From positions 19,816 through 83,815 of the forward strand of contig CACHQZ010000003.1 in NCBI GenBank assembly GCA_902582165.1: a stretch of DNA of 64,000 nt. The letters are read 5' to 3'. Under the pieces are notes generated by a model. The model saw only the letters and a list, made by a program, of their open reading frames with translations, had not been told where the DNA came from and made no database searches. Shown in pieces: positions 1 to 64,000 of the stretch. Numbering within the stretch: the stretch's first letter is position 1; the number at the start of each line of letters is the position of its first letter. Position numbers and translations under genes: made by a program. The DNA comes from an uncultured Pelagibacteraceae bacterium (GTDB lineage: Bacteria; Pseudomonadota; Alphaproteobacteria; Pelagibacterales; Pelagibacteraceae).

Positions 1-354
1 TTCTTCTGTGGCCTTGCAGGTGGAATTATGGGTGGACTAATTGGATATATAGATTCTACTGATGTTGCTTTTGACGGAAGAGAGATGGGAGTATTCATGG
101 TTCTCATGGCAATACTTGGAGGTAAAGGAACTTTATGGGGCCCAGTAATTGGTGCAACTTTATTCCATTTTTTTAAAGAAGGACTTTGGACATTAATTTT
201 AGGCTGGCAGTATGTTGCGCTGGGAGTTTTAATTGTTGTAATCGTAGTTTACTTCCCAGAGGGATTAATGGGTTGGTTGCGAGAAAAATACCCAGAAAGA
301 TTTGGTGAAGTGGTAGATGAAAAAGATCGTAAAGCACAGGTGGAATTAAAATGA
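1..354 (+). CDS. Branched-chain amino acid ABC transporter permease (LivM-like), 5' truncated by window edge
   Basis: Frame is open from position 1 (FFCGLAGGIMGG...). Contains ILGGKGTLWGPVIGA and YFPEGLMG motifs; followed by two ABC ATPases. Confidence 0.85.
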   Translation, partial: FFCGLAGGIMGGLIGYIDSTDVAFDGREMGVFMVLMAILGGKGTLWGPVIGATLFHFFKEGLWTLILGWQYVALGVLIVVIVVYFPEGLMGWLREKYPERFGEVVDEKDRKAQVELK

Positions 355-1085
355 GTATATTACAAGTTAAAAATGTGAGTAAATCTTTTGGCGGTGTCCA
401 AGCAAACGTAGATATTTCTGTTTCGGTAGAGCAAGGATCTATTGTTGGTTTGATTGGTCCTAATGGTTCTGGTAAAACTACTTTATTTAATTCTATTGTA
501 GGAACACATCCTATTGATAAAGGATCAATTGTTTTTGACAATACAGAAGTTTCTGAAATGCCCGTACCAGCAGTCGCTAAACTTGGTTTGTTAAGAACCT
601 TTCAACAAACAAGAATTTATTCAAAACTTAATTGTGTAGAGAATATGCTAATAAGTCACAAAGCTAGTGACTCAGGGTTTATTTTTGCAAAAGTACCTGT
701 TGAACTTACTGAGAAAGCAGAAAATATTTTAAACTTTGTTGGTCTTTATCAAAAAAGAAATTTGAGAGCAGGTGACTTATCATTTGGACAACAAAAATTA
801 CTAGAATTAGCAATGGCTTTGATGAATGAACCTAAAATGCTTTTATTAGACGAGCCTACAGCGGGAATTAATCCAACTTTAATTAACGGAATTATAGATA
901 GATTAATTAAAATTAATAAAGATTATGGAATTACTTTATTAGTCATAGAGCACAATATGAAAGTAATTATGAGTTTAGCTCAAAAAATTTTCTGTTTAGC
1001 GCACGGTAAGATGCTAGCGGAGGGTTCACCAGATCAAATTAAAAATGATAAGCGGGTTGTTGACGCTTATTTAGGAGCACAGTAA
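351..1085 (+). CDS. livG: ABC transporter ATP-binding protein (LivG-like)
   Basis: Walker A GPNGSGKTT, LSFGQQK signature, LLLDEPTAG, C-terminal VVDAYLG. Confidence 0.88.
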   Translation: MSILQVKNVSKSFGGVQANVDISVSVEQGSIVGLIGPNGSGKTTLFNSIVGTHPIDKGSIVFDNTEVSEMPVPAVAKLGLLRTFQQTRIYSKLNCVENMLISHKASDSGFIFAKVPVELTEKAENILNFVGLYQKRNLRAGDLSFGQQKLLELAMALMNEPKMLLLDEPTAGINPTLINGIIDRLIKINKDYGITLLVIEHNMKVIMSLAQKIFCLAHGKMLAEGSPDQIKNDKRVVDAYLGAQ

Positions 1086-1870
1086 TGGCAAATCAATACG
1101 ATGTTTTAGGTAAAGCTCCTGGTTTAGAAGATTTAAATAAATTATCTCCAAGCGATGTTCATCTAACCATTAGAGGCTTAAATGCTGGCTACGGAAAAAT
1201 GGAGATACTACATAATTTTGACTTAACAGTCAGTAAGGCTCAATCGTTGTGCTTAATAGGACCTAATGGTGCAGGAAAATCTACAATTCTTCACTCAATA
1301 TATGGATTTACAAATATTTTTGATGGAAAAATTGAATTAGAGGGAAATGAAATTACGACATTAACTCCTGCCCAGAAACTTAGTAAAGTGGGCATAGCTT
1401 ATATTTTACAAGATAATTCAGTATTTCCTGATATGACAGTTGAGGAAAATCTTTTAATGGGTGGATACATTAAAGATAAACAGGACGAAGCTTATGAGGA
1501 AGCTGAGAGAATTTTTCAAAAATATGAGAGATTAAGAAATAGAAGAAATCAACCTGCAAAAGTTTTATCAGGTGGTGAGAGAAGATTGTTAGAAATTTCA
1601 AGAGCGTTAGTTATGAAACCATCAGTTTTATTAGTAGATGAACCATCAATTGGTTTGGAACCAAAATATATAAATATGGTTTTTGAAATTTTAGAAGATC
1701 TTCAAAAAGCAGAGAAGAAAACGATAATACTTGTAGAACAAAACGCAAAAAAAGGTTTAGAGTTTGCAGATATAGGATACGTTTTAGTATCTGGCCAAAC
1801 AGCTATTGCAGGTAAAGGGGACGATCTTTTAAAAAATCCAGATGTAGGAAGATTATTCCTTGGTGGATGA
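1085..1870 (+). CDS. livF: ABC transporter ATP-binding protein (LivF-like)
   Basis: GPNGAGKST, LSGGERR, LLVDEPSIGL, ILVEQNA, C-terminal LFLGG. Confidence 0.88.
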   Translation: MANQYDVLGKAPGLEDLNKLSPSDVHLTIRGLNAGYGKMEILHNFDLTVSKAQSLCLIGPNGAGKSTILHSIYGFTNIFDGKIELEGNEITTLTPAQKLSKVGIAYILQDNSVFPDMTVEENLLMGGYIKDKQDEAYEEAERIFQKYERLRNRRNQPAKVLSGGERRLLEISRALVMKPSVLLVDEPSIGLEPKYINMVFEILEDLQKAEKKTIILVEQNAKKGLEFADIGYVLVSGQTAIAGKGDDLLKNPDVGRLFLGG

Positions 1871-2571
1871 TTAATTCGAAAGTATTTTTTCAAGGTTTAA
1901 AATCATTAAAAGGTTCTAGAAGTCCAGCAATCCCACTTGCGGCATGTTTTATTGCACTAGGAGCTTTATTAAAAGATGCTGGATTTAATATTCAACAAAG
2001 CGCTGCTTCAAGTTTATTTACTTACGCCTTACCAGGTCAATTAGTAATGGCTGAGTCATTAATAGTTGGCGCTTCCGTATTAAATATTTTTATTGCAGTA
2101 TGGTTAGTAAATTTTAGACTTTATCCAATGACTGTTTCATTGTTTCCACTTTTAAATCATGCTTCTCAGCCTAAATGGAAATATTATTTATCCTGTCATT
2201 TTTTAGCTGTTTCATCTTGGTTAATTGCAAAAGATAGTTATAAAAAAATTAATAAAAAACATAGGATAGATTTTTGGATTGGCATAGGTATCGGCACTTG
2301 GTCAACAGCTGTTTTAATGACTGTGATTGGATATTTAGCAGCAGATTACTTAAATAAAGATATGTTGATAGGCTTAGCAATTGTAAACCCAGTTTATTTT
2401 TTTTGCATGATGATAGGTGCAATGAAAAATTTAAGTATATCTTTGGCTATAATTCTTGGAACAGTATTAGGCCCAGTTATTTATTTAGTTTCTACAGAAT
2501 GGGCTTTACTATTTGCTGGACTAATAGCTGGTACAATCGCTTTTTTATTAGGAGAAAAAAATGGAAAGTAG
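1867..2571 (+). CDS. azlC: AzlC-family branched-chain amino acid exporter subunit
   Basis: Hydrophobic protein with YALPGQLV and LVNFRLYPM motifs; overlaps a small AzlD-like gene. Confidence 0.8.
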   Translation: MINSKVFFQGLKSLKGSRSPAIPLAACFIALGALLKDAGFNIQQSAASSLFTYALPGQLVMAESLIVGASVLNIFIAVWLVNFRLYPMTVSLFPLLNHASQPKWKYYLSCHFLAVSSWLIAKDSYKKINKKHRIDFWIGIGIGTWSTAVLMTVIGYLAADYLNKDMLIGLAIVNPVYFFCMMIGAMKNLSISLAIILGTVLGPVIYLVSTEWALLFAGLIAGTIAFLLGEKNGK

Positions 2572-2881
2572 TCAAATCATAATATTAGCGATCATAGCAA
2601 CATCATTAGCAACTTTCATATCTAGATTTATGGGAGCTTTAACTTCAGAGAAAGTAAGCGTTAAATCAAAAATTTTTCAATGGTTCAACTGCGTTGCATA
2701 TTCAACATTAGCTGCTCTATTGGGCAGAATGATAATATTTCCTGCGGGGGTTCTAGCAGAGTCGGATGTTATTATTAGAGTAGTAGTAGTTTTTATATGT
2801 GTAATAATTTTTATAATATCTAAAAAAAATTTAGTAATTCCTACAGTTTTTTCAGCAATTCTCCTAAGTATATTGAGTTAA
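2561..2881 (+). CDS. azlD: AzlD-family membrane protein
   Basis: 106 aa, TFISRFMG and CVAYSTLAAL motifs, downstream of azlC. Confidence 0.7.
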   Translation: MESSQIIILAIIATSLATFISRFMGALTSEKVSVKSKIFQWFNCVAYSTLAALLGRMIIFPAGVLAESDVIIRVVVVFICVIIFIISKKNLVIPTVFSAILLSILS

Positions 2882-2940
2882 TTTTTGTATTGATCGTTTT
2901 GGGCCATTTGTTTATAAAAAAAATAACAAAAATAAAAAAA

Positions 2941-3825
2941 ATGATTAGAATTTTTATTACATGCTTTATTGCATTATCTCTTGGTGTAAATGCTTACGCT
3001 GATGTTAAAAGCTCATTACTTGAAAAAGCTTCATCAAAAGTATCATCAACGGTATCTAATTTAATACCTGGAGAAGGGCTAACAGAGGTTGATATTAGTT
3101 ACAGAGAAAATCTGGATAACAATATTGAAATTAATATTTTGGGGGTTCGAGATATTTTATCAGGAGAAAATTCAAATTTATTTACCCAATTTAGTTTGCA
3201 TAACCAAGAAATTAATAATGATGATAGAATTATAGGTAATTTAGGTTTTGGTTATAGATTTTTGAACTCTGATCAATCCATGATGTTTGGAGCAAATACT
3301 TTTTATGATCAGGATTTATCTGAGAACCACAAAAGAGTTGGTTTTGGTTTAGAAGCTAAAGCTTCTATGTTAAATTTTAATTATAATCAGTACCAAAAAG
3401 CGACCAATCAAAAAATAATTAATGCGACAGCTGAACAAATTTTAAGTGGCAGTGATTACAATATTAACTCACAAATTCCTTATATGCCATGGACGACATT
3501 TAACTTTCAAGGATATAGACATGAAAATGAAAAAGCTGCTCAAGATACAAAGGGTAATAAATATTCTTTAGAGATGGCGTTAACTCCTTCATTACAACTT
3601 GATATTTTATTAGATGACTCTAGTCTTGGAGGAGTTGAAGATGAATATACTACAAAATTAACTTTTACTCATCCACCAAGTAATAAGCCAAGCTTGTCAG
3701 ACGGCGTTATTGATGAAGTAGCTTTTGTTAAACAGAACATGAAAGATAAATTAAAAGAAAAAGTGAGAAGAAATAATAATTTAGCAGTAGAAATTCAAGG
3801 ATCGATTATAGTAACCAGTAAATAA
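2941..3825 (+). CDS. Inverse autotransporter (intimin/invasin) beta-domain protein without passenger
   Basis: Signal peptide from ATG 2941 (MIRIFITC...AYA). Motifs GNLGFGYRF, FGANTFYDQD, KRVGFGLE and terminal KVRRNNNLAVE resemble the intimin beta-barrel and linker. Confidence 0.75.
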   Translation: MIRIFITCFIALSLGVNAYADVKSSLLEKASSKVSSTVSNLIPGEGLTEVDISYRENLDNNIEINILGVRDILSGENSNLFTQFSLHNQEINNDDRIIGNLGFGYRFLNSDQSMMFGANTFYDQDLSENHKRVGFGLEAKASMLNFNYNQYQKATNQKIINATAEQILSGSDYNINSQIPYMPWTTFNFQGYRHENEKAAQDTKGNKYSLEMALTPSLQLDILLDDSSLGGVEDEYTTKLTFTHPPSNKPSLSDGVIDEVAFVKQNMKDKLKEKVRRNNNLAVEIQGSIIVTSK

Positions 3826-3827
3826 TT

Positions 3828-4556
3828 ATGAATATATTTAAGATTTTAATAATATTGTTTTTAACAACTTTTTTATCAAGCAAAGCTTTTGCTGCGAAAG
3901 GTGAGGCTACGGTTTACAAAGTAACAATTACAAAGATTGAAATGTGTGACTCTACTAGTACTGCTAGCTCTTGTAACGGAGCAGCAACGGTTTTTTCTGG
4001 TGACTCAGGGCCAATCGATATTGCATCTACGACAGCTGGAGAATCAGCAGCAGGACTTGGAAATCTGAGTGGGGCTAAAATAGGAGAAACTTATTCTTAT
4101 GTGCAAGTCACTATGAAAAGAGCAATGACAGTCAAAGGATCAGCTAAAGATGGGGCAGGAACTACATGTGTTACCGCAGAAGATGGAACAAATGCCCTTG
4201 CAGCTGAAGGTGCTGCTAGTTCAGAAACCCCCGCAGAAGTAACTCTTTTCGCAGCATTCGTTGGAGATGCAAGTGATGGACTACCATTAAACATGAATTC
4301 AGTTGATGATGCTACCGGATCAGGTCCAGACCCAGCAGGAACAATTGCTAATGAACATGATTTTTTTCAATACAGAAATGAATTAACCGCACCAATTACT
4401 CTTAAAGCAGGAAGTTTACCAAGTGTCAAAATTGCTTTTGGAACTTCACAAGCTGTTGAAGCGGTAGGTAACATGGGTAACTGCACTCAAAACATAGCTG
4501 CACAAGTAGGTTTTATAGCTGCAGAACCAGATATTACTATTACAATAACTAACTAA
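3828..4556 (+). CDS. Secreted Ala/Gly/Thr/Ser-rich hypothetical protein
   Basis: Signal peptide ending AFA; 4 Cys; beta-strand-like alternating segments; starts 2 bp after the beta-barrel gene. Confidence 0.75.
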   Translation: MNIFKILIILFLTTFLSSKAFAAKGEATVYKVTITKIEMCDSTSTASSCNGAATVFSGDSGPIDIASTTAGESAAGLGNLSGAKIGETYSYVQVTMKRAMTVKGSAKDGAGTTCVTAEDGTNALAAEGAASSETPAEVTLFAAFVGDASDGLPLNMNSVDDATGSGPDPAGTIANEHDFFQYRNELTAPITLKAGSLPSVKIAFGTSQAVEAVGNMGNCTQNIAAQVGFIAAEPDITITITN

Positions 4557-4638
4557 AAGACAACGAGTCCTATTTTTTTTGCTATATTTTTGAGTTTTTT
4601 GAGTTCAGTATAGAAATATATTATAATAAATTTACTTA

Positions 4639-4695
4639 ATGGAACCAATATTATTAGTTTTTATTGTTTTATGGATTATGGGAATTTCAGAGTAA
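4639..4695 (+). CDS. Putative 18-aa hydrophobic peptide MEPILLVFIVLWIMGISE
   Basis: Manual translation. TATAAT at 4622-4627 upstream; stop lies 5 bp before the glaH ATG. Confidence 0.35.
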   Translation: MEPILLVFIVLWIMGISE

Positions 4696-4700
4696 ATTAG

Positions 4701-5597
4701 ATGAGCTTTGCTGTTGCAGATCATATTAATTCTAAGAGAGTACGCGTAATTAAATTAAATGAAAGTGACCTAGATAGGTTAATTTTTCCTTTTAAGAAAC
4801 ATTCAATTTTATCTTTAGAATACAAACCATTTTCTAGATTTAGCTTGGCAAAAAGCTTAGATGAGGTTTTCCAAAATAAACTAAGTAAAACTTTAAGTGA
4901 AATTCTTAATAATCGAAAAACTGGGACTGCCATCGTTGAGCCTGATATTAAAAATAAGAAATTTGATAAAGATTTTTTAGTCAAGCTTTCTACGGGTCTT
5001 GCTTATCTAATTGGCAATCCTAATTTTGACTCGATGACAGGTAAATACTATGCAAGATTTCATGTAAAGCATCAAGATAGTAGCGACTCTTATCTTAGAA
5101 AAGCCTATACAAATTTAGATCTTCATACGGATGGAACATATGTAAAAGAGAAAACTGATTGGATTATAATGACAAAAATGGAAGAACAGAATGTCGGTGG
5201 AGGAGAAAGTGTAATTTTACATTTAGATGACTGGGAACACTTGGAAGATTTAAGTAATGATCCTGTTGGTCAAGAAGATTTTGTATGGGGATCGCCGAAA
5301 AGCAAGAATGTTGATTATAAAGTTGAACATCCTGTATTTTCAAAAGATAAAAATGGCAAGCCAGTTATTTCCTATATTGATCAATTTCCTGAACCAAAAA
5401 ATATGAAACAAGGTTTATTTTTGCAAAAATTATCAGATGCTTTAGAACAAAGTAAAAATAAAATAAGCTTTCCTTTGCCTGTTGGATCGACAATTTTCTC
5501 TAATAACTATTTTTGGTTGCATGGAAGAAAAGCTTTTAAAGAGCATTCTGGGTTATCTAGAGAATTATTGAGAATTCGAGGAACCTTTTTCAACTAA
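4701..5597 (+). CDS. glaH: Glutarate 2-hydroxylase GlaH/CsiD (Fe(II)/2-oxoglutarate dioxygenase)
   Basis: LEYKPFSRF, YYARF..DSSDSYLRKAY..LHTDGTYV, FWLHGR, LSRELLRIRG match CsiD. Confidence 0.9.
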   Translation: MSFAVADHINSKRVRVIKLNESDLDRLIFPFKKHSILSLEYKPFSRFSLAKSLDEVFQNKLSKTLSEILNNRKTGTAIVEPDIKNKKFDKDFLVKLSTGLAYLIGNPNFDSMTGKYYARFHVKHQDSSDSYLRKAYTNLDLHTDGTYVKEKTDWIIMTKMEEQNVGGGESVILHLDDWEHLEDLSNDPVGQEDFVWGSPKSKNVDYKVEHPVFSKDKNGKPVISYIDQFPEPKNMKQGLFLQKLSDALEQSKNKISFPLPVGSTIFSNNYFWLHGRKAFKEHSGLSRELLRIRGTFFN

Positions 5598-5604
5598 TAC
5601 ATAG

Positions 5605-5633
5605 TTGACTCTAGAATAGATATTTATTTTAAT
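5605..5633 (+). promoter_or_regulatory. Sigma70-like promoter for tctC
   Basis: TTGACT-N17-TTTAAT upstream of an AGGGGG RBS and ATG 5664. Confidence 0.45.
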
Positions 5634-5663
5634 AAGCATAATTAATAAACACAGGGGGAAATA

Positions 5664-6656
5664 ATGTTTAATAAGTTCAAAAAACTTATCAGCCTAGTTT
5701 TCGCAACTGTTCTTTTAACTTCAGTTTCAAACTCATCTTTCGCTGCTGACAAATTACACTTTGTAATTGGTGGTGGTGCTGGTGGTGGTTGGGATGGAAC
5801 TGCTAGAGGGACTGGCGAAGCTTTAACTAAAGCTGGTTTTTTAAATAGTGCATCATTTGAGAATATGTCGGGTGGTGGTGGAGGAAAAGCTTTATCATAC
5901 ATGATAAATACTAAACCTTCAGATACGATTTTAGTTCAATCTACTCCATTAGTTCTTAGATCAATAACTAGACACTCAGGTTATGTAGATAAAAAGAATG
6001 CAGCTAAGGTTACATCTTATAAAGATGTTGTGCCAATAGCTGGCGTTATTGGTGATTATGGTGCAATCGTTGCTGCCAAAAATTCACCTTATAACTCTTG
6101 GAAAGATGTAGTTGCTGCTTACAAAGCTAATCCAAAATCAGTAAAAATGGCTGGTGGATCTGTTAGAGGTAGTATGGACCATTTAATTGGTGCTTTAGCC
6201 TTTAAAGAAGCAGGCGCTAATCCAAATGATGTTGTTTACATTCCTTATGATGCTGGTGGTAAAGCGCTAGCAGGGCTTTTATCTGGCGAAACTCAAATTC
6301 TTTCAACTGGTTTGGGAGAAGTTATGGGTGCAAGAGATCAAGTTAAAATACTTGGCATCACAGCTCCAAAAAGAGTAGCTGATGCTCCAGATGTTCCAAC
6401 TTTAAAAGAGCAAGGAACAAACGCAATCTTCGTTAATTGGAGAGGTTTCTTTGGTCCTCCAGGAATGAGTGATGGTGAAAGAAAGAAAATTGCTAAAATG
6501 TTGGGTGATGTACAAAAAACACCTGAGTGGGAAGCAGTAAGAAAAAGAAATGCTTGGGTAAACATTTATAACCCAGACAAAAAATTCGTTAAATTTTTAG
6601 AGAAGCAAACAGTCGAAATGACTGGCTTGTTAAAAAATTTAGGCGTAATTAAATAG
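5664..6656 (+). CDS. tctC: Tripartite tricarboxylate transporter substrate-binding protein
   Basis: Signal peptide, GGAGGGWDGTAR, ENMSGGGG, DVPTLKEQG, NWRGFFGPPG. Confidence 0.92.
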   Translation: MFNKFKKLISLVFATVLLTSVSNSSFAADKLHFVIGGGAGGGWDGTARGTGEALTKAGFLNSASFENMSGGGGGKALSYMINTKPSDTILVQSTPLVLRSITRHSGYVDKKNAAKVTSYKDVVPIAGVIGDYGAIVAAKNSPYNSWKDVVAAYKANPKSVKMAGGSVRGSMDHLIGALAFKEAGANPNDVVYIPYDAGGKALAGLLSGETQILSTGLGEVMGARDQVKILGITAPKRVADAPDVPTLKEQGTNAIFVNWRGFFGPPGMSDGERKKIAKMLGDVQKTPEWEAVRKRNAWVNIYNPDKKFVKFLEKQTVEMTGLLKNLGVIK

Positions 6657-6674
6657 ATAGTTAAGGAAAGAGCA

Positions 6675-7145
6675 GTGAAAATAAGTCCTTCAAAGATTAT
6701 TTCACTGCTCTTTTTTATTTTTTCAGGTTTTTATCTTTATACAGCACATCAAATACAAGTTTTTACTTTTGATGAAAATGCAGCTTTCAATGCAAAAACG
6801 TTTCCAATTTACCTAGGCTATGCAGGTTTAATATTATCAGCTCTTTATATTATTTTACCAGAAACAAGACCTTCAAATGTAGATTTAACAATTTTAAATT
6901 ATAAAAAAACAATCATATTGGTTGTACTAATGGTTTTGTATGGTCTAACAATTTTGAGATTAGGATATTTTTTATCTACTTCTATTTTTTTAGTTTTATC
7001 TTATATCGTTTTAGGTGAGAGGAGGTGGTTATGGATATTTCTTTTATCATTTCCTTTTGTAGCAATATTTATGTATCTCCTTCATGGACTATTGAATATT
7101 TATCTTCGTGATCCATTTTTACAATATATAGGAATTATGGGATGA
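6675..7145 (+). CDS. tctB: TTT small membrane subunit
   Basis: Four-TM protein between tctC and tctA; GTG start. Confidence 0.85.
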   Translation: MKISPSKIISLLFFIFSGFYLYTAHQIQVFTFDENAAFNAKTFPIYLGYAGLILSALYIILPETRPSNVDLTILNYKKTIILVVLMVLYGLTILRLGYFLSTSIFLVLSYIVLGERRWLWIFLLSFPFVAIFMYLLHGLLNIYLRDPFLQYIGIMG

Positions 7146-8644
7146 TCGAAGGTATACTCATTGGATTAGAAACAGCTTTTTCAATTAAAAATTTAATGAT
7201 GGTTATGATTGGCTGTTTTGCTGGAACAATCATTGGAATGCTCCCAGGTTTAGGACCAATGACTGCCATAGCCTTAATGATCCCAATTACTTATGGTTTC
7301 GAACCATCAACTGGGTTAATATTAATGGCTGGTGTTTATTACGGAGCAGTTTTTGGAGGATCAACATCGTCAATATTAATTAATGCTCCTGGAATACCCG
7401 GAACTGTTGCAACTTCATTTGATGGTTATCCCATGGCACAACAGGGTAAAGCAGGCAAAGCTTTAGCTATCGCAGCGTATAGCTCATTTGCTGGTGGCAC
7501 AATAGCTGCAATATTTCTATTAGTGGCTGCTCCAAGCTTGTCTAAAGTAAGTTTAGCTTTTAGATCTCCAGATTATTTTGGTTTAATGATTTTAGGTCTG
7601 ACCGCAGTGTCAGCCTTTTCAGCGAAAGGTCACTTTTTAAAAGCTATGATGATGGTGGTTCTTGGATTAATGCTAGCAAGTGTAGGACAAGATACACTTT
7701 CAGATATTCCAAGATTTACATTTCAAAATATGAACTTATCAGATGGAATAAGTTTCGTGTTAGTCGTTATGGCCACGTTTGCAATGAGTGAAGCTTTAAC
7801 TATTATTTTTAAAGCAAACGATCCAACTAGAATAGCTAAACAAATTTCATTATCACAGTTAGGTTCGATTAAACTTGATAAAGATGAAACAAAAAAAATG
7901 ATTACAACAATTCCTAGGTCATCAGTTTTAGGTTTTATTATTGGAGTTTTGCCTGGTGCTGGGTCAACAATTGCCTCATTTTTAGCTTACGGAATGGAAA
8001 GAAATTTTGTCAATGATGATGAGAAACAAAAGTTTGGTAAAGGAAGTGTAAATGGACTAGCTGCGCCAGAAACTGCTAATAATGCTGCATGCTCAGGTTC
8101 TTTTGTGCCGCTACTCACTTTGGGTATACCTGGAAGTGGAACAACAGCGGTGATGCTAGGTGCGTTATTAGGTTTTGGAATCCAACCTGGACCAAGACTA
8201 TATCAAACTAACCCTGAAATTTTTTGGTCGGTAATAATGTCAATGTATATTGGAATGGTTATACTATTGATTTTAAATCTACCACTAATACCTTATATTG
8301 CTAGAGTTTTAGCTACTCCTAGAACTTTCTTAATACCATTAATTTTATTTTTTTCAGTTACCGGAATTTATTTAATGTCATTTAATAACTTTGATATTTA
8401 TATGATGATTGGAATAGCAGTTGTTGCAACTATTCTTCGTTTGTATGATTTTCCAATGCCACCATTGATACTAGCATTTGTTCTTGGCGGGTTAATGGAA
8501 GAAAACCTAAGAAGATCACTTTTAATAAGTGATGGCTCATGGTCATTCTTGTGGGACAGGCCATTAACTTTTATGATTATGCTGACAATTTTAGTCATTA
8601 TTTTTTGGCAAATCTCTAGAATGTTTAAGGCTAAAAAGAATTGA
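7142..8644 (+). CDS. tctA: TTT large permease
   Basis: GMLPGLGP, DGYPMAQQG, APETANNA, LTLGIPGS. Confidence 0.93.
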   Translation: MIEGILIGLETAFSIKNLMMVMIGCFAGTIIGMLPGLGPMTAIALMIPITYGFEPSTGLILMAGVYYGAVFGGSTSSILINAPGIPGTVATSFDGYPMAQQGKAGKALAIAAYSSFAGGTIAAIFLLVAAPSLSKVSLAFRSPDYFGLMILGLTAVSAFSAKGHFLKAMMMVVLGLMLASVGQDTLSDIPRFTFQNMNLSDGISFVLVVMATFAMSEALTIIFKANDPTRIAKQISLSQLGSIKLDKDETKKMITTIPRSSVLGFIIGVLPGAGSTIASFLAYGMERNFVNDDEKQKFGKGSVNGLAAPETANNAACSGSFVPLLTLGIPGSGTTAVMLGALLGFGIQPGPRLYQTNPEIFWSVIMSMYIGMVILLILNLPLIPYIARVLATPRTFLIPLILFFSVTGIYLMSFNNFDIYMMIGIAVVATILRLYDFPMPPLILAFVLGGLMEENLRRSLLISDGSWSFLWDRPLTFMIMLTILVIIFWQISRMFKAKKN

Positions 8645-8787
8645 TGTGTGTCTATTTTGCAACAAAAAAATGCCAAAATACCTTGTTTTTTTAAACAATC
8701 TGTAATTGATTTAAAATATATACTTGTTTTTGTGGGTTTTATGGGCAATATGCCTACAACGTTAATTTAATTAAATTAAGGAACAAA

Positions 8788-9444
8788 ATGAAAAAGATAA
8801 TAACACTAACTTTCGCTCTGATGATAGCTTTCGCAACTCAGTCATATGCTGAAATGCGATTTGGAATTTCTGCTGCAATAACAGAAATCGATGCTTCAGG
8901 TACAGAGACAGAGGGTGGAGAAAAAACAAATGGATCCGCAGATAACTCGGTCCTAATCCCATCAGTGTTTGCAGAGTATGTATACAGTGATCAATTATCT
9001 ATTGGTCTTGACTTCATTCCTATGACAGCTGACGTAAGTAATAAAGCGAAAAATAGAAATGACGTTGAAACATCTGTAACAAGTAATACTAAATCAACAA
9101 CTACTGCTAGAGAACAAAAAGCTAATGCTTCTCTAAAAAATCATTTAACATTATACGGTAATTACAAGCTCGGTGATGCTTTTTACTTAAAAGCTGGTAT
9201 CGCAGCTGTAACCCTAGAGACAGACGAGTCATTAGGAACTGGATCTAAATACGGAAACGAAGATATTTTCGGTGGTGTAATTGGTTTCGGTATGGAACAA
9301 GATGGTTTCAGAGTAGAGTTGGCATACACAGACTATGAGGATATATCTTTAACATCATCTGTTGCGAGAGCAGGTGTAACGACAAATAACAAAATCGATG
9401 CAGAATTAGATACTTTTGCGTTAAAACTTTCTTATTTGTTTTAA
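8788..9444 (+). CDS. Outer-membrane beta-barrel protein (small porin/OmpA-TM-like)
   Basis: Signal peptide (SYA), amphipathic strands, terminal LKLSYLF BAM-type signal. Confidence 0.75.
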   Translation: MKKIITLTFALMIAFATQSYAEMRFGISAAITEIDASGTETEGGEKTNGSADNSVLIPSVFAEYVYSDQLSIGLDFIPMTADVSNKAKNRNDVETSVTSNTKSTTTAREQKANASLKNHLTLYGNYKLGDAFYLKAGIAAVTLETDESLGTGSKYGNEDIFGGVIGFGMEQDGFRVELAYTDYEDISLTSSVARAGVTTNNKIDAELDTFALKLSYLF

Positions 9445-9462
9445 TAGTTTAAAGAAAAATTT

Positions 9463-9500
9463 AAAAAAACCCGCAATCTAAAAAACTGCGGGTTTTTTTT
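9463..9500. terminator. Bidirectional intrinsic terminator
   Basis: AAAAAAACCCGCA-loop-TGCGGGTTTTTTT between convergent genes. Confidence 0.85.
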
Positions 9501-9886
9501 TATAATCGAACATACTTCTTCTTTTTTTCGACTGACCAATCTTTTGTTCCATTCACAAGTATAAAAAGAAAACCTCCAGCTAAACCAATATTTTTTAAAA
9601 AAGAAATTAATTGCATCTGATCAGAAAAATCAAAGTGAAACACAAATGCAGTAACCAGGCAAAAACTAGCAAGGATACCCGAAGAAACTTTTGCGTTGTA
9701 GCCAATTATTACTAAAATAGGTAAAATAATTTCTATTAATAAAGCTGGATAAATTAAAAAACCTGGCACTCCATAACCCTCCATCCAGCCCATTGTTCCA
9801 TTAATATTAAGTAACTTACTAAAAGCTGAAAATAAAAATAAAGATGAAATCAAAATTCTTCCAATTAAATCAAGCAGATTAATCAT
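9500..9886 (-). CDS. DoxX family membrane protein
   Basis: GRILISSLF and FLKNIGLAGGFL motifs. Confidence 0.85.
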   Translation of the reverse strand: MINLLDLIGRILISSLFLFSAFSKLLNINGTMGWMEGYGVPGFLIYPALLIEIILPILVIIGYNAKVSSGILASFCLVTAFVFHFDFSDQMQLISFLKNIGLAGGFLFILVNGTKDWSVEKKKKYVRL

Positions 9887-9937
9887 TAGAAAAATTTAAA
9901 TAGAATTAACGTTAATGTCAAAAAATTATTGTTTAAT

Positions 9938-11014
9938 TCAGGTTTTTTTTAAAAACCTCAATATTATAGGTACCACGAAAAGTATCATTAAAAGTCTTAT
10001 AATATGATGAAAAGAAACAAATTCAGGATCTAAATCAAAGAATATAGCAATTACAGCTACTTCGTATATTCCGCCTGGGCAATAAGACAATAATAAAGTA
10101 AAAAAATTTTTATCAATAATCAGTCCAGCAACACTGGCAGCAATAACTCCCAAAATAACTAAAAGAAGAGTTGCAATTAAACTGTGAAAAGCATTTTTTC
10201 CAATCTCATTAAAAGTTTTATTAGCAAATCTACAACCGACTGATGCTCCAAGAATTAACAAACAATAATCGACTATATTCGATGAAAATTGATAAGAAGC
10301 TATTTCAGTAATTTGAAGAAGACCACTTGCAGTTAACGTTCCAGAAAGAAGAGCTGCAGGTAGACCAAATTTATCGAATAAAAAAATAAATATTATCGAT
10401 AAAAATATTAATATGATTAAATCTATTTCACTTTGATTTTGAATTATATCTTGATTTACTTCTAATGAGCTATTGTCATAAAAACCATAAACAATAAAAG
10501 GAAAAACAGTTATAATAATTATTAGTCTAATAAGATGGGCCGTAGCGACATGACTCAGGTCAGTTTTTTTCTCGTCTTCAGCTAATATCATTAAAGGGCC
10601 TAAGGCCCCAGGCGCAGCAGAAAAAATTGAAGTTTTTTCCCCGTAACCCGAAAACTTTTGAAGGTATTTGGAAACAATAAGAATGCTTAATATTATATAT
10701 ATTAACATTATTAAGGAAGTAAAAAACCAATCTTGAATTTGGTAAAAAAGATTTTTATCAATATAATTTCCAATATAAAGACCTAATAGGATTAAGGTTG
10801 AAGATAAAATAATTTTAGGTGTTTTGATACTGTATCCTAATAATGATGCTATTGAAGTAGCAAGCATTGGCCCTAGAAACCAAGCTAAAGGTATTTTGAA
10901 ATAATCCGCAATTAGTGCACTGGGTATAGAAATTACAATCATTAAAACAAAAGCAAATGAGAATATTTGATTAAAATTTTCTTTATTAAAAGGAATTGCT
11001 TGGTTATTCTTCAT
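9938..11014 (-). CDS. AbrB family duplicated membrane protein
   Basis: Two repeats with PLAWFLGP/PAALLSG, APGAL/CPGGIYE and HLIRL/HIIRL. Confidence 0.85.
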   Translation of the reverse strand: MKNNQAIPFNKENFNQIFSFAFVLMIVISIPSALIADYFKIPLAWFLGPMLATSIASLLGYSIKTPKIILSSTLILLGLYIGNYIDKNLFYQIQDWFFTSLIMLIYIILSILIVSKYLQKFSGYGEKTSIFSAAPGALGPLMILAEDEKKTDLSHVATAHLIRLIIIITVFPFIVYGFYDNSSLEVNQDIIQNQSEIDLIILIFLSIIFIFLFDKFGLPAALLSGTLTASGLLQITEIASYQFSSNIVDYCLLILGASVGCRFANKTFNEIGKNAFHSLIATLLLVILGVIAASVAGLIIDKNFFTLLLSYCPGGIYEVAVIAIFFDLDPEFVSFHHIIRLLMILFVVPIILRFLKKT

Positions 11015-11019
11015 AATTA

Positions 11020-11784
11020 ATGATTCTTGGATTTATAGGAACTGGTAAAATATCGTCATCTATCATTTACGGTATTTTTAACTCAAAATTAAAAGTTAAG
11101 AGAATTTATATCTCCTCAAGAAACAGAAGCATAGCTAAAAAGTTAGAAAAAAAATATAGACAGGTAAAAAGGATTAGCAATAACCAAGAAATTATCAATA
11201 AATCCTCAACTATTATATTAGGTGTTACTCCAAATATTGGCAACATTATCTTGTCAAAATTAAAATTTCCAAAAAATAAAAAAATCATTAGTTTAATTTC
11301 AACTATAAAATTAGATAAACTAAGAAAACTAACCCGCAATAAAAATATTGTGAGAGCAACCCCTTTACCACCTATTGAGATAAATAAGGGGCCAATAATT
11401 ATTTATCCGCCAAATAAAAGTGCAAAAAATTTATTTAAGCACTTGGGAAAAGTGATTGAGATAAGAAACGAAAAACTGAGTTATAAATTTTGGTCAACAG
11501 CCTCTTTAATGGCTGCATATTACGAAATTCTTAACGTTAGTTCTAAATGGTTAATAAAAAAAGGTATTAATAAAAAAATGGCAAACAAGTATATATCTGA
11601 ATTATTTTTATCTTTAAGCCAAGATGCTGTTAGAAAGCACTCTCAAGGGTTTAAGAAACTTGTCGCAGACTCTCAAACTCCAAAAGGCCTTAATATGCAA
11701 GTTTTAAACGAATTGAGGAGATCAAAATTTTTTAAAAGTTTTGAAAAATCTCTCGAGAATGTTAATAAGCGAGTAAGTAAATAA
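11020..11784 (+). CDS. proC: Pyrroline-5-carboxylate reductase family protein
   Basis: N-terminal GFIGTGKI Rossmann motif and TPKGLN dimerisation motif. Confidence 0.7.
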   Translation: MILGFIGTGKISSSIIYGIFNSKLKVKRIYISSRNRSIAKKLEKKYRQVKRISNNQEIINKSSTIILGVTPNIGNIILSKLKFPKNKKIISLISTIKLDKLRKLTRNKNIVRATPLPPIEINKGPIIIYPPNKSAKNLFKHLGKVIEIRNEKLSYKFWSTASLMAAYYEILNVSSKWLIKKGINKKMANKYISELFLSLSQDAVRKHSQGFKKLVADSQTPKGLNMQVLNELRRSKFFKSFEKSLENVNKRVSK

Positions 11785-11800
11785 ATCAACTAAATTTTTT

Positions 11801-12238
11801 ATGAGTTCAGAAACCTTTAATTGGAAGTGTAGTCATACTTGGTCAAGAAGTGCAAAAAATACATTTTGGTGTTTACTTGGATGTTCTATTGGAGACTTTG
11901 GAACTATTTTATTTTTTCAATTAACTAAAATCCCCTTTCCTGTTTTAGCAATAATGATCCTAGCTATAATTAACGGAATTATTACAAGTATAATTTTAGA
12001 AACGATTATCTTATTAAGACAAAATTTTTCTTTAAAGTTAGCTTTTAAAACAGCTGTTGGAATGAGTTTAATTTCAATGGTAAGTATGGAAATTGCTATG
12101 AATGCTACTGATTATTTTCTTACAGGAGGAGCTATTTTAACTTGGTGGGTTGTGCCGATAATGTTAGCTGTTGGTTTTGTTACCCCTTGGCCATATAATT
12201 ATTGGAGACTAAAAAAATTTAACGAAGCTTGCCATTAA
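11801..12238 (+). CDS. DUF4396 family membrane protein
   Basis: TFWCLLGCSIGD, MSLISMVSME, WPYNYW, terminal CH. Confidence 0.8.
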   Translation: MSSETFNWKCSHTWSRSAKNTFWCLLGCSIGDFGTILFFQLTKIPFPVLAIMILAIINGIITSIILETIILLRQNFSLKLAFKTAVGMSLISMVSMEIAMNATDYFLTGGAILTWWVVPIMLAVGFVTPWPYNYWRLKKFNEACH

Positions 12239-12765
12239 GTAATTTTGTTTAAGATTTTATCCTTAAAAACAAAATGATGAACAATTACTGCAATTATATG
12301 CAGACTTACAAGTGCTAATAATATGTAATTAGCGTAAATGTGAACTTGGTAATAAGCATCAGCCAAAACAAAATTATCTTTTTCAAATCCATATTTAAAA
12401 AATATAAAATTAAGTGTTTCTCCCATATAGAGTTTTTTAAGAATGCCAGAAATGGTTATAGTAAAAATACTTAGATAAAGTAAAAAATGATTAACTTTGC
12501 CGATAAAAACTTGTCCTTTAAAAAAACTTCTAGTTTCAGATGGACTTGGGTTAAAAAATTTCCAAATTAGCCTGAACAATGTTAAATAAAAAACGGTTAT
12601 TCCAACTAGGATATGTATATTTTCAAATTCAATTCTTTCATCAGAGAATTCAAGCCCTACTAAATAAAATCCAAAAGGAACTTGAGCGATTAAGACAATA
12701 AATGTAACCCAGTGGAACAATTTGGCCAATAGTCCATATTCCTTTTGACTGTTAAAAATTTTCAT
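12235..12765 (-). CDS. Cytochrome b561 (CybB/YceJ-like)
   Basis: Four TMs with heme histidines: LFHW, IHILVG, NHFLLY, HIYA..LHIIAVIVHH. Confidence 0.88.
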   Translation of the reverse strand: MKIFNSQKEYGLLAKLFHWVTFIVLIAQVPFGFYLVGLEFSDERIEFENIHILVGITVFYLTLFRLIWKFFNPSPSETRSFFKGQVFIGKVNHFLLYLSIFTITISGILKKLYMGETLNFIFFKYGFEKDNFVLADAYYQVHIYANYILLALVSLHIIAVIVHHFVFKDKILNKIT

Positions 12766-12783
12766 TAATAATTATAATTAAAT

Positions 12784-13266
12784 ATGTCATTTAAAAATAC
12801 CATATCTAAATTCATTGTCTTAACAGTAGTATTATTCTTTGTATTTTATATCTTTAATTTTGTCACAGATAAAAAAGAAGCTTTAGCCAATATTAACAAT
12901 AAACAAATTGTTGAAGTTTTTAAGACACCCTCATGTGGATGTTGTTACGGGTATGTCTTATTTTTAGAAGAGGAAAAATTTAAAGTAAAACAAACAGATA
13001 TGAGAAGCCTTCATACAATAAAACAAAAATATAATATCCCAGTAGAAATGCAATCTTGTCATACTACAATTATGGGTAAATACTTTATTGAAGGACATGT
13101 CCCCTTTGAAGCAGTAAATAAATTATTAAAAGAGCAACCAGATATTGATGGTATAGCTTTACCTGGAATGCCTATTGGCACACCAGGAATGCCAGGTGAT
13201 AAAGATGAGCCTTATGTTATTTATCAACTTAAAGATGGGAAATCTTCAGTATTCATGACAATATAA
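12784..13266 (+). CDS. DUF411/CopG periplasmic metal-binding protein
   Basis: PSCGCC, SCHT, IEGHVP, LPGMPIGTPGM. Confidence 0.88.
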   Translation: MSFKNTISKFIVLTVVLFFVFYIFNFVTDKKEALANINNKQIVEVFKTPSCGCCYGYVLFLEEEKFKVKQTDMRSLHTIKQKYNIPVEMQSCHTTIMGKYFIEGHVPFEAVNKLLKEQPDIDGIALPGMPIGTPGMPGDKDEPYVIYQLKDGKSSVFMTI

Positions 13267-13271
13267 ATTTT

Positions 13272-13721
13272 ATGATACGAAAGATAAAAATAATAAAAAC
13301 ACTTATTATTATTTTTTCTTTGTGCTTTTCTTTTTCTGCCAATGCTCAAACTGTAGAGGAAATTATTAAAGGTAGAAAAGCAATGTTTAGCGAAAATTAT
13401 CAAAACGCTAAAAAAATATCTATATTACTGAAATCTAAAAGAATTGAAGAGGCCAAACCTTTAATGAAAAAAATTTCAGATAATTATATAAAATTATTAG
13501 ATTATTTTCCTGAAAATGCAAAAGAGGGGTTTAAAACAGGAGCACTACCGAGCATTTGGGAGAATAAAGATGAATTCAATGCTTTAATGAAAAAAGCATC
13601 AGATGATATGATAAAACTTGCCAAAGCAATTGAGACTGCTGAAGATCTAAGAGCAGTGCAGAAAGAATTAATGTGGAGCAATTGTTCGGCTTGTCATAGT
13701 AAGTTTAGAGCGCCTCATTAA
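13272..13721 (+). CDS. Cytochrome c' / c556 (class II)
   Basis: Signal peptide, RKAMF, ALPSIWE, C-terminal CSACHSKFR. Confidence 0.88.
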   Translation: MIRKIKIIKTLIIIFSLCFSFSANAQTVEEIIKGRKAMFSENYQNAKKISILLKSKRIEEAKPLMKKISDNYIKLLDYFPENAKEGFKTGALPSIWENKDEFNALMKKASDDMIKLAKAIETAEDLRAVQKELMWSNCSACHSKFRAPH

Positions 13722-13727
13722 ATTTAA

Positions 13728-14315
13728 ATGCAACTTTTTCCATTAATCTTATTCGGTATTGCAACCGCGTTTTCTCCTGGTCCAAATAATATTATGACAT
13801 CTTATACAGCTTTTAATTTTGGGTTTAGAAAAGCGATTCCTACAATGCTTGGCGTTATTATTGGATGGACGCTGTTAATTATACTTTTGCAATTAATGTC
13901 TTCAGCTGTTTTTCAAAAGTATGCATTTATTCAAACTACTATTAAAATATTAGGATCAATTTATTTATTTTATATGGCATATAAGTTATCTTTTGCAGGA
14001 CAATCTAATGACAAAAAAATTGATCCAAAACCAGTAACTTTTTTAAATACTTTTTGGTTTCAATTTGTTAATCCCAAAAGTATTATAGTTGGACTCACTT
14101 CAATTTCTTTATTTATTGACACACAAAATAATTACTTAAGAGACTCGATTATTTTAACATTTGTGTGGTTTTTGATGGCTATTGGAAGCCAAACAGCTTG
14201 GTGTTTAATGGGTAAATATATGAGAAAATTCGCCACAAGTGATAAATTTATTAAGAATTTTAATTACACGATGTCTTTTTTACTTATCGTTTGCGTGATT
14301 TTGTTCTATGTATAG
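13728..14315 (+). CDS. LysE family amino acid exporter
   Basis: FSPGPNN and FQFVNPK motifs. Confidence 0.88.
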   Translation: MQLFPLILFGIATAFSPGPNNIMTSYTAFNFGFRKAIPTMLGVIIGWTLLIILLQLMSSAVFQKYAFIQTTIKILGSIYLFYMAYKLSFAGQSNDKKIDPKPVTFLNTFWFQFVNPKSIIVGLTSISLFIDTQNNYLRDSIILTFVWFLMAIGSQTAWCLMGKYMRKFATSDKFIKNFNYTMSFLLIVCVILFYV

Positions 14316-14318
14316 CGC

Positions 14319-16991
14319 ATGAAATTTAATAGTAAAAATTCCTTTAAATCATTAGATAATATTTCATCATCAGGTAAAGATTATAAAATCTTCAATTTGA
14401 AAAAAGCTGAAAAAAATGGTTTAGATGGAATTTCAAAACTGCCAAAATCTCTTAAAGTTTTATTAGAAAATTTACTTAGATACGAAGACGATATAACTGT
14501 CGATAAAAAACAGATTTTAGCAATCAAAGAGTGGTTAAAAAATAAAAAATCTAATACTGAAATAGCTTACAGACCAGCTAGAGTTTTAATGCAGGACTAT
14601 ACTGGAATCCCAGCGGTTGCGGATTTAGCTGCCATGAGAGATGCTGTAAAAGATAAAAATAAAGATCCAGAAAAAATAAACCCCTTATCAACTGTAGACT
14701 TAGTAATCGATCATTCAGTAATGGTTGACGAATATGCTTCAGGAAGATCGTTTGATAAAAATGTAGAGAGGGAATTTTCTAGAAATGGAGAGCGGTATTC
14801 TTTCTTAAAATGGGGACAGCAAGCTTTTGATAATTTTAGAGTAGTGCCACCAGGAACAGGTATTTGCCATCAAGTAAACTTGGAATATTTATCTAAAGTT
14901 GTTTGGTCATCTAAAAGCGGGAATGATTTATATGCTTACCCGGATACTTTAGTTGGAACAGACAGTCACACCACTATGGTTAACGGTTTATCCGTATTAG
15001 GCTGGGGTGTTGGTGGTATCGAAGCCGAAGCTGCTATGTTAGGACAGCCAATTTCAATGTTAATTCCTGAAGTGGTTGGAGTTGAAATTAAAGGTAAGCT
15101 TAAAGAGGGCACAACTGCAACAGATTTAGTCTTAACAATTGTGGAAATGTTAAGAAAAAAAGGTGTTGTAGGAAAATTTGTAGAATTTTATGGAGAAGGA
15201 CTAAAAAATTTAACTTTAGCTGATAGAGCAACTATTGCGAACATGGCTCCTGAATATGGAGCGACATGTGGTTTCTTCCCTGTTGACGATGAGTCATTAA
15301 AGTATTTAAAATTATCTGGAAGAGATGAGGCTATAATAGCTTTGGTAGAAAAATATTCAAAAGAACAAGGGCTATGGGCAAGTAATGATGTGGAGTTTAC
15401 TGATACAGTATCTCTAGATGTAAGCACAGTTGTAACAAGTATCTCTGGACCTAAAAGACCTCAAGATAAAGTTTTACTAACTGAGGCAGCAAGTTCATTC
15501 GCTAAAGTTTATAAAGAAAACGCTAAAAGATCTAAAGTTGTAGAGTCTAATGTTGCAGGAGCAGACTTTAAATTAAAAGATGGGGATATTGTTATTGCAG
15601 CAATTACCTCATGTACTAATACATCAAATCCAAGCGTTCTAATCGGAGCTGGACTTCTTGCTAAAAAAGCTTATGAGAAAGGATTAAAAGTAAAACCGTG
15701 GGTCAAAACTTCTTTAGCGCCAGGATCGCAAGTTGTTACTGACTACTTAGAAAAAGCTGGCTTAAATAAATATTTAGATGAATTAGGTTTTAATCTTGTA
15801 GGGTATGGTTGCACTACATGTATTGGAAATTCAGGACCATTAAATAAAGATATATCAGATGCAATTCACGAAAAAGATTTGTATGCGGTTTCAGTTTTAT
15901 CCGGGAATAGGAACTTTGAAGGTAGAATAAATCCTGATGTAAAAGCGAATTATCTAGCATCACCCCCTTTAGTTGTTGCTTATGCTTTAGCTGGGAATAT
16001 GAATTTTGATTTATATAAATCTTCTCTTGGGAAAGATAAAGCTGGCAAAGATGTTTTCTTGAAAGATATTTGGCCGAGCAACAAAGAAATTGAAGATATT
16101 ATGCTTACTTCTTTAAATGCTGACATGTTTAAAAAAAGATATTCTAATGTTTCAGAAGGACCAAAAGAATGGAGAGAGATCGATACAGTTGACAGTGATA
16201 TTTATAATTGGGAACAAAACTCAACATATGTAAAAAGACCACCTTTTTTTGATAATCTTCCTGATAAACCTGAAGGTTTTAAGGCAATTAATGATGCTAG
16301 AATACTTCTTTTATTAGGAGACACAGTAACTACAGATCATATTTCACCAGCAGGAAGCATCAAGAAAGATAGTCCAACGGGGGATTATTTTATGGAACAT
16401 CAAATCCAACAAAAAGACTTCAACTCTTATGGAGCGAGAAGAGGAAATCATGAAGTAATGATGAGAGGAACTTTTGGAAATATCAAAATTAGAAATGAAA
16501 TGGCGCCTGGAACAGAGGGTGGATTTACTACTCTACAGCCTGATGACAAGGTTATGAGCGTTTATGAAGCTGCAATGGAATATAAAAAAAGAAATAATGA
16601 TTTAGTTGTCATTGCTGGTAAAGAATACGGAACAGGTTCTTCAAGAGACTGGGCAGCTAAAGGAACAAAGTTATTAGGAATTAAGGCTGTGTTAGCTGAA
16701 AGTTTTGAAAGAATTCACAGATCAAATTTAGTAGGTATGGGTGTTTTGCCTCTACAATTCAAAGAAGGTTTTGATAGAAAAAAATTAAAAATAACAGGAG
16801 CTGAACTCATCACAATAATTGATATTGAAAAAGGAATTAAACCAAGAGCAGAGGTAGCTTGTGAGATCAAATATAAAGATGGTACAATTAAAAAGATACA
16901 AGCTTTGAGTAGAATAGATACTGAGAATGAAATAGAATATTACAAAAACGGAGGAATTCTTCAGTATGTTTTACGTAACATGCTCAATTAA
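14319..16991 (+). CDS. acnA: Aconitate hydratase A
   Basis: [46 protein letters not shown]. Confidence 0.97.
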
Positions 16992-18496
16992 TGAGAAATA
17001 TAACAGTAAAAGTTCACCCATCTAAAGCTAATTTAAAAAAGAAAGAACAACTAGCGTGGAAGATTGCAGAAATTTCATCTGACAAAGCGAAATTAAATAA
17101 AGATGCAATTGAGATGGTTATCAATAGAATTATTGATAATGCGTCAGTAGCAATAGCGTCCTATAATAGGAAGCCTGTTGTTTCTGCAAGACAAATGGCT
17201 TTAGCACATCCTAGAAAAAATGGAGCAAATGTTTTTGGATTAAGTTCTAAAGTTAAAGTAGATTGTGAATGGGCTGCTTGGGCAAATGGTACTGCAGTAA
17301 GAGAACTTGATTATCATGATACTTTTTTAGCAGCAGATTATAGTCATCCTGGAGATAATATACCCGCAATTTTAGCTGTGGCTCAACAAAAAGGATGCAA
17401 TGGATTAGATCTTATCAGAGGGATTTTAACTGGTTATGAAGTTCAAGTTAATTTAGTAAAAGGGATTTGTTTACATGAACATAAAATAGATCACATAGCA
17501 CATTTAGGACCAAGTGTTGCAGCAGGTTTAGGAAGTTTATTAAAATTAAATACGGAAACAATCTATCAGTCGGTTCAACAAGCTCTGCATACAACTATTT
17601 CAACTCGACAATCAAGAAAAGGAGAAATTTCAAGTTGGAAAGCTTTTGCTCCTGCACATGCCGGCAAGTTAGCAGTCGAAGCAGTAGATAGATGTATGAG
17701 AGGTGAGGGTGCTCCTAGTCCCATATATGAGGGCGAAGATAGTGTTATAGCTTATGTTCTGTCAGGCCCTGGAAAAAAATATATTGTTCCTTTACCAAAG
17801 GTTAATGAGCCAAAAAAAGCAATATTAGAAACTTACACTAAAGAGCATTCTGCTGAGTATCAGTCACAGGCATTAATTGATTTAGCAAGAAGTTTAAATA
17901 AGAAAATTAAAAATTTAAATAACATAAAAAAAATTACAATAGAAACAAGTCATCATACACATTATGTAATTGGAACTGGTGCTAACGATCCTCAAAAAAT
18001 GGATCCTTATGCAAGCAGAGAAACTTTAGATCACTCTATAATGTATATATTTGCTGTAGCTTTAGAGGATGGAGCTTGGCATCACGTAAAGTCTTACACA
18101 CCACAAAGAGCTAGACGAAAAAGCACAGTTCAACTTTGGCGAAAAATAGTAACCAAAGAGAATAAGAAATGGACAAAAAAATATCATAACAGGGATCCTA
18201 AAAAGAAATGTTTTGGTGGAAAAGTTATTGTCAAATTGAAAAACGGTTCCACAATATCAGAGGAGATCAATGTGGCAGATGCTCATCCAGCTGGAAAACG
18301 ACCATTCGGAAGAAAAGAATATATTAATAAATTTAAAGTTCTAACAGATAATATTATTTCAAAAAAAGAGTCACAAAGATTTTTAAAATGTGTTCAAAAT
18401 TTGAGAAAATTAAAACCTAAAGATCTCAAAGGACTTAATGTGGAAATTTTACCTAAAATGAGAAAAAGAATTAAAAATAGTAAAAGTATTTTTTAA
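16991..18496 (+). CDS. prpD: 2-methylcitrate dehydratase (MmgE/PrpD family)
   Basis: [37 protein letters not shown]. Confidence 0.9.
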
Positions 18497-19459
18497 TTAT
18501 TTAATTTTCTTAGCTAAATCGTATGCACTTAACCAAGCATTTTCAACCTTAGGACCAATAAACCAGTCGGCGCACAATCCTAATCTTATTTTTTTATTCC
18601 AATAACTTTTAAAAGGAGAACCTTTTAAATTATAAGAATATTTCCACCCATGTGTTTTTTTGAAAATAATCTTATTTTTTTTGTAGCCTGTAAATTTTAA
18701 AAATTTTGATATTAAGGTATTCTCTGCCTTTTTATTTTTTTTATAATTATTAATATTTTTTCTTGCCCATCCGATCGATGATTGTAATGTCCAAAGTGAA
18801 TTAGAAGAATTAAATCTATTTTTACTATTCTCTAAAGCTGCCCACGTTAAAATGTTGTCATTAAATTTTATACTACTTATTGGGACAGTTTTTTGATTTT
18901 TAAAAGCTAACATTGTTGTAATGTTTGGCTCCATATTAATTTTTAAATTTAATATTTTTTTTCCAATATATTTTCCTGCAATTTTTTTTAATTGCGGAAA
19001 TGGACAAGTTAAAATTATCGACTTAGCCTGAATATTTTTACCATTATCTAGTTTTATCTCCCAAAAAAATTTATTATTTAAAATTGATTTGACTGATGAT
19101 TGAAAACTTTTCTTAATTTTTTTGGTATAATATTTAGAAATAAAATTATTACCTATTGAGCCAATAAATTTTTCAGATATTTCTTTTTTTTCAAAGGTCA
19201 AATCTATATGGGCACCACCCCAAATTTTAGCCTTCTTTTTTTTGTACAAATTCTTTATAAATTTTTTAAATTCTTTTGATTTAGGAGATATATATTGTAC
19301 ACCGTGGTCGAAGCTTAAATTTTGTTTATATCTTTTATTAGACGCACGTCCACCTGGACCCCTTGCTTTATCTAGAATATGAACAGAGTATTTTTTTGAG
19401 AGAAGGTGAGCTATCGTAGAGCCAGATACACCTGACCCTATAATACAAAAGTCTAACAT
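18497..19459 (-). CDS. Renalase-like FAD-dependent oxidoreductase
   Basis: IIGSGVSG, DKARGPGGR, FDHGVQY, HGWKYS, CADWF..VENAWLS. Confidence 0.82.
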   Translation of the reverse strand: MLDFCIIGSGVSGSTIAHLLSKKYSVHILDKARGPGGRASNKRYKQNLSFDHGVQYISPKSKEFKKFIKNLYKKKKAKIWGGAHIDLTFEKKEISEKFIGSIGNNFISKYYTKKIKKSFQSSVKSILNNKFFWEIKLDNGKNIQAKSIILTCPFPQLKKIAGKYIGKKILNLKINMEPNITTMLAFKNQKTVPISSIKFNDNILTWAALENSKNRFNSSNSLWTLQSSIGWARKNINNYKKNKKAENTLISKFLKFTGYKKNKIIFKKTHGWKYSYNLKGSPFKSYWNKKIRLGLCADWFIGPKVENAWLSAYDLAKKIK

Positions 19460-20076
19460 TATAAAAATAAAAATTTATATTTTTCGTTAATTGAGAGAAC
19501 TTCGTAGTTTACTAATCCTCCAATAATTAATTGAATTGAGATTATTAAAATTACAAATAAACCTAAATATCCCAACCACATATGTTTTTTTATATATTCT
19601 GCGAAATAACTTGCAAGTGTGGCAATTAAAAATACTGATAGCAGTAATCCTATTACCATTAAATGAAAATTACCTTTTGAAGCCGCTACTACTGCAATAG
19701 TGTTATCAAAACTTAATGTTAGGTCTGCAATTAATACTTGATAAACTCCTACACTGAAACTTTTTGTTTCTCCTGATTTTAGCTGCGGTGTTTTAATTTT
19801 ATTTTTTCCAAAAAAGTCTTGCCTTAAATTATTAATTACCCATAAAAGCAAAACTCCACCTAAAATTTTTATCCAAGCGAATTCAAACAAATAGTTAGCC
19901 CCAGACGCAAAAACTATTCTGAACAAGAATGCCGCTGCAACTCCCCAGGCTATAATCTTTCGCCTATTATCAGTTGCGAATCCAGCAGCGATTAAACCTA
20001 TTATGATTGCGTTATCTGCAGCCATAACAATATCTATGAGTATAATTTGAATTGAGATAATTACTTGCTCTAACAT
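19459..20076 (-). CDS. TerC/YjbE family membrane protein
   Basis: DIVMAADNAIII and ADLTLSFDN motifs. Confidence 0.88.
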   Translation of the reverse strand: MLEQVIISIQIILIDIVMAADNAIIIGLIAAGFATDNRRKIIAWGVAAAFLFRIVFASGANYLFEFAWIKILGGVLLLWVINNLRQDFFGKNKIKTPQLKSGETKSFSVGVYQVLIADLTLSFDNTIAVVAASKGNFHLMVIGLLLSVFLIATLASYFAEYIKKHMWLGYLGLFVILIISIQLIIGGLVNYEVLSINEKYKFLFL

Positions 20077-20123
20077 TCGAGAATCAATGTATATAAGGTT
20101 ATAAGGTTATATTAAAGAATAAA

Positions 20124-21449
20124 ATGGAACTATTCAAAAGCACATCAAAATTTTCAAAAAAACAATTAATTCTGTTGTCCATACCGGTTTTTTTTTCAAA
20201 TATAGCTATACCACTTGTTGGCATGGTTGATACTGGTTTAATGGGGAATCTGGGTGAAACAAAGTATTTAGCCGCAACAAGTATAGCAACATCCGTGATG
20301 ACAATGATCATTTGGAGTTTTGGTTTTTTACGAATGGGCACCGTTGGTATAGTAGCTCAAGCATATGGAAAAAGTGATTATAGAGAAATTGTTAAAACAC
20401 TACTACGAAACTTAGTTATCGCATTAATTGTTGCCTTAATAATAATCATTTTCACTCCACTAATAAAAATATCAATAAATTATTTTTTTTCCTCATCAGA
20501 CGAAACTGAGGTATTAATAAATCAATATTTAAACATAAGAGTTTTTTCAGTCCCAGCAGAATTGATTATGTACATCATGATAGGTTTTTATTTAGGTATT
20601 CAAAAAACCAAAATTTCAAGTTTATTAATAATAATGCTATCTTCTCTCAATATAATTTTAAGCTCTTTATTTGTTCTAACATACGACTTTAAAGTAGTTG
20701 GTGTAGCTCTAGGTACTCTATTGGCAAGTTATATTACAACAATTATTTTCCTATTTTATACTTATAATTTTATTATCAAAAAATTCAAAATTATACCAAA
20801 ATTTGAGAATTTAATGAATAAATCAAAACTAATAAAACTATTTAATATCAACTTTGATATTTTTGTGAGAACTTTGTTTTTAACTTTTGCCTTTTTATGG
20901 GTAACGTATTTAGGTTCAAAAATTGGTGAAGACTATCTAGCAGTGAATACGATACTCTTGCAATTTATAATTCTTGCCGCTTTTTTTCTAGATGCTTATG
21001 CTTTTTCGACAGAAGGAGTCGTTGGATTTGCTATAGGAAGAAGAAATTTTAAATCTTTCATGCTTGTTGTGAAAGAGTCAATCAAAGTAAGTTTTGTTAC
21101 AGCTATACTCATTTCTATTTTATATTTAATTTTTTTTAAAGAAATAGTAAATATAATCACAGATATTGAAATTCTAAGATTTATCTCATTTCAACATATC
21201 TTTTGGATAATATTAATTCCACCAGTAGCAAGTCTTTGTTATCAGTTAGATGGCATTTTTATTGGCGTCTCACAAACCAAAGAAATGAAAAATGCAATGA
21301 TTGTATCTGTACTGGGTTTTATTGCAGTTTCAATTTTTCTTACCAAATATCTTGCAAATCACGGTATTTGGTTTTCTCTTTTATTATTTATGATATTTAG
21401 GAGTCTCACTTTACAATTTTATTTTAAAAAAATTTTAAATAGATTTTAA
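20124..21449 (+). CDS. MATE efflux transporter (DinF-like)
   Basis: PLVGMVDT, FGFLRMGT, FFLDAYA, YQLDGIFIG. Confidence 0.9.
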   Translation: MELFKSTSKFSKKQLILLSIPVFFSNIAIPLVGMVDTGLMGNLGETKYLAATSIATSVMTMIIWSFGFLRMGTVGIVAQAYGKSDYREIVKTLLRNLVIALIVALIIIIFTPLIKISINYFFSSSDETEVLINQYLNIRVFSVPAELIMYIMIGFYLGIQKTKISSLLIIMLSSLNIILSSLFVLTYDFKVVGVALGTLLASYITTIIFLFYTYNFIIKKFKIIPKFENLMNKSKLIKLFNINFDIFVRTLFLTFAFLWVTYLGSKIGEDYLAVNTILLQFIILAAFFLDAYAFSTEGVVGFAIGRRNFKSFMLVVKESIKVSFVTAILISILYLIFFKEIVNIITDIEILRFISFQHIFWIILIPPVASLCYQLDGIFIGVSQTKEMKNAMIVSVLGFIAVSIFLTKYLANHGIWFSLLLFMIFRSLTLQFYFKKILNRF

Positions 21450-21450
21450 T

Positions 21451-22314
21451 ATGAACAAAATTTATCAATTACCTGGTTATATTTTGGTTTCTTTTGGTGG
21501 ATTTTGCTTAAGTTGGGGTGGTTATATAATAAGACTATTTGAATCTGCTTCTATTTGGCAAATTCTTTTTTTAAGATCTTTTTTCTTTGTGCTTGGTTTA
21601 ATTTTTTTTTTGATCCTTACTTATAAAAAAGATACATTTAAAATTTTTAAATCTTCAGGTTATCCAGCATTGTTTGGAGGATTCGTTCTATCTTTTAGTT
21701 TTATATCATTTGTAGTTGCAATGAGTAATACTAGTGTTGCTAATGTTGTCTTTATAATAAGTACTCAGACAATGTTTCTGGCAATATTCGGTTTTTTTTA
21801 TTTAAAAGAAAAAGTTTCGTTTATTGGTTGCTTATCAATCTTCTTAGCTATGAGCGGGATTTTAGTTATGGTAGGGGACTCAATATCAAGTGGATCTTTA
21901 TTTGGTAATTTAGTTGCTTTAGCGATACCAATTAATTTTTCAATTTTAGTTATGATAATAAGAAAATATAAAAATATTGATATGATTCCCGCTGTATTTT
22001 ACTCAGGCATATTCAGTTGTTTATATGGATTAGTTTTATCAGAATCATTCATATTTTCTACTCACGACATATTGATGGGTTTTTTTCTTGGAGTTCCACA
22101 GCTTGCACTAGGATTTATATGCATAACTATCGGATCTAGAACAACACCATCAGTCACTATTGGTTTGCTAATGTTATCTGAAACAATATTTGCTCCTATT
22201 TGGGTTTGGATATTCTTAAATGAGGTGCCACCTATAAGTGTGTTCATAGGAGGAATTATTATTATATTTGCAATAGTATTGAAGAGTTTTGATAAAAAAC
22301 ATAGCAAGACTTGA
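21451..22314 (+). CDS. DMT/EamA family transporter
   Basis: About ten TMs; FFYLKEKV and WIFLNEVP repeat ends. Confidence 0.85.
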   Translation: MNKIYQLPGYILVSFGGFCLSWGGYIIRLFESASIWQILFLRSFFFVLGLIFFLILTYKKDTFKIFKSSGYPALFGGFVLSFSFISFVVAMSNTSVANVVFIISTQTMFLAIFGFFYLKEKVSFIGCLSIFLAMSGILVMVGDSISSGSLFGNLVALAIPINFSILVMIIRKYKNIDMIPAVFYSGIFSCLYGLVLSESFIFSTHDILMGFFLGVPQLALGFICITIGSRTTPSVTIGLLMLSETIFAPIWVWIFLNEVPPISVFIGGIIIIFAIVLKSFDKKHSKT

Positions 22315-22360
22315 ATAATTTGCATTTGACTTTTTACTGTATTTAGAGGAGAGTCCTCTA

Positions 22361-22504
22361 CGTAACGGGAGAGACCATTTAGGCGCCGAAGGAGCAACCA
22401 CCCCGGAAACTCTCAGGCAAAAGGACCGTTACCGTAATAACTCTGGAAAGCAGGCGAAAGCCTCACCGAAGGATTAAATCTCTCAGGTACATAGACAGAT
22501 GGGG
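22361..22504 (+). ncRNA. Tandem glycine riboswitch
   Basis: Aptamer 1: GTAACGG-GAGAGA..GCCGAAGGAG..CTCTCAGGCAAAAGGA-CCGTTAC. Aptamer 2: CTCTGGAAAG..CACCGAAGG..TCTCTCAGGT..GACAGA. Directly upstream of gcvT. Confidence 0.95.
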
Positions 22505-22523
22505 TTAGATAATAAGAGTTATT

Positions 22524-23618
22524 ATGGAAGTACAAAAAACAGCTTTATACAATTATCATAAAAATTTAGGAGCAAAGTTTGTTCCGTTTGCTGGCTATGA
22601 AATGCCTATTCAATATAAAGATGGTATTGTTAAAGAACACATTTCTACAAGAACACACGCTGGATTTTTTGATGTGTCACATATGGGGCAATTTTTTTTA
22701 GAAGGGGATGAAACATTAATAGAATCATTAGAGAAAATTATACCAGCAGATTTAAAAAATTTGAAAATTAATCATTCAAAGTATTCTTTTTTACTTAATA
22801 ATGAAGGTGGAATAATTGATGATTTAATTATTACGAGAACAGAAAAAGGTTTTTGTATAATCTTAAACGCAGCTTGTAAGGAAAATGATATAAAACAAAT
22901 TTCTCAATTTTTAAAAAAACATCATAAACATCTTTTAAACAACGATTTATCTTTAATAGCATTACAAGGACCTAAATCTGTAGAGATTTTAGAAAAATTA
23001 ATTCCAGGCGTTGCTAATTTAAAATTTATGACAGGAAACAATTTTGAGTACGAAGGTGATAATCTATATGTAACAAGATCTGGATATACAGGTGAAGATG
23101 GTTTTGAAATCTCAATTTCAAACACAAAAGTTGAAAAGCTTATCGATTACTTAATTTCAAATGAAGTCAAACCGATAGGTTTAGGAGCTAGAGATACATT
23201 AAGATTAGAGGCAGGTCTGTGTTTATATGGTCATGATTTAAATGAAAAAATAAATCCAGTAGAGGCTAATTTAAAATGGGCTATAGCAAAAAAAAGAAAA
23301 GAAGTTGGCGGCTTTAATGGATGGGAAAAAATAAAAAATTTATTAGCAAAGGGAAGTGAAAAAATTAGAGTTGGTATAAAGCCAGATGGAAAAGTTATAG
23401 CTAGAGAAAATACGAAAATCTTTTCGTCAGATAATAATGAAATAGGATTCGTTACTAGCGGTACTTTTGGCCCGAGTGTGAACGCTCCAGTTGCAATGGG
23501 ATATGTTAAATCAGAATTTTCTGAAGTAGGTACATCTATTCAGCTTGAAGTAAGAGGAAAAAAATATGGGGGTAAGATTTCTGAACTTCCATTTTATAAA
23601 AAAAGTTATGTTAAATAA
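22524..23618 (+). CDS. gcvT: Glycine cleavage T protein
   Basis: FAGYEMP, FDVSHMG, RSGYTGEDGFE, GLGARDTLRLEAG. Confidence 0.97.
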   Translation: MEVQKTALYNYHKNLGAKFVPFAGYEMPIQYKDGIVKEHISTRTHAGFFDVSHMGQFFLEGDETLIESLEKIIPADLKNLKINHSKYSFLLNNEGGIIDDLIITRTEKGFCIILNAACKENDIKQISQFLKKHHKHLLNNDLSLIALQGPKSVEILEKLIPGVANLKFMTGNNFEYEGDNLYVTRSGYTGEDGFEISISNTKVEKLIDYLISNEVKPIGLGARDTLRLEAGLCLYGHDLNEKINPVEANLKWAIAKKRKEVGGFNGWEKIKNLLAKGSEKIRVGIKPDGKVIARENTKIFSSDNNEIGFVTSGTFGPSVNAPVAMGYVKSEFSEVGTSIQLEVRGKKYGGKISELPFYKKSYVK

Positions 23619-23630
23619 GGGGAAACAAAT

Positions 23631-24011
23631 ATGAGTGAAAAAAAATTTTCTAAAAAACATGAATGGGTTTCACTAGATGGAGACGTTGCTACAGTAGGAA
23701 TAACTAAGCATGCAACAGAAATGCTCGGTGACATTGTTTTTGTGGAGGTTCCTGATGCAGGTAAAGCTGTAGAAAAAGAAGGTCAAGCAGCTGTTGTAGA
23801 GTCTACTAAAGCCGCGAGTGACGTTTACTCTCCTATTTCTGGAGAAATTACTGAAGGAAATAAAGTAATTGCAGATGACCCTGGTAGTGTTAATACAGAC
23901 CCAGAGGGTGCAAGCTGGTTTTTTAAGTTAAAAATAAAGGATAAAAGCGAGTATGACTCGCTAATGTCAAAAGACGAATATGATAAATTTTGTAAGGAGA
24001 ACCCAAGTTAA
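23631..24011 (+). CDS. gcvH: Glycine cleavage H protein
   Basis: HEWV, LGDIVFV, lipoyl site VESTKAASD. Confidence 0.97.
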
Positions 24012-26879
24012 ATGATTGACGATAATTCAAAAGAATTTATTAAAAGACATATTGGTCCTTCTGATGAAGATCAGTCCAAAATGTTGCAATATGTTGGTTA
24101 TAAGACTCTTGAGGACCTAATGAGTAATACTGTGCCAGAAAAAATCTTATTAAAAGATGATCTCAAAATTGGCCAGCCAATGTCAGAAAATGATGCTTTA
24201 AAAAAATTAAAATCTATATCTAAAAAAAATAAAATCTTTAAAAACTTTATTGGAATGGGATACTATAATTCTATTACACCTAATGTAATTCTTAGAAATA
24301 TACTAGAAAATCCAGGATGGTATACATCTTATACACCTTACCAACCTGAAGTGGCGCAAGGTCGCTTAGAAATGCTTTTGAATTTTCAACAATCAATAAT
24401 TGACTTAACAGGTATGGATATTGCAAATGCTTCTCTATTGGATGAAGCAACAGCAACTGCAGAGGCAGTAGGTTTAAGCCAGAGATTAGATAAGACTAAT
24501 TCAAAAAAAATATTTATTTCAAGTAATTGTAATCCTCAAACAATTGATCTTATAAAGACAAGAACCAACCCCTTTGGTTTAGAATTGATTATTGGTGATG
24601 AAAAAAAAGAACTTACAAAGATTAATGAAGATATTATTTGTGGAGTTTTAGCTTACCCAGGAACTTTAGGCGAGATAAATGATCCTAGTGAAAGTATAAG
24701 TCAAATACACAAAAAAAATGGAAAAGCTATTTTGGTTTGTGATTTATTGGCTTTAGCCAGATTAAAAACTCCAGCAGAACTTGGCGCCGACATCGCTGTT
24801 GGTAGTGCTCAAAGGTTTGGTATTCCAATGGGGTATGGCGGACCTCATGCTGCATTTTTCGCTACAAAGGAAGAATTTAAAAGATCAATGCCAGGAAGAA
24901 TTATAGGTGTATCAAAAGACAGACATGGAAAAAAAGCTTACAGGCTCTCTTTGCAAACAAGAGAGCAACACATTAGAAGAGATAAAGCAACAAGCAATAT
25001 TTGCACTGCTCAAGCATTACTAGCCATCATTTCTGCTGCCTTTGCAATATATCATGGGCCTGAAGGAATACTTAAAATAGCGAATAGAACTTCTAAATTA
25101 GCTAAAATTTTTGCTGATAATATTAAAACAGGTGGTTTCAAGATTTTATCAGATCATTTCTTCGACACAGTTACAATTAAGACCAATGAAAAAACAAATC
25201 CTATTTATGAAGCTGCATTAAAAGAGAATATAAACCTTAGAAAAGTTGACAAAGATCATTTATCAGTTGCTTTTGATGAAGCAAAAAAGCTTGATGACGT
25301 TAATTTACTACTAAAGTTATTTGGAGTTTCTAAAATTATAAAACAAGATGTTAAGGTTGAACTAGATAATCTTCCAAAAAATCTTTTAAGAACTTCAAAA
25401 TACTTAACTCATCCAGTTTTTAACAAATATCATTCTGAAACTGAGATGCTAAGATATCTCAAGAAACTAGAAGATTGTGATATTGCACTTAACAGATCAA
25501 TGATTGCTTTAGGATCTTGTACAATGAAACTCAATGCAACAGCAGAATTAATTCCTATTACCTGGAAAGAGTTTTCACTTCCACATCCTTTTGTTCCTAC
25601 AAATCAAATGGAGGGTTATAAGATACTTTTTAATGATCTAATAAACGATCTTAAAGAAATTACTGGATATGACGCAGTTTCTTTACAGCCTAACTCTGGG
25701 GCTCAAGGAGAATATGCAGGTCTAATGACTATAAGAAAATTCCATAAAAATAATAAACAAGAAAATCGTAACGTCTGTCTAATTCCAGACTCAGCTCATG
25801 GAACAAATCCAGCGAGTGCCCAAATGTGTGGGATGAAAGTGGTTGTAGTTAATTGTGACGACGATGGAAACGTGGATATAGATGACCTTAAAAACAAAGC
25901 TGAAAAACATTCAAAAGATTTAGCTGCTTTAATGGTAACTTATCCTTCTACTCATGGAGTATTTGAGGAAAAAATCATGGATATTTGTGAAGTTATTCAT
26001 AAGCACGGTGGACAAGTTTATATGGACGGAGCAAATCTAAATGCGCTTGTAGGTGTTGCAAAACCAGGGAAATTTGGACCGGATGTTTGTCATATTAATT
26101 TACATAAAACATTTTGTATACCTCACGGTGGAGGCGGACCAGGAATGGGTCCAATCGCTTGCGCTAAGCACTTAGCAGATTTTTTACCAACGCACGAAAT
26201 AATTAAAGAAGCCGGCCCAAAGAACGGAATGGGAGCTGTATCAGCTGCTCCTTGGGGTAGTTCAAGCATACTGCCAATATCTTGGATGTATATAAAGATG
26301 ATGGGAGCTGAAGGATTGAAAAAAGCTTCACAAGTTTCAATTTTAAATGCAAACTACATCTCAAAAAAATTATCTAAAGATTATAAAGTTCTTTATACTG
26401 GTAAAAATGGAAATGTCGCGCATGAATGCATAATTGATATCCGACCAATAAAAGCAAGTTCAGGAGTCTCTGAGGAAGATTTAGCAAAAAGGCTAATTGA
26501 CTTTGGCTACCATGCTCCAACAATGTCATGGCCTGTTGCTGGTACAATCATGATTGAGCCAACTGAAAGTGAAAATTTAGAGGAGATCGATAAATTTTGC
26601 AATGCACTTATAAAAATTAAAAAAGAAATTAATTTAGTAGAGTCATCAAAGTTTGACAAAATAGATAATCCGCTGAAAAATGCACCTCATACTTATGTCG
26701 AATTAGCCTCCAGCGAGTGGAAGCATGCTTACTCAAGAGAAGAAGCAGCTTTTCCAACTGAGTATGTAAAAAATAATAAATATTGGGCACCAGTTGCAAG
26801 AGTAGATAACGTTTTTGGAGATAGAAATTTAGTATGTTCATGTCCTTCAATGGATGAATATAAAGATGAAGCTGCTTAA
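24012..26879 (+). CDS. gcvP: Glycine dehydrogenase (P protein, single chain)
   Basis: YTPYQPE, ATSNICTAQ, NLHKTFCIPHGGGGPG. Confidence 0.97.
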   Translation: MIDDNSKEFIKRHIGPSDEDQSKMLQYVGYKTLEDLMSNTVPEKILLKDDLKIGQPMSENDALKKLKSISKKNKIFKNFIGMGYYNSITPNVILRNILENPGWYTSYTPYQPEVAQGRLEMLLNFQQSIIDLTGMDIANASLLDEATATAEAVGLSQRLDKTNSKKIFISSNCNPQTIDLIKTRTNPFGLELIIGDEKKELTKINEDIICGVLAYPGTLGEINDPSESISQIHKKNGKAILVCDLLALARLKTPAELGADIAVGSAQRFGIPMGYGGPHAAFFATKEEFKRSMPGRIIGVSKDRHGKKAYRLSLQTREQHIRRDKATSNICTAQALLAIISAAFAIYHGPEGILKIANRTSKLAKIFADNIKTGGFKILSDHFFDTVTIKTNEKTNPIYEAALKENINLRKVDKDHLSVAFDEAKKLDDVNLLLKLFGVSKIIKQDVKVELDNLPKNLLRTSKYLTHPVFNKYHSETEMLRYLKKLEDCDIALNRSMIALGSCTMKLNATAELIPITWKEFSLPHPFVPTNQMEGYKILFNDLINDLKEITGYDAVSLQPNSGAQGEYAGLMTIRKFHKNNKQENRNVCLIPDSAHGTNPASAQMCGMKVVVVNCDDDGNVDIDDLKNKAEKHSKDLAALMVTYPSTHGVFEEKIMDICEVIHKHGGQVYMDGANLNALVGVAKPGKFGPDVCHINLHKTFCIPHGGGGPGMGPIACAKHLADFLPTHEIIKEAGPKNGMGAVSAAPWGSSSILPISWMYIKMMGAEGLKKASQVSILNANYISKKLSKDYKVLYTGKNGNVAHECIIDIRPIKASSGVSEEDLAKRLIDFGYHAPTMSWPVAGTIMIEPTESENLEEIDKFCNALIKIKKEINLVESSKFDKIDNPLKNAPHTYVELASSEWKHAYSREEAAFPTEYVKNNKYWAPVARVDNVFGDRNLVCSCPSMDEYKDEAA

Positions 26880-26888
26880 CTTTTTTTA

Positions 26889-28115
26889 ATGAAAATTGCT
26901 GTTATCGGCTCAGGTATCTCAGGATTATCTTCCGCATATTTTCTCTCAAAAAAATATATAGTTGATCTATACGAAAAGGACGATCACTTTGGGGGCCATT
27001 CTTTCACCTATGATATTAAAGAAGATAATAAGATTATTCCAGTAGATCTGGGCTTTATTGTTTTTAATAAAGTAACCTATCCAAATTTAGTAAATTTTTT
27101 TAATGAATTAAAAGTTCCTTATGAAAAAAGCGACATGTCATTTTCTGTATCAATTAAGAATAGTAATGTTGAATATAGCGGAAATGGTTTAGGAGGTATT
27201 TTTGCGAATAAATTAAATTTTTTTAATTTTAAATTTTTATATATGATTAAAGAGATAATTTCATTTTATAAAACTGCTCCAAAATTACTTGAAAGTAAGA
27301 TTAAAGAGGAAACTCTAGGAAATTTTCTTAATAAAAAAAAGTTGTCAAAATACTTCATCGACTATCACTTAATTCCCATGGTTGCTGCTATCTGGTCAAT
27401 GCCATTTAATAAAGCAAAGGAAATGCCATTAAAATTTTTTTTAAATTTTTTTAGTAACCATGGTTTATTTAAATTTAAAAATAGACCACAATGGTTCACA
27501 GTTTCAAATAGAAGTAGAGCTTATGTAAAAAAAGTAACAGATAAAGTAAGCGGAGAAATTTTTAAAAATTATAAAGTGGATAAGTTAATTAGAAGCGATG
27601 ACAATATCAGGTTAATTATTGGCAATGAATATGTTGACTATGATCAAGTAGTACTAGCTTCTCATGCAGATCAAAGTTTAAAAATGATAGAAAAACCAAC
27701 AGAACAAGAAAAAAAAATATTGGAAAAATTTAATTACGTGAAGAATGAGGCTTATTTACACTCTGATAAGAGATTAATGCCTTACAAAAAAAGAGCATGG
27801 TCAAGTTGGAATTCTGTTTCAGACGGCGAAAAGACATGCATTACCTATTGGTTAAATAAACTACAAAATTTAGATACATCTAAAGACTATTTTTTAACTT
27901 TAAACCCTATTTGTAAAATTAATGAAAATTCTGTTATAAAAAAAATTAACTTTACCCACCCATATTTGAATTCAAAGAATACCGCGCTTCAAAAAGATCT
28001 AAGATTAATACAAGGAAAAAAAAGGACTTGGTTTTGTGGAAGTTATTTTGGTTACGGATTTCATGAAGATGGATTAAAATCGTCTATAGATTTAATAAAT
28101 AATTTTAAAATTTGA
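26889..28115 (+). CDS. FAD-dependent oxidoreductase, UfaD-like fatty acid desaturase family
   Basis: IGSGISGL, VDLGFIVFN..TYPN, SDMSFS, FCGSYFGYGFHEDG; precedes DUF1365 and a cfa-like gene. Confidence 0.8.
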   Translation: MKIAVIGSGISGLSSAYFLSKKYIVDLYEKDDHFGGHSFTYDIKEDNKIIPVDLGFIVFNKVTYPNLVNFFNELKVPYEKSDMSFSVSIKNSNVEYSGNGLGGIFANKLNFFNFKFLYMIKEIISFYKTAPKLLESKIKEETLGNFLNKKKLSKYFIDYHLIPMVAAIWSMPFNKAKEMPLKFFLNFFSNHGLFKFKNRPQWFTVSNRSRAYVKKVTDKVSGEIFKNYKVDKLIRSDDNIRLIIGNEYVDYDQVVLASHADQSLKMIEKPTEQEKKILEKFNYVKNEAYLHSDKRLMPYKKRAWSSWNSVSDGEKTCITYWLNKLQNLDTSKDYFLTLNPICKINENSVIKKINFTHPYLNSKNTALQKDLRLIQGKKRTWFCGSYFGYGFHEDGLKSSIDLINNFKI

Positions 28116-28873
28116 TGAACTCCTGCATTTACAATGGCGAAGTAACTCATACAAGATTTAAACCTGTAAGACATTTTTTAAAATATAAGACTTTTTCATT
28201 ATTAATTGATTTAGATGAAATCAATCAATTAGACAGATCAATAAATATTTTCTCTCATAATAAGTTTAATATTTTCAGTTTTTATGACAAAGATCATGGA
28301 GAACGTGACGGAAGTAACTTGAAAGATTGGGTGCTCACAAATATCAAAAAGTTTAATATTGAAGTAAAAATTAATCGAATAAAAATACTTTGTTATCCAA
28401 GAATATTTGGGTACGTCTTTAATCCTTTAAGTATTTTTTACTGTTATGAAGAAAATGAATTAAAAGCAATTTTTTATGAAGTTAAAAACACTTTTAATGA
28501 ACAACATACGTATATTTTTAAAATTAAAGGGAATGAAGAAATATCACAAAAATGTAAAAAAAAATTTTATGTATCACCTTTTATGGATATGGAAACTTAT
28601 TACAATTTTAAATTATTTAATCCTAGTGAAAAGCTTTCAGTTTTTATTAAACAAACAGACACAGCAGGGACAATTTTAACAGCAACTCAAACAGGAGAAA
28701 AAAAAGAATTTAGCTCTAAACAACTTATAAAAAATTTTTTTAAATATCCTTTTATGACAATTAAAATTATAACTTCGATACATTATGAAGCATTACTTTT
28801 ATGGAAAAAAGGAGCAATATACCGAAAAAGAGATATTAAAATTAAAAATAATCTAAGTTATGAGGAATATTAA
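28112..28873 (+). CDS. DUF1365 family protein (UfaO-like)
   Basis: GEVTHTR, PRIFGYVFNPLS, EVKNTF, KKFYVSPF, IHYEAL. Confidence 0.88.
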   Translation: MMNSCIYNGEVTHTRFKPVRHFLKYKTFSLLIDLDEINQLDRSINIFSHNKFNIFSFYDKDHGERDGSNLKDWVLTNIKKFNIEVKINRIKILCYPRIFGYVFNPLSIFYCYEENELKAIFYEVKNTFNEQHTYIFKIKGNEEISQKCKKKFYVSPFMDMETYYNFKLFNPSEKLSVFIKQTDTAGTILTATQTGEKKEFSSKQLIKNFFKYPFMTIKIITSIHYEALLLWKKGAIYRKRDIKIKNNLSYEEY

Positions 28874-30054
28874 TGAGTTTAATTAAATTTTCAGAAAAAT
28901 TTGTCTTAAACAAATTAAAAAGCGTCTCTCAGGGAAATTTAAAACTAATTAATTATGACGGAAAAGTTTTTCATTTTGGCGATTTAGAAAGCAAATTATC
29001 TTCAGATATAAAAATAAATAATCCCCGTTTTTACTTTAATGTTGTAATGGGCGGAAGTTCAGCCTTAGGCGAAGCATATATGAAAAAAGATTTTTATACC
29101 TCAAATTTAACAGACTTAATTGAGCTTACTGCAATAAATATTAATACTATTTATTCTTTTTCTGGAAGTCTAAAATTACAAAAAATTAAAAATTTTATAA
29201 AAAAGATATTTGTATCAAATACCAAATCTAAAAGTATAAAATATATTTCAAAACACTATGATCTAGGTAATGATTTTTTTTCATTGTGGCTTGATAAAAC
29301 TCTAACTTATTCAAGTGCATTATACAAAGATGAAAAAGACAGTTTAGAAAAAGCTCAAAGAAATAAATTTCAAGAACTTATCAATTTATTAAAAATTAAA
29401 GAGGGTAATAAGGTATTAGAGATAGGTTGTGGCTGGGGTGGTTTTGCTGAATACTTAGCAAAAAACTATGATGTCAGCGTTGACTGTATTACAATTTCAA
29501 AAAACCAATATGACTTCACCAAAAAGAAAATTTTCAATTCTGGATTAAACAATAAAGTAAATGTTAAGTTTTTAGATTATAGAGATCTAAAAGAAAAATA
29601 TGATCATATTGCTTCAATAGAAATGATCGAAGCTGTTGGTGAAAAATATATGGACCAATATTTTGGAACAATTAAAAAAGTTCTTAATAATAATGGCACT
29701 GTAGCTATTCAAGGAATTGTTATAAAAGATGAATTATTTGATAGATATAAAACAAATGAGGATTTTATTCAAAAATATATCTTTCCAGGTGGGTTTTTAC
29801 CCTCAATAAACTTTATTGAAAAACTTACAAAGAAAAATGATCTCAAGCTTGAGAAAATAAATACTTATTCTGACGATTACGCAAAAACATTAGCTGCTTG
29901 GAGACAAAACTTTATAGGTGTTTGGGACAAAATCAGTCCACTTGGATTCGACGATTATTTTAAACGTATGTGGGAATTTTATTTGTCTTATTGTGAGGGA
30001 GGTTTTAAGTCTAGAAACATTAACTTGATTCAATTCTTAATGTCTAATAGATAG
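28873..30054 (+). CDS. SAM-dependent fatty acyl methyltransferase (cfa/UfaM family)
   Basis: HYDLGNDFF, LEIGCGWGG, SIEMIEAVG, FIQKYIFPGG, WEFYLSYCE. Confidence 0.9.
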   Translation: MSLIKFSEKFVLNKLKSVSQGNLKLINYDGKVFHFGDLESKLSSDIKINNPRFYFNVVMGGSSALGEAYMKKDFYTSNLTDLIELTAININTIYSFSGSLKLQKIKNFIKKIFVSNTKSKSIKYISKHYDLGNDFFSLWLDKTLTYSSALYKDEKDSLEKAQRNKFQELINLLKIKEGNKVLEIGCGWGGFAEYLAKNYDVSVDCITISKNQYDFTKKKIFNSGLNNKVNVKFLDYRDLKEKYDHIASIEMIEAVGEKYMDQYFGTIKKVLNNNGTVAIQGIVIKDELFDRYKTNEDFIQKYIFPGGFLPSINFIEKLTKKNDLKLEKINTYSDDYAKTLAAWRQNFIGVWDKISPLGFDDYFKRMWEFYLSYCEGGFKSRNINLIQFLMSNR

Positions 30055-30058
30055 TCTC

Positions 30059-30583
30059 ATGAAAAAATTAATTGGATTTTTTTTATTTATTTTAATTACA
30101 GGATGTGCAAGCAAAATGAAACCAACAGATTTTAAAGATCAGAAACCAAGATTAGTAATAGAAAACTATTTATCAGGTAATGTAAAAGCCTGGGGGGTGC
30201 TACAGAATAGATCTGGGAAAGTCACTAGACAATTTAAAGCTGACTTAAATGGAAAATGGGATGGATCCAATTTAGTTTTAGATGAAGTATTTGATTGGAA
30301 TGACGGTGAAAGACAAACACGTCAATGGACAATAAAGAAAATAGACGAACATAATTATGAAGGAACAGCTTTAGATGTTGTTGGGATTGCAAAAGGATAC
30401 TCGTATGGTCCGGCTTTTAAATTTGAATATGTATTACTCGTTCCAGTTAAAGGCAAAAATATTAAAATTACTTTTGATGATTGGATTTTTATGCAAGACG
30501 AGCGTGTGGCAATAAATAGAGCCACAATGACCAAATTTGGAATAAAAGTTGCAGAATTAACTGTAATGTTTATAAAGGACTGA
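30059..30583 (+). CDS. DUF3833 lipoprotein
   Basis: Lipobox LITGC; FDDWIF; TMTKFG. Confidence 0.82.
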   Translation: MKKLIGFFLFILITGCASKMKPTDFKDQKPRLVIENYLSGNVKAWGVLQNRSGKVTRQFKADLNGKWDGSNLVLDEVFDWNDGERQTRQWTIKKIDEHNYEGTALDVVGIAKGYSYGPAFKFEYVLLVPVKGKNIKITFDDWIFMQDERVAINRATMTKFGIKVAELTVMFIKD

Positions 30584-30584
30584 T

Positions 30585-31169
30585 ATGTTTGAATTACCAA
30601 AATTAGATTATGCTAATGCGGCTTTATCGCCAATAATGTCAGAGCAAACTTTAGATTTACATCACGGAAAGCATCACCAAACCTATATAACAAATCTAAA
30701 TAATTTTATTAAGGGCACTGAATATGAAAAACTATCTTTAGAGGAAGTAATAATCAAATCCTCTAAAGAAAATAAAGCCGGAATATTTAATAATGCAAGT
30801 CAACATTGGAATCATAACCTTTTTTGGAAATGCATGAAGCCAAATGGTGGAGGCAAGCTACCATTAAAGCTTGAAAATAAGATTAAAAATGATTTCGGCA
30901 GTTTTGAAAAGTTCAGAGAGGAGTTTATAAAGGCTGGAACCACGCAATTTGGTTCTGGTTGGTGTTGGTTATCAATTAAAGACGGAAAACTAGTTGTAAC
31001 TAAAACTCCTAACGCTGAAAATCCTCTAGTTCATGGCATGAAACCGATATTGGGTTGTGATGTTTGGGAACACTCTTATTACTTAGACTACAAAAATAAA
31101 AGACCTGCTTACTTAGAAAATTTTTTCGATAAATTAATTAATTGGGAATTTGTAGATTCTAAACTATAG
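30585..31169 (+). CDS. sodB: Superoxide dismutase [Fe]
   Basis: HHGKHH, NNASQHWNH (Fe-type Gln), FGSGW, NAENP, DVWEHSYY. Confidence 0.92.
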   Translation: MFELPKLDYANAALSPIMSEQTLDLHHGKHHQTYITNLNNFIKGTEYEKLSLEEVIIKSSKENKAGIFNNASQHWNHNLFWKCMKPNGGGKLPLKLENKIKNDFGSFEKFREEFIKAGTTQFGSGWCWLSIKDGKLVVTKTPNAENPLVHGMKPILGCDVWEHSYYLDYKNKRPAYLENFFDKLINWEFVDSKL

Positions 31170-31180
31170 TATTTGAAATT

Positions 31181-31594
31181 TTATAGATCCCTCATTTTTC
31201 TTGCAAAAATGAAAGATCTAACACATTGTACTAAAAAATATAAACCAGTTATTAACATCATCACCTTTGAAGTATCTGCCCAAAAATTTTCAAACGCATA
31301 ACCTTTTAGAAAAAGCCTTATAACATCTATTCCACCCAGAAAAATAATTAGTCCAATTATTACAACAATATGCATAAATAACTTTTTCTTAGATGGGAAA
31401 CTAATAGCTAAATATGAAAAAATGATTAAAGGCAAACCTAGAAAAGTTGGAATATAAGATGTTATTGATGAACTTCCACTAATAAAACTAATTATAATAC
31501 CCCACGCAACTAAAAATAAGCCATAATAAAGAGAAAATTTTTCAACTGTTAGATTTAAAACTTTGAATTCTTTATTTAAGTTTTCATTTTCCAT
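31181..31594 (-). CDS. Hypothetical four-TM membrane protein
   Basis: 137-aa hydrophobic ORF with TSYIP, FMHI and RSFI.AR motifs. Confidence 0.7.
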   Translation of the reverse strand: MENENLNKEFKVLNLTVEKFSLYYGLFLVAWGIIISFISGSSSITSYIPTFLGLPLIIFSYLAISFPSKKKLFMHIVVIIGLIIFLGGIDVIRLFLKGYAFENFWADTSKVMMLITGLYFLVQCVRSFIFARKMRDL

Positions 31595-31711
31595 TTAAAA
31601 AAAATTACCTATTTTTAAAGTTGCTGCAAGAATTAGAAAAAGCCATAATAATCCTTTAATCAAAAAAAAGTAAAATCCTCCAACAAGAATGTTTTTATAG
31701 ATTTTTTTCAT
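31595..31711 (-). CDS. 38-aa single-TM protein MKKIYKNILVGGFYFFLIKGLLWLFLILAATLKIGNFF
   Basis: Manual translation. Its stop abuts the ATG of the next gene (TAAATG); it fills an otherwise empty gap. Confidence 0.65.
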   Translation of the reverse strand: MKKIYKNILVGGFYFFLIKGLLWLFLILAATLKIGNFF

Positions 31712-31763
31712 ATACTATAATACAAAATTTTAAACTAATAGTTTAAGACTTTTTGTCTCAAAT

Positions 31764-32516
31764 TTAACGCTTAACTAATTTATCTACTAAAAATAGATAA
31801 AGTCTATAAGGCAATATTCTCAAAAATTTTAAAGTTAGAGTTAATCCTTTAGGGAAATGGATTTCAAACGAGCTAGAACTGACCAATCCGTTAAATATTT
31901 TTTCTGCAGCATATTCTGGAGTTTTTAAAAATGGCATTCGAAATTCATTTTTATCTGTTAAGGGAGTTTTAATAAAGCCAGGTGATACGATTGACACCCT
32001 TACGCCAAATTTTTTAAAGTCAAAATAAATGCTTTCACTAAAATTCGTCAACGCAGCTTTTGATGGACCATAGCCACTTGAATTAGGAAGCCCCCTGTAT
32101 CCTGCAATTGAGGAAACAATAGAAATATGTCCAGATTTTTTATTCTTAAAATAATCTTCAACAGTTTTCACACAATCAATCACACCTAAAAAATTTACAT
32201 TTATTACGTTTTTAATTTTATCTGGATCTATACTTTGTTCATCTTTTGGCTCATATGTTCCACTTGAAAATAAACATATATCTAAACCATTAAATTCATT
32301 TAAGATATTTTTAAAAACATTTTTTATTTGAGATTGATTAGTAACATCTAGTGGAAATGAACTAATGTTGTTATGTTTAGCTAACTCATCCAAAAGTTCC
32401 TTTCTTCTTGCAGATACAGCAACTTTCCATCCTTCGTTAGCAAATTTTTCAGCTACTGCCTTCCCAATCCCGCTACTTGCGCCGGTAATCCATATTTTTT
32501 TCTGATTTTCAGACAT
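31764..32516 (-). CDS. Short-chain dehydrogenase/reductase
   Basis: TGASSGIG, YGPSK, PGFIKTPLT. Confidence 0.92.
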   Translation of the reverse strand: MSENQKKIWITGASSGIGKAVAEKFANEGWKVAVSARRKELLDELAKHNNISSFPLDVTNQSQIKNVFKNILNEFNGLDICLFSSGTYEPKDEQSIDPDKIKNVINVNFLGVIDCVKTVEDYFKNKKSGHISIVSSIAGYRGLPNSSGYGPSKAALTNFSESIYFDFKKFGVRVSIVSPGFIKTPLTDKNEFRMPFLKTPEYAAEKIFNGLVSSSSFEIHFPKGLTLTLKFLRILPYRLYLFLVDKLVKR

Positions 32517-32537
32517 ATATTGGTTATACCTTAATTT

Positions 32538-33002
32538 ATGACCAAGAATAAATATTTATCTCTTACATTCATTCTTTTAATAACATTTTTAGCATCCGGA
32601 ATTGGTGGATTTACCACTGCGACTTTTAAAGAGCCTTGGTATTCTCAGATAATTCTTCCAAGTTTTAATCCTCCAAGCTGGGTGTTTGGGCCTGTATGGA
32701 CAATTTTATATATCTTAATGTCATTAGCAATTTGGCGAATTTGGATAAATTATTATGATAATCAAATTTTAAAATTATATTTTTTGCATCTCTTTTTTAA
32801 TATGATTTGGAGCGTTATTTTTTTTGGGTTTCATCTTATTGGACTAGCATTATTAGATTTAGCTATAATTCTAATATTTATAGTTCTCTTAATGAAAATC
32901 TATTATTTGAAGGATAAAATTAGTTTTATTTTAATGATTCCGTATTTTTTATGGAGTACTTACGCTTTAGTGCTAAATTTTAATATTTTTATTTTAAACT
33001 AA
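32538..33002 (+). CDS. tspO: TspO/MBR family protein
   Basis: WY...PSFNPPSWVFGPVWTILY and PYFLW motifs. Confidence 0.92.
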   Translation: MTKNKYLSLTFILLITFLASGIGGFTTATFKEPWYSQIILPSFNPPSWVFGPVWTILYILMSLAIWRIWINYYDNQILKLYFLHLFFNMIWSVIFFGFHLIGLALLDLAIILIFIVLLMKIYYLKDKISFILMIPYFLWSTYALVLNFNIFILN

Positions 33003-33020
33003 ATTAAGCTATATACACGC

Positions 33021-33809
33021 ATGAACTACACAAAAACTTTTAATTTTTTAAAATCTTTACCTACAAAATTAAATTCATTTTATAAAAAAAAATCAAAATT
33101 CAAAATTAAAGTAGACAATAAATCAAAAAATAAAAGAGCTTTTGATCCGGTAACAAATTTAGATAAGTCTTTTGAAAAATATATAAGATCGTTAATTTTA
33201 AGAAAATTTCCTAACGACTCTATTATTGGGGAAGAGTTTGATGACAAAAAGTCTAATAGTCATTTTCAATGGTCGATCGACCCAATAGATGGAACAAGAG
33301 CTTTTGTAATTGGAGCACCGACTTGGTCTAACTTGATAGGACTCTCTTTGAAAGAAAAATCTAAGGTTGGTTTAGCAAATTTTCCAGAATTAAATAAATT
33401 TTATATAAATGATCAAAAAAAATCCTATATCTTCAAAAATAAAAAAAAAAAAATTCTTAAATCTTCAAATAATAGCAATTTGAAAACAGTTAAAATTATC
33501 GGAAACTTTCATGGGACTTTAAGCTATGAAAGACAAAGAAAAGTTATAAAGAAATTTGGGTGGTCATTCAGGTTAGCCGGGTTTGATGCTTTAAATTATT
33601 GTTTATTAGCTGAGGGGACAGTAGATGCTGTAATAGAAGCTAACTTAAAGCCTTATGATATTTTACCTTTAATACCCATTATAAAAAACTCAGGCGCAAT
33701 TGTAACTAACTGGAAAAATGAACCTGCAGAAATAGGAGGCAATATTATTGCTTCATCTAATAAAGCTTTACATAACAAGATTCTGAGATTACTAAAACCT
33801 TTTACATAA
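33021..33809 (+). CDS. Inositol monophosphatase family protein (HisN-like)
   Basis: FDPVT..D, IIGEE, IDPIDGTRAF, LKPYD. Confidence 0.85.
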   Translation: MNYTKTFNFLKSLPTKLNSFYKKKSKFKIKVDNKSKNKRAFDPVTNLDKSFEKYIRSLILRKFPNDSIIGEEFDDKKSNSHFQWSIDPIDGTRAFVIGAPTWSNLIGLSLKEKSKVGLANFPELNKFYINDQKKSYIFKNKKKKILKSSNNSNLKTVKIIGNFHGTLSYERQRKVIKKFGWSFRLAGFDALNYCLLAEGTVDAVIEANLKPYDILPLIPIIKNSGAIVTNWKNEPAEIGGNIIASSNKALHNKILRLLKPFT

Positions 33810-33810
33810 T

Positions 33811-34332
33811 ATGATTAATTTATTTATAAGTAGAGTTTTTAGAGCTATTAAAATTGATATAGATCTTTACGAAGAGGTTGAAAAAGATAAAAAAGCAACT
33901 TTTCAAGCTGGAATGGTTGTTATTTTGTCGAGCTTAGCTGCAGGAGTTGGATCGATACACTTGGGGGCTTCAAATTTTCTTGTAGCTCCAGCTTTATCCT
34001 TGTTGAGCTGGTATGTTTGGGCTTATGTTATTTACTTTGTAGGTGTAAAATTATTTAGAGACCCAAATACAAAAAGTGATCATGGAGAACTTTTGAGAAC
34101 TATTGGTTTTTCAAGTGCGCCTGGTCTAATAAGAGTTTTTGGAGTCACTCCTGAGTTAATGACTGTGACTTTCATAGGATCTGCATTTTGGATGCTTGCC
34201 TGTATGGTTGTAGCGGTAAAATCTGCGTTAGATTATGAAAGTCTTTGGAAAGCTCTTGGAGTTGTTGTTGTATCCTGGTTATTGCAAGCTTTATTCTTAT
34301 TTTTAATAATTGTTTTATTTAAGGGATTTTAA
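33811..34332 (+). CDS. YIP1-like membrane protein
   Basis: YEEVE.D, LLRTIGFSSAPG, about five TMs. Confidence 0.7.
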   Translation: MINLFISRVFRAIKIDIDLYEEVEKDKKATFQAGMVVILSSLAAGVGSIHLGASNFLVAPALSLLSWYVWAYVIYFVGVKLFRDPNTKSDHGELLRTIGFSSAPGLIRVFGVTPELMTVTFIGSAFWMLACMVVAVKSALDYESLWKALGVVVVSWLLQALFLFLIIVLFKGF

Positions 34333-34643
34333 ATTGGAAAAATAGTTTTAGCTAAATTACAGCTATTACAAATTTTATAGCTGTGCATAATTAAGTTCTG
34401 CTTAACGCTTTCATCTTCTTTTTTGCATTCTTCACAAATATTATTTAGCTCAATATCTTTATTTATTACCCAAGCTCTATGATAAAAATTATCAACATTT
34501 TTCTGAATTAATCCTTTAGCTACTTTTTCTGCCTCTTTTTTATTATAAGGGCCATGAATAATTTTAGTTTGTTCATCTAAAGTATTTATATTATTGGGAT
34601 TTTTATGAATACCCTCTATGACAATAAATCCGTCGTTTTTCAT
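34329..34643 (-). CDS. Hypothetical protein, DUF4170-like N-terminus with C-terminal CxxC..CxxC
   Basis: HGPY..EAE..QKNVDNFYHR; CEEC and CNSC. Confidence 0.6.
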   Translation of the reverse strand: MKNDGFIVIEGIHKNPNNINTLDEQTKIIHGPYNKKEAEKVAKGLIQKNVDNFYHRAWVINKDIELNNICEECKKEDESVKQNLIMHSYKICNSCNLAKTIFPI

Positions 34644-34666
34644 AATTTTTTATATATCATCTAATT

Positions 34667-35236
34667 ATGAAAAAAATTTTACTTATTGTCACCTTATTCA
34701 CAATAAATTTTAATTTATACGCTTTGGAAAAAAAAGCTTATTTTGCTGGTGGTTGTTTTTGGTGCATGGAAGAGTCCTTTGATCAAGTAGAGGGAGTTCT
34801 CTCATCGATTTCTGGATATTCAGGGGGTCATTTAAAAAACCCTTCCTATCAAGATGTAATTTATAAAGATACTGGACATGTTGAGGCTATAGAAATTACA
34901 TATGACTCAAATATTGTGAGTTATGAGAGTCTTTTAAATATTTTTTGGAGAAATATTGACCCTTTCGACTCAGAAGGGCAGTTTTGTGATAAGGGCAAAA
35001 GCTATAGATCAGTAATTTTTTTTCAGAATCAACTAGAGAAAGAATTTATTGATAAATCATTTAAAAATTTGGAAAGTAAATTTGATAGGGAAATAGTCAC
35101 TTTAGTTTGGAAATTTGAGAAATTTTATCCAGCAGAGAATTATCACCAAGATTATTATGAAAAAAATTTTATTCGTTATCTAATGTATAAAAAGGCATGT
35201 AAAAGAGAAGATGCCTTAAGAGAAATATGGAATTAA
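34667..35236 (+). CDS. msrA: Peptide methionine sulfoxide reductase A, with signal peptide
   Basis: FAGGCFWCME, SGYSGG, TGHVEA, AENYHQDYY. Confidence 0.93.
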   Translation: MKKILLIVTLFTINFNLYALEKKAYFAGGCFWCMEESFDQVEGVLSSISGYSGGHLKNPSYQDVIYKDTGHVEAIEITYDSNIVSYESLLNIFWRNIDPFDSEGQFCDKGKSYRSVIFFQNQLEKEFIDKSFKNLESKFDREIVTLVWKFEKFYPAENYHQDYYEKNFIRYLMYKKACKREDALREIWN

Positions 35237-35682
35237 AAAAAATAATTTTAGCAATTTTTTTTGTAAGTTTTGTTAGTTCAGCAAACGCAGAAATGATAAA
35301 ACCTGCAGAAAATTTATCTGCTTATGATGTTATTAAGATACAATTAGATGCTTTAAAAAATAATGATGATAAAGATAACGGCATAAAACAAACATGGATA
35401 TTTGCTCATCCTGATAATAAAAAAATGACTGGCCCATATCCCAGATTTAGAATTATGCTCTACGATGTACATTATAAAATACTGTTAAACCATTTTTCAC
35501 ATAAGATAGATTTAATTATGAATACTGAAAATAAATTTATTTATGGAGTAAAAATTTTAAGCGATGAGAAGCAACAATTTTTTTATGAATGGCATGTAAG
35601 CAAAGGTAATGAGGAAAATTGTAAAAATTGTTGGTTTACTACAGCAGTTTCAATGCCACTTGATCAAGGAAATTCAATTTGA
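35227..35682 (+). CDS. Exported hypothetical protein (DUF4864-like)
   Basis: Signal peptide ANA; IQLDAL, FAHP.N..TGP, C-terminal CWFT. Confidence 0.6.
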   Translation: MELKKIILAIFFVSFVSSANAEMIKPAENLSAYDVIKIQLDALKNNDDKDNGIKQTWIFAHPDNKKMTGPYPRFRIMLYDVHYKILLNHFSHKIDLIMNTENKFIYGVKILSDEKQQFFYEWHVSKGNEENCKNCWFTTAVSMPLDQGNSI

Positions 35683-35879
35683 AAAGACCACCTTTTGCTA
35701 TTCGATACTTAATTATTGGCGCAATATTAGTGGTGCCACCAATACTAAGCACTCATTATGGAACAATATACTTAGGTAAGCATAATGGCGTGCTTCTTGG
35801 TTTTTGTGTTGGAATAGTTTGTGTATCTTTTGCGTGTTGGAAACTTTTTATTGATGAGTGGAGGGATGACGAGGACTAA
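35679..35879 (+). CDS. Small two-TM hypothetical protein
   Basis: TTG start overlaps the upstream stop; its stop overlaps the photolyase ATG. Confidence 0.6.
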   Translation: MKRPPFAIRYLIIGAILVVPPILSTHYGTIYLGKHNGVLLGFCVGIVCVSFACWKLFIDEWRDDED

Positions 35880-37015
35880 TGAAATTCGAAATCTCAAGAG
35901 AAGGAGCCTTAAAACAGCTCGATGCTTTTATAAACAGTGAATTAGCAAATTATAGTTTCAAAAGAAATTTTGATTTAGGGCCAAAAGACAAATCAAATGT
36001 ATCTTGTTTATCACCTTACATATCTCACAGATTAATAACTGAATATGAAGTTGCAAAGTCAGTTTTAGCAAAGTTTCCATATCAAAAAGTTGAAAAATAT
36101 ATCCAAGAAATATTTTGGAGAGTTTATTGGAAAGGTTGGTTGGAACTTAGACCTCAAGTTTGGACTGACTTTATAGAAGATTTAAAAAGATTAAAGGAAG
36201 ATGAAAGTTATAAAAAGGCAATTAATGGTGAAACTCAAATTGAATGTTTTAATGATTGGGTAAAAGAACTTAAAGAAAATAATTATCTACATAATCATAC
36301 AAGAATGTGGTTTGCTAGCATTTGGATATTTACTTTAAATTTACCTTGGCAGAAAGGTGCAGAATTTTTTATGAAACACTTATATGATGGAGATGCCGCC
36401 TCTAATACTTTAAGTTGGAGATGGGTAGCAGGCTTGCAAACCAAAGGTAAACACTACGTTGCTCAGTCATGGAATATAAGTAAGTTCACAAATAATAAAT
36501 ATAAAAATGTTAAATTAAATGAGAACGCTTTATCTTTAACAGACAAAAGAGAATATAAATTAAATCCACTTAATTTTATTTCAGAAGATAATTCAAATGA
36601 AAATTTATTAGTTTTCGAGAATGAATTAAATTTAGAAAATAAAAATTTAAAAAAATATAAAAATATTTATTTAGTTTTATTAAGTAATGATATTAGAAAG
36701 TTAAAGCTCGGACAAAAGGTATTAAACTATAAGTCAGGAATAATTAATGATCAAAAAAAAAGATTTGAAGATTTACAGATCATAGATGAAGTAAAATTTC
36801 AAAATCTTGCTGATGAAATTAACTCTTTTGATGTAGTTCACCCATGTATTGGAGAGAATTTTTCTTTTTTAAATAATATTAGAAAAAAGCGAAATTTAGA
36901 ATTAAACTTTGTTTTGAGTGAAGAAGATAAATTTTCTTGGCAATTTTCTAATAAAGGATTTTTTAATTTTAAAAATAACATTCCTAAAATTATAACAAGT
37001 TTTAATTTACAATAA
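35879..37015 (+). CDS. Photolyase-like protein with N-terminal FAD domain (inverted-topology class)
   Basis: SCLSPYI, EKYIQEIFWR, YLHNHTRMWFAS and LYDGDAASN..WRWVAG all lie within the first ~190 aa. Confidence 0.82.
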   Translation: MKFEISREGALKQLDAFINSELANYSFKRNFDLGPKDKSNVSCLSPYISHRLITEYEVAKSVLAKFPYQKVEKYIQEIFWRVYWKGWLELRPQVWTDFIEDLKRLKEDESYKKAINGETQIECFNDWVKELKENNYLHNHTRMWFASIWIFTLNLPWQKGAEFFMKHLYDGDAASNTLSWRWVAGLQTKGKHYVAQSWNISKFTNNKYKNVKLNENALSLTDKREYKLNPLNFISEDNSNENLLVFENELNLENKNLKKYKNIYLVLLSNDIRKLKLGQKVLNYKSGIINDQKKRFEDLQIIDEVKFQNLADEINSFDVVHPCIGENFSFLNNIRKKRNLELNFVLSEEDKFSWQFSNKGFFNFKNNIPKIITSFNLQ

Positions 37016-37016
37016 C

Positions 37017-37142
37017 CTATTTAGAAGAGCACCTTTTCGAACAATATTTTACTTTATCCCAATTAAGTCTCCATTTTTTTCTCCAACTAAAAGGCTTATT
37101 ACAAACTGGACAAGTTTTTTTAGGCAAATTAACTTTTTTCAT
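37017..37142 (-). CDS. DUF2256 family protein (41 aa)
   Basis: Manual translation [41 protein letters not shown]. Confidence 0.9.
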
Positions 37143-37488
37143 TTTTTAGAAGGTGTTTATTCTTTATAAATAGAATATAAGCTGCAATCTCATAGAAAAT
37201 ATTTAATATGAAAAATAGAGGTTTAATTTTAAATATTTTATATAAAAAATTATATTTAGGAACATTTTTCCAAATTATTAAAAAAGACTCCGCTCCATCA
37301 ATTACTCTACCATCTTGTATAACATGCATTCTTCTTAAAAGTTCTTTATATGATTTTGAGGTAACTTTCTGAGCTTCTTCATTAGTAGTTACATCTATCC
37401 ATTCTACACTCTTATCACTATGTTTTTTGTAATGATTGATTTCGGCTCTACAAATATTACATGAATTGTTAAAAAAAACTTTAACCAT
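37129..37488 (-). CDS. DUF393/DCC-family thiol-disulfide oxidoreductase
   Basis: [21 protein letters not shown]. Confidence 0.85.
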
Positions 37489-38962
37489 TAGTATTTTCTT
37501 TTATAAAATTATTAGCAGCTTTAAAAATTCTTATTTTTCTCTCTTTATTCATTTTTTCAGAAACTCTAACCATCATTGCAAGACGCGGATTTTTTAAAAA
37601 GAATTTTTTATGTCTATCTATAAATTTCCAATATAGTCCATCCATTACATCACACCAAGGACCTTTTTTAAAATGCATCATTTTAAGAAAATAACTAGAT
37701 CCACAAATATAAGGTTTAGTTGCAAATATTCCGCCGTCACTAAATAATCCCATTCCATAAACATTTGGCGCCATTACCCAGTCAGATGAGTCTACGAACA
37801 TTTCCATAAACCATTTGTAAACTTGTTTAGGATTTATCTCACAAAGATTCATTATGTTCGCCAATATCATGAGTCTTTCTATATGATGTGACCAGCCGTA
37901 GTTTTTAGCATTATTGATTGCATGATCTAATGGATCTAAACCAGTATTTCCATCATACCAAGATTTTTTCATTTTTCTTTTATGATTAAAAAAATTAGTG
38001 TTATCCAATCGTTGATCATAGTTTTGGTAAATTCCTCTCATAAACTCTCTCCAACCTATAATCTGTCTAATATAACCCTCTAAGGAATTCATAGGCACTT
38101 TATTTTCAATCTTTCTTAACTTCTCTATTATCTCTTCTGGAGTTATTAAACCTAAGTTTATTAGCGGACTTAACGCGCTATGAAAAACAGTATTAGATTT
38201 GTCTGTTACTGCATCCTCATAATCTCCAAAAAGCTTTATTCTCTCTTTCAAAAACTCATCTAGCCACTTACTTGCGCCTTTTCGTGTTGTTGGAAACCAA
38301 AACTTATCAGTATTTCCTGGATGATCTTTAAAATTAGAATTTATAAATTTTTTAAGAGTAATAGTTTCTTTTGTCTCTTTTACCTTAGAAATAACAGGAA
38401 CTTTAATAGTATTCGGAAGTTTTTTTCTATTTTCTTCATCGAAACTCCATTTATTTCCTTTTGGAGTTCCATTCTTATTCATCAATAAATTCATTTTTGT
38501 TCTTACAATTTTATAAAAATTTGCCATGAAAGGCCGTTTATTCTTAGAAAGGTAACCTTTAAATTCCTGCCTCTCCATTAAAAACATTGGAGATCTAACT
38601 TGGTTAATCTTAAGTGAATTTTTTTTTCCTAAATTCAATATTCTTTTTTCAAAAAATTTATCCTCAATTTCAAAAAAAGTAATTTCTCTTATCTTTTTTT
38701 CTTTAATGATCTTTTCTAATTTTTTTTCGTAGGATAATTTAAAATCTTTATTTACATCTTTATATATTAAATTAAAATTTTTTGACCTAAGCTCATCTTT
38801 AAATGATCTCATTGAAGATAAAAATAACAGTATTTTCAGTTTGTGATGTTTTTCAAAGGTGCATAGACCATGGTCTTCTGCCATAAAAAAAATATGATCT
38901 TTATAATCAGAGAGATATTTTGGGTTAAAAAGTTGATTTCCTAAAATTATAAAAAGCTTCAT
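37481..38962 (-). CDS. Bacterial (6-4) photolyase / cryptochrome, PhrB/CryB-related
   Basis: ILGNQL, HHKLK, WSFDEENR, FGDYED, EGYIRQIIGWRE, HHIERLM, TKPY. Likely start MKLFIILG at 38962. Confidence 0.9.
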   Translation of the reverse strand: MKLFIILGNQLFNPKYLSDYKDHIFFMAEDHGLCTFEKHHKLKILLFLSSMRSFKDELRSKNFNLIYKDVNKDFKLSYEKKLEKIIKEKKIREITFFEIEDKFFEKRILNLGKKNSLKINQVRSPMFLMERQEFKGYLSKNKRPFMANFYKIVRTKMNLLMNKNGTPKGNKWSFDEENRKKLPNTIKVPVISKVKETKETITLKKFINSNFKDHPGNTDKFWFPTTRKGASKWLDEFLKERIKLFGDYEDAVTDKSNTVFHSALSPLINLGLITPEEIIEKLRKIENKVPMNSLEGYIRQIIGWREFMRGIYQNYDQRLDNTNFFNHKRKMKKSWYDGNTGLDPLDHAINNAKNYGWSHHIERLMILANIMNLCEINPKQVYKWFMEMFVDSSDWVMAPNVYGMGLFSDGGIFATKPYICGSSYFLKMMHFKKGPWCDVMDGLYWKFIDRHKKFFLKNPRLAMMVRVSEKMNKERKIRIFKAANNFIKENTNG

Positions 38963-39046
38963 AAGTAACAAAATACATATTTTATTTAGATATTACACGC
39001 GTCATTATTTGCATGTAAATAACCTTTAATAATGTTATTTTTAATT

Positions 39047-39757
39047 ATGAAAAAAGTAATTTTAGGAGCAACTGGATCAATCGGTTCTTCTTTGGCAAAA
39101 AAATTAGTTGACAGTGGAGAGCAGGTGCACTTAGTCGGCAGAGATGAGACTAGTCTATCGGAGTTAGCAAAAAATTTAAATTCTACATTTACAGTTTGTG
39201 ATGTTTTAGAGGAAAATTTTTCTGAGAAAATACTAAATGATTTAAAAGACGAGCCAATTAATGGTTTAGCTTTTTGTGTAGGGTCAATTGATTTAAAACC
39301 ATTAAAGTTAACGAAAAAAAGTGACTTCATGCAATCATTCAATTTAAATCTTATTTCTGCAACAGAGGTAATTAAAAGCTTAGCAGATAACTTAAAAAGA
39401 AATAAAGGTTCAATTGTTTTATTTTCAACGGTAGCCGTAAAACAGGGCTTCCCAAACCATGCAATAGTTTCATCAGCAAAAGGTGCTATAGAGGGTCTGA
39501 CCTTAGCATTAGCAGCTGAGTTTGCACCTAATGTGAGAGTCAATTGTATCGCACCTAGTTTAACAAACTCTAAAATTTCAAATTTTTTACTTAAAAATGA
39601 AAAAGTAGCAGAGGGTATTGCCAAAATGCATCCAATGAAGAGAATAGGTGAAGGCGGAGACTCTGCATCAGTTGCAAAGTTTCTGCTTACAGATGAAAGT
39701 TCTTGGATTACTGGTCAAATATTAGGTGTTGACGGAGGAAGATCATCTGTCGCATAA
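39047..39757 (+). CDS. Short-chain dehydrogenase/reductase (atypical)
   Basis: GATGSIG, HAIVSSAKGA (catalytic Tyr absent), VRVNCIAP, ITGQILGVDGG. Confidence 0.88.
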   Translation: MKKVILGATGSIGSSLAKKLVDSGEQVHLVGRDETSLSELAKNLNSTFTVCDVLEENFSEKILNDLKDEPINGLAFCVGSIDLKPLKLTKKSDFMQSFNLNLISATEVIKSLADNLKRNKGSIVLFSTVAVKQGFPNHAIVSSAKGAIEGLTLALAAEFAPNVRVNCIAPSLTNSKISNFLLKNEKVAEGIAKMHPMKRIGEGGDSASVAKFLLTDESSWITGQILGVDGGRSSVA

Positions 39758-39788
39758 CAATTTTAAAAAAAACAAGTAAATAAACCTC

Positions 39789-40283
39789 ATGCGTAAAATT
39801 TTAATTATATTTTTATCTCTTTTTTTGAGTTCTAGCTTAATGGCTGCAGGAAGTGATAGTAGTAGTGATTCTAGCGACACCAAAGAAGTGTCCTTATACA
39901 AGGAAGCAGTAAAATTAGTAAAGAGAGCTGGAAAATTAGAAAAAAAAGACAAGACTGATAAGGCTAAAAAATTGTATGCAAAAGCTTTTGATAAATTAGA
40001 AAAAGCTTATAAAACAGATAAAAAAAATCCAGATATTTTAAATTACATGGGATTTACAACAAGAAAAACTGGAAATTTTGAAAAGGCCGAAAAGTTTTAT
40101 TTAGAAGGCTTAAGTTTAAAGCCTAATCATAACGGGATTAATGAATATTTAGGTGAGCTTTACGTTCAAACTAATAGAATAGATAAAGCTAATGAGAGAT
40201 TAGAAGTCTTAAAGAGTTGTAATTGTAAAGAATATAGTGAACTTGAATTAATTATTAAAACTAAAGGCGCAAAAGTTTACTAA
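39789..40283 (+). CDS. Exported TPR protein
   Basis: Signal peptide; NPDILNYMGF..RK, EYLGELY TPR pattern. Confidence 0.82.
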   Translation: MRKILIIFLSLFLSSSLMAAGSDSSSDSSDTKEVSLYKEAVKLVKRAGKLEKKDKTDKAKKLYAKAFDKLEKAYKTDKKNPDILNYMGFTTRKTGNFEKAEKFYLEGLSLKPNHNGINEYLGELYVQTNRIDKANERLEVLKSCNCKEYSELELIIKTKGAKVY

Positions 40284-40657
40284 GACAAATCTACAGCAAA
40301 CTTTTTTAATTTTTCAATTGGTATAAGTTCTAGTGTCTTAATATTAGTCTTTTTCAAATAAACTGAACAAGCTGCGTCCTCTTTGATGGCTCTAGCATAC
40401 CAAGTTGCACATACACACCAGCAGTCACCATCTTTCAAACCTGGAAATCCAAATTCAGGATGAGGTGTGATCAAATCATTACCCACCTTCTTTGACCAAA
40501 GCAAAAATTTATCCGTTACTTTTGCACAAACTGTATGAACTCCTCTATCATTTTTATCTGTGTTACAGCATCCATCTCTATACCAACCTGTTAAAGGGTC
40601 ATTAGAGCATGGTTCTAAAGGCTCACCAAAAACATTTTTTTGAATTTCATTACTCAT
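40280..40657 (-). CDS. DUF2237 family protein
   Basis: NVFGEPL..C..P.TGWYRDGCC, GNDLITP, GDCWCVCA. Confidence 0.9.
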   Translation of the reverse strand: MSNEIQKNVFGEPLEPCSNDPLTGWYRDGCCNTDKNDRGVHTVCAKVTDKFLLWSKKVGNDLITPHPEFGFPGLKDGDCWCVCATWYARAIKEDAACSVYLKKTNIKTLELIPIEKLKKFAVDLS

Positions 40658-41262
40658 CTTGAAAAAACATTAGCAATTTTTTTATCTATTTCTAGATTAA
40701 ACGAAAAGGATCTTCTCTCTCCACTTGATTTAAATGGATATGCTGTATGCATCAAATAATGTGGAAAAAGAATTACATCTCCTTCTTTGGGCTGATGATT
40801 GTAAATGCTATCACTTAAAAACATCTTGTTTCCATTTATAAAATCTATTGTACCATCGATTTTTGATTTTTTTTGGCCATTTGGAACAAATTTTGGAATT
40901 TTTAAGTAACCCACACCAGATATATGTCCATCATGGTAGTGAATTGGGTTATATTCATTATTAAACTGTCTCACTATCCAAAAATTTTTAATTGAAATTT
41001 TCTTTACATTTTTTCCAATAGTTTTAAAGACATATTTTTTTACCTCATTAGAAATTACTTTTTCTAAATTTTTTTTTACAAAAGATTTCGGTAGTTGAAA
41101 TTCTTGTTTTACCTGCCCGACTAATTTTTTCGAATAATCCAGTTTTTTTAATAAACTCTTTTTATTTAAAATTTGGTCAACTTCATTATTAATTTTTTTT
41201 ATTAATTTGTTTGAAAATTTCAATTTAGCAATTTTTGGACCAAAAGGGCTTATTACTTTCAT
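40654..41262 (-). CDS. Putative 2OG-Fe(II) oxygenase
   Basis: YNPIHYH..ISGVGYL, FPHYLMHTAYP, RRSFSFN. Confidence 0.78.
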   Translation of the reverse strand: MKVISPFGPKIAKLKFSNKLIKKINNEVDQILNKKSLLKKLDYSKKLVGQVKQEFQLPKSFVKKNLEKVISNEVKKYVFKTIGKNVKKISIKNFWIVRQFNNEYNPIHYHDGHISGVGYLKIPKFVPNGQKKSKIDGTIDFINGNKMFLSDSIYNHQPKEGDVILFPHYLMHTAYPFKSSGERRSFSFNLEIDKKIANVFSR

Positions 41263-41264
41263 AA

Positions 41265-41732
41265 TTATAGCTTTGTTGGGTTAGGCTGACCTTTATAAAC
41301 TTTTTTAGGATCAAATTTTTTTTCTTTTTCTTTAAATTCTAATTTAATTTCTTCAGAATTTTCAATTTTTCCTAAAGGTATTGATCTGTAAAAGCATGAT
41401 TTATATCCTACATGGCAGCTTGATCCGTTTCCTATATCTACTGACATCCACAATGCATCCTGATCATCATCTATTCTTAAATCAATAACTTTTTGCACAA
41501 AACCGCTTGTTTTTCCTTTGTGCCATATGTCTTTTCTAGATCTACTCCAATAATGAGCCTCTTTAGTTTCAATTGTTTTTTTTAGAGCTTCTTCATTCAT
41601 GTAACCGTGCATCAATAATTCACCGGAGCCACTGTCAGAGGTGGTTACTGGAATAAGTCCATCTTTATCAAATTTAGGAGATAGAAATTTTCCTTCTTCT
41701 ACCTCAAAAACGCTTTCTCTCTTTTTAAACAT
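41265..41732 (-). CDS. hisI: Phosphoribosyl-AMP cyclohydrolase
   Basis: GLIPV, YWSRSR..WHKG.TSG, DDDQDA, CHVGYKSCFY. Start taken at MFKKRE. Confidence 0.93.
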   Translation of the reverse strand: MFKKRESVFEVEEGKFLSPKFDKDGLIPVTTSDSGSGELLMHGYMNEEALKKTIETKEAHYWSRSRKDIWHKGKTSGFVQKVIDLRIDDDQDALWMSVDIGNGSSCHVGYKSCFYRSIPLGKIENSEEIKLEFKEKEKKFDPKKVYKGQPNPTKL

Positions 41733-41806
41733 GATGGTAAAATAATGAAAAAAAGACAAAATAGCAATTTGCATTAATCAAATATGTCCTATAAAACCTT
41801 TAAACA

Positions 41807-42415
41807 ATGAAGTTAGTTAAAGACGCAGATAAAACATCCTCAAAAAAGCCTGAAGTTTCCGATAAACAGGCCGAAGAGGCATTTAAAACTATTCTTAAAT
41901 GGATAGGAGAAGATCCAAACAGAGAAGGTCTTGTTGAGACACCAAAAAGAGTAATTAAAGCATTTAAGGAATATTTTAAAGGTTATCATCAAGATGCAGA
42001 AGCTGATTTATCCAAAACGTTTGGAGACGTGGAAGGATATGACGATATGGTAGTGGAAAAAAACATCACACTTGAAAGTCATTGTGAGCATCACATGGCA
42101 CCTATAATTGGAGTAGCGCATGTAGCTTATATTCCCAACAAAAAGGTTGTGGGTTTAAGTAAATTAGCGAGAACGGTAGAAATATTTTCCAAAAGACTTC
42201 AAACTCAAGAAAGACTTACAATGCAGATCGCTAAAACTTTAATGAATTCATTAGACGCGAAAGGAGTAGCAGTTACCATCGATGCTGCTCATCAATGTAT
42301 GACCATGAGAGGTATCAAAAAAGAGAGAGCGACAACAGTTACTAACTATTTTTTAGGTTCTTTCAGAGAAGACTTAGGTATTCAAAATAGATATTTAAGA
42401 TATATTAAAAAATAA
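41807..42415 (+). CDS. folE: GTP cyclohydrolase I
   Basis: REGLVETPKR, SHCEHH, GLSKLAR, QERLT, HQCMTMRG. Confidence 0.97.
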   Translation: MKLVKDADKTSSKKPEVSDKQAEEAFKTILKWIGEDPNREGLVETPKRVIKAFKEYFKGYHQDAEADLSKTFGDVEGYDDMVVEKNITLESHCEHHMAPIIGVAHVAYIPNKKVVGLSKLARTVEIFSKRLQTQERLTMQIAKTLMNSLDAKGVAVTIDAAHQCMTMRGIKKERATTVTNYFLGSFREDLGIQNRYLRYIKK

Positions 42416-43417
42416 ATGTCTCAAAAATTTATAGCCGTAGTAATAGATAATCAAAACGAAAAATTTACAAGAGAAATTAAAGAAATCGACACTAGTCATC
42501 TTAAAGATGGAAATGTTTTAGTCAAAATAGATTATTCGAGTCTTAATTATAAAGATGCTTTAATTCTTAATAATGGAGGCAAGATTGTAAGAAAATTTCC
42601 ATTTGTACCTGGTATAGATTTTTCAGGCACGGTAGTTGAAAGTGAAGATAGTAAATTTAAAAAAAATGATAAGGTTATTTTAACTGGATTTAGAGTAGGA
42701 GAGTCTTTCTTTGGTGGCTTTGCTCAATACGCGAAAGTTGACTCAAATTTTTTAATTAAGATACCAAAAGATTTAGACACCCATAAGTCTATGATGTTAG
42801 GCACGGCAGGCTTTACAGCTCTTCTATGTTCTTTTGCAGTTAAAGCTAAAGAAGAATTGTTGTTAGGCGAAAAAGTAAAAGATGTTTTGGTAACTGGTGC
42901 CACGGGCGGTGTTGGAAGTATTGCCATAATGATCTTATCTAAAATGGGATATGATGTTCACGCTGTAACAGGAAAAAAAGATAAAAACGATTATCTAAAA
43001 GGCTTAGGTGCAAAAAATATCATAGACAGAAAAGAATTTGAGGGAGAAAGTAAACTTCTAGAAAAAGGAATTTGGGACGGAGTTGTTGATACTGTAGGCG
43101 GAGCTGCTTTAACAAAAATATTTGCACAAATAAAACCAGGTGGAATTGTTGCTGCATGTGGAAACGCGGGAGGAATAAAAATCAATACAAATGTAATGCC
43201 TTTTATAATAAGAGGCGTTAAATTATGGGGCATCGACTCGTCTGGTTCTTCAATAAAAAGAAGAGAGTTTGTCTGGGGCGAAGCAACCAAATTGATTGAT
43301 TTTTCTAAAGTTCAATCATTTACTAAAGAGCTCTCATTTGCCCAACTTTTAGAAACTTATCCTAAGCTTTTAAAAGGCGAATTCTCTGGAAGAGCTATAG
43401 TAAATCCAAATAAATAA
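42416..43417 (+). CDS. acuI: Acryloyl-CoA reductase AcuI/YhdH
   Basis: YSSLNYKD, VPGIDFSG, GTAGFTA, GATGGVGS, PFIIRGV.L.GIDS. Confidence 0.88.
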   Translation: MSQKFIAVVIDNQNEKFTREIKEIDTSHLKDGNVLVKIDYSSLNYKDALILNNGGKIVRKFPFVPGIDFSGTVVESEDSKFKKNDKVILTGFRVGESFFGGFAQYAKVDSNFLIKIPKDLDTHKSMMLGTAGFTALLCSFAVKAKEELLLGEKVKDVLVTGATGGVGSIAIMILSKMGYDVHAVTGKKDKNDYLKGLGAKNIIDRKEFEGESKLLEKGIWDGVVDTVGGAALTKIFAQIKPGGIVAACGNAGGIKINTNVMPFIIRGVKLWGIDSSGSSIKRREFVWGEATKLIDFSKVQSFTKELSFAQLLETYPKLLKGEFSGRAIVNPNK

Positions 43418-43434
43418 ACTATAATCGTAAAATT

Positions 43435-44325
43435 ATGGATTGGGATAAATTAAAAATTTTTCATACTGTTGCTGAGGCATCGAGTTTCACTAAAGCATCT
43501 ACGATCTTAAACTTAAGCCAATCAGCAATTAGCCGTCAAATACAAGGTTTAGAGAGCGATCTAAAAGTTCAGCTATTCGAACGTCACGCGAGGGGATTGG
43601 TTCTTACAGAAAATGGCGAATATCTCTTTAAATCAGCTCATGAAATTATTTCAAAGCTTAAAGATGTTGAGTCGAATTTAAGTGGTCAAAAAGATAAGAT
43701 AAACGGAAAATTAGTTGTTACTACTGTCGTAAGTTTTGGAACTACATGGTTAACTCCTCGAATAAAAGAATTCATGGATCTTCATCCTGATATAGAAATA
43801 GAGCTAATTTTCAATGATGTAGAGCTTGACTTAGCAACTCGTCAAGCTGACGTTGCAATTAGGATGAGAAGACCAAAACAATTAAATTTGATTCAAAAAA
43901 AATTTGTGGATTTTAATTATCATATTTATGGGTCAAATGAATATTTAGAGAAAAATGGGTATCCAAAAACATTAAAAGATTTAGATAAACATAAATTTAT
44001 AACTTATGGTAAGGGAGCTCCATCTCCTGTTTATAATCCCGATTGGGTTTTAAAAATAGGTGCAAAAGATGGAAAAAAAAGAAAATCTGTGATGAAAGTA
44101 AACAGTGTTTACGGGCTGTTATTAGCTGTTCAAAGTGGAGTTGGTTTAGCTGCGCTTCCAGATTATATTACTCATAATATTAGTGGCATCACTAAAGTTT
44201 TACCAAACGAACCAGGTAAGCCAACGGAAACTCATTTTGTATATCCAGCATCATTGAAAAATAATGCGAGACTTATAGCTTTTAGAAATTTTTTATTTAG
44301 CAAAGTAAACGAATGGAAATTTTAA
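43435..44325 (+). CDS. LysR family regulator (LsrB/VtlR-like)
   Basis: MDWDKLKIFH..AEASSFT..LSQSAISRQ, LFERHARGL. Confidence 0.9.
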   Translation: MDWDKLKIFHTVAEASSFTKASTILNLSQSAISRQIQGLESDLKVQLFERHARGLVLTENGEYLFKSAHEIISKLKDVESNLSGQKDKINGKLVVTTVVSFGTTWLTPRIKEFMDLHPDIEIELIFNDVELDLATRQADVAIRMRRPKQLNLIQKKFVDFNYHIYGSNEYLEKNGYPKTLKDLDKHKFITYGKGAPSPVYNPDWVLKIGAKDGKKRKSVMKVNSVYGLLLAVQSGVGLAALPDYITHNISGITKVLPNEPGKPTETHFVYPASLKNNARLIAFRNFLFSKVNEWKF

Positions 44326-45431
44326 TCTCATTTATAATACCCTTTATTATACTACTTACAGTTGTAGTATTTATTCATGAATATGGCCACTATTACTATG
44401 CTAAGAAGTATGGAGTGGGTGTAACAGATTTTTCTATAGGGTTTGGTAAAGAAATATTTGGTTTTAACGACAAATCTGGAACACGATGGAAATTCTGCGC
44501 TATCCCTCTTGGTGGATATGTAAAATTCTTTGGCGATAGAAATGTTTTTAGCCAAGCAGAGCAAGAAGAATTATTAAAAAAATATAGCAAAGAAGATCAA
44601 GAAAAATTATTTGTAGTCAAACCTTTATATCAGAGATCAATTATAGTAGCGGCCGGACCTTTTGCAAATTTTTTATTAGCAATATTTATTTTTGCATTCA
44701 TTTACATGTTTGCCGGAAAAGATTTTACTCCTGCTCAAATACAAGAGGTTCAAATAGAAAGTCCTGCTGAAGAGGCAGGTATTAAATCAGGTGATATTAT
44801 TCAATCTATAAATGGCAAAGATGTAAATAGTATTATGGAAGTTTCTGCGTTCATAAATTCTTCTTCATCAGATACAATTGAAATTGGCATATTAAGAAAT
44901 GCCAATGAAATTACATTTTCTGTAAAACCTGAAATCATTAAAGGGGAGGACTCTTTAGGCAATAAAGCTAATAAAAAGATTATCGGTATAAAAATAGCAC
45001 CTTTAAATGATGAAATTAATAGAGAAAGATTAGGCCCAGTAACTGCTTTGTTTTATGCTTTTAAAGAGACTTGGTTCGTAATTGATGCTTCTTGGAATTT
45101 TATTATTTCAATGTTTAAGGGCACTGGGGATACTACTCAATTAGGCGGCCCCATCAAAATAGCTAAAATTACCGGACAAGTAGCTAAACTCGGTTTAATA
45201 GCTTTCCTGAGCGTTATGGCTTACATATCTATTAGTTTAGGCTTTATAAATTTGTTACCAATCCCCATGTTAGATGGGGGACACTTGATGTTTTACGCTT
45301 TTGAGAAGGTTTTAGGCAAACCTTTAACTCAAAGGACCCAGGAGGGATTTTTCCGAATCGGTCTTTTTTTACTGCTTTCTTTAATGTTTTTTACAACATT
45401 TAATGATTTAAGAGATTTAGGCTTATTTTAA
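44313..45431 (+). CDS. rseP: RIP metalloprotease RseP
   Basis: HEYGH, AGPFAN, PDZ domain, NLLPIPMLDGG. Confidence 0.95.
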   Translation: MEILISFIIPFIILLTVVVFIHEYGHYYYAKKYGVGVTDFSIGFGKEIFGFNDKSGTRWKFCAIPLGGYVKFFGDRNVFSQAEQEELLKKYSKEDQEKLFVVKPLYQRSIIVAAGPFANFLLAIFIFAFIYMFAGKDFTPAQIQEVQIESPAEEAGIKSGDIIQSINGKDVNSIMEVSAFINSSSSDTIEIGILRNANEITFSVKPEIIKGEDSLGNKANKKIIGIKIAPLNDEINRERLGPVTALFYAFKETWFVIDASWNFIISMFKGTGDTTQLGGPIKIAKITGQVAKLGLIAFLSVMAYISISLGFINLLPIPMLDGGHLMFYAFEKVLGKPLTQRTQEGFFRIGLFLLLSLMFFTTFNDLRDLGLF

Positions 45432-45573
45432 GGCATTTTTTTATTCAAAAAAGTCAATAAAATCAATGCTTTTTGAGCGCACAATATATTGTGTTGATAT
45501 TTACGTGAAACACCAAAAAAATGTTGATTTAATTGGATTTTTATAGAAATTACATAATAACTAAGGGGCAAAA

Positions 45574-45849
45574 ATGAATAAAAAACAACTAGTAGCAAAA
45601 ATATCGTCCACACTGGGTCAAAGTAAGGCTGATGCTGAGAGAACTTTTGATTCAATAACGACTATTATTTTAGATGCTTTAAAGAATGACGATACTGTGA
45701 AAATAGCTGGTTTTGGTACTTATAAAGTAGCAAAAAGAAAAGCTAGGGTAGGAAGAAACCCACGAACAGGTGAGTCAATTCAAATTGCTGCATCTCAGAA
45801 AGTTAAGTTTTTACCTGCTAAAAGCTTAAAAGAAATGTTTAACAGATAA
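45574..45849 (+). CDS. hup: DNA-binding protein HU
   Basis: MNKKQL, GFGTY, ARVGRNPRTGE. Confidence 0.95.
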   Translation: MNKKQLVAKISSTLGQSKADAERTFDSITTIILDALKNDDTVKIAGFGTYKVAKRKARVGRNPRTGESIQIAASQKVKFLPAKSLKEMFNR

Positions 45850-45858
45850 AAGATTTAT

Positions 45859-45893
45859 TTAGCCCTTACTTGATTTACTCAAATAAGGGCTAA
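45859..45893 (+). terminator. Hairpin/terminator after HU
   Basis: TTAGCCCTTA-C-TTGA loop TCAA-A-TAAGGGCTAA; no U-tract. Confidence 0.55.
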
Positions 45894-45986
45894 CTACCTG
45901 CAAAAACTGCATAGCTCAAATTAAGTTAAATCAATTCTTTTTTAATTTTTAAAATCCTATAAACCTCGTTTAACAAGGGAGTTATT

Positions 45987-47279
45987 ATGAAAAAATACTT
46001 AGGATACTTTCTAGCAGGTACAGCCATTTATTTTGGCTTCGCTGGTTTAGGTTATGCCGAGACTACAGTGTCTGCAGAAGTACAATACATTTTTAATACC
46101 CTATTATTTTTAATGTCAGGTTTCTTGGTCATGTGGATGGCCGCAGGTTTCGCAATGTTAGAGTCAGGCTTGGTAACATCAAAATCTGTATCAGCAATCT
46201 GTGCAAAAAATATAGGTTTATACTCAATCGCCGGAGTAATGTTCTGGTTGGTTGGTTACAATTTAGCTTACGGTATTCCAGAAGGTGGGTATATAGGCTC
46301 ATTTACGCCATGGAGTGATAATTCAGCGTTAGAAACAGGATATTCTGATGGTTCCGATTGGTTTTTCCAAATGGTGTTCTGCGCCACAACAATGTCAATC
46401 GTATCTGGTACGTTAGCTGAGAGAATTAAGATCTGGCCATTTTTCTTATTTGCCGCAATTTTAACTGGATTTATATATCCAATTTCAATGGGTTGGCAGT
46501 GGGGTGGCGGATGGTTATCGGCTGCTGGATTTTCAGACTTTGCTGGTTCAACATTAGTACATGCTGCAGGTGGCGCTGCCGCTTTAGCAGGTGCAATAGT
46601 GCTTGGAGCAAGAACTGGAAGATTTAGTTCTAGCGGCGGAGTTAAAGCTATGACACCATTTGCTGCATCATCTATTCCGTTAGCAACACTAGGAGTATTT
46701 ATACTATGGTTAGGTTGGTTCGGATTCAATGGTGGATCTCAGTTAGCTTCTGGAACATTAGAAGACGTTTCATCAGTTGCAACAATTTATATCAATACGA
46801 ACTTAGCCGCGGGTGGTGGTGTATTAGCCGCTGCAACTATATCAAGATTAATTGGTGGTAAAACTGACGTAGTAATGATGCTTAACGGCGCGATAGCCGG
46901 TCTAGTAGGTATCACGGCAGAACCATTAACACCAAGTCCGTTAGCTGCAATTTTTATTGGAGCAATAGCTGGAGTATTAATGTACTTCTCAGTTAAATTA
47001 TTGTTTAAAATGAAAATTGATGACGTAGTTGGTGCCATCCCAGCACACTTAGTAGCTGGAGTATGGGGTACGTTAGCAGTGCCATTAACAAATGGAGATG
47101 TTACTTTTGGAGCTCAATTCCTAGGAACTATCTCAGTGGTGGTATTCGTATTCGTAGTCTCGTTTATTGTTTTCCAAATTATGAAAAATACAATTGGATT
47201 AAGAATAAGTAAAGAAGCTGAAAGACTAGGAACTGACAAAGCAGAAGTTGGTGTAATAGCTTACGGTATAAGAGACTAA
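45987..47279 (+). CDS. amtB: Ammonium transporter
   Basis: DFAGSTLVH, LWLGWFGFNGGS, IDDVVGAIPAH. Confidence 0.95.
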   Translation: MKKYLGYFLAGTAIYFGFAGLGYAETTVSAEVQYIFNTLLFLMSGFLVMWMAAGFAMLESGLVTSKSVSAICAKNIGLYSIAGVMFWLVGYNLAYGIPEGGYIGSFTPWSDNSALETGYSDGSDWFFQMVFCATTMSIVSGTLAERIKIWPFFLFAAILTGFIYPISMGWQWGGGWLSAAGFSDFAGSTLVHAAGGAAALAGAIVLGARTGRFSSSGGVKAMTPFAASSIPLATLGVFILWLGWFGFNGGSQLASGTLEDVSSVATIYINTNLAAGGGVLAAATISRLIGGKTDVVMMLNGAIAGLVGITAEPLTPSPLAAIFIGAIAGVLMYFSVKLLFKMKIDDVVGAIPAHLVAGVWGTLAVPLTNGDVTFGAQFLGTISVVVFVFVVSFIVFQIMKNTIGLRISKEAERLGTDKAEVGVIAYGIRD

Positions 47280-47321
47280 ACAATTTAGCTTATCTCCTCC
47301 CTCGTTAGTTGGAGAAATATC

Positions 47322-47355
47322 AAGGCCCGGAGACCCCCTTCGGGCCTTTTTTTTT
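47322..47355 (+). terminator. Intrinsic terminator after amt
   Basis: AAGGCCCG..CGGGCCTT followed by a T run. Confidence 0.88.
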
Positions 47356-47624
47356 GGAAAATAAATGGTATTTTTTTCAGGTTGTATTTTTGCTATACTT
47401 TAATAGCTCATCTAAATTTAAATTTGTAAAAATTTCTCTAAAAGTTCGTCATATTTAAACTGATATAGATTTTATTTGGGTTAGATTTAAAAGCTTAAAT
47501 AAATGTGAGTAATTTTATACTTGAAATCTTATAAATTACCGAAAAGAATATATCGACAAATGCGTTGCAAAATATAGCTTAATTCGCTCTCTTCTGAATG
47601 GTATTTTATTTGATTGAGCATCAT

Positions 47625-48086
47625 TTATTTATTAGAGCACACAAATTTAAACACTTCTTTGGCATGATCTTTTACTCTTACATTTGACCAAATTTTTTTA
47701 ACTTTCCCTTTATCTATGAATATAGTTGTTCTGATTGTGCCAAGAAATTTTTTACCCATAAAAGACTTCATTCCCCAAACACTATATTTTTTTTGAGATT
47801 TCACATGAGGATCTGAAAGGAGTTCAAATGGAACCTTATATTTCTTTTTAAATTTTTCATGACTTTCAATACTGTCTTTTGAAATTCCAATAACCTCGCA
47901 TTTTATTTTTTTAAATTTTTTATAAAATTTAGAAAAATCCTTGGTTTCAAGAGTGCACCCTGGTGTGTCATCTTTAGGATAAAAATATACTACTAATTTA
48001 CCTTTTATTCTTTTTAGATCAAATTTAGTATTTTTTGTTCCGGAAAGCTTAAATAAAGGTGCTTTTTTATTTTCTCTAATCTTCAT
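47625..48086 (-). CDS. bcp: Peroxiredoxin Bcp
   Basis: YFYPKDDTPGCT, ISKD, LLSD, IRTT. Confidence 0.92.
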   Translation of the reverse strand: MKIRENKKAPLFKLSGTKNTKFDLKRIKGKLVVYFYPKDDTPGCTLETKDFSKFYKKFKKIKCEVIGISKDSIESHEKFKKKYKVPFELLSDPHVKSQKKYSVWGMKSFMGKKFLGTIRTTIFIDKGKVKKIWSNVRVKDHAKEVFKFVCSNK

Positions 48087-49089
48087 TGTCATTCCAAAGT
48101 TTTTTTAAATTTATAAAAGGTGAAACTCCAAATATTGAATTAATATTTGCACAGTGGACAGCTAAAGAGGGAATAGGAGATAAACAAGGATATGAATTAT
48201 AAATTTTATGTAGAGGCTTCTCCCAGGGATCAATCCATTCTAACCCCATTATTTCTAACTCAGAAAAATGCTTATCAATCAGCGTTTTAGAAGTCATAAA
48301 AGTTACAAGGCTCTCTGAAACTAATCTCCAATGTTTCTTTTCTCCTAGATAAACCTTAGTATTTTCATCTTTTGTATATAAATAAGGATAATCAGAGGGT
48401 AATAAAACGACTTCTTGGGAGAATAAGGAGTAAAACTTCTCGTAACTAAAAATCATTTCAACCATGGAGTCTGGTGAGTGCAAATAATCATCTTCTACAA
48501 AATAGATTAAATCTGCCTCCTCATTTTTTGCAATTAGAAGTGAATTGTAAAAATTGGCCATATTTGAAAATTTAGCTTTTGAGTAACCATCTTTAATTTT
48601 ATTTTTAAATTTATCTAAGTTTATAGAAACGACTTTATTTTTAATTTCTGATCCTTTTAAAATTTCTTCAATTATCTGCAAATCTTTTTCTGGTGAATTG
48701 GTATCAGTTATAATTAATTCAAAATTAATATTTTTAAATTTTTCTTTAGCCTTATTTATTGCTTTGATTAGTGATCTTAGCGTTCTAAAGGTATACTCAT
48801 TTTTTTCACAATCAAAAATTCTTCTTTTATTTTGATCCATAATGAGTTCGGATGTACAGGTACGAACTATAATTTTAAGCGATCGAACTTTTTTCTTTAT
48901 ATTAATTTGACCCATTGGGATGGTTATTGACTTTTTACCCTGAGTGCTAAGAGTATCGTCTAAATTTTTTCTTAGTGTTGGAGAGCTGAAATTAGACTGA
49001 TCTATAATTTCAAATCCTAAAATTCTGCAAATTTTTATAAAAATTTTTTTAAATAAGTTGGTTTTGTTCCTATTATTTATTTTTTTCAT
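48076..49089 (-). CDS. Glycosyltransferase family 2-like protein
   Basis: ITDTNS and IYFVEDDYLH (DxD) motifs. Confidence 0.55.
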   Translation of the reverse strand: MKKINNRNKTNLFKKIFIKICRILGFEIIDQSNFSSPTLRKNLDDTLSTQGKKSITIPMGQINIKKKVRSLKIIVRTCTSELIMDQNKRRIFDCEKNEYTFRTLRSLIKAINKAKEKFKNINFELIITDTNSPEKDLQIIEEILKGSEIKNKVVSINLDKFKNKIKDGYSKAKFSNMANFYNSLLIAKNEEADLIYFVEDDYLHSPDSMVEMIFSYEKFYSLFSQEVVLLPSDYPYLYTKDENTKVYLGEKKHWRLVSESLVTFMTSKTLIDKHFSELEIMGLEWIDPWEKPLHKIYNSYPCLSPIPSLAVHCANINSIFGVSPFINLKKLWNDNED

Positions 49090-49127
49090 TCTGGTCAAAT
49101 ATATATATTAGTTTATATTCTACTTCT

Positions 49128-49526
49128 ATGAACATTAAATCTTCACAACAATTAGTAGAGGAAGCTAACAAAACTATTGAAACATTAAGCCCAGAGGAAG
49201 TAAAGAGTCTGATAGAAAAAAATGAGATTACCTTGATAGATGTAAGAGATATTAGGGAGCTTTGGAGAGACGGTACAATTGCAAATTCAAAACATATTCC
49301 TAGGGGAATGTTGGAATTCTGGTTAGATCCTAATAGTAGTTATTATCAAGAGAATAAAATAAAAGATTCAAAAAAAATGGTTTTTTTCTGCGCTATGGGA
49401 TTTAGATCTGCACTTGCTACAAAAGCTTTAGTTGATATGGGTTTTAAAAATGTAGCTAATGCTGAAGGTGGATTTGACGCTTTAAAAAATGCTGGTTTGC
49501 AGGTAGTTCATAAAGAAAAAAAGTAA
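49128..49526 (+). CDS. Rhodanese-like protein
   Basis: IDVRD..E, HIPRGMLEFW, FCAMGFRS, EGGF. Confidence 0.9.
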   Translation: MNIKSSQQLVEEANKTIETLSPEEVKSLIEKNEITLIDVRDIRELWRDGTIANSKHIPRGMLEFWLDPNSSYYQENKIKDSKKMVFFCAMGFRSALATKALVDMGFKNVANAEGGFDALKNAGLQVVHKEKK

Positions 49527-49527
49527 T

Positions 49528-50115
49528 TCACTTACTGGCCTCTTTTAGCACAAATTCAATTCTATCCTGACCCCAAAATAATTTATTATTTGATACAAAA
49601 GTAGGGGCCCCAAAAACTCCTTTCTCATAAGCTTCACTTGTTCTTTTTTTTAGAGAATCTTTTATTGATGATGAAGTTGCTCTTAGGGAAAATGTTTTTG
49701 GATTTACGTTCAGATTTTTTAATACTTTTTGAATAATATTTTCATCATTCATATTTAAACCATCCTGCCATATTGCATCAAAAACAGTATCAATATAATA
49801 ACTTTTAAAGTTATCTTCTTCAGCAACAAATACTCCTCGCATTAAATTTAAACTTCTAATAGGAAAGTAAGAATTAAATTTAAATTTAATGTTATTTCGT
49901 TCTGCAATTAGTTTACAATCTCTGATCATGTGTTTCGCTTTTGCTGGGATAAATGCAGGAGCTTTTATTCCATGTAAATTATGCAAACCACCTAATAGTA
50001 TTGGCTTATATCTTACTTTAACTGAAGTTTTTTGTTCAATCTTTTTAATCTCTTTATGCGCAAGAAAAGAGTATGGACTTACAAAGTCAAAATAAAAATC
50101 GAAGGGCTTAATCAT
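49528..50115 (-). CDS. 2-hydroxychromene-2-carboxylate isomerase / GST-kappa family
   Basis: FYFDFVSPYSF, GVFGAPTF, FWGQDR. Confidence 0.88.
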   Translation of the reverse strand: MIKPFDFYFDFVSPYSFLAHKEIKKIEQKTSVKVRYKPILLGGLHNLHGIKAPAFIPAKAKHMIRDCKLIAERNNIKFKFNSYFPIRSLNLMRGVFVAEEDNFKSYYIDTVFDAIWQDGLNMNDENIIQKVLKNLNVNPKTFSLRATSSSIKDSLKKRTSEAYEKGVFGAPTFVSNNKLFWGQDRIEFVLKEASK

Positions 50116-50578
50116 TGAAACTAATCTTTTTAGCAAAGAAGATTCTAAACAACCAGTATATTAATATTCCAACTGGTCCACTAAAATAAGTTAAGACTAA
50201 GGAGGGAATAGTAATAATTCTAGGTATAAAATATTTTTGAGCATCTCTAACTATCCAAGCTCCAGCAAATAAACTAATTGAGAGAAAATGAAGCCAGAAA
50301 ATTAATAATAATGTTTCATTTGCAAACATCGAATACAAACTGTCTAAACCACCATACAATTCAAATCCGTCAAAAATTTTTTTTTCTAAAAAAAGGTCAT
50401 ACGATAAATAACAATAACCTGTTGCTAACAGGAGTGGCGCAACGATAGATTGAACTAAAAACTTTGTTAAACCATAATTAGGAGCGAAGACTAATAATAA
50501 CCAAAAAGGCACTACTCCCCAATTAGCTACTAAATAAATATTTTCATTCGTTATGTAAACTAATAGATTATTTAACAT
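50108..50578 (-). CDS. ABA4-like (DUF4281) membrane protein
   Basis: PFWLLLVFAP, WLHFL..SLFAG.W, GPVG. Confidence 0.82.
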   Translation of the reverse strand: MLNNLLVYITNENIYLVANWGVVPFWLLLVFAPNYGLTKFLVQSIVAPLLLATGYCYLSYDLFLEKKIFDGFELYGGLDSLYSMFANETLLLIFWLHFLSISLFAGAWIVRDAQKYFIPRIITIPSLVLTYFSGPVGILIYWLFRIFFAKKISFND

Positions 50579-50604
50579 AAAAAATAATATAGTATATTAA
50601 ATTA

Positions 50605-51165
50605 ATGAATCCCACATCAAATAAAAGTGATTTTGAAGATCTGACAACGAATTTAAAAGATTTAGCTTTTTCATATCTTGAAAAATATAATCCCTCTAAA
50701 CAACAGCTTAAGATATATTTAATGAAGAAGTACCTCACAAAAATAAAAGGAACTAAATCAAAAAAAGAAGTTTCATTGCTAATAGAACAAATTGTTTCAA
50801 ATTTAGAGAAAAATAAAATTTTAAGTGATGAATTATATTCTGACTCTAAGGCTCGAATGTTCTTAAGAAGAGGTTATTCCTTAAATAAGATAAATCAATC
50901 TTTAAGAAGCAAAGGCATCGAAGATAAGTATATAAAGCTAACACTTGAAAAAATTAAAGAAAATGAAATAGAACCTGACTTTGTATCTGCATTAAAACTT
51001 TGTAAAAGGAGGCGAATTGGGCCACTTAGAGCGGCAAGTAATCGTGAGATTTTTTTTAAAAAAGATATGGGGGTGTTAGCTAGAGGCGGATTTAGTTTTG
51101 AAATGTCGAAAAGAGTTTTAAACCTTGAAATTGAAGAATTTAATAAGTTAATCAAGCTTATTTGA
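50605..51165 (+). CDS. recX: Regulatory protein RecX
   Basis: AFSYLEKY, LSDELY, RRGYS...L.SKGI, RRRIGP, LARGGF. Confidence 0.8.
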   Translation: MNPTSNKSDFEDLTTNLKDLAFSYLEKYNPSKQQLKIYLMKKYLTKIKGTKSKKEVSLLIEQIVSNLEKNKILSDELYSDSKARMFLRRGYSLNKINQSLRSKGIEDKYIKLTLEKIKENEIEPDFVSALKLCKRRRIGPLRAASNREIFFKKDMGVLARGGFSFEMSKRVLNLEIEEFNKLIKLI

Positions 51166-51291
51166 TTTTCTTTTTTTTTCTTCCTCCAAAAGAATATCAA
51201 GTTTTCTTTTAAGTAGATTTCTTACTAAAATAAAAAATAATACACCAAAAAAAGTTACAGAAATTATTATAATTAAAATAGTTTTAATCAT
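51148..51291 (-). CDS. 47-aa single-TM protein MIKTILIIIISVTFFGVLFFILVRNLLKRKLDILLEEEKKRKSNKLD
   Basis: Manual translation. Start overlaps the cysQ stop (ATGATTAA). Confidence 0.6.
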   Translation of the reverse strand: MIKTILIIIISVTFFGVLFFILVRNLLKRKLDILLEEEKKRKSNKLD

Positions 51292-52063
51292 TTAAATTTT
51301 CTGAGCGTTTTATCAAAAGACTTGGATTTGCATAATCTTCCTTTCCATACAAAAAAGGTTTTTCATCTAAAGTTTTAATTATTGCACCTGCATTTTGCGC
51401 TACAGCATGCCCAGCTGCATAATCCCATTCGTTAGCTCGTTCTCTAGCTGCATAAATATCATATTCACCAGTGGCTATTACACAAAACTTATAAGAACTT
51501 GCCATTTTTACAATTGAAGTAACATTATATTTTTTTAATTTATTTAGAATTACATCTGATGGTTTATATACACTCGATAATGCAACAACTTTACCTTTGG
51601 GTTGTTTTTTTTTACAGTTAATTTTGACCGTTTGATTATTTTCAATTAAATAACTTTCATCTGGAGCATAAGTAAAAAATAGTCTATTTTTTTTTGGAAC
51701 ACCCACAAGTCCTAGAACCGGCACAGTATTAATCACTAAAGCAGCATTGATAGTGTATTCATCTTTTCCAGCAATATATTCTTTAGTGCCATCTATCGGA
51801 TCAATTAGCCAAAAAACTTTAGAGGTATTTTTTATTTTCAGGTCTACAGTTTCCTCAGATATAATTTTAATATTTGGAGTTAAATCAAGAATTTTTTTCG
51901 TAACTATTTCATCTACCTTCAAGTCACCATTACTAACTGGGGAATTGTCTTTTTTTATATTAATTTTCAATCCCTCTTTATAAAGTTTAATCGACTCTTT
52001 TCCTGCATATTGAAAAGTCTCAATTAAAGACTCTGCTATTTTTTTTAGATCATTTTTATTCAT
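51284..52063 (-). CDS. cysQ: 3'(2'),5'-bisphosphate nucleotidase CysQ
   Basis: KKDNSPV, ISEE, WLIDPIDGTKEY, EWDYAAGHA. Confidence 0.88.
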   Translation of the reverse strand: MNKNDLKKIAESLIETFQYAGKESIKLYKEGLKINIKKDNSPVSNGDLKVDEIVTKKILDLTPNIKIISEETVDLKIKNTSKVFWLIDPIDGTKEYIAGKDEYTINAALVINTVPVLGLVGVPKKNRLFFTYAPDESYLIENNQTVKINCKKKQPKGKVVALSSVYKPSDVILNKLKKYNVTSIVKMASSYKFCVIATGEYDIYAARERANEWDYAAGHAVAQNAGAIIKTLDEKPFLYGKEDYANPSLLIKRSENLND

Positions 52064-52229
52064 TTTTGACCTTTTCTAAAGTTACATGTTCCACATTAAT
52101 TACTTTTTTTCCAAAATTTTCGAAGTTTACCGTGACTTTGTTACCTATAATCGACTGAATTTGTCCAATTCCCCACTCTAAATTTGCAGGGTTTTTTACA
52201 TAATCACCTGGTTCAAAATCAATAAGCAT
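52056..52229 (-). CDS. DUF3553 family protein (57 aa)
   Basis: Manual translation MLIDFEPGDYVKNPANLEWGIGQIQSIIGNKVTVNFENFGKKVINVEHVTLEKVKNE. Confidence 0.85.
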   Translation of the reverse strand: MLIDFEPGDYVKNPANLEWGIGQIQSIIGNKVTVNFENFGKKVINVEHVTLEKVKNE

Positions 52230-52269
52230 TATGGAAAATAAATAGTAAATATATTATACACTTTAAAAT

Positions 52270-53397
52270 ATGAATTCTCTAGGCATTAAAAAACCAAACA
52301 AAGAAACTAAAGTTGTTGTTGCTATGTCTGGAGGCGTTGACTCTTCAGTTGTCGCTGCTTTAATGAAAGAAGAGGGTTATGATGTCACTGGTATTACATT
52401 AAAACTATATGATGATACTAAACAATCTAAAGAAAGCAGACAATGCTGCGCTGGACAAGATATTCTAGATGCTAAAAGAGTATCAGAAAAACTGAGTATT
52501 AATCACAAAATTTTATATTATCAAAAAAAATTTAAATCAGAAGTAATCGATTCTTTTATTGATAGTTATGCAGCAGGAGAGACTCCTATACCTTGTGTTC
52601 AATGCAATCAAACTGTTAAGTTTAGAGATTTATTTAGGTACGCTAAAGACTTAAATGCTGATGCGCTTATTACAGGCCATTACGTTTCTAGAATTCAAAA
52701 AAATGGACAAGCTAGCATGTATAGAGCTAAAGACCACAATAGGGATCAAAGCTATTTTTTATTTAATACCACACAGGAGCAACTTAATTATTTAAGATTC
52801 CCATTGGGAGAAATCGAGAAATCAGAGACAAGATCTATTGCAAAGAAATTAAATTTAAACGTAGCTGATAAACCAGATAGTCAGGATATTTGTTTTGTTC
52901 CTAATGGAGATTATAGCTCTGTAATAAAAAAATTTAGACCTGAATCATTTAAAAGAGGTAAGATCATTGATTTATCTGGTAATCAAATTGGTGAACATGA
53001 AGGTATTATTAATTATACTATAGGTCAAAGAAAGGGAATAAAAATTTCAAGTGACAAACCTCTTTATGTAATAAATATTAATGCTGAAAATAATACATTA
53101 ATAGTTGGAAAAAAAGAAAACTTAGAAATAAAAGAAATATTCTTAAGAGATTTAAATATTTTAGCTGCAAAAAAAGAATTTAACGAAATCGTAAATATAA
53201 AAGTAAGATCTACAGGCAGGCTACTCAAATCAAAAATAAATTTTATAAATAATAATGCTAAAGTTAAAATTTTAGACAGAGAAACAGGAATTTCACCCGG
53301 ACAAGCCTGTGTTTTTTACTCAAAAGACAAGGTTGGGGATAAAGTTTTAGGTGGTGGATGGATTGATAAGACTTTTAATAATTTTTTATCCACTTAA
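52270..53397 (+). CDS. mnmA: tRNA-specific 2-thiouridylase
   Basis: [48 protein letters not shown]. Confidence 0.97.
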
Positions 53398-53467
53398 TTA
53401 ACAATCCTTTCTAAGACACGCATTAAGTGATTATAAATTTTTGAGACATGTGATTTAATGATTTTAA

Positions 53468-53638
53468 TTAAGAGGCAACTCTTAACTGGCCATTTAAGGA
53501 AAAACCGAGAGGTTCAAGCTTAAAGGGCAGAAAGATGAACCTAGTAGCGCTAGAATAGTTCATCGGCAAGGTTCGGCGGTAGCGCCTAAAACGACGAGCC
53601 AAAACTACTAAATTTCTGGGCGAAAGCCTAGAAATTTA
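53468..53638 (+). ncRNA. Candidate structured non-coding RNA (five hairpins)
   Basis: GC-enriched island between convergent genes. Stems are capped by GCAA, GAGA and GAAA tetraloops, and two carry GTAGCGC. Confidence 0.7.
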
Positions 53639-54337
53639 AGTGGTTCTTCTCCAAAAAATTCTTGAAAGAATATAAAACAAAATAACACCAACAAAATAAT
53701 TCCATTCTAAAGCATGTTTAAAGTGCGTATTACCTGATTTAATTAAAATTGGTAAGCTAGACAAACCAACAACTATTAAAATAGCAACTAATATAATTTT
53801 AAAAAATAAAACTTTTTTATTAATTAAATCTTTAATCTTATTTTTTATTTTTAAAAAATGATAGACTAATATTCCTTGAGCAATTATCTCAAAAATGATG
53901 AACAAAAGTAATACAACTCTCCTGAACAATTTATATATCTGGATATCAAATTTTATTCCAAGAAATACTGAGTGAATAGCTAAAAAAATTGCAGATAAAA
54001 TACCGAAAGTTTTGAATTTATAACTAATATCTGTAGATTTGAAATTATTTATTAATATATTACTATTTTTCCAATAATAATAAAGCAATAAAGCAGTCAA
54101 CCACATTGCCGGTTTAAAAATTAAATACTGAGGAAAAGTTCTAGATGCTCTGCTAATCGACAGGCTTCCATCTAAATAAGGAATAGAAAACTTTGATCTA
54201 CCGATTTGATCAACTCTTAAAAATGTATTCTCTAAAAATTCAGGGTTTTGTGAAATTAACAAACAAAGATTAATTGCGATTAAAGGAATTAAAAAAATCC
54301 ATAAACTCAACTTTCGAATTTGAGTAATTTCATGCAT
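53636..54337 (-). CDS. Hypothetical membrane protein
   Basis: About six TMs; PYLDG..SISRASR, FKPAM, LEWN. Confidence 0.7.
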   Translation of the reverse strand: MHEITQIRKLSLWIFLIPLIAINLCLLISQNPEFLENTFLRVDQIGRSKFSIPYLDGSLSISRASRTFPQYLIFKPAMWLTALLLYYYWKNSNILINNFKSTDISYKFKTFGILSAIFLAIHSVFLGIKFDIQIYKLFRRVVLLLFIIFEIIAQGILVYHFLKIKNKIKDLINKKVLFFKIILVAILIVVGLSSLPILIKSGNTHFKHALEWNYFVGVILFYILSRIFWRRTT

Positions 54338-54352
54338 AAAAATATGTAATGA

Positions 54353-54436
54353 TTATTTTTTTTTATTTCTTTTTCTAGCTCTTCTTTTTTTCGAGCCTAT
54401 TTTTCTTCTACCTCTATGTTTTTTAGGGTAACCCAT
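54353..54436 (-). CDS. 27-aa Lys/Arg-rich protein MGYPKKHRGRRKIGSKKRRARKRNKKK
   Basis: Manual translation. AGGAGG lies 7 nt before the ATG. Confidence 0.75.
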   Translation of the reverse strand: MGYPKKHRGRRKIGSKKRRARKRNKKK

Positions 54437-54502
54437 ATTTTTGCCTCCTTTTTAATATCTTAATTTGCTAATTAATATATAAGTTTGAATTATACTTATT
54501 TT

Positions 54503-55699
54503 ATGAAAAAGTCTATAAGCACATTTTTAAAACATCCTACTAAGGATAACACTAATCGATCAGCTAATCCCCCTGTAGCGAGAGCTTCAACTATATTATT
54601 CAACTCTATGCAAGAAATGCATAAACATGAGTTAAAAATTAAAAAACATCAAAAAGTTACTCATTATACTTATGGAAGATACGGTAGCACTACAACCATT
54701 GAATTAGAAAATATTTTAAAAGAGCTAGAACAAGCTTATCACGTTTTTTTAACAGGAACAGGTTTTGGCGGCATAGCTTTGGCTTTAATGTCTATTTGCA
54801 GACCAGGGGACGAAATAATCGTTTCAGATAACGTTTATGGCCCTACTAAAGAAATATCACAAGAACTTATGAAACAGTTTAACGTAACCGCTAAGTTTTA
54901 TAATCCAGATTCTTTTGAGGATTTAAAAGAAAAAATTTCAAATAAAACTAAGATGATTTTGGTGGAGAATCCAGGAAGCAATACTTTTGAATTTCAAGAT
55001 TTATCTAAAATTGTTCATTTAGCGAAAATGAAAAAAATTTATACTTTATTAGATAATACTTGGGGAACACCACTATTTCTTAAACCGTTAAAGCTAGGTT
55101 TTGATATGTCTTTTTGTTCAGCTACAAAGTACTTCTCAGGACATTCTGATGCTATGGGAGGATCATTAGCAGTAAACAAAAAAGTTTTTAATAAGATAAT
55201 GTTTTTTTATAAATTGTCGGGATACAGAATGTCTGCTGATGAGGCTTATTTAATAATTAGAGGCTTAAGGACATTAGATACTAGATTAAAAAAACATAGC
55301 GAGAACACAAAAATAGTAATAAATTTTTTAAAAAAACAAAAAAAAGTTAAAGAAATTCTTTATCCCCACAAATCTTCAGGTAAAAATTACAAACTTTGGA
55401 AAAAATATTATAGTGGCGCCACGGGTTTACTTTCAATAGTTGTGAAAAGTAAAAAAAAATCTTCAGTAATAAATTTTGTAAATTCTCTCGAGTTATTTGG
55501 CATTGGATATAGCTGGGGTGGATTTGAAAGTCTTGCGATCCTACAAGAAATTAAAAACCCCAAGAAGGACGAGTATTTAAAAGGGCGTCATTTTAATCGA
55601 TATAATAAAGACGAATTTATTGTTAGACTCCATATAGGTCTTGAAGATCCGAAAGATTTAATTTTTGATTTAAAACAAGGTTTAAAAAAAATTAAGTAA
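54503..55699 (+). CDS. metC: Cystathionine beta-lyase
   Basis: NPPVARASTI, YGRYG, DNTW, ATKYFSGHSD, IGYSWGGFES, RLHIGLED. Confidence 0.92.
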   Translation: MKKSISTFLKHPTKDNTNRSANPPVARASTILFNSMQEMHKHELKIKKHQKVTHYTYGRYGSTTTIELENILKELEQAYHVFLTGTGFGGIALALMSICRPGDEIIVSDNVYGPTKEISQELMKQFNVTAKFYNPDSFEDLKEKISNKTKMILVENPGSNTFEFQDLSKIVHLAKMKKIYTLLDNTWGTPLFLKPLKLGFDMSFCSATKYFSGHSDAMGGSLAVNKKVFNKIMFFYKLSGYRMSADEAYLIIRGLRTLDTRLKKHSENTKIVINFLKKQKKVKEILYPHKSSGKNYKLWKKYYSGATGLLSIVVKSKKKSSVINFVNSLELFGIGYSWGGFESLAILQEIKNPKKDEYLKGRHFNRYNKDEFIVRLHIGLEDPKDLIFDLKQGLKKIK

Positions 55700-56922
55700 T
55701 GAAAAATTTTTTTCCAAATAAAACTGCATTGTTTGCTTTAGTTGCTGCATGTTTTGTTGTTTGTGCAACTATGGGAGTAAGACAAACATTTGGACTTTAC
55801 TCAAGTGAATTTGAGATAAGCGGGGGAACATCAAATACAGAATTTGGATTAGCGATTGCAGTTCACGCAATCTTTTGGGGAATTTTTACACCAATTTTTG
55901 GAAGAATTTCAGACAGATTAGGTGGATATGTTGTAATCGTTCCCGCTTTAATTTTCTATTCTGCATCAATGCTGCTAATGGGAAATAACTTCATTTCAGG
56001 TATGTGGCTACAAATTAATTTAGGTCTGCTTGTTGGTTTGGGTTTAGCTGGCGCTGCCGGAACTATTCTTACCCCTATGATTTCAAAACATTTTCCAAAT
56101 GAAAATAGAAGTAAAGCAGCAGGAATTGTTACAGCTTGCGGAGGTTTAGGAATGTTTATTTTTCCTATTTTGGCAAATATTTTTAAAAATATTTCTACTT
56201 GGCAAATGTCTTTTATTATTTTTTCGATTATTCTATTTTTAATGTGTATACCTGGGTTTTTTGTTAAACTTCCTAAAAATCAAGTATCAAATCTAAATAC
56301 TAATATTGACAATCGAAGCTTAAAAGAAGTTTTAAAGGAATCCTTTGCACATAAAGGTTTCAGATTATTAGTTTTAGGTTTTTTTGTTTGCGGTTTTCAA
56401 ATTACTTTAATAGCTACTCATGTCCCAAGATATGTTCAAGATAAAGGGTTAGCAGATTGGACAGGAATGGCTATTTTAGCGTTAATTGGTTTTTTCAATA
56501 TTATTGGAACTTTAGTAATGGGTTATTTAGGAGATAAATATAGTAAAAAGATACTTTTAAGTGGGCTTTATTTTTTAAGAGGGATAACATTAATTCTATT
56601 TATTTTTTTACCAGCCTCAAATTTGTCTGCTGTACTGTTCGGTACATCTTTCGGATTATTATGGCTCGCTACTGTACCAGCTACTAACGGCATCGTTGCT
56701 CAAATTTTTGGAACAAAAAATTTATCTCTTCTTTTTGGCATAGTATTCCTTAATCATCAATTCGGATCATTTTTGGGTGCTTACTTAGGAGGTTATTTTT
56801 ACGATCAATTTGGAAGTTTTGATTATGCTTGGTATCTAGCTATAACCTTATCATTTGTTGCCACAGCTCTTCACCTTCCAATAGATGAAAAGCCCTTGGA
56901 AACTGTGAATAAAACTATCTAA
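55699..56922 (+). CDS. MFS transporter
   Basis: GRISDRLG, GFFVCGF, HQFGSFLG; about 12 TMs. Confidence 0.9.
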   Translation: MKNFFPNKTALFALVAACFVVCATMGVRQTFGLYSSEFEISGGTSNTEFGLAIAVHAIFWGIFTPIFGRISDRLGGYVVIVPALIFYSASMLLMGNNFISGMWLQINLGLLVGLGLAGAAGTILTPMISKHFPNENRSKAAGIVTACGGLGMFIFPILANIFKNISTWQMSFIIFSIILFLMCIPGFFVKLPKNQVSNLNTNIDNRSLKEVLKESFAHKGFRLLVLGFFVCGFQITLIATHVPRYVQDKGLADWTGMAILALIGFFNIIGTLVMGYLGDKYSKKILLSGLYFLRGITLILFIFLPASNLSAVLFGTSFGLLWLATVPATNGIVAQIFGTKNLSLLFGIVFLNHQFGSFLGAYLGGYFYDQFGSFDYAWYLAITLSFVATALHLPIDEKPLETVNKTI

Positions 56923-56923
56923 G

Positions 56924-57004
56924 GTTGTAAATTGAGTCCCTAAGTGAATCAAAAGTGAATCAAAACGTGAACATTTTATATTTACAACTCAAAATTGTGG
57001 ATAA
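56924..57004. promoter_or_regulatory. Repeat/GANTC cluster with flanking inverted repeat and DnaA box
   Basis: GTTGTAAAT/ATTTACAAC inverted repeat encloses GAGTC, GTGAATCAAAA x2 and GTGAAC. TGTGGATAA at 56996-57004. Confidence 0.5.
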
Positions 57005-57061
57005 TTTTTTTATTTAATCATTTAAATTTTTTTTATAGGCTTGAATTAACAAAGGAGAAAT

Positions 57062-57730
57062 ATGTTTTCATCAAATCTAGGAAAAAAATTAGACAAATAC
57101 CATTTACTCAAACACCCATTTTATCAAGTTTACTGGAATGAAGGTAAATTGAATAGAGAGATTATAAAAGACTATGCTGAACAGTATTATCAGCATGTGA
57201 AAGCATTCCCAAGATACATAAGCGCAACTCATTCTATTTGTGAAGACATAGAGAAAAGAAGAATTCTTTTAGAAAATTTGCAAGATGAAGAAAATAAGGA
57301 TGGTGATCATCCTAGACTTTGGAAAAATTTTGCTAAAGCTTTAGGAGCTGATGAGAAAAAAATAGAAATTGCAAAACTTGATTGGTTTACACAAGATATG
57401 ATTGATAATTTTTTTGCTCAAGCAAGAAAATCTTATGCTGAAGGTTTAGCATCATTATATACTTATGAAAGGCAAATTCCTGAAATAGCAGAGACTAAAA
57501 TCCAAGGATTAAAAAAATTCTATGGAGTTAATTCAAAAGAAGGATTAGAATTTTTTGAAGCACATAAATCTGCGGACATTATTCATAGAGCTGAATGTGA
57601 AAAACTTTTGGATGGACTTTCTGAAGAGGAACAAAAGAAGGCCGAAAATGCTTCTTTGTTAACTGCTAGATATTTATGGAATTTCTTAAGCGGGATGGTC
57701 TCTAAGCACAAGCTTCAAGAAGCAGCCTAA
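57062..57730 (+). CDS. CADD-like (PqqC/TenA-fold diiron) protein, putative p-aminobenzoate synthase
   Basis: LLKHPFYQ, HVKAFPRYISA.HS, ENLQDEE..HP.LW, YTYERQIPEIAETKIQGL, H..AD..H. Confidence 0.85.
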   Translation: MFSSNLGKKLDKYHLLKHPFYQVYWNEGKLNREIIKDYAEQYYQHVKAFPRYISATHSICEDIEKRRILLENLQDEENKDGDHPRLWKNFAKALGADEKKIEIAKLDWFTQDMIDNFFAQARKSYAEGLASLYTYERQIPEIAETKIQGLKKFYGVNSKEGLEFFEAHKSADIIHRAECEKLLDGLSEEEQKKAENASLLTARYLWNFLSGMVSKHKLQEAA

Positions 57731-57787
57731 TTATAAAAAAAGTCGTGATTGACAATTTAGTTCAAGAGGAATACCTATGAACTATAA

Positions 57788-58882
57788 ATGGAAATATATC
57801 TTCCTATAGTTCAAGTTCACATTGATATAATTACAATTTTATTTATTAGTTTTGCAGTCGGAGTTCTCTCGGGTTTATTTGGTGTAGGTGGAGGCTTTTT
57901 AATGACACCATTTCTAATATTTTTAGGAATTCCACCTGTTTATGCAGTTCCAAATGAAATAAACAATATATTAGCAACTTCAGTATCTGGATCAATGACT
58001 CACTGGTTTAAAAATACTTTAGATTACAAAATGGGCCTGATGATAATTATTGGAGGTGTTGTAGGAACTATTCTAGGTATTATTTCGTTTACTTTTTTCA
58101 AAGAAACTGGGAAATTAAGTTTAATTATCTCATTATCATATATGTATCTACTTGCGATTATCGGTACATTGATGCTCATTGAGGGTGCTAAAGAAATTGA
58201 TAGGGCTAGAAAAAAATTAATTTTAAAACAAAAATTACACACACACTATTGGATACATGGGTTGCCATTAAAGCTTCGATTCCCGAAATCAAGACTTTAC
58301 GAAAGTGCTTTTACGCCAATCTTGCTTGGTATTATAGTTGGGTTCGTTGCAGCGTTAATTGGGGTGGGGGGAGCCTTTTTAATGGTGCCTGCAATGATTT
58401 ATTTAATAGGTATGCCAGTAAAATTTATACCTGGAACTTCTTTATTTGTTACAGTTTTTATAAGTGCACTAGTAACTATACTGCACGCATTTAATTATGG
58501 CTCTATAGATTTGATTTTAGTAATTATTTTAGTGATAGGATCTATTATTGGAGTACAGGTTGGCCAGAAAGTTGGACAATATTTAGATAGCTCACATTTA
58601 AAAACTTTATTCGCAATGTTGTTATGCACAGTTGCTATAGCAATTGCATATGACACATTTTTTTATGAGGGAGCAAGGCAATTAAAAGACGCTGAAATAG
58701 TAAACTTTGAGAACCTTAACTTATTTTCTAAATTTATCTCAAAATTATCTGAAAATAATCCACTTCTTTATGGATCAATGGCAATACTTTTAGCTATTTT
58801 ATTAGGAATAATAGGTGCGGGCGGTAGACAATTATTGAGTAAATATAAACACGTTTTCTTAATTACAAAAAAATTAAATTAA
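57788..58882 (+). CDS. TauE/SafE sulfite exporter family protein
   Basis: SGLFGVGGGFLMTP and GVGGAFLMVPAM repeats. Confidence 0.88.
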   Translation: MEIYLPIVQVHIDIITILFISFAVGVLSGLFGVGGGFLMTPFLIFLGIPPVYAVPNEINNILATSVSGSMTHWFKNTLDYKMGLMIIIGGVVGTILGIISFTFFKETGKLSLIISLSYMYLLAIIGTLMLIEGAKEIDRARKKLILKQKLHTHYWIHGLPLKLRFPKSRLYESAFTPILLGIIVGFVAALIGVGGAFLMVPAMIYLIGMPVKFIPGTSLFVTVFISALVTILHAFNYGSIDLILVIILVIGSIIGVQVGQKVGQYLDSSHLKTLFAMLLCTVAIAIAYDTFFYEGARQLKDAEIVNFENLNLFSKFISKLSENNPLLYGSMAILLAILLGIIGAGGRQLLSKYKHVFLITKKLN

Positions 58883-59623
58883 AGCTCTAATTAATCCAAA
58901 AATTGAGACTAAAATTAAAAAGTAAAGCACGTACTTTTTATAATTTTCTTTTGAGCTTCCAGTAAATAATTTTGTACCAATTGAAACACCAAAGGGAACA
59001 ATAAAAATTAAAGGTAAAGTTCTATAAACTACAACGTAGTTTAATATATCATTAAAATAAGCAAGAATTAAAGCATATAGATCAGTGAAAAAAAATAGAG
59101 CTGCTAAAGATGCCCTAATTACTGCTGGCTCAGCTGCAATTATTAAGAAATACAATGCAATCGGTAATCCAGCCAAAGTACCAAACCCATTAACTGTTCC
59201 AGCTGTTGCTCCAACAAAAAATTTAGAAATATTTTGATTTAATTTTTTGTTTTTATAACCACGTAATAATAAAAAAGCAAAAATAAGCACAGTTATCGAA
59301 ATTATTAAATGAGTTACTCTTGGCTCCAAAATAGAAAGAAGGCGCACACCAAATGGAGTCCCAATTGACACCCCTACAAGCAAATAAAAAACGAATTTCC
59401 AATTAATTTTTTTCCATATACTTGGTATCATAAAAAAACTTGCTATTATTTCTAACAATAAGATTATTGGTACAATTTCTTTTGGTGGTAAAATAAAAGA
59501 TAACAATGAAACACTTGATGCTGAAAAACCAAAGCCACTAAAACCCCTAACAGTCGACGCAAAAAGTATAATTCCACAAAAAAATAAAAACTCTAAAAAT
59601 GATAAATCAATCGTTGTTAACAT
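58874..59623 (-). CDS. TauE/SafE family protein
   Basis: VRGFSGFGF, GTLAGLP. Confidence 0.85.
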   Translation of the reverse strand: MLTTIDLSFLEFLFFCGIILFASTVRGFSGFGFSASSVSLLSFILPPKEIVPIILLLEIIASFFMIPSIWKKINWKFVFYLLVGVSIGTPFGVRLLSILEPRVTHLIISITVLIFAFLLLRGYKNKKLNQNISKFFVGATAGTVNGFGTLAGLPIALYFLIIAAEPAVIRASLAALFFFTDLYALILAYFNDILNYVVVYRTLPLIFIVPFGVSIGTKLFTGSSKENYKKYVLYFLILVSIFGLIRALI

Positions 59624-59629
59624 ACAAAA

Positions 59630-60418
59630 TTAATTCAAAATCGTCATTGGATCTAATTTTATTTCAAACCAATTAAGACGAATATCTAGATGTGGACCTG
59701 TCGCTCTTCCACTTTGACCAAGTGTTCCAACAATTTGTCCTTTTTTAACTTTTTGTCCTTTTTTAACATTTATATCTTTCATATGCATATACAGTGTACT
59801 AATACCATGACCATGATCAAAAATAATTGTTCCTCCAGTAAAATACATATCACTTTCCACCAATGTCACCACTCCATCCATCATTGATTTTACTGGCGTT
59901 CCCTCTGGAGCATGAAAGTCTATTCCGTAATGAGGTCTTCTTGGTTTACCATTTAAAATCCTTTGGCTACCATAAACACCAGTAACAATATATTTATCGA
60001 TAGGATAGATAAATTTATCTTTAAAAAAAATTAACTTACTATCAATCGCCCTAGCTTTTCCAATTAAAATGTTATCTTTTTTAATTCTCTCATATACTTC
60101 TGGTGGAGGTGTTACCTTTTTTGGAGGAAGACCATCAATTCTTTGTATCTTATATTTTCTTTTGAAAACTTTCTTTTCAATTAATTTGGTTTCTTTCTTA
60201 TTTATTACCCTTATTAAGACATTGTTTTTTCTATCTCTATCTAAACCAAATGCAAAATAACCATCATTTGAAACTCTTACTTTTCTATCGTCTATAAAAA
60301 CTTTTGAATTGGGATCTGTTTTTCCTAAGATAAAAGAACCTTGTTTGAAATTCCCTAAAAATTCAACCGCGTGAGAAATATTAAATATTAATAAAAAAAA
60401 TATTATAAATTTAATCAT
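59630..60418 (-). CDS. M23 family metallopeptidase
   Basis: HYGID, YMHM, GRATGPHL. Confidence 0.92.
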   Translation of the reverse strand: MIKFIIFFLLIFNISHAVEFLGNFKQGSFILGKTDPNSKVFIDDRKVRVSNDGYFAFGLDRDRKNNVLIRVINKKETKLIEKKVFKRKYKIQRIDGLPPKKVTPPPEVYERIKKDNILIGKARAIDSKLIFFKDKFIYPIDKYIVTGVYGSQRILNGKPRRPHYGIDFHAPEGTPVKSMMDGVVTLVESDMYFTGGTIIFDHGHGISTLYMHMKDINVKKGQKVKKGQIVGTLGQSGRATGPHLDIRLNWFEIKLDPMTILN

Positions 60419-60987
60419 AATAAAATTTGTAAATCTTCATATATCAATTGAACAGCTACAAAAAGAATTGCAATTAATCCAATCCAATTAATCCAAGAAT
60501 ATTTTTTTATGAGTTTTGCAGTATAATTAGCTGCAAAAGCCATTAATAATATTGATAGCCCCAAGCCAAAAGCAAGAAGAGTATAATGATCTCCAGCTGC
60601 ACCAGCTACACCTAAAACGTTGTCTAAACTCATTGTTATATCTGCAAGAATTACTGTAAAAATTGCTTTTTTAATATTTGAGTTATCAACTTTTATATTT
60701 TTTTCTTCAATTCTATTCTGAATTACATCTCTGTAAAGTTTGTAGCAGATATAAAGTAATAAAATCCCACCAATTAATCTTAAACCTGAGATTTGCAACA
60801 AATAAGCTGTAATAAAAGTAAAAAGAATTCTTAAAACAACGGCTCCACCAATGCCCCAGAAAATTATTTTCTTTCTATTTGAATCTTCGAATTTTGAAGC
60901 AACCATACCAATAATAATTGCATTATCTCCTGCTAAGACCAGGTCAATAAGGATGATTTCTATCAATATAATTAGTTGCTCTGTCAT
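60415..60987 (-). CDS. TerC/YjbE family membrane protein
   Basis: DLVLAGDNAIII, ADITMSLDNV. Confidence 0.9.
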   Translation of the reverse strand: MTEQLIILIEIILIDLVLAGDNAIIIGMVASKFEDSNRKKIIFWGIGGAVVLRILFTFITAYLLQISGLRLIGGILLLYICYKLYRDVIQNRIEEKNIKVDNSNIKKAIFTVILADITMSLDNVLGVAGAAGDHYTLLAFGLGLSILLMAFAANYTAKLIKKYSWINWIGLIAILFVAVQLIYEDLQILL

Positions 60988-61009
60988 AATGAAATTTATA
61001 TCTTATTAA

Positions 61010-61771
61010 TTGATGAACTATAAAAATATTAAAGTAGAAAAGCGAGAAAATTACGCAATTATCGAAATTGCTAACAATAAAAATAATAGTTTAGATCAAA
61101 AAACCCTTAATGAAATTGGCGATGCAACCAAAAACTTGAATGAATTAAAAGAAATTAAATGTATAGGTTTAATTGGAGGTTCAAAGTTTTTTTCACCTGG
61201 CGCTGATATTAAAGAGTTAGAAAAACTAGACTCCAAAAAAGCTAAAAAAGAAAAACTTTTTTCTAAAGTTGATGATTTACAAAAAATCAATATTCCTATT
61301 ATTTCATTTGTCGAAGGTTATGCTTTAGGAGGTGGTTTTGAGCTGGCTCTCTCAAGTGATTTAATCATTGCAAGCTCCGAAGCGAAATTTGGTTTGCCTG
61401 AAATCAATTTAGGATTAATTCCAGGTATTGGCGGTACCCAAAAAACAAAAAAATTCACTTCAAATCAAAATGTAAAATATTTAGCGATGTCAGGAGAAAT
61501 TATTGATGCTGAAACTGCAATGAAATATGGGATTGTTTCGCAAATTATTCCTAAAGAAAATTTTAAAGAATTTACTTTAAACTTTTTAAATAAAATTTCA
61601 TCAAAGCCAAAAAAGTCACTTAAAATTATTAAAAATTTAGTTAACTCAGAAGAAAATTTAAAAAAATCACTTAAAAAGGAAAGACAAGAGTTTTACAAAT
61701 TGCTTGATAGTGAAAATAAAAAGATTGGAATAAAAAGTTTTCTCAATAAAACTAAGCCTAATTGGAAATAA
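61010..61771 (+). CDS. Enoyl-CoA hydratase/isomerase family
   Basis: FSPGADI, ALGGGFEL, FGLPE..LGLIPG.GGTQ. Confidence 0.9.
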   Translation: MMNYKNIKVEKRENYAIIEIANNKNNSLDQKTLNEIGDATKNLNELKEIKCIGLIGGSKFFSPGADIKELEKLDSKKAKKEKLFSKVDDLQKINIPIISFVEGYALGGGFELALSSDLIIASSEAKFGLPEINLGLIPGIGGTQKTKKFTSNQNVKYLAMSGEIIDAETAMKYGIVSQIIPKENFKEFTLNFLNKISSKPKKSLKIIKNLVNSEENLKKSLKKERQEFYKLLDSENKKIGIKSFLNKTKPNWK

Positions 61772-61856
61772 ATCATCTTCAAGTTGTAGACAATTTGCAT
61801 ACCTGTAATAATATCTTAACATAGTTAAATTAAATTAGATTAATTAAAATTTACTT

Positions 61857-62240
61857 ATGAAATTTAAATTTATCTTAATTGCAACTCTATTATTTATGGG
61901 CTCAGCGCTAGCTGCAGGACATATATCAAAAGCTCAAAAAGAAAAAACAATAGAGTGCTTAGGACACTATAGTGCTACAGCCGTGTTGCCCGCAGAAACT
62001 ATTGAAGTTAAAAATATGGAATTAGCTTTAGCTTCAGTAAAAGTTATAAGGGAGTATCTTGCATCTGAAGGCGTAAAAGATGATGAAATGAATAAAGGTA
62101 TGAATATTTATGTAGATAAAGTTTACGGCAAGCCTTTTAATAAATCTAAAAATACTGAGTGTAATAAATTTATATATAAGCAAATTAAAGGTTCAGAGGA
62201 AAAAATTGAGAAACTATCCAGAACAATTTATGCAGGATAG
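61857..62240 (+). CDS. Exported hypothetical protein
   Basis: Signal peptide ALA; two Cys; predicted helical. Confidence 0.7.
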   Translation: MKFKFILIATLLFMGSALAAGHISKAQKEKTIECLGHYSATAVLPAETIEVKNMELALASVKVIREYLASEGVKDDEMNKGMNIYVDKVYGKPFNKSKNTECNKFIYKQIKGSEEKIEKLSRTIYAG

Positions 62241-62242
62241 AC

Positions 62243-62530
62243 ATGAGTGGATACGTGATAGCTAATATAGACGTTAAAAATCCTGAAGCTTATAAGGAAT
62301 ACGTTGGTAAGGTGTTACCGACTGTTCAAAAATTCGGAGGTGAATACCTTGTACGTGCCGGCGAGTACAAAGTTATAGATGGTGAGTGGAAATACCCTAG
62401 AACAGTAGTAATTAAATTTCCAACTTATGAAAAAGCTTTAGAGTGGTATGACTCTGAGGAATATAAACCGGTAAAACCAATTCGATTAGCAAATTCAGTT
62501 GCTAATGGAATAATAATTAAAGGAATTTAA
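62243..62530 (+). CDS. DUF1330 family protein
   Basis: YKEY, FGGEYLVRAG, VVIKFP..EKALEWYDSEEY. Confidence 0.9.
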   Translation: MSGYVIANIDVKNPEAYKEYVGKVLPTVQKFGGEYLVRAGEYKVIDGEWKYPRTVVIKFPTYEKALEWYDSEEYKPVKPIRLANSVANGIIIKGI

Positions 62531-62545
62531 ATAAAAGGAAAAAAA

Positions 62546-62836
62546 ATGGAAAAAGAAATGTTAGTACATCTTAAATTTAAAGAGGGCAAATTAGAAACTT
62601 TTACTAGCTGGATGCAATCAGATGAAGGTATGGGCGTTAGAAAGAGTGTTGCTTACCCAGAAAAAACCGTCGGTGCTATGATTCCTGATAAAAGTGGAAT
62701 GTTATTTAAAGTTAATGTTCATAACGAAGCTGGGATGAAAGAGTTTGTAACTGGGAACAATCCTACAGCTAAAGCGATTTATGCAGAATGTGTAGATAGT
62801 GCTCAGTTATATGAGCTATCAAAAATAAATCTATAA
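62546..62836 (+). CDS. Hypothetical 96-aa protein, probable dimeric alpha-beta barrel
   Basis: AAGGA RBS; beta-alpha-beta-beta-alpha-beta-like pattern. Confidence 0.65.
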   Translation: MEKEMLVHLKFKEGKLETFTSWMQSDEGMGVRKSVAYPEKTVGAMIPDKSGMLFKVNVHNEAGMKEFVTGNNPTAKAIYAECVDSAQLYELSKINL

Positions 62837-62846
62837 AGGAGGAAAA

Positions 62847-63134
62847 ATGAAAAACTATATGGTAACGCATACTTTTAAGTCTGCCGAAATGAAAAAAAAA
62901 TTTACTGATACAGTGGCCTCTATGAAAATGGAGGACATTGTTAAGAGCATGAAAAGTGAAAATGCAGCTTGTCAAATGACTTGGAACACGCCAGGAGATA
63001 CAATGGAAATGTATTGTTGGTGGAAAGGAAAAGATGAGCAAGCAATTATTAATCAACTAGGTCAAATGAATGATTTTTTCACTCCTCATAAGTTTGTTGA
63101 GTGCACAGATCAAGTCATGGACTATAACGCATAG
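62847..63134 (+). CDS. Hypothetical 95-aa protein (DUF4242-like alpha-beta barrel)
   Basis: AGGAGG RBS; YMVTHTF, MYCWWKGKDEQAI. Confidence 0.65.
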   Translation: MKNYMVTHTFKSAEMKKKFTDTVASMKMEDIVKSMKSENAACQMTWNTPGDTMEMYCWWKGKDEQAIINQLGQMNDFFTPHKFVECTDQVMDYNA

Positions 63135-63141
63135 GATATTT

Positions 63142-63558
63142 ATGATCGATAAATTTGGAAACGCATTTTATTTAATAATTTTCTTAGCACATTTTATTAT
63201 AGTTGGTAGCTACGCTTACCAATTAGTCTTTGATACTAAAAAATTTCTAAAGGGTAGAGGAGTTGATAAAACTGCTACTTTAATCACACGATTTGCAGGT
63301 TCATTTATGATCGCTACTGTTTTAATGGCAATATATATCGCTTTTATAAGACCAGGTGGTGTAGAGGCTACTTGGGCTTTCTTTAATTTAGTTTTTATAA
63401 TGAATGTTTCAATATTAGTTGTAAACTTTTATACATTAAAAATTGATAAAACAGGTTTAACTAAGAAAACTAGAAATGATGGAATATATGCTCCGCTAAT
63501 ATTAGTTATTATCAGCGCTATTCTTTGCTACGGTTTAGCAGATAAGATTTACGTTTAA
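63142..63558 (+). CDS. Hypothetical four-TM membrane protein
   Basis: Start MIDKFG after AGGA; hydrophobic segments. Confidence 0.7.
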   Translation: MIDKFGNAFYLIIFLAHFIIVGSYAYQLVFDTKKFLKGRGVDKTATLITRFAGSFMIATVLMAIYIAFIRPGGVEATWAFFNLVFIMNVSILVVNFYTLKIDKTGLTKKTRNDGIYAPLILVIISAILCYGLADKIYV

Positions 63559-63566
63559 GGAGTAAA

Positions 63567-63860
63567 ATGCCAAAGTTTATGAATATTGTTAGATGCAAAG
63601 TTAAATCAACTAACAGAGAAGAATACTTGAAAAAAATAGATGAGATGCCAAAGTTCGATGGGCAGATTTCAGCAAAATACGTTGAAACGAAACCTAATGA
63701 ATTTTTTATGATAGGTGAATGGAATTCTGAAGATGATATTGCTAAAGCAAGACCAAAAATGATTGCATTCTTGGATACACTTCGGCACACTTTAGAAGAG
63801 CTGTCATCAGATTTAGGAGTAACAGATCCTCATTCTGGTACAGTTGTAATCGAGAAATAG
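63567..63860 (+). CDS. ABM-like dimeric alpha-beta barrel protein
   Basis: AGGAG RBS; MNIVRCKVK, FFMIGEW, GVTDPHSG. Confidence 0.7.
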   Translation: MPKFMNIVRCKVKSTNREEYLKKIDEMPKFDGQISAKYVETKPNEFFMIGEWNSEDDIAKARPKMIAFLDTLRHTLEELSSDLGVTDPHSGTVVIEK

Positions 63861-63873
63861 GAAAGGGGTAACA

Positions 63874-64000
63874 ATGGCAAAATTTTATACACTTGGATGT
63901 TACACAGCTAAAGGTCTTGGAGGATTTGTAAGTAATCCATCTACTGACAGAAAAGCTGCTACATCTGCACTTGCTGCTTCTGTGGGAGCTAAAGTAACTC
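63874..64000 (+). CDS. GYD-domain-like protein, 3' truncated
   Basis: MAKFYTLGCYTAKGLGGFV..TDRKAA...ASVGAKV after an AAGGGG RBS. Confidence 0.7.
   Translation, partial: MAKFYTLGCYTAKGLGGFVSNPSTDRKAATSALAASVGAKVT

Follow-up and report, generated by a model that had tools for sequence, protein, structure and literature searches.

Within the window, the 64,000-nt stretch of DNA from an uncultured Pelagibacteraceae bacterium that was analysed here, five consecutive hairpins (53468-53638, + strand) lie behind mnmA, the gene of a tRNA 2-thiouridylase, and we were interested in whether they form an RNA of their own, to which family such an RNA would belong and what it may do. The preliminary description had placed the five hairpins and considered them an orphan structured RNA. 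All five were found in the sequence at those positions: H1 (53468-53485) with a GCAA loop, H2 (53486-53530), which encloses an inner AACC-GAGA-GGTT hairpin, H3 (53534-53564; 8 bp) with the conserved loop GCGCUA (53547-53552), H4 (53570-53600; 9 bp) with the loop UAGCGC (53580-53585), and H5. The entire window was then scanned against Rfam with cmscan, followed by a permissive rescan of 53300-53800 at E <= 1. This led to a match of 53461-53602 (+) to RF02035 (IMES-2) with 155.5 bits (gathering cut-off 54.7; E 7e-43) that covered positions 1-141 of the 141 model positions, and no family other than IMES-2 was matched in 53300-53800 in the permissive rescan. H1 to H4 correspond to the four hairpins of the model, H5 falls beyond it, and the loops that characterize RF02035 were found as well, with GCAA on H1, GAGA on H2, and AGUAGCGCUA and GGUAGCGC on H3 and H4. 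The five-hairpin element is therefore not new: it is the full-length gene of the small structured RNA IMES-2, known from marine SAR11 (Pelagibacteraceae). Thus, the orphan status did not survive the comparison with Rfam that had itself been proposed as its test.

The IMES-2 motif was reportedly discovered in marine metagenomes by Weinberg, Perreault, Meyer and Breaker (Nature, 2009, 462:656). In Pacific metatranscriptomes the RNA is very abundant, a SAR11 isolate was later found to carry it, and Rfam has catalogued it since 2009, so that the element is without weight as a discovery. Our literature search on IMES-2 brought up nothing relevant on the family. The element agrees with the known family in the full-length model, the four hairpins, the GUAGCGC loops, the SAR11 host and the abundance in marine RNA libraries, and is an ordinary member that nothing sets apart. 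What goes beyond the Rfam model is the terminator hairpin H5, the shared upstream blocks, the presence or absence of the whole as a cassette, and the explicit covariation between the loops of H3 and H4.

Folding of the 191-nt stretch 53455-53645 gave -69.1 kcal/mol for the + strand compared with -42.2 +/- 3.8 kcal/mol for 200 dinucleotide shuffles (z = -7.1), none of which was as stable (0/200), and a weaker fold for the - strand of the same stretch (z = -4.7). For covariation, 109 distinct sequences were aligned, 85 from metagenomes, where the scan had been anchored on H1, H2 and the junction only, and 24 genome representatives. G-U combinations occupied 354 cells of this alignment versus 43 for A-C, from which it follows that the + strand is the RNA strand; together with the difference in z, this bears out the strand preference voiced at the outset. 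In the nested structure 93.3% of the cells were paired, compared with 32-43% when the partners were slid against each other, and 36 of the 45 pairs showed double-sided changes, which supports the four hairpins. RNAalifold arrived unaided at the same four helices, with compensatory changes in 31 of 35 pairs; the RNA core is placed at 53461-53602 (+) by cmscan. H4 carries a G.A mismatch that is invariant in the 109 sequences. The inner CTAG-TAGCG-CTAG hairpin drawn into H3 in the preliminary description is indeed present in the sequence, but it is confined to this genome and its close relatives and is not conserved; its CTAG/CTAG helix competes with the conserved pairing between the two loops described below.

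In the same alignment, the loops of H3 and H4 change together. Six combinations were observed for H3/H4, namely GCGC/GCGC, GUAC/GUAC, GCAC/GUGC, GUGC/GCAC, GAAC/GUUC and GUUC/GAAC, of which GCAC/GUGC occurs in genus g5 and in one unrelated metagenome lineage; in four of the six the two loops are non-identical yet complementary. The second pair of the proposed helix was CG in 86, UA in 21 and AU in two of the 109 sequences, the third GC in 82, AU in 25 and UA in two, so that these two variable pairs were unpaired in none of 218 cells. Overall, 94.9% of the cells of this helix were paired, compared with 6-56% for slid partners. As far as covariation among sequences can tell, the loops of H3 and H4 are thereby shown to pair with each other in a kissing (pseudoknot) helix of 4-6 bp, with GCGCUA at 53547-53552 (+) as its 5' strand and UAGCGC at 53580-53585 (+) as its 3' strand. 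H3 and H4 are adjacent, with a 5-nt linker between them. The arrangement is reminiscent of the textbook architecture of the purine riboswitch type, in which neighbouring hairpins of similar length are likewise held side by side by loop-loop pairing; in contrast to these riboswitches, IMES-2 matches no riboswitch family, has no conserved downstream gene and ends in a constitutive-looking terminator of its own.

The surroundings of the element were compared next to its sequence. In the window, IMES-2 lies between mnmA (52270-53397, +; Pfam PF03054, PF20259 and PF20258, tRNA_Me_trans domains) and a convergent ORF for a 233-aa multi-pass membrane protein (orf233; 53636-54337, -) without any Pfam or NCBIfam match. 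Genera g1, g9 and g10 share this order, mnmA followed by IMES-2 and the convergent orf233, as do about 70 of 120 metagenome loci; orf233 is kept beside IMES-2 in each of the three genera. mnmA is not the upstream neighbour in g5 or g6. A second context, with a tyrosine recombinase gene on the opposite strand, orf72, IMES-2 and a co-directional gene for an ogt-like alkyltransferase, is that of g6 and of about 35 of 120 metagenome loci, and in g5 the RNA is found between an SNase gene upstream and a convergent SRAP gene. Neither a tRNA nor another Rfam family was found beside the g5 and g6 copies. The element had been described as lying between convergent genes and hence as no 5' riboswitch, and both statements hold: mnmA (+) and orf233 (-) flank it here, and what lies downstream changes between a convergent membrane ORF, a convergent SRAP gene and a co-directional ogt-like gene, which is not what would be found for a riboswitch. 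As a possible protein partner orf233 was discarded, as its product is a multi-pass membrane protein with no RNA-binding signature and neither g5 nor g6 has the gene next to IMES-2. Its neighbours in a protein atlas point to a Frag1/DUF998-like fold, which may serve as a lead only.

Several blocks upstream of the RNA are shared between these contexts. Box 1 (TTATCCACT; 53389-53397, +) resembles a DnaA box and overlaps the last mnmA codons and the stop codon; it is invariant in 25/25 loci of the same genus, third codon positions included, and in the window a weaker second box follows 11 nt past it. Tandem DnaA-box-like 9-mers, TTATCCAC or TTATCCCC followed by T(T/C)CACA at a distance of about 11 nt, were present in all three contexts, 60-95 nt upstream of IMES-2 (window 53389-53408; loci L002-L026, L147-L193 and L199-L318). 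The next block, AAGTGAT(A/T) preceded by CA(A/C)nnA (53425-53433, +), would be a -35-like element or an activator site. As CAACTAnAAAGTGATAC it accompanies IMES-2 in every gene context, and AAGTGAT(A/T) is kept in g1, g5, g6, g9 and g10 regardless of the neighbours. An unbiased sample of 111 metagenome loci showed box 1 at a fixed distance in 81 and A[AG]GTGAT 40-43 nt ahead of H1 in 88. The putative -10 region TGTGATTTAAT (53449-53459, +) can be read as an extended -10 (TGn + TTTAAT) or as a TGTGAT hexamer; T.TG.T is kept in all lineages, as part of a T.TG.T(A)nnnT element. The next 5-6 nt vary, and conservation then sets in sharply. Since a scan for a strict sigma-70 consensus promoter at the element found no site, the predicted -10 is deduced from conservation alone. 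Transcription would start at about 53461-53467 from this -10-like sequence, and 53467 is the lowest position that is covered by a contig from an RNA library.

At the other end, H5 (53603-53645 in the MFE fold, +) consists of a 13-bp core at 53609-53638 with a GAAA loop and was recognized as a terminator-like site by a terminator scan. Every lineage has a hairpin at this position, with differing sequence, double-sided changes in 12 of 19 pairs and, in g5 and g6, a T-run behind it. H5 would thus be the intrinsic terminator of the IMES-2 transcript; its 3' arm contains the stop codon of orf233. Complete g6 genomes without IMES-2 retain the recombinase, orf72/75 and ogt, the genes that flank the RNA elsewhere lying side by side, and in G006, a g1 genome, mnmA is directly adjoined by another gene with neither IMES-2 nor box 1 behind it. 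These comparisons show IMES-2 to be a self-contained cassette of about 290 nt, comprising upstream blocks, RNA and H5, that is present or absent as a unit. The earlier view of an independent non-coding RNA on the + strand is confirmed by its own upstream blocks, the terminator hairpin and the three unrelated neighbourhoods. No IMES-2 match was obtained on viral contigs, so that a phage origin gains no support.

Expression was followed in public RNA libraries, whose contigs show presence and cannot show true RNA ends or expression levels. Of a 341-nt stretch with IMES-2 at its centre, 35-44% of the words sampled were contained in 14 marine RNA runs, which belong to about 10 studies. RNA libraries of four studies contained IMES-2 at very high depth, as the metatranscriptome check suggested earlier would have it: all contigs lay within 53467-53692, with hundreds of micro-variants and a summed word depth of up to about 280,000. 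For mnmA and the membrane ORF, no contig was obtained in three of four runs, the uncovered part of which is no evidence either way. Contigs passed through H5 up to about 53645-53657, and two studies also had poly(A) loose ends behind 53603, 53605 and 53607. These hint at a shorter form beside the one that contains H5, with its end just past H4 at the 3' boundary of the Rfam model. Part of the RNA may accordingly be trimmed to about 53605, which would give the roughly 140-nt form modelled by Rfam.

The genome (0.95 Mb in 33 contigs, 85% complete, 29.7% GC) carries a single copy of IMES-2, and one copy each was found in 25 of 36 other genomes of its genus. An order-wide sample gave IMES-2 in 4/4 genomes of g1, 3/4 of g5, 29/88 of g6, 1/1 of g9 and 1/1 of g10, a fuller search raised g5 to 12/15, and the RNA was not found in g7 and g8 in the order sample nor in any of 45 genomes of the sister family. 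Among five tested g1 genomes without IMES-2, four were also without mnmA, indicating assembly gaps instead of loss, and the fifth, G006, is a true absence. Many of the g6 genomes without IMES-2 are complete. Searching public genomes with a loose loop pattern gave mostly chance matches in GC-rich genomes and a handful of Pelagibacteraceae records, and the homologues come from marine metagenomes. Judged from the genomes at hand, IMES-2 is restricted to five genera of one SAR11 family and is dispensable, since only about one-third of the sampled g6 species have it, a distribution that fits poorly with a core housekeeping role.

Some single records deserve mention. Locus L183 (G193, labelled g5, 4% contamination) has a g1-type IMES-2 of 156 bits, the other g5 genomes having the divergent g5 type, and is probably a contaminant contig in the G193 assembly. 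L176 (G143, g6) is a divergent IMES-2 of 69.7 bits in which the H3 loop retains the palindromic UAGCGCUA but the H4 region has no UAGCGC partner for it; either this copy is decaying or it represents a variant with a different pairing. Among the metagenome contigs L199-L318, many end inside or at IMES-2, with matches at positions 2-70 or in the last bases, and assemblies seem to break there because a near-identical RNA is common to many strains. Elsewhere in the genome, an SRP RNA is present at C1:222698-222792, and the window contains a glycine riboswitch aptamer (22356-22438, +; RF00504, 64.2 bits), which is ordinary for SAR11.

Regarding function, our preferred guess is that IMES-2, as a compact fold, binds either a protein or a ligand and does not act as an antisense RNA. 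Within this, a trans-acting RNA that sequesters or scaffolds an abundant protein is the reading we would favour, if tentatively and at somewhat less than even chances. The recognition surface would be the compact fold itself, with its two GNRA loops, the invariant G.A mismatch, the A-rich loop tails and the kissing helix. That IMES-2 binds a small molecule or is catalytic has perhaps half that likelihood. These proposals are derived from the architecture of the RNA only. IMES-1, IMES-3, IMES-4, raiA and OLE are further abundant structured bacterial RNAs without known partner or phenotype. Like IMES-2, they stand alone, are highly expressed and combine a strong structure with tertiary-contact motifs. 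OLE and raiA are much larger than IMES-2, which among the genomes searched is confined to one SAR11 family and is dispensable within a genus. For SAR11 RNA biology, the transcription unit of IMES-2 is larger than the Rfam model, as it includes upstream boxes and a terminator hairpin, it is gained or lost as a cassette within a genus, and its seemingly duplicated loops are partners in one tertiary helix. These three points constrain models for one of the most abundant non-ribosomal RNAs of the ocean.

Among the other explanations, an antisense sRNA that acts in trans and uses a conserved single-stranded seed to pair with mRNAs fares best, although we consider it rather unlikely. A stand-alone, terminator-ended RNA with a regulated-looking promoter is what many bacterial sRNAs look like, and the palindrome UAGCGCUA in H3 could pair between molecules. 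However, no extended conserved unpaired stretch was found: the unpaired bases are short and purine- or A-rich without a pyrimidine-rich seed, which speaks against a seed-type sRNA, the most conserved loop bases are consumed by the internal kissing helix, and GNRA loops, an invariant G.A mismatch and four packed helices are unlike sRNAs of this type.

A substitute for 6S RNA, i.e. an RNA that binds RNA polymerase, is improbable. 6S RNA (RF00013) is also an abundant stand-alone regulatory RNA, IMES-2 is very abundant in RNA libraries, and a 6S match at E <= 1 was not obtained in this genome, although with a genome that is only 85% complete the absence of 6S is not established. Likewise, no 6S appears in a 2009 survey of P. 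ubique RNAs (PMC2704228), which lists tmRNA, SRP, RNase P and riboswitches. Against this, the shape of IMES-2 lacks the long rod with a central bubble, and two-thirds of the sampled g6 species as well as the whole sister family do without it. That the element had not been recognized as a 6S RNA agrees with its different secondary structure and the lack of a match to the 6S model, IMES-2 having been the only family at E <= 1 in 53300-53800.

The preliminary description had taken the two GUAGCGC loops of an unrecognized orphan RNA for twin sites, bound by a dimeric protein or pairing with a nucleic-acid target. GUAGCGC does occur in both loops, here and in most relatives, and loops that are as conserved as stems often contact something. 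But the element is Rfam RF02035, and sites for one and the same partner would be expected to stay identical, whereas the loops turn complementary (GCAC/GUGC, GUGC/GCAC, GAAC/GUUC and GUUC/GAAC). Since they covary as partners of each other, twin protein sites are not the explanation, and we regard this reading as very improbable.

Equally hard to maintain is a role in cis, either as 3' UTR or terminator of mnmA and the convergent ORF or, in g6, as leader or riboswitch of the ogt-like gene. The RNA directly follows mnmA, the stop of the convergent ORF falls within H5, and in g6 the start codon of the ogt-like gene lies within a few bases of the terminator. However, mnmA, orf72 and SNase alternate as the gene in front of this RNA and its shared upstream blocks, and the genes it faces are convergent or co-directional. 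Genomes without it keep both neighbours intact, and a strong terminator separates it from ogt. The changing neighbours exclude that it acts in cis on mnmA or ogt.

Finally, a small protein from the minus-strand ORF of 44 codons (53468-53602), for which nothing but the open frame in the window speaks, was rejected as having a negligible chance, since the frame is shifted or interrupted in 86 of the 109 homologues and only 23 are without an internal stop, no Pfam match was obtained, and substitutions track base-pairing and not codons.

Coming back to IMES-2 as a compact RNA with its own transcription unit, its expression would be regulated via the upstream TTATCCAC-type boxes. As a first guess, the factor that reads them may be DnaA, an assignment made from the box sequences that we hold to be possible but doubtful. 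TTATCCAC occurs in 20 copies in the genome, and three of five perfect TTATCCACA 9-mers are intergenic although about 95% of the genome is coding. A genome scan found no convincing other tandem DnaA-like pair or clear box cluster marking the origin; together with the weak second box in the window, this keeps the DnaA reading tentative. A still bolder proposal, to which we give only a small chance, is that the boxes are real DnaA sites or sites of a regulator that recognizes direct repeats spaced by 11 nt, and that they couple the level of IMES-2 to replication or growth state, with the kissing-loop fold binding an abundant partner. If true, it would be the first regulatory logic for IMES-2, in a streamlined cell with very few regulators.

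Perfect boxes were also seen apart from IMES-2. Outside the window, at G000:C2:42360-42480, a perfect TTATCCACA and then CAACTATAAAG, the same block as upstream of IMES-2, directly follow a tRNA gene, and about 60 nt past them there is a GC-rich hairpin with a T-run, so that this site is possibly a second small transcription unit with the IMES-2 type of promoter. The remaining intergenic perfect TTATCCACA boxes are found at 56997-57004 of the window (G000:C3:76812) and at G000:C4:40568, the latter just upstream of repeated Fur-box-like sequences of the GATAATCATT type.
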